IMG/VR virus record: IMGVR_UViG_3300020030_000048
Location: 1 to 6,425 of that record
DNA: 6,425 bases
Source of the DNA: a virus
Direction: 5' to 3' (one strand)
In this document: positions 1 through 6,425 of the stretch, piece after piece
Layout: each line of letters starts with the position of its first letter
Numbering within the stretch: the first letter of the stretch is position 1
Notes under the pieces: model-generated
The model's database searches: none
What the model was told of the DNA's origin: nothing
Seen by the model: the letters and a program-made list of their open reading frames with translations, nothing else
Position numbers and translations under genes: made by a program

Positions 1-121
1 AAATCCAATGGAATGGAAGGATTTAGGTCGCACCACTTTTGGCATCTGAGTATAAAAGTCGGGTAAAGCGACAAAACTATTAACATACGACGCAACATAC
101 GGAGCTGCGAATCCTCGCGAG
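1..121. repeat. Terminal redundancy, copy 1 (identical to 6305-6425); circular-contig overlap
   Basis: A base-by-base comparison of aaatccaatggaatggaagg...ggagctgcgaatcctcgcgag at both ends of the window shows a 121/121 match. It lies inside the VP4 coding sequence. Confidence 0.98.
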
Positions 122-828
122 AGTGACGCATCACAACGTCCGTAAGACCAAGCCTTAGATACATTTTCAAGAACAGTTTGCGAGAATCGTTCGGAATTGG
201 AAAACAATAACAGATGCCAATGCGGGCGGAAAGTCCTGGGGCCGTATTCAGATACAGCGTAGTAACGTAATTTTTCATCAGGGTAATAACTTCTTAAACG
301 TTTAAGGAACAAGTCAAGGTCGCGATTACATATATAAGGTATTCTATTTGAAATCGGGTACTTGATCTTATTAAGAATAGCCAACAAGTCTTTTGGATAC
401 ATAGGGTAGGAGAAGCGAACCTCTGGATCTTTAAAAGTACGTTCAACCGTAGAGCTTTTCAGACGGAGAGAAGCGATACGAGGAACGCTGCGAAAACCAA
501 ACAGATAACGATTATTGTCACAAGCGTCCAGACTATTAATATCGGGAACGCAGGATACATCCGCAATATCGTCTGAACAATTTTCAACAATCTCAACCTG
601 AAGAGTAGGCAAAAAGCGGTCAGCATAAGTGAGAGTGACAAAGTAAACAAAACGGAACTGCATAGAATAAGAAGTGAGCAAGTTGGTTTGAATGCCCGAA
701 CGACGAAGAACACAAGAGGGGCATTGGCCACAAGAAACTAAAACAGGCTCATGGGTATACTTGTTGATGACTGTACGGGGGTTCTGACAACGAGTCACTA
801 ACTTATTCTGCAATTCTTTAGTAATCAT
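1..828 (-). CDS. VP4: Replication initiation protein VP4 (rolling-circle HUH endonuclease), N-terminal 276 codons; the ORF runs off the window start and continues at 6304 on the circle. Full protein is 560 aa.
   Basis: I translated the minus strand myself from the ATG at 828-826: MITKELQNKLVTRCQNPRTVINKYTHEPVLVSCGQCPSCVLRRSGIQTNLLTSYSMQFRFVYFVTLTYADRF...LRYYAVSEYGPRTFRPHWHLLLFSNSERF...SRGFAAPYVASYVNSFVALPDFYTQ-MPKVVRPKSFHSIGF. The last stretch is the start of track ORF 5450..6349. There is no in-frame stop from 828 to 1, and an in-frame TAG lies upstream at 850-852. RCR motif 1 is FVTLTY (625-642). Motif 2 is HWH within RPHWHLLLF (214-222). Motif 3 is YVASYVN with two Tyr in Y-x3-Y spacing (85-99), as in phiX174 gene A. 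An N-terminal Cys cluster C..P...CGQCPSC is typical of gokusho/alpa-type VP4. Confidence 0.95.
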   Translation of the reverse strand, partial: MITKELQNKLVTRCQNPRTVINKYTHEPVLVSCGQCPSCVLRRSGIQTNLLTSYSMQFRFVYFVTLTYADRFLPTLQVEIVENCSDDIADVSCVPDINSLDACDNNRYLFGFRSVPRIASLRLKSSTVERTFKDPEVRFSYPMYPKDLLAILNKIKYPISNRIPYICNRDLDLFLKRLRSYYPDEKLRYYAVSEYGPRTFRPHWHLLLFSNSERFSQTVLENVSKAWSYGRCDASLSRGFAAPYVASYVNSFVALPDFYTQMPKVVRPKSFHSIGF

Positions 829-832
829 ACTA

Positions 833-1138
833 TTATCTATCAGTAAAATCTAATTCCATAAGGCGGGGCTTACGGGAACGAGTAAAAGAAATATGAACAA
901 AAGTGCGATACTTTATAAGTTGGTCAAAGTCGAAACCAGAGTTTTTGATTTTCAGGATAAACTCATCTATAGAAAAATAAAGAGGCTTTAAGTCAACAGC
1001 ATCGCCAGTCAAGTGCTGAGAATTGGAAGAACCTCCACACGCTATATTTTCGGCTTCAGTGCGAAAGGCGGAAGTAACAGTAAACTTAATGTTACTCCGA
1101 AGAAGCCACTCAATAAATTTCATTAACTTGGGGTTCAT
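833..1138 (-). CDS. Zinc D,D-/L,D-peptidase of the M15 (LAS / Peptidase_M15_3-like) family, 101 aa; putative peptidoglycan hydrolase (endolysin)
   Basis: The track ORF contains VTSAFRTEAENIACGGSSNSQHLTGDAVDL, which matches the M15 signature SxxR-x4-N-x3-GG-x3-SxH-x2-GxAxD. The C-terminal FVHISF matches the fvHvD motif. The zinc-ligand triad H42-x6-D49...H82 was verified at codons 1013-1015 (cac), 992-994 (gac) and 893-895 (cat). The stop TAA (833-835) lies 4 nt before the VP4 ATG, so the gene is packed in the same transcription unit. Confidence 0.85.
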   Translation of the reverse strand: MNPKLMKFIEWLLRSNIKFTVTSAFRTEAENIACGGSSNSQHLTGDAVDLKPLYFSIDEFILKIKNSGFDFDQLIKYRTFVHISFTRSRKPRLMELDFTDR

Positions 1139-1141
1139 GGC

Positions 1142-1231
1142 CTACGAAAATATTTGAGCAATAGACGTAAGGAGGCTAACAGCAGCTGCAATAATTGCAG
1201 ACCAAATTTTAGATTTAGTTTCACTTTTCAT
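1142..1231 (-). CDS. 29-aa single-pass membrane peptide (MKSETKSKIWSAIIAAAVSLLTSIAQIFS); SAR-like or holin/antiholin-like candidate
   Basis: The ATG at 1231-1229 overlaps the stop of the upstream 57-aa ORF (ctgATGAAAAGTGA). The peptide has a Lys-rich N-terminus followed by a 20-residue Ala/Ser/Ile/Leu stretch. Third codon positions are T-rich, like the certain genes. It ends in TAG (1142-1144) only 3 nt (GCC) before the peptidase ATG and in the same frame. The track lists a longer 66-aa version (1142..1342) whose N-terminal part is a +1-frame shadow of the 57-aa ORF. Confidence 0.4.
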   Translation of the reverse strand: MKSETKSKIWSAIIAAAVSLLTSIAQIFS

Positions 1232-1394
1232 CAGTAATTGCTTTAAAGGTTGAACACTGAGAGATGATAAGAATACAATCAGGACGAAGGTATGAAGAAA
1301 CGAATTCAGAAACTTCATCAACAGGAATAAGAATAGTCTCATTCTGATTAGGATTGACCTTCGATTGAATAGAACACAAATAATACTTTTCCAT
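1221..1394 (-). CDS. Hypothetical protein, 57 aa (not in the supplied ORF track, presumably below its length cut-off)
   Basis: My own translation from the ATG at 1394-1392: MEKYYLCSIQSKVNPNQNETILIPVDEVSEFVSSYLRPDCILIISQCSTFKAITDEK, with stop TGA at 1221-1223. The composition is balanced and hydrophilic. The overlapping 66-aa track ORF sits in its +1 frame and is Leu/Phe-rich, the pattern seen for shadow ORFs of every certain gene here. The ORF fills an otherwise unexplained gap in a very compact genome. I recognised no motif. Confidence 0.55.
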   Translation of the reverse strand: MEKYYLCSIQSKVNPNQNETILIPVDEVSEFVSSYLRPDCILIISQCSTFKAITDEK

Positions 1395-1412
1395 ATAAAT
1401 ATCTGTTTTAAA

Positions 1413-1610
1413 TTACGAAGGCAAATATACAGGAAAAATACAATAACAGGAGAATGTTAACGCAAAAATAACAATTATAAACATTAAGATAGATGCGTTA
1501 ACAATCACCATGAGAGAAGGGTAAATAAGGAGGTCTGTGAGTTTGCGTATATAAGACAAGAGAAGACTGAAAGCGATGAGGTAAATCGCTTTCCCTTCGG
1601 GCAAACTCAT
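1413..1610 (-). CDS. Small hydrophobic (2-3 TM) protein, 65 aa; possible holin-like membrane protein
   Basis: The track ORF is MSLPEGKAIYLIAFSLLLSYIRKLTDLLIYPSLMVIVNASILMFIIVIFALTFSCYCIFPVYLPS. It is the first ORF after the non-coding region, on the same strand as all genes, with pyrimidine-rich third positions. Caveats: T-rich sequence readily gives spurious hydrophobic ORFs, its 5' end contains a perfect 9-bp hairpin, and there is no charged C-terminal tail typical of holins. Confidence 0.4.
   Translation of the reverse strand: MSLPEGKAIYLIAFSLLLSYIRKLTDLLIYPSLMVIVNASILMFIIVIFALTFSCYCIFPVYLPS
1569..1593. repeat. Perfect 9-bp inverted repeat (hairpin), 7-nt loop
   Basis: gaaagcgat (1569-1577) pairs with atcgctttc (1585-1593), with loop gaggtaa. 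All nine pairs were checked individually. It lies just inside the 5' end of the 65-aa ORF, adjacent to the structured non-coding region. Function is unknown. Confidence 0.6.
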
Positions 1611-1864
1611 GTAGGCTTCGCCAAATATCCAGAGACCTTAAGGTATTCTGATTTTTATGCTCGCTGTGCTCGCGCGTTCTTCACTGCGTTCATCACTTAG
1701 GCGGTTCTTCTTCCTTCGGACTTGAACCGTTTTAAGTAAATCGGCCAATTGGGGTCGCAAGCGACAAGGTGTTTAGGGGAGCAGTTACTTTTAAAAAGGA
1801 GAGGGAAGGAGAGCTGCTATTCCGTTCGTTAAGGAAGGGAAGATGAACCCTATGCTGCGCATCA

Positions 1865-1889
1865 CATTTCGGTCATACTTCCCGAAATG
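1865..1889. repeat. 8-bp perfect inverted repeat (hairpin), 9-nt loop
   Basis: catttcgg (1865-1872) pairs with ccgaaatg (1882-1889), with loop tcatacttc. It is immediately preceded by the 9-mer GCGCATCAC (1857-1865). Confidence 0.6.
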
Positions 1890-1946
1890 CGGGAGGTGTA
1901 TAACCACGCTTCGCGCGGTTGCCAGAAGTTACTCCAAGCAACAAAG

Positions 1947-1972
1947 CCCGACGCGCATCACTGCGAGTCGGG
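1947..1972 (-). terminator. Candidate intrinsic terminator / stable hairpin 26 nt downstream of the VP2 stop
   Basis: Plus strand cccgacgcgca-tcac-tgcgagtcggg gives 10 Watson-Crick pairs plus one G.A mismatch (1953/1966) and a 4-nt loop. On the coding strand it is followed by CTTTGTTGCTT (T-rich but interrupted). VP2 is the last gene of the unidirectional gene block. It could equally be an origin hairpin. Confidence 0.4.
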
Positions 1973-1997
1973 TAAAGAAAACAAACAACAAAATTAT

Positions 1998-3059
1998 CTA
2001 CCAGGGCAGAAAGTTTCCTATAGTATTACCGATAGAAGTACCATAATGAACGGCCTTATCAGCATCATAATACTTATATTTCTTGCCTTCATTACGAGAG
2101 CGATACCAATCCTCAATACTACGAGAACGAGCACGTTCACGATTATACTTAGAAGCTTCAAGTTCGAATTCTGCATTAGAGTGATTTGAAGCGTTAGAAG
2201 CACGAATCAAAGAATCGGCAGTAGCTTCAGCAACCTTATTGCTGATTTTCTGACCTTTGGCACGGGCATAAGTCAATACCTCATCAGCGAGAACCTTCTT
2301 GGCCTGGTTATAATTCAGATGTCCATGAGACATCTGGTTATAATACTCAGAAGCCTTGACGTTCAGATCAGCCTGCTGCTGCTGGTCAAGATACCTGTTA
2401 AGAACAGTCTTAGCTTCAGCGTCAAGCAACTGAGAAGTACCTTGGGCCTGCAAAAGACGTCCGGCAAAAGCCATATTATCAAGTTCCTGCATTTCCTTAG
2501 AATATCCAAGCTGGGCACGAGCCAAACCAGTAGCTTTCAGATACTCACGAGTCTCTTTCGTCATCTTAGACCAATCGACATTGGAAAGAGCCTGCATAGC
2601 CTGGGCATCCGCAAGATTCTTCTGGCCTTGCAACTGAGATACCTGAGCTTGCTGAACCTGAGACTGAAAAACAGAGCCTATAGACTGAGCAATACCAGAA
2701 TAATCAGCCTGAAAAGGTTGCATCTGAGCATTGCCAGAAGATGAAGCAGTAGCACCGGCACCAACAGAACCAGCAGCACCAGCAGAACCACCGTTCATCA
2801 TCAGATAAGGATTTAAGCCAGCTTCTTCGAGACGTTGGCGTTGGGCAGAAGCAGTGTTATAAGCATTTTCCTTATTCCACATATTTTCCTGCCAGTGACG
2901 CTGCTGCATAGACATACGTTCGTTGAACTGGTTATTCATCTGATTTATCTTATAATTCATTTGGTTAGTTTCACGAACGGACTGAGCATTCTGAGCATTC
3001 TGCATCGCAGAAGAACCAGCACCGAACAATCCACCAACCAAAGATCCTAGAAGACCCAT
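1998..3059 (-). CDS. VP2: Minor capsid / DNA pilot protein VP2, 353 aa
   Basis: The track ORF has a Gly-rich hydrophobic N-terminus MGLLGSLVGGLFGAGSSAMQNAQ. This is followed by NYKINQMNNQFNERMSMQQRHWQENMWNKENAYNTASAQRQRLEEAGLNPYLMM, a Gly/Ala/Ser tract and a long Gln/Ala-rich helical region, which is the characteristic architecture of gokusho/alpa-type VP2. Its start overlaps the upstream stop as TAATG (3057-3061), implying translational coupling. The stop is TAG at 1998-2000. Confidence 0.9.
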   Translation of the reverse strand: MGLLGSLVGGLFGAGSSAMQNAQNAQSVRETNQMNYKINQMNNQFNERMSMQQRHWQENMWNKENAYNTASAQRQRLEEAGLNPYLMMNGGSAGAAGSVGAGATASSSGNAQMQPFQADYSGIAQSIGSVFQSQVQQAQVSQLQGQKNLADAQAMQALSNVDWSKMTKETREYLKATGLARAQLGYSKEMQELDNMAFAGRLLQAQGTSQLLDAEAKTVLNRYLDQQQQADLNVKASEYYNQMSHGHLNYNQAKKVLADEVLTYARAKGQKISNKVAEATADSLIRASNASNHSNAEFELEASKYNRERARSRSIEDWYRSRNEGKKYKYYDADKAVHYGTSIGNTIGNFLPW

Positions 3060-3538
3060 TATTCAGAAGCAGCGGAAGAATCGGCAGCAGCAACCTTTTC
3101 CGCTTCTTGTTTAGCGTTTTCGGCTTCAATTAAAGATTGGGCCTCATGTTCAAGAGCTTCAGCATGAGCAGCAAGCTCTTTAGACCAAGCAATAATCTCA
3201 GACGGTGACTGAACGTGTCGAGATCGAACTGTAGACAAAAGATCATCATCAGACATGGTATCCATAATCTGTTGTATCTGAGAAGCAGAATTACGGCTCT
3301 GACCGAACTTGGAAGCAATAGCCAAACCAGCACGAGAGGCCAAGTCTTTAGTATGAAGAATCAAACGAACATCAGACGTATAACGAACAGGACGATCTTC
3401 ATTCGTTTCATCAATTTCAACACGAAGTTCTTCGGTAGAATCAAACTCGGGAGCGACAGCAAAAACATCCGGCTCAACATTAGGAACAAGTTCAGAACAT
3501 TGGCCCAAACTTTCCAAAGAATTAAACTTTCCTATCAT
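3059..3538 (-). CDS. Acidic 159-aa protein, putative internal scaffolding protein (VP3-like)
   Basis: The track ORF is strongly acidic (runs of D/E, e.g. EELRVEIDETNED and a C-terminal EALEHEAQSLIEAENAKQEAEK helix). It sits between VP1 and VP2 and is coupled to VP2 by a TAATG overlap. The size, charge and SRHVQSPSE-type segment resemble microvirus VP3 scaffolds as I remember them. Coding status is solid, but the functional label is an inference. Confidence 0.7.
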   Translation of the reverse strand: MIGKFNSLESLGQCSELVPNVEPDVFAVAPEFDSTEELRVEIDETNEDRPVRYTSDVRLILHTKDLASRAGLAIASKFGQSRNSASQIQQIMDTMSDDDLLSTVRSRHVQSPSEIIAWSKELAAHAEALEHEAQSLIEAENAKQEAEKVAAADSSAASE

Positions 3539-3566
3539 AATAACATTTTTTTTATTTTAGTAAGGA

Positions 3567-5426
3567 TTAGTAAGGAACACCATCACGGGATAAGTTACGG
3601 GCAACATAGCAACCAATATAAGAGTTAACTAACAACTGGTCAGTATCCCAAGTAGAATCAGCATTAACACCGAAGATCGGATCAAGAACAGAAGGATTGA
3701 CCTTGAAGAACTTGTAATTCAAAGCAACCTTAGTTGACGAATCGGGAGTAGAACCACCAAAACGAGACCAACCGGAAAGTAAAGACTCAGTAACAGGAGA
3801 AACCCAAGACTTAAGAGTCGTGGTAAACGCACCGTTGATGACATCAAGTTTAGTTTTCCAGTTGAAGTAACGAGGATTATAACCTGCATTGAACAAGTTG
3901 AAAGCAGTAGCTAATGAAGAGTTGAATATCTGGGTCATAGGAAGAACCTCCATACCAATGCTATCAAACTCAGGAATCGGAAGGGACTCAGCATCGGTAA
4001 CAAGCAACTGTCCATCCTGGCCAGTAATGGAGTAATCAAGAAGAGGAACGGCATGATACATACACATAACGACACAATGCTCATCAGTAATATAAGTGAA
4101 AGAACCGTTTCCTGCACCAACACCTTTACCGGCAATAACAGCAGTATCACCTTCAGTAGCAAGGTTATTATTTACAACTTCGCTAATATCAAGATTACGA
4201 GAGATACCACCAATATAAGTACACATATTGGAAAGAGATTGGGGGAGATTAACGCCAAAATGTTTACGAATCTGTTCGCGGTAATCCGAATCACCGGATT
4301 GACTAATCTCTTTCCACCGTTGAAGGGCCTCGGCTTGACGAAGGGCGAGAACAGTAAATTGACTCTGTAAATTGGACAAGTTAACCTGGAGAGTAGAACC
4401 GGAAGGAATGACATTAGACGTAGAAGCAGAGTTTGCTGCGAAAGATATCGGAGTAAGAGGGGCATTGTGAGAAGTCGTAGTAATAACCTCAGAAGAAGCA
4501 TTACTTTTTGGATCTTTCAATACTACAGAATTAGGAATAGGACCATTAGTATTTGAAATATCAATCACAGCAACGTCACCGAACTGAGAATTCGGAAGAA
4601 CACCCATCAACATATCCTTGTTCCAGTTACAATATCTGAGGTCAAACATCGTATCAGAGTCCCAATAAGCAGAATTCTTAGGGGGCAATGAAGAAACAAG
4701 ACCAGAAGTAAGGCCAGAATAATAATCCACATTATAAGAAGACGGATTCGAATATTCCCACTGAGACCAACGGAAAAAATCCTGATAAATCTTCTGATAA
4801 GCCAAAAGAGGGAAAAGGTTCACATAATTATTCTGAATATACTGTTGAGAATAAGAAGCAGCATCATTAGTATTCACTAAAGAAGTAGACCACCAACGAT
4901 TATCAGCAGAGGGTATAGTACGAACGAAATTCCCATAACCAAGATAGCTTAATAACTTAAAGGACAAATCAGCACGAGAAAAACCAAACATATTCAGCTT
5001 TCCTTCAGAAAAGCCAGGATTATTACTACCACCATTAAGGTATTGAACGAAAGAATATATAAGGTTTAGAGGAAGAGACGGTAAGTAAGTTCCGAGAGAC
5101 AAATTCTGCGTCAAAGAAAGTGCTTGAATCTGATTAATATCCTGTATCTGTGTCAACACAGAAGGAGCAGACTTCCAGAGAAGACGCAACGGCACAGCAT
5201 AGAAATCAAAATATTCACGCAGACGAGTATAGGCAGAGGTCTCAACAGGCTGAGTGCGGGTAAAGTACTCAACGTCAAACTTATACTTGTCACCAGGCAT
5301 AGATATATCCCAGTAGACAGGGAGAAGCTCACCAACTTTTGCGGTAAACGCATTTTTACGTCCAATATCAAAGCCAGAACGGTGAGGACGGTTCTGGAGA
5401 TTGGACATTCCAGTGTAAGAAGCCAT
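3567..5426 (-). CDS. VP1: Major capsid protein VP1 (F-like jelly-roll capsid protein), 619 aa
   Basis: The track ORF carries conserved microvirus capsid blocks: N-terminal RSGFDIGRKNAFTAKVGELLPVYWDISMPGDKY, YFDFYAVPLRLLW, LALRQAEALQRWKEISQSGDSDYREQIRKHFGV, MCTYIGG and GYNPRYFNWK. It is the longest ORF in the genome. The stop is TAA at 3567-3569. Confidence 0.97.
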   Translation of the reverse strand: MASYTGMSNLQNRPHRSGFDIGRKNAFTAKVGELLPVYWDISMPGDKYKFDVEYFTRTQPVETSAYTRLREYFDFYAVPLRLLWKSAPSVLTQIQDINQIQALSLTQNLSLGTYLPSLPLNLIYSFVQYLNGGSNNPGFSEGKLNMFGFSRADLSFKLLSYLGYGNFVRTIPSADNRWWSTSLVNTNDAASYSQQYIQNNYVNLFPLLAYQKIYQDFFRWSQWEYSNPSSYNVDYYSGLTSGLVSSLPPKNSAYWDSDTMFDLRYCNWNKDMLMGVLPNSQFGDVAVIDISNTNGPIPNSVVLKDPKSNASSEVITTTSHNAPLTPISFAANSASTSNVIPSGSTLQVNLSNLQSQFTVLALRQAEALQRWKEISQSGDSDYREQIRKHFGVNLPQSLSNMCTYIGGISRNLDISEVVNNNLATEGDTAVIAGKGVGAGNGSFTYITDEHCVVMCMYHAVPLLDYSITGQDGQLLVTDAESLPIPEFDSIGMEVLPMTQIFNSSLATAFNLFNAGYNPRYFNWKTKLDVINGAFTTTLKSWVSPVTESLLSGWSRFGGSTPDSSTKVALNYKFFKVNPSVLDPIFGVNADSTWDTDQLLVNSYIGCYVARNLSRDGVPY

Positions 5427-5449
5427 AAAGATAAAAAATTTAATTATGA

Positions 5450-6425
5450 TTAATCAGAATAGGAAAATATACCAGATAAATCATTGAGATTCTTGTGTTT
5501 AACCTTATCTCTACACTTCATCAGTGCAGCAGCAGCCAAACGACGAACAAGAGGCAATTGTTTATAAGGTAATTCCTTGTCAAAGACAGTTTTATCATAA
5601 CGGAAAGAATAGTTACGAAGTTCCATATCAAGCAAATCCTTATCATCAGAATCTTCCAAGGTTTGATAAAAATCAACAAGACGGGCATAATCGTAACGAA
5701 GCCAAAAATCAACTATTTTTTCGGAGAGAATTCGTAAAGATCTCTCTCGGCAGCCGGCATATCCTCCAAGTTCGGAGAGGGGGACACCATCTGACTCGTA
5801 TGTTCGAAAAGTTTTTGCAACTCCGAGAAAAAAGCGGTATAATCGGGACGTGCGATGAACAGGTGATAGATCAACACCATCAAACAGACGACATTCAGAC
5901 GTAATAAGAATATCAGCATGCGGTAGATTTTCCTTAGGTGAAAGAACATTTCTTTCGTCATTTCGTTTTCCATAATTATCCAAGTAACTTAAATATTGTT
6001 TACAAAAAGATAGTATACTTTGTTTGGAAGATTTATTCCAAGGATCAAGATCTAAATCACCGCATCCGCTACGAATGACTCGTTCGGGCGCTGTGAACGC
6101 AGCAGATAATAACTGGTAAACGTTCGATGAAGATTTACGAATAGCGTCCGAAAATCGGGGGAATAATCGAAGGAGATGCGGCCATGAAGGTTTAATTGTG
6201 CGAAAAAATCCATCGCGCTCAACGCGGACTCCATTAAGGCACTTATCGGCAACTTCATCAATTTCGGCAATTTGTACCGTTCGAGGAAAGTAATATGATT
6301 CAGTAAATCCAATGGAATGGAAGGATTTAGGTCGCACCACTTTTGGCATCTGAGTATAAAAGTCGGGTAAAGCGACAAAACTATTAACATACGACGCAAC
6401 ATACGGAGCTGCGAATCCTCGCGAG
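5450..6425 (-). CDS. VP4: Replication initiation protein VP4, C-terminal part (codons continuing from window position 1); 6305-6425 re-reads the same codons as 1-121
   Basis: The track ORF 5450..6349 (MPKVVRPKSFHSIGF...) is in frame with, and contiguous to, the 828->1 reading frame: 6349 corresponds to position 45 in copy 1, and 828-45 = 783 = 3 x 261. The frame stays open from 6349 up to the window end and contains the YVASYVN motif again at 6389-6403. The stop is TAA at 5450-5452. The roughly 290 aa after the catalytic Tyr motif have no motif I recognise. Confidence 0.93.
   Translation of the reverse strand, partial: SRGFAAPYVASYVNSFVALPDFYTQMPKVVRPKSFHSIGFTESYYFPRTVQIAEIDEVADKCLNGVRVERDGFFRTIKPSWPHLLRLFPRFSDAIRKSSSNVYQLLSAAFTAPERVIRSGCGDLDLDPWNKSSKQSILSFCKQYLSYLDNYGKRNDERNVLSPKENLPHADILITSECRLFDGVDLSPVHRTSRLYRFFLGVAKTFRTYESDGVPLSELGGYAGCRERSLRILSEKIVDFWLRYDYARLVDFYQTLEDSDDKDLLDMELRNYSFRYDKTVFDKELPYKQLPLVRRLAAAALMKCRDKVKHKNLNDLSGIFSYSD
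6305..6425. repeat. Terminal redundancy, copy 2 (identical to 1-121)
   Basis: See copy 1. The 121/121 identity was read directly from the sequence. Confidence 0.98.

Follow-up and report, generated by a model that had tools for sequence, protein, structure and literature searches.

A truncated M15A peptidase and an adjoining conserved transmembrane mini-gene as a candidate lysis module of an alpavirus-like microvirus

Peptidase genes in microviruses are already known; reports and annotations of them go back more than ten years. Roux et al. (2012) described M15_3 genes in 11 Microviridae, 6 of which were Alpavirinae, showed that they had been acquired horizontally, and proposed an endolysin role (PMC3394797). 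Kirchberger et al. (2022) listed peptidases among the recurrent lysis-associated accessory genes, and M15 genes are also present in cultured microviruses of Roseobacter, Ruegeria, and Bacteroides fragilis (phiHBP1: PMC13064476). The microviral peptidase has been acquired repeatedly and is not universal (PMC3394797, PMC9239249, PMC9865509). The literature that we searched contained neither an enzymatic, biochemical, or genetic test of any M15 peptidase from a microvirus nor a microviral holin. The lysis function of the microvirus phiX174 is protein E, an amurin that inhibits MraY; it is small, overprinted, and non-enzymatic and has one N-terminal transmembrane (TM) helix. To our knowledge, lysis by microviruses outside the phiX174 group has no experimental demonstration. 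Such microviruses are among the most abundant phages of mammalian guts.

According to a 2026 paper, verified M15A phage endolysins number only three, none of them from microviruses (PMC13461873). The endolysin of Burkholderia phage ST79 (149 aa) is experimentally lytic (PMC5025407), and its gene is flanked by those for a holin and spanins. LysPM1 of Proteus phage Homer is a smaller enzyme of 116 aa (PMC13461873). The type enzyme of M15A is the Streptomyces albus G zinc D-Ala-D-Ala carboxypeptidase (1LBU). EndoT5 (PDB 2MXZ), an M15C L-alanyl-D-glutamate peptidase, has the LAS fold and represents a different subfamily.

The window analyzed here is the whole 6,425-nt stretch of viral DNA. Its first and last 121 nt (1..121 and 6305..6425) are identical; it is therefore a complete circular 6304-nt genome whose ends overlap through assembly. 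The minus strand carries every gene of the circular genome. These encode the major capsid protein VP1 (5426..3567; Pfam Phage_F, E=2e-25; PHROG 514, E=1.7e-63), a scaffold-like protein of 159 aa (3538..3059), and the DNA pilot protein VP2 (3059..1998; PHROG 8689), followed by a block of small ORFs, the peptidase gene (833..1138; 101 codons plus stop, ATG start), and the replication initiator VP4. The linearization point splits the replication initiator gene into a 5' part (1..828, ATG at 826-828) and a 3' part (5450..6304) that are joined after circularization, which explains why the ORF listing gives merely a 299-aa Rep fragment. The circularized ORF encodes 560 aa with the rolling-circle motifs FVTLTY, HWHLLLF, and YVASYV. 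The accessory block is ordered ORF57, mini-TM ORF, and M15 gene, with ORF57 first, and the Rep ATG lies 4 nt past the peptidase stop. The genome is that of an alpavirus-like microvirus, and the microvirus origin proposed in an earlier note on this DNA is confirmed.

The nearest GenBank relatives are eight microvirus records from lemur and rodent feces, with ~80% nucleotide identity over 90-95% of the genome and a gene order identical to that of the window. They represent four named viruses: Dulem virus 257 (five records), Dulem virus 236, and bajarodmic viruses 1134 and 410. The nearest genomes label the counterpart of the window gene “peptidase,” and the GenBank microviral “peptidase” proteins share 75-77% amino acid identity with the window protein and differ from it in nothing essential. 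The window gene thus has the same Pfam family, virus group, and place between the pilot block and Rep as the Microviridae M15_3/M15A genes described previously (PMC3394797; Dulem virus 257, bajarodmic virus 1134). The earlier note had described such ORFs as sporadic in metagenomic microviruses. That they had been seen before is correct, but they are not sporadic: in an alpavirus-like clade of very high abundance the gene is fixed, and GenBank carries annotations of it. A more distant case is the B. fragilis phage phiHBP1, whose full-length 134-aa M15A protein is encoded after Rep and is only 35% identical to the window protein (PMC13064476). We also noticed that the window peptidase stops one codon before those of its relatives (101 versus 102 aa) and lacks the ATGA through which the genes of four of them overlap the start of Rep by 4 nt (L001-L004; window 826..835).

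The peptidase gene (minus strand) encodes the protein MNPKLMKFIEWLLRSNIKFTVTSAFRTEAENIACGGSSNSQHLTGDAVDLKPLYFSIDEFILKIKNSGFDFDQLIKYRTFVHISFTRSRKPRLMELDFTDR. It matches Pfam PF08291, Peptidase_M15_3, with 47.7 bits (E=1.9e-12) against a gathering score of 23.2 bits, residues 16-84 aligning with profile positions 40-108, and it matches PHROG 894, “endolysin,” at E=2e-17. Agreement of this strength greatly exceeds what chance would produce. The match to PF13539 (M15_4/VanY) is weak (E=0.092) and under threshold, which places the protein in M15_3/M15A and outside the VanY/T5 subgroup. At E<=1e-3, a protein database yielded 1488 homologues; identity is at least 78% in each of the best 120, and many lie on contigs of ~6.2-6.4 kb. 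Among the matches in the representative library was a 1611-aa protein (P0124) with 11 separate stretches that match the peptidase at 36% identity, apparently a multi-repeat M15A protein.

The active-site motifs were read on the DNA: SAFR (R26), G35-G36 within GG-SSN-SQH, S40-Q41-H42, G45-D46-A47-V48-D49, and F80-V81-H82. The key codons are those of R26 (1061-1063), H42 (1013-1015; gtg on the plus strand, hence CAC), D49 (992-994; GAC), and H82 (893-895; CAT). The zinc motif S-x-H-x-x-G-x-A-x-D is present as S40-Q-H42-L-T-G45-D-A47-V-D49 and is invariant in 41 aligned relatives. The third zinc-ligand motif, (W/F)-x-H, is present as F80-V-H82, 33 residues past D49, where the M15A criterion places this His ~33-36 residues after the Asp. 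R26 sits 16 residues ahead of H42, and both this Arg and the (W/F)-x-H motif are invariant in the 41 relatives as well as in the alignment with tailed-phage homologues. The alignment of the 41 relatives has 42 invariant positions, all motif residues among them, and the microviral and tailed-phage homologues together leave S23, R26, N31, G36, S40, H42, G45, A47, D49, D72, Q73, I75, H82, and R92 invariant. The spacings of 16 residues from Arg to His and 7 from His to Asp equal those of 1LBU and LysPM1 (LysPM1: PMC13461873). This conservation suggests that H42, D49, and H82 hold the zinc ion and that R26 contacts the substrate carboxylate, with the invariant D72 as a candidate general base.

The window protein resembles ST79 endolysin and LysPM1 in being a single-domain M15_3 protein that lacks a binding domain and a signal peptide, and the three have the SxHxxGxAxD and (W/F)xH motifs, the Arg, and the spacings in common. 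ST79 endolysin aligns with 37% identity over 75 residues (E=2e-11), pairing H42 with H77, D49 with D84, and H82 with the histidine of W-V-H. In 1LBU, R138, H154, and D161 align with R26, H42, and D49; unlike the phage protein, this enzyme has 213 aa and an N-terminal wall-binding domain, is secreted, and carries H-x-H where the phage protein has F-x-H. EndoT5 shares the TGDA[IV]D motif, and its H66 and D73 align with H42 and D49, but the sequence match to 2MXZ reaches only E=0.054. Searches of PDB sequences with the protein and the profile were weak throughout (E 0.05-0.4) and are good for motif alignment only.

An AF2 model built on 41 relatives had a mean pLDDT of 84.9. Among predicted viral structures (BFVD), it had 35 matches at E<=1e-3; all the named ones are peptidases or cell-wall hydrolases, mostly M15A, and four are microvirus peptidases. 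The top PDB fold matches were LysB4, the N-domain of Sonic hedgehog (Shh-N), Ply500, and 1LBU, with probabilities of at least 0.98 and E values of only ~1e-2; all four are LAS-fold proteins. The predicted fold is thus of the Hedgehog/DD-peptidase (LAS) type. The earlier note had described ORF 833-1138, with its strand unstated, as a 101-aa LAS/M15 zinc peptidase bearing H-x6-D...H and a substrate Arg, and had suggested a profile search and a structure prediction as checks; the DNA, the Pfam and PHROG profiles, the modeled fold, and the alignments all agree with that description. Its comparison with T5 Lys holds for the common LAS fold and fails for the subfamily, which is M15A (1LBU; ST79, LysPM1) and not T5/VanY.

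Some 35 residues at the N-terminal end of the canonical domain are missing from the window lineage. Absent are the segment F-[ST]-L-x-E-[FLM]...N-x-P, which ST79 endolysin and LysPM1 possess, and part of the next helix (profile positions 1-39; full-length alignment). When 1.84 billion representatives were searched, the closest relatives were ~100 aa long and aligned end to end; further relatives were mostly 130-150 aa, and query residue 16-20 met their residue 50-57. Against canonical relatives of 130-150 aa, the protein is indeed unusually small, as the earlier note had held, and the reduction is modest given that the verified LysPM1 has only 116 aa. Because the missing segment holds no catalytic-site feature, we treat the lineage as a truncated form and keep it in the family. 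As judged from the alignments, all residues that do not vary among tailed-phage endolysin homologues are retained in the short form.

With the N-terminal third of the canonical domain missing and a Ser replacing the Asp two residues past the last zinc His, the truncated protein might be suspected of being a catalytically dead relic or a binding module. LysPM1 has Asp at this His+2 position, where it is the proposed acid catalyst (PMC13461873). Ser, however, is found at H82+2 not only in the window lineage but also in the full-length tailed-phage homologues Salva, Bm1, and P26059A, so that it is a subfamily trait and no sign of decay; such H-x-S proteins include full-length endolysins that reside in lysis cassettes. 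The zinc ligands, the Arg, and the SxHxxGxAxD and FxH motifs are invariant in the 41 aligned relatives, and the peptidase is under purifying selection, with a dN/dS of 0.19 in 65 distinct clade sequences. These data make a dead relic or binding module highly improbable and suggest that the truncated form is an active enzyme.

The peptidase has no hydrophobic N-terminus, signal peptide, or TM segment, its highest Kyte-Doolittle 19-residue mean being 0.58; the earlier note was right that neither a signal peptide nor a binding domain is present. As it has no hydrophobic segment, the peptidase would need a membrane lesion to reach the wall. Its closest tailed-phage homologues lie in canonical lysis cassettes, which comprise endolysin, holin/antiholin, holin, and spanins in Salva; holin, one ORF, and endolysin in Bm1; and holin, endolysin, and spanins in ST79. 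M15A domains also occur within tail and tape-measure proteins of tailed phages (BFVD: tape measure protein, Gp5-like, “cell wall hydrolase”), and the peptidase could by analogy be a virion-borne entry enzyme that opens the wall locally at genome delivery. We regard this as very unlikely. The best sequence relatives are free-standing endolysins and not domains of virion proteins, the gene is missing from sister phages whose capsid and pilot proteins are the same, genome delivery by microviruses is ascribed to the pilot protein, and nothing connects the peptidase ORF with the structural block. The context favors lysis over entry.

Directly upstream of the peptidase lies a second conserved gene, the mini-TM ORF (1142..1231, minus strand), which was missed by the earlier note and which bears on wall access because the peptidase has no signal peptide. 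It encodes 29 aa, MKSETKSKIWSAIIAAAVSLLTSIAQIFS, with a basic N-terminus followed by one predicted TM helix. The Kyte-Doolittle maximum (19-residue window) is 1.88 at residues 9-27, hydrophobic enough for a membrane span. The ORF is present in 69 of the 71 genomes of clade 1, the window's clade, where its variable sites fall on codon positions 1, 2, and 3 as 11/5/22 and its dN/dS is 0.09. It evolves as coding sequence under strong constraint, stronger than that on the peptidase (0.09 versus 0.19). In clade 2, whose peptidase is 45-50% identical, an equivalent peptide of 26-29 aa with the consensus M..N.W.IIIGAVSAALGYVLN.LGL is encoded in all nine genomes. The mini-TM ORF is absent from the annotation of the nearest GenBank records; several records omit it or fuse its wrong frame to the peptidase, and some pipelines label it “hypothetical protein [Microviridae sp.]”. 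In Dulem viruses 238, 243, and 226 (L008, L009, and L013; locus 1138-1200), for instance, the 124-aa CDS annotated as “peptidase” begins 63 nt too early, and its N-terminal extension (MENHHWCCLCC...) is the mini-TM ORF in the wrong frame. The conserved mini-gene beside the peptidase is new here.

The mini-TM stop lies 3 nt ahead of the peptidase ATG in the window and overlaps the peptidase start as ATGA in the nine clade-2 genomes and likewise in mar62. Since the stop is within a few nucleotides of, or overlaps, the peptidase start in every lineage examined, coupled translation is suggested. In most clade-1 genomes the two ORFs share a frame, with one stop and one codon between them (window 1139..1144; L015-L078), and readthrough there would give a membrane-anchored peptidase. 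As a general mechanism we rejected such a fusion, because the ORFs lie in different frames in three clade-1 genomes (L033, L043, and L065), in mar62, and throughout clade 2. We likewise rejected a 66-aa ORF (1142..1342) with a weak holin match (E=0.017): conservation with a universal start is confined to its last 29 codons, its upstream part is an alternative frame of ORF57, and two relatives (L002, L003) have no start there.

Tailed-phage holins and pinholins resemble the mini-ORF product in being small membrane-spanning proteins encoded next to, and probably co-translated with, a soluble wall hydrolase. The holin trait that the mini-ORF displays is a TM helix in a small protein adjoining a candidate endolysin. 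Similarity to holin families was not significant, the best PHROG match being holin phrog_443 at E=0.13, and a charged hydrophilic C-terminal tail is absent, the peptide ending 1-2 residues past the hydrophobic stretch. With 26-30 aa, one TM helix, and no charged tail, the mini-ORF products are also shorter than holins; we know of none as short, the smallest having ~60-70 aa. Whereas the ST79 endolysin gene is flanked by holin and spanins, the sole membrane-segment neighbor of the window peptidase is the 29-aa peptide, and no spanin-like gene was evident in the window genome. The mini-gene product is a candidate for a holin-like partner of the peptidase or for a primary lysis factor in its own right.

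Related phages without a peptidase bear on this choice. Bajarodmic virus 429 and Dipodfec virus 499 lack the peptidase and have an ORF57-like gene and a similar TM peptide of 26-30 aa directly before Rep; in the peptidase-less Dulem viruses 244 and 245, a 65-aa TM protein occupies the same place. The peptides of peptidase-bearing and peptidase-less phages align gap-free in the hydrophobic core, with W10, I13, and A16 conserved. As sister phages without the peptidase have and keep such a peptide, it is not strictly a partner of the peptidase and looks older than the peptidase insertion. The peptide might then be the primary lysis protein, either a tiny holin or a single-gene lysis factor that, in the manner of phiX174 E or the 37-aa LysM, blocks the synthesis of the wall, and the peptidase a dispensable, horizontally gained accelerator. 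The lower dN/dS of the mini-ORF and the repeated, non-universal acquisition of the peptidase (PMC3394797, PMC9239249, PMC9865509) fit this proposal as well. The mini-ORF product, and not the peptidase, is what resembles phiX174 E, being small with a single TM helix; the window peptidase gene is free-standing and horizontally acquired, and the window has no E homologue. Short TM peptides may, however, come to resemble each other by convergence, the peptidase-bearing phages mar63 and phiHBP1 have no recognizable mini-peptide, and a membrane role in replication, assembly, or superinfection exclusion is equally possible. A primary lysis peptide with a dispensable peptidase is conceivable, and we consider it rather doubtful.

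In Microvirus mar63 (L006), the mini-TM ORF is replaced by a cationic amphipathic ORF of 40 aa, MKRFLYELKRLLPLLKQVYPLIKSLLSACVRYLKNRRKNE (1932..2054, minus strand), which is overprinted on the end of the ORF57 homologue. A scan for an equivalent in phiHBP1 gave only overprinted hydrophobic ORFs, which are probably spurious. That some peptidase-bearing microviruses have no evident membrane partner is compatible with an enzyme that acts without one. Like VanX or VanY, the peptidase could cleave the D-Ala-D-Ala or the stem peptide of wall precursors in the cytoplasm (UDP-MurNAc-pentapeptide, lipid II), deprive wall synthesis of its substrate, and so cause holin-free lysis, an enzymatic counterpart of the phiX174 strategy. 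[quoted passage not shown] On the other hand, the nearest homologues are endolysins within holin/spanin cassettes, the verified M15A endolysins attack sacculi from outside (PMC5025407, PMC13461873), and the tight linkage to the TM peptide fits export through a membrane lesion. We consider cleavage of precursors unlikely.

The first gene of the accessory block, ORF57 (1221..1394, minus strand), encodes an acidic soluble protein of 57 aa that is conserved in all seven genomes compared (dN/dS 0.14). Small ORFs similar to it occur in peptidase-less alpaviruses. A 54-aa ORF of phiHBP1 resembles ORF57 at its start, where blastp gave no alignment, its match being on other residues with only E=0.029. 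About 30 nt upstream of ORF57 lies TATATTTG (1422..1429, minus strand), which matches the Bacteroides -7 promoter consensus TAnnTTTG; 29 of 36 related loci have such a motif at most 80 nt upstream. A 65-aa hydrophobic ORF at 1413..1610 was discarded as a holin candidate. Its C-terminus is unconserved, it spans the prophage attachment core, and its conserved 5' part falls on a hairpin whose stem has 9 bp, so it is probably no gene. The hairpin itself (1569..1593, minus strand; GAAAGCGAT-ttacctc-ATCGCTTTC) is conserved across relatives and might be an origin or a terminator.

A 355-kb bacterial scaffold carries an almost identical sister genome as an integrated prophage, flanked by a gene for a TPR protein, which adjoins gyrA, and by a Usp-family gene. 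The junctions (L087, ~7462-7492 and 13955-13975) carry a direct repeat of ~22 nt, ATTAAACAT(A/T)(A/C)TCCATATATTG, that corresponds to a dif-like attachment core at window positions 1441-1461 (minus strand), GTTAACATTCTCCTGTTATTG on the window's sense strand. One arm of the repeat resembles the XerD arm of dif. The integrated sister genome indicates that the clade is temperate, a lifestyle that has been described for Alpavirinae. A search of genome contigs for the host of the scaffold gave only distant matches in Alphaproteobacteria.

Together, these data lead us to the reading that we prefer, with moderate confidence: the truncated M15A peptidase is a phage endolysin, and the 29-aa TM peptide most plausibly opens the membrane for it. 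The peptidase, which has no export signal, would be produced in the cytoplasm at a late stage of infection. The single-TM peptide encoded directly upstream would breach the inner membrane, and the released peptidase would cut peptide stems or cross-links of the peptidoglycan of the host, which is probably a member of the Bacteroidota. Membrane peptide and soluble endolysin would thus form a two-gene lysis module. A broader version of this proposal we advance only tentatively, as a possibility: the 26-30-aa TM peptide may be the lysis trigger of alpavirus-like phages at large, as the smallest holin or a new kind of single-gene lysis peptide, with the M15A gene inserted behind it and coupled to it in a cassette of ~400 nt, which would be the most compact known.

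The peptidase itself adds nothing new to what is known of microviruses; the interest lies in the lysis mechanism and in the adjoining conserved mini-gene. A naturally minimized M15A enzyme of ~100 aa and a coupled TM mini-gene offer a concrete two-gene hypothesis that is testable by simple expression, and the existence of a Bacteroides-infecting microvirus isolate makes it more so. The short enzyme may, in addition, be a useful small scaffold in studies of Gram-negative endolysins.

What the first reader, a model, noticed from the sequence alone, without database searches (positions are those of the whole stretch)
833..1610. Accessory module of four small ORFs looks like a holin/endolysin-type lysis cassette in a 6.3-kb ssDNA phage
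Four short, tightly coupled, co-oriented ORFs lie between the non-coding region and VP4: a 65-aa multi-TM protein, a 57-aa soluble protein, a 29-aa single-TM peptide and the M15 peptidase. The gaps and overlaps are an 18-nt gap, an 11-nt overlap (ATGAAAAGTGA), a 3-nt gap, and then 4 nt to VP4. Small membrane proteins immediately upstream of a muralytic enzyme are the classic layout of tailed dsDNA phage lysis cassettes (holin / antiholin / endolysin). It is not what the well-studied Microviridae use, which is a single overprinted amurin. If functional, this is a compact multi-component lysis system in a microvirus. It occupies the position where microvirus genomes are most variable.
Basis: inference. 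Interest (0 to 1): 0.7.

Follow-up and report, generated by a model that had tools for sequence, protein, structure and literature searches.

The report
Tiny membrane peptide beside microvirus endolysin
In this 6.3-kb single-stranded DNA phage of Bacteroides, a strongly conserved 29-residue membrane peptide sits directly upstream of a borrowed cell-wall peptidase and probably forms a two-part host-lysis module with it, but the "65-aa membrane protein" of the original finding is non-coding control DNA and the 57-aa protein is a core phage gene of unknown function.

Summary
Only three are genes.

- **orf65 (1413-1610):** not supported as a gene. It shows no codon-position signature, its tail cannot be aligned, and it is stopped at codon 10 in a relative. 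It overlies a stem-loop kept by compensatory changes, a phiX174-origin-like motif and the prophage attachment site.
- **orf57:** a real gene (dN/dS 0.15). It belongs to a family of 3,892 protein clusters with no known function or fold match.
- **orf29:** a real gene (dN/dS 0.10) and the most conserved protein of the block, 94.5% mean identity against 75% for the peptidase across 68 genomes.
- **Peptidase:** an M15_3 enzyme, the family annotated as endolysin in tailed phages such as Bacteroides phage B40-8. It was already reported in microviruses in 2012.

New here: peptides of the same design, 27-30 aa, accompany M15 peptidases in several microvirus lineages in three different gene orders. The exceptions count against a strict pairing. 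Nine complete genomes keep the peptide without any peptidase, and some genomes have the peptidase without the peptide.

Best reading: a two-component lysis module, with the peptide as the older and probably primary effector. It is not a four-gene holin/antiholin/endolysin cassette. No function has been tested.

The parts
1413..1610 (-). 'orf65': an open frame over non-coding control DNA, not supported as a gene
   Evidence: No codon-position signature in the conserved first 26 codons. The C-terminal part cannot be aligned between genomes of about 82% identity. The frame stops at codon 10 in mar62 and runs 33-38 codons in other relatives. In integrated relatives the prophage junction falls inside the stretch that aligns with it.
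1569..1593 (-). Conserved stem-loop GAAAGCGAT-TTACCTC-ATCGCTTTC, a structural element of the single-stranded DNA or its transcript. A role at the origin or as a terminator is inferred.
   Evidence: Compensatory changes keep the stem: GAAAGCTAT/ATAGCTTTC in L002, GAACAGCT/AGCTGTTC in L005, GATTGCTT/AAGCAATC in L006. The surrounding 106 nt (1520-1625) fold as DNA with z = -4.2. The scan also flags it as terminator-like.
1532..1560 (-). Conserved motif CTTGTCTTATATACGCAAACTCACAGACC, possibly the origin of viral-strand synthesis
   Evidence: 0-1 substitutions in four close relatives, 2 in mar62 and 4 in mar63. It resembles by eye the phiX174 origin CAACTTGATATTAATAACACTATAGACC, annotated as rep_origin at 4306. 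The resemblance was not tested statistically.
1441..1460 (-). Counterpart of the prophage attachment core (dif-like), diverged in this genome
   Evidence: Integrated relatives in Bacteroides are flanked by ATATTAAACAT(AA/TC)TGCTGATATT, and the empty site in B. rodentium carries the same core. The window reads TTAACATTCTCCTGTTATTG at the aligned place.
1422..1429 (-). TATATTTG, possible Bacteroides-type -7 promoter box 28 nt upstream of orf57 (inference only)
   Evidence: TATATTTG in four of the five close genomes and TATGTTTG in L004. The match to the Bacteroides -7 consensus TAnnTTTG is from my own knowledge and was not tested. The sigma-70 scan is uninformative.
1221..1394 (-). orf57: soluble 57-aa core protein with a beta-beta-alpha-beta fold, function unknown
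   Evidence: dN/dS 0.15, variable columns 15/6/33 by codon position. The family has 3,892 clusters, all unnamed. The AF2 model has pLDDT 83. Fold searches gave no informative match. It is kept, together with the peptide, in peptidase-less genomes.
1142..1231 (-). orf29: 29-aa single-pass membrane peptide, the candidate membrane component of lysis
   Evidence: dN/dS 0.10. Across 68 genomes, variable columns are 11/5/24 by codon position, with 214 synonymous against 65 non-synonymous variant counts and mean identity 94.5%. The N-terminus has net charge +2, followed by 20 hydrophobic residues whose small and polar residues cluster on one helix face (p=0.012). A design rule written after seeing the peptides finds it as the only ORF of this kind in the genome.
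833..1138 (-). Minimal (101-aa) M15_3 zinc peptidase, endolysin-type, with no signal or membrane segment
   Evidence: Pfam PF08291 E=1.9e-12. PHROG 894 'endolysin' 2e-17. Invariant R26, S40, H42, G45, A47, D49, D72 and H82 across 11 sequences. dN/dS 0.25. Maximum hydropathy 0.81.
1..828 (-). 5' part of VP4 (replication initiator, 560 aa, continuing at 6304..5450); downstream neighbour, given as context
   Evidence: Reconstructed on the circular genome. PHROG 942 'replication initiation protein' 9.6e-38.

Best explanation
The region holds two different things.

1. **Positions 1413-1610 are non-coding control DNA.** They contain a conserved stem-loop, an origin-like motif, the attachment site used by integrated relatives, and probably the promoter of the downstream genes. 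They happen to be open in one frame.

2. **Positions 833-1394 are three tightly packed genes.** orf57 is a core protein of unknown role. orf29 and the M15_3 peptidase form a two-component lysis module.

Proposed mechanism (inferred, not shown):
- The peptidase is made in the cytoplasm without any export signal.
- The 29-aa peptide inserts with its N-terminus inside. It then oligomerises through its stripe of small and polar residues and breaches or depolarises the inner membrane late in infection.
- That gives the peptidase access to the peptide cross-links of Bacteroides peptidoglycan.
- The peptide is the older, lineage-wide gene and probably the primary lysis effector. The peptidase is a horizontally acquired addition placed next to it.
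For: **Shown**
- The peptide gene is under strong purifying selection and is more conserved than the peptidase.
- In IMG/VR, 63 of 63 contigs with the window-type peptide carry the peptidase. So do 102 of 113 analysed contigs with the second peptide type.
- Peptides of the same design lie next to M15 peptidases in other microvirus lineages, in different gene orders. In the pig-faeces group L252-L256 the peptide is downstream and overlaps the peptidase 3' end, with 7 synonymous against 0 non-synonymous changes between L252 and L255. In L260 and L261 its ATG overlaps the peptidase stop codon. In L257 and L258 it lies just before VP4.
- The peptidase lacks any hydrophobic segment and keeps the zinc-ligand pattern H-x6-D...H.
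- The same family is annotated as endolysin in phages of Bacteroides, Burkholderia, Proteus, Nonlabens and Vibrio. In B40-8 the endolysin sits between a 131-aa multi-TM protein and a 201-aa protein with an N-terminal TM segment.
- The host lineage is Bacteroides.
- The design rule finds exactly one such ORF on the coding strand of 12 of 13 genomes and one in total on all 13 reverse strands.

**Inferred**
- Membrane topology, oligomerisation and timing.
Against: - No experiment exists. The link between peptide and peptidase is association only.
- Nine complete genomes have the peptide and the orf57 homologue but no M15 peptidase anywhere. The peptide therefore has a function independent of the peptidase.
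- mar63 has the peptidase but no peptide. The sequenced stretches around the peptidase in L259, L262 and L263 also show none. One contig, L046, has a broken peptide gene beside an intact peptidase.
- The peptide matches no holin family in Pfam or PHROGs and lacks the charged C-terminal tail typical of holins.
- Whether a 29-aa peptide can make lesions large enough for a folded 11.7-kDa enzyme is unknown.
- Sequence homology between the window-type peptide and those of other lineages cannot be demonstrated. The cross-lineage pattern may be convergence or partly selective viewing.
- In a 6-kb genome adjacency is weak evidence, because there are few permissive insertion sites.
Confidence: 0.5

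Rival explanations
1. The peptide is a single-gene lysis protein ('protein antibiotic'), like phiX174 E or the 37-aa LysM of phage M. It binds and blocks a membrane enzyme of peptidoglycan precursor supply, such as MraY or MurJ. The peptidase only helps afterwards, by dismantling the sacculus once the envelope has failed.
For: - Nine complete genomes carry the peptide with no muralytic enzyme at all, yet must still lyse.
- The extreme conservation of the transmembrane helix would suit a specific protein-protein interface.
- Known single-gene lysis proteins can be very small: LysM has 37 residues (abstract of PMC12506998, listed).
Against: - No similarity to the E protein or any other family.
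- It has its own genomic slot and is not overprinted on another gene.
- The repeated, order-independent pairing with an endolysin-type enzyme is not expected for a self-sufficient lysis protein.
- A stripe of small residues suggests self-association as much as target binding.
Confidence: 0.2
2. The peptide, with orf57, has a non-lysis role, for example anchoring replication or assembly at the membrane, or superinfection exclusion. It sits next to the peptidase only because the short stretch before VP4 is the one place where microvirus genomes tolerate insertions. The peptidase acts on its own, or as a virion or entry enzyme.
For: - orf57 and the peptide are a lineage-core pair that exists without the peptidase.
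- orf57 overlaps the peptide start by 11 nt.
- In several gene orders the peptide lies directly upstream of VP4.
- Some genomes have the peptidase without the peptide.
Against: - In L260 and L261 the peptide follows the peptidase, with VP4 upstream of the peptidase rather than next to the peptide.
- The peptidase has no export signal, so it needs some breach of the membrane.
- No other gene for a membrane protein was found among the genome's non-overlapping genes, and a lytic release function must be encoded somewhere.
Confidence: 0.2
3. One reading: a four-gene cassette in which the 65-aa multi-TM protein is a holin, the 29-aa peptide or the 57-aa protein is an antiholin or regulator, and the peptidase is the endolysin.
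For: The ORFs are co-oriented and tightly spaced. orf65 is very hydrophobic.
Against: - orf65 shows no coding signature. Only a stretch of DNA with a covarying hairpin is conserved. The frame is broken or shortened in relatives, and integration splits the aligned stretch.
- orf57 is retained where the peptidase is absent.
Confidence: 0.03

Closest known systems
M15_3 peptidase genes of gut Alpavirinae and Gokushovirinae (Roux et al. 2012, PMC3394797; Kirchberger et al. 2022, PMC9239249)
   Same: The same enzyme family, in the same kind of genome, already proposed to act as an endolysin and to have been acquired horizontally. Roux et al. note that 5 of 11 such genes have an unknown neighbouring ORF.
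   Different: Neither paper mentions a membrane partner in the passages I read. The 27-30-aa peptide gene is unannotated in nearly all the GenBank records examined. Only PQ006241 lists it, as 'hypothetical protein'.
Canonical holin-endolysin(-spanin) cassettes of tailed phages, such as Bacteroides phage B40-8
   Same: A cytoplasmic muralytic enzyme of the same M15 family is encoded next to a membrane protein.
   Different: The B40-8 membrane neighbour is a 131-aa multi-TM protein, and a spanin-like gene follows. Here the membrane protein is a 29-aa single helix with no charged C-terminal tail, no spanin candidate is present, and the peptide also occurs without the enzyme.
Single-gene lysis proteins: phiX174 E (91 aa, blocks MraY) and LysM of phage M (37 aa, blocks MurJ)
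   Same: A very small single-pass membrane protein in a tiny phage genome. The peptidase-less relatives would need such a mechanism.
   Different: No sequence similarity. It is not overprinted. In most genomes it is paired with a peptidoglycan hydrolase-type enzyme.
Pfam DUF6486 (PF20096, 31-position family of unknown function)
   Same: The peptides next to the peptidases of L260 and L261 score above the family's gathering threshold (22.9 and 27.3 bits against 22.7). L258 scores just below it, at 18.6 bits.
   Different: The window's peptide, the second type and the L252 type give no match. The family has no described function, and no paper in the library mentions it.
Small pore-forming or depolarising membrane peptides, such as the 29-aa type I toxin TisB and pinholins with glycine-zipper helices (from my own knowledge)
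   Same: Similar size, a single helix, and a face of small and polar residues suited to helix packing.
   Different: Only a resemblance of design. No homology or activity was tested.

Membership tests
Peptidase M15_3 (PF08291; LAS-type zinc peptidases) | Profile match above the curated threshold | tested here: met
   47.7 bits against a gathering score of 23.2, E=1.9e-12.
Peptidase M15_3 (PF08291; LAS-type zinc peptidases) | Zinc-ligand pattern H-x6-D ... H within the SxHxxGxAxD motif | tested here: met
   S40, H42, G45, A47, D49 and H82 are invariant across 11 diverse microviral sequences. The motif definition is from my own knowledge. The T5 L-Ala-D-Glu peptidase 2mxz aligns over this motif.
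Peptidase M15_3 (PF08291; LAS-type zinc peptidases) | Complete domain | tested here: inconclusive
   Only profile positions 40-108 of 108 are matched. The protein has 15 residues before the match, so it is an N-terminally minimal form. The B40-8 and L252-type enzymes are about 130 aa. The single-sequence AF2 model was too poor to judge (pLDDT 55).
Phage endolysin (functional class) | Degrades host peptidoglycan at the end of infection | not testable with these tools
   Only annotation transfer is available: PHROG 894 'endolysin' and homologues annotated as endolysin in tailed phages.
Holin | Small phage membrane protein with at least one transmembrane segment, encoded next to the endolysin | tested here: met
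   One hydrophobic segment of 20 residues. A 3-nt gap separates it from the peptidase start. The adjacency recurs in other lineages.
Holin | Hydrophilic, charged C-terminal domain | tested here: not met
   The peptide ends ...IAQIFS with no charged residue after position 8. The charged segment is N-terminal. The defining feature is from my own knowledge.
Holin | Similarity to a described holin family | tested here: not met
   No match in Pfam, PHROGs or NCBIfam.
Holin | Timed, lethal permeabilisation of the cytoplasmic membrane that releases the endolysin | not testable with these tools
   Needs expression experiments.
Single-gene lysis protein / amurin (phiX174 E type) | Sufficient for lysis without a phage muralytic enzyme | not testable with these tools
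   Nine peptidase-less genomes that keep the peptide are compatible with this, but nothing has been tested.
Single-gene lysis protein / amurin (phiX174 E type) | Homology to protein E, or overprinting within another gene | tested here: not met
   No family match. The gene occupies its own slot, with only an 11-nt overlap.
Pfam DUF6486 | Profile match above the gathering score | tested here: not met
   The window peptide gives no match. Only the peptides of L260 and L261 pass the threshold.

The most novel reading that the evidence does not exclude
The 27-30-aa peptides are a previously unrecognised class of ultra-small lysis proteins. They would be either the smallest holins known or a new kind of single-gene lysis protein. 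They would form the ancestral lysis system of the very abundant Bacteroides-infecting gut microviruses, with M15 peptidases repeatedly recruited next to them.
Probability: 0.45. Interest if true: 0.75.

Novelty: new variant of a known kind. Interest (0 to 1): 0.6.

Why it matters
How microviruses outside the phiX174 group lyse their hosts is, to my knowledge, unknown. Roux et al. state that phiX174 is the only microvirus whose lysis mechanism has been worked out. These phages are among the most abundant viruses of the mammalian gut.

A defined candidate makes the question testable with simple expression experiments. It is 29 residues long, nearly invariant, present in many public contigs, and paired with an endolysin-type enzyme.

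- If the peptide is a pore former, it would be among the smallest phage lysis membrane proteins that I know of.
- If it is an inhibitor of cell-wall synthesis, it points to a drug target in Bacteroides.

The work also corrects annotation:
- The peptide gene is missing from most GenBank records examined.
- The peptidase start is placed too far upstream in some records.
- The 'orf65' frame should not be called a gene.

Tried and rejected
- **orf57 as a homologue of gokushovirus VP5 (PF20577 / PHROG 1670).** It looked similar by eye, but hhalign gives probability 0.1-0.2%. There are no PHROG hits. Rejected, with the caveat that the VP5 alignment was shallow.
- **Fold of orf57.** The model is good (pLDDT 83). 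Foldseek finds only unnamed microvirus proteins in BFVD and nothing below E=0.8 in the PDB.
- **Peptidase structure from a single sequence.** pLDDT 55, so it was not used for a fold search.
- **Hydrophobic alternative-frame ORFs inside VP4 (90-97 aa) as an overprinted lysis gene of the phiX174 E kind.** The +1 frame is open at three places along VP4 while the +2 frame almost never is. I attribute this to T-rich third codon positions and judge these ORFs a composition artefact; base composition was not measured directly.
- **The alternative frame over orf29 (GTG ORF 1135-1224).** Its dN/dS is about 0.8-1.0, so it is not the selected frame.
- **Homology of all the mini-peptides.** Leave-one-lineage-out HMMs recover the L252, L258 and L260 types. 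They do not recover the window type or the second type. Common descent is therefore claimed only by synteny for those two.
- **Database search with the peptide.** An exact look-up shows only 'hypothetical protein' names.
- **Relatives of the L252 peptidase in IMG/VR.** None found.
- **Rfam and sigma-70 promoter scans.** Nothing useful.
- **Reference Bacteroides genomes at the integration site.** None of the 80 carries the prophage.
Full report
**What the window is**

The 6,425 bases are a circular 6,304-nt microvirus genome with a 121-nt terminal duplicate. All genes lie on the minus strand:
- major capsid protein, 5426..3567
- scaffold, 3538..3059
- pilot protein, 3059..1998
- a 387-nt non-coding region
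- the four ORFs of the finding
- the 560-aa replication initiator VP4, 828..1 continuing at 6304..5450

**Check of the observation**

The peptidase is a Peptidase_M15_3 domain (E=1.9e-12) and matches the PHROG 'endolysin' family 894 (2e-17).

**Relatives**

- GenBank holds eight genomes about 80-82% identical in nucleotides, from lemur and rodent faeces, and many more distant ones.
- IMG/VR gave 80 further loci through the peptidase.
- Close relatives also occur as prophages. They lie between a TPR gene next to gyrA and a Usp gene, on contigs whose flank is 100% identical to Bacteroides rodentium. The host lineage is therefore Bacteroides.

**orf65 is not supported as a gene**

- Among five genomes in which the neighbouring genes have dS of 0.3-0.9, the first 26 codons of orf65 have pS 0.07 and pN 0.056. 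Variable columns are 4/3/3 by codon position. The stretch is conserved as nucleic acid, not as protein.
- Beyond codon 26 the sequences cannot be aligned. The frame runs 38 codons in three relatives and 64 in one. It runs 33 in mar63 and only 9 in mar62, where a TAA falls in the hairpin loop.
- The conserved DNA is a 9-bp stem-loop (1569-1593). Its stem changes in a compensatory way in three relatives, and the surrounding 106 nt fold well as DNA (z = -4.2).
- It is followed by CTTGTCTTATATACGCAAACTCACAGACC (1532-1560). By eye this resembles the phiX174 origin of viral-strand synthesis.
- The 3' half of the ORF holds the counterpart (1441-1460) of the roughly 24-bp repeat that flanks the integrated relatives. 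The same repeat is present in the empty B. rodentium site. That is the layout expected for host XerC/XerD-mediated integration of microviruses (PMC7062461).
- A possible Bacteroides -7 promoter box lies at 1422-1429. This is inference from my own knowledge of the consensus.
- The hydrophobic look of orf65 is not specific. Out-of-frame ORFs inside VP4 look equally membrane-like. I attribute this to T-rich third codon positions. In the +1 frame these become second positions, which give Phe, Leu, Ile and Val and few stop codons. Base composition was not measured directly.

**orf57 is a real gene of unknown function**

- dN/dS is 0.15, with variation at third codon positions.
- A profile of diverse homologues finds 3,892 clusters at 90% identity. 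All are unnamed and lack a Pfam domain, and nearly all sit on contigs of up to about 6 kb.
- The AlphaFold model is confident (pLDDT 83) and has a beta-beta-alpha-beta fold. It matches only unnamed microvirus proteins, and nothing in the PDB.
- A suspected relation to gokushovirus VP5 was tested and rejected.

**orf29 is the key gene**

- dN/dS is 0.10.
- In 68 genomes the variable columns are 11/5/24 by codon position. There are 214 synonymous against 65 non-synonymous variant counts, and most of the latter are Ser/Asn, Ser/Ala or Ile/Val exchanges.
- 36 of the 68 genomes encode exactly the same peptide. Mean identity is 94.5%, against 75.2% for the peptidase.
- Its anatomy is MKSETKSK (net charge +2) followed by about 20 uncharged residues. 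The small and polar residues cluster on one helix face (permutation p=0.012). By the positive-inside rule the N-terminus stays in the cytoplasm (inference).
- The exact sequence exists in public protein sets only as 'hypothetical protein'. The gene is unannotated in all ten GenBank relatives first examined.

**Distribution of the peptide**

- All 63 IMG/VR contigs with the window-type peptide carry the peptidase.
- A second type (MKSNNIWKIVIGAVSAALGYILNAIGL, 27 aa) occupies the same position in genomes whose peptidase is only about 50% identical, and its stop codon overlaps the peptidase start.
- At least 120 contigs have this second type. Of 113 analysed, 102 have the peptidase directly downstream.
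- Nine complete genomes have the orf57 homologue and the peptide followed directly by VP4, with no M15 peptidase anywhere.
- The reverse case also exists. mar63 has the peptidase but no peptide. One contig has a broken peptide gene. The sequenced stretches around the peptidase in three other peptidase-bearing microviruses show no such peptide.

**Other lineages**

Unrelated microviruses with M15 peptidases also carry a 28-30-aa peptide of the same design, but placed differently:
- L252-L256: downstream, overlapping the peptidase 3' end. Synonymous changes dominate, 7 to 0 and at least 8 to 1.
- L260 and L261: the peptide ATG overlaps the peptidase stop codon.
- L257 and L258: just before VP4.

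Two of these peptides pass the threshold of Pfam DUF6486, a family with no described function.

A design rule written after seeing the peptides finds exactly one such ORF on the coding strand of 12 of 13 genomes. It finds one in total on all 13 reverse strands.

Leave-one-lineage-out profiles link the L252, L258 and L260 types. They do not link the window type or the second type. Common descent of all the peptides is therefore not shown.

**Interpretation**

- The peptidase has no signal or membrane segment and must reach the wall through a breach in the membrane.
- The peptide is the only gene of that design found on the coding strand.
- The same enzyme family serves as endolysin in tailed phages. 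In Bacteroides phage B40-8 it sits between two membrane-protein genes.

The best-supported reading is a two-component lysis module. Because the peptide and orf57 persist without the peptidase, the peptide is the older gene and probably the primary lysis effector. The peptidase would be a later acquisition placed beside it.

Whether the peptide acts as a pore former or as an inhibitor of wall synthesis cannot be decided here. A non-lysis role is not excluded.

**Novelty**

The peptidase and its proposed lytic role in microviruses were published in 2012 and 2022. I found no description of the membrane-peptide partner in the searchable literature. I rate the finding a new variant of a known kind, of moderate to high interest, with all functional claims still untested.

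Noticed in passing
window 1-121 and 6305-6425: Exact 121-nt terminal direct repeat. The window is a circular 6,304-nt genome, and VP4 runs across the junction.
   Followed up: yes
window about 288..1 then 6304..6052, minus strand, +1 frame inside VP4: An alternative-frame ORF is open for at least 70 codons in 52 of 52 related genomes. It is not hydrophobic. It coincides with the VP4 stretch of lowest synonymous codon diversity (codons 181-360: 0.07-0.18, against mostly 0.24-0.41 elsewhere). More distant genomes have a 183-aa ORF at the same relative place. It may be a genuine overprinted gene or a DNA-level constraint.
   Followed up: partly
L264 7560-8010 and 13700-14230; L267 10200-10700: Close relatives are integrated in Bacteroides chromosomes and encode no integrase. 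They are flanked by the repeat ATATTAAACAT(AA/TC)TGCTGATATT, which is also present at the empty site of B. rodentium JCM 16496. The window's copy of this site is diverged, with one deletion and two substitutions, so this genome may not integrate there.
   Followed up: partly
L001 3888-4070, L003 4022-4204, L005 4243-4425, L264 7803-7985: Relatives carry an extra 60-aa ORF (MKRLTPDTRCALIRAYF...) between the attachment site and orf57. The window lacks it. It has no family match.
   Followed up: no
L007 3985-4359 and L008 3998-4372 (Dulem virus 238 and 243): The GenBank peptidase CDS starts 63 nt too far upstream, in a frame that overlaps the unannotated 28-aa peptide gene. The conserved start is MNVSLMSF... 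/ MNVLLMSF....
   Followed up: partly
L046 around 3100-3330; L006 4577-5055: Natural exceptions. One IMG/VR contig has the peptide gene broken by a stop codon and a 10-nt duplication beside an intact peptidase. Microvirus mar63 has the orf57 homologue fused directly to the peptidase start with no peptide gene.
   Followed up: partly
L005 4601-4693 (Microvirus mar62): The peptide there has two in-frame start codons (MTMKAETK...), reminiscent of the dual-start motifs of lambda-type holins. Seen in this one genome only.
   Followed up: no
window 1611-1997: The non-coding region after the pilot gene contains GC-rich inverted repeats. One is CCCGACTCGCAGTGATGCGCGTCGGG, followed by a T-rich run, which looks like a terminator. 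Parts of it are conserved among relatives. Rfam finds nothing.
   Followed up: no
L252 4741-5428 and L253 5040-5753: This is the roughly 700-nt region that Kirchberger et al. 2022 report as recombined between two unrelated microviruses. It is 78% identical over 723 aligned columns. It covers about 300 nt upstream of the peptidase and nearly the whole peptidase gene, and it ends about 25 nt into the downstream peptide ORF.
   Followed up: partly
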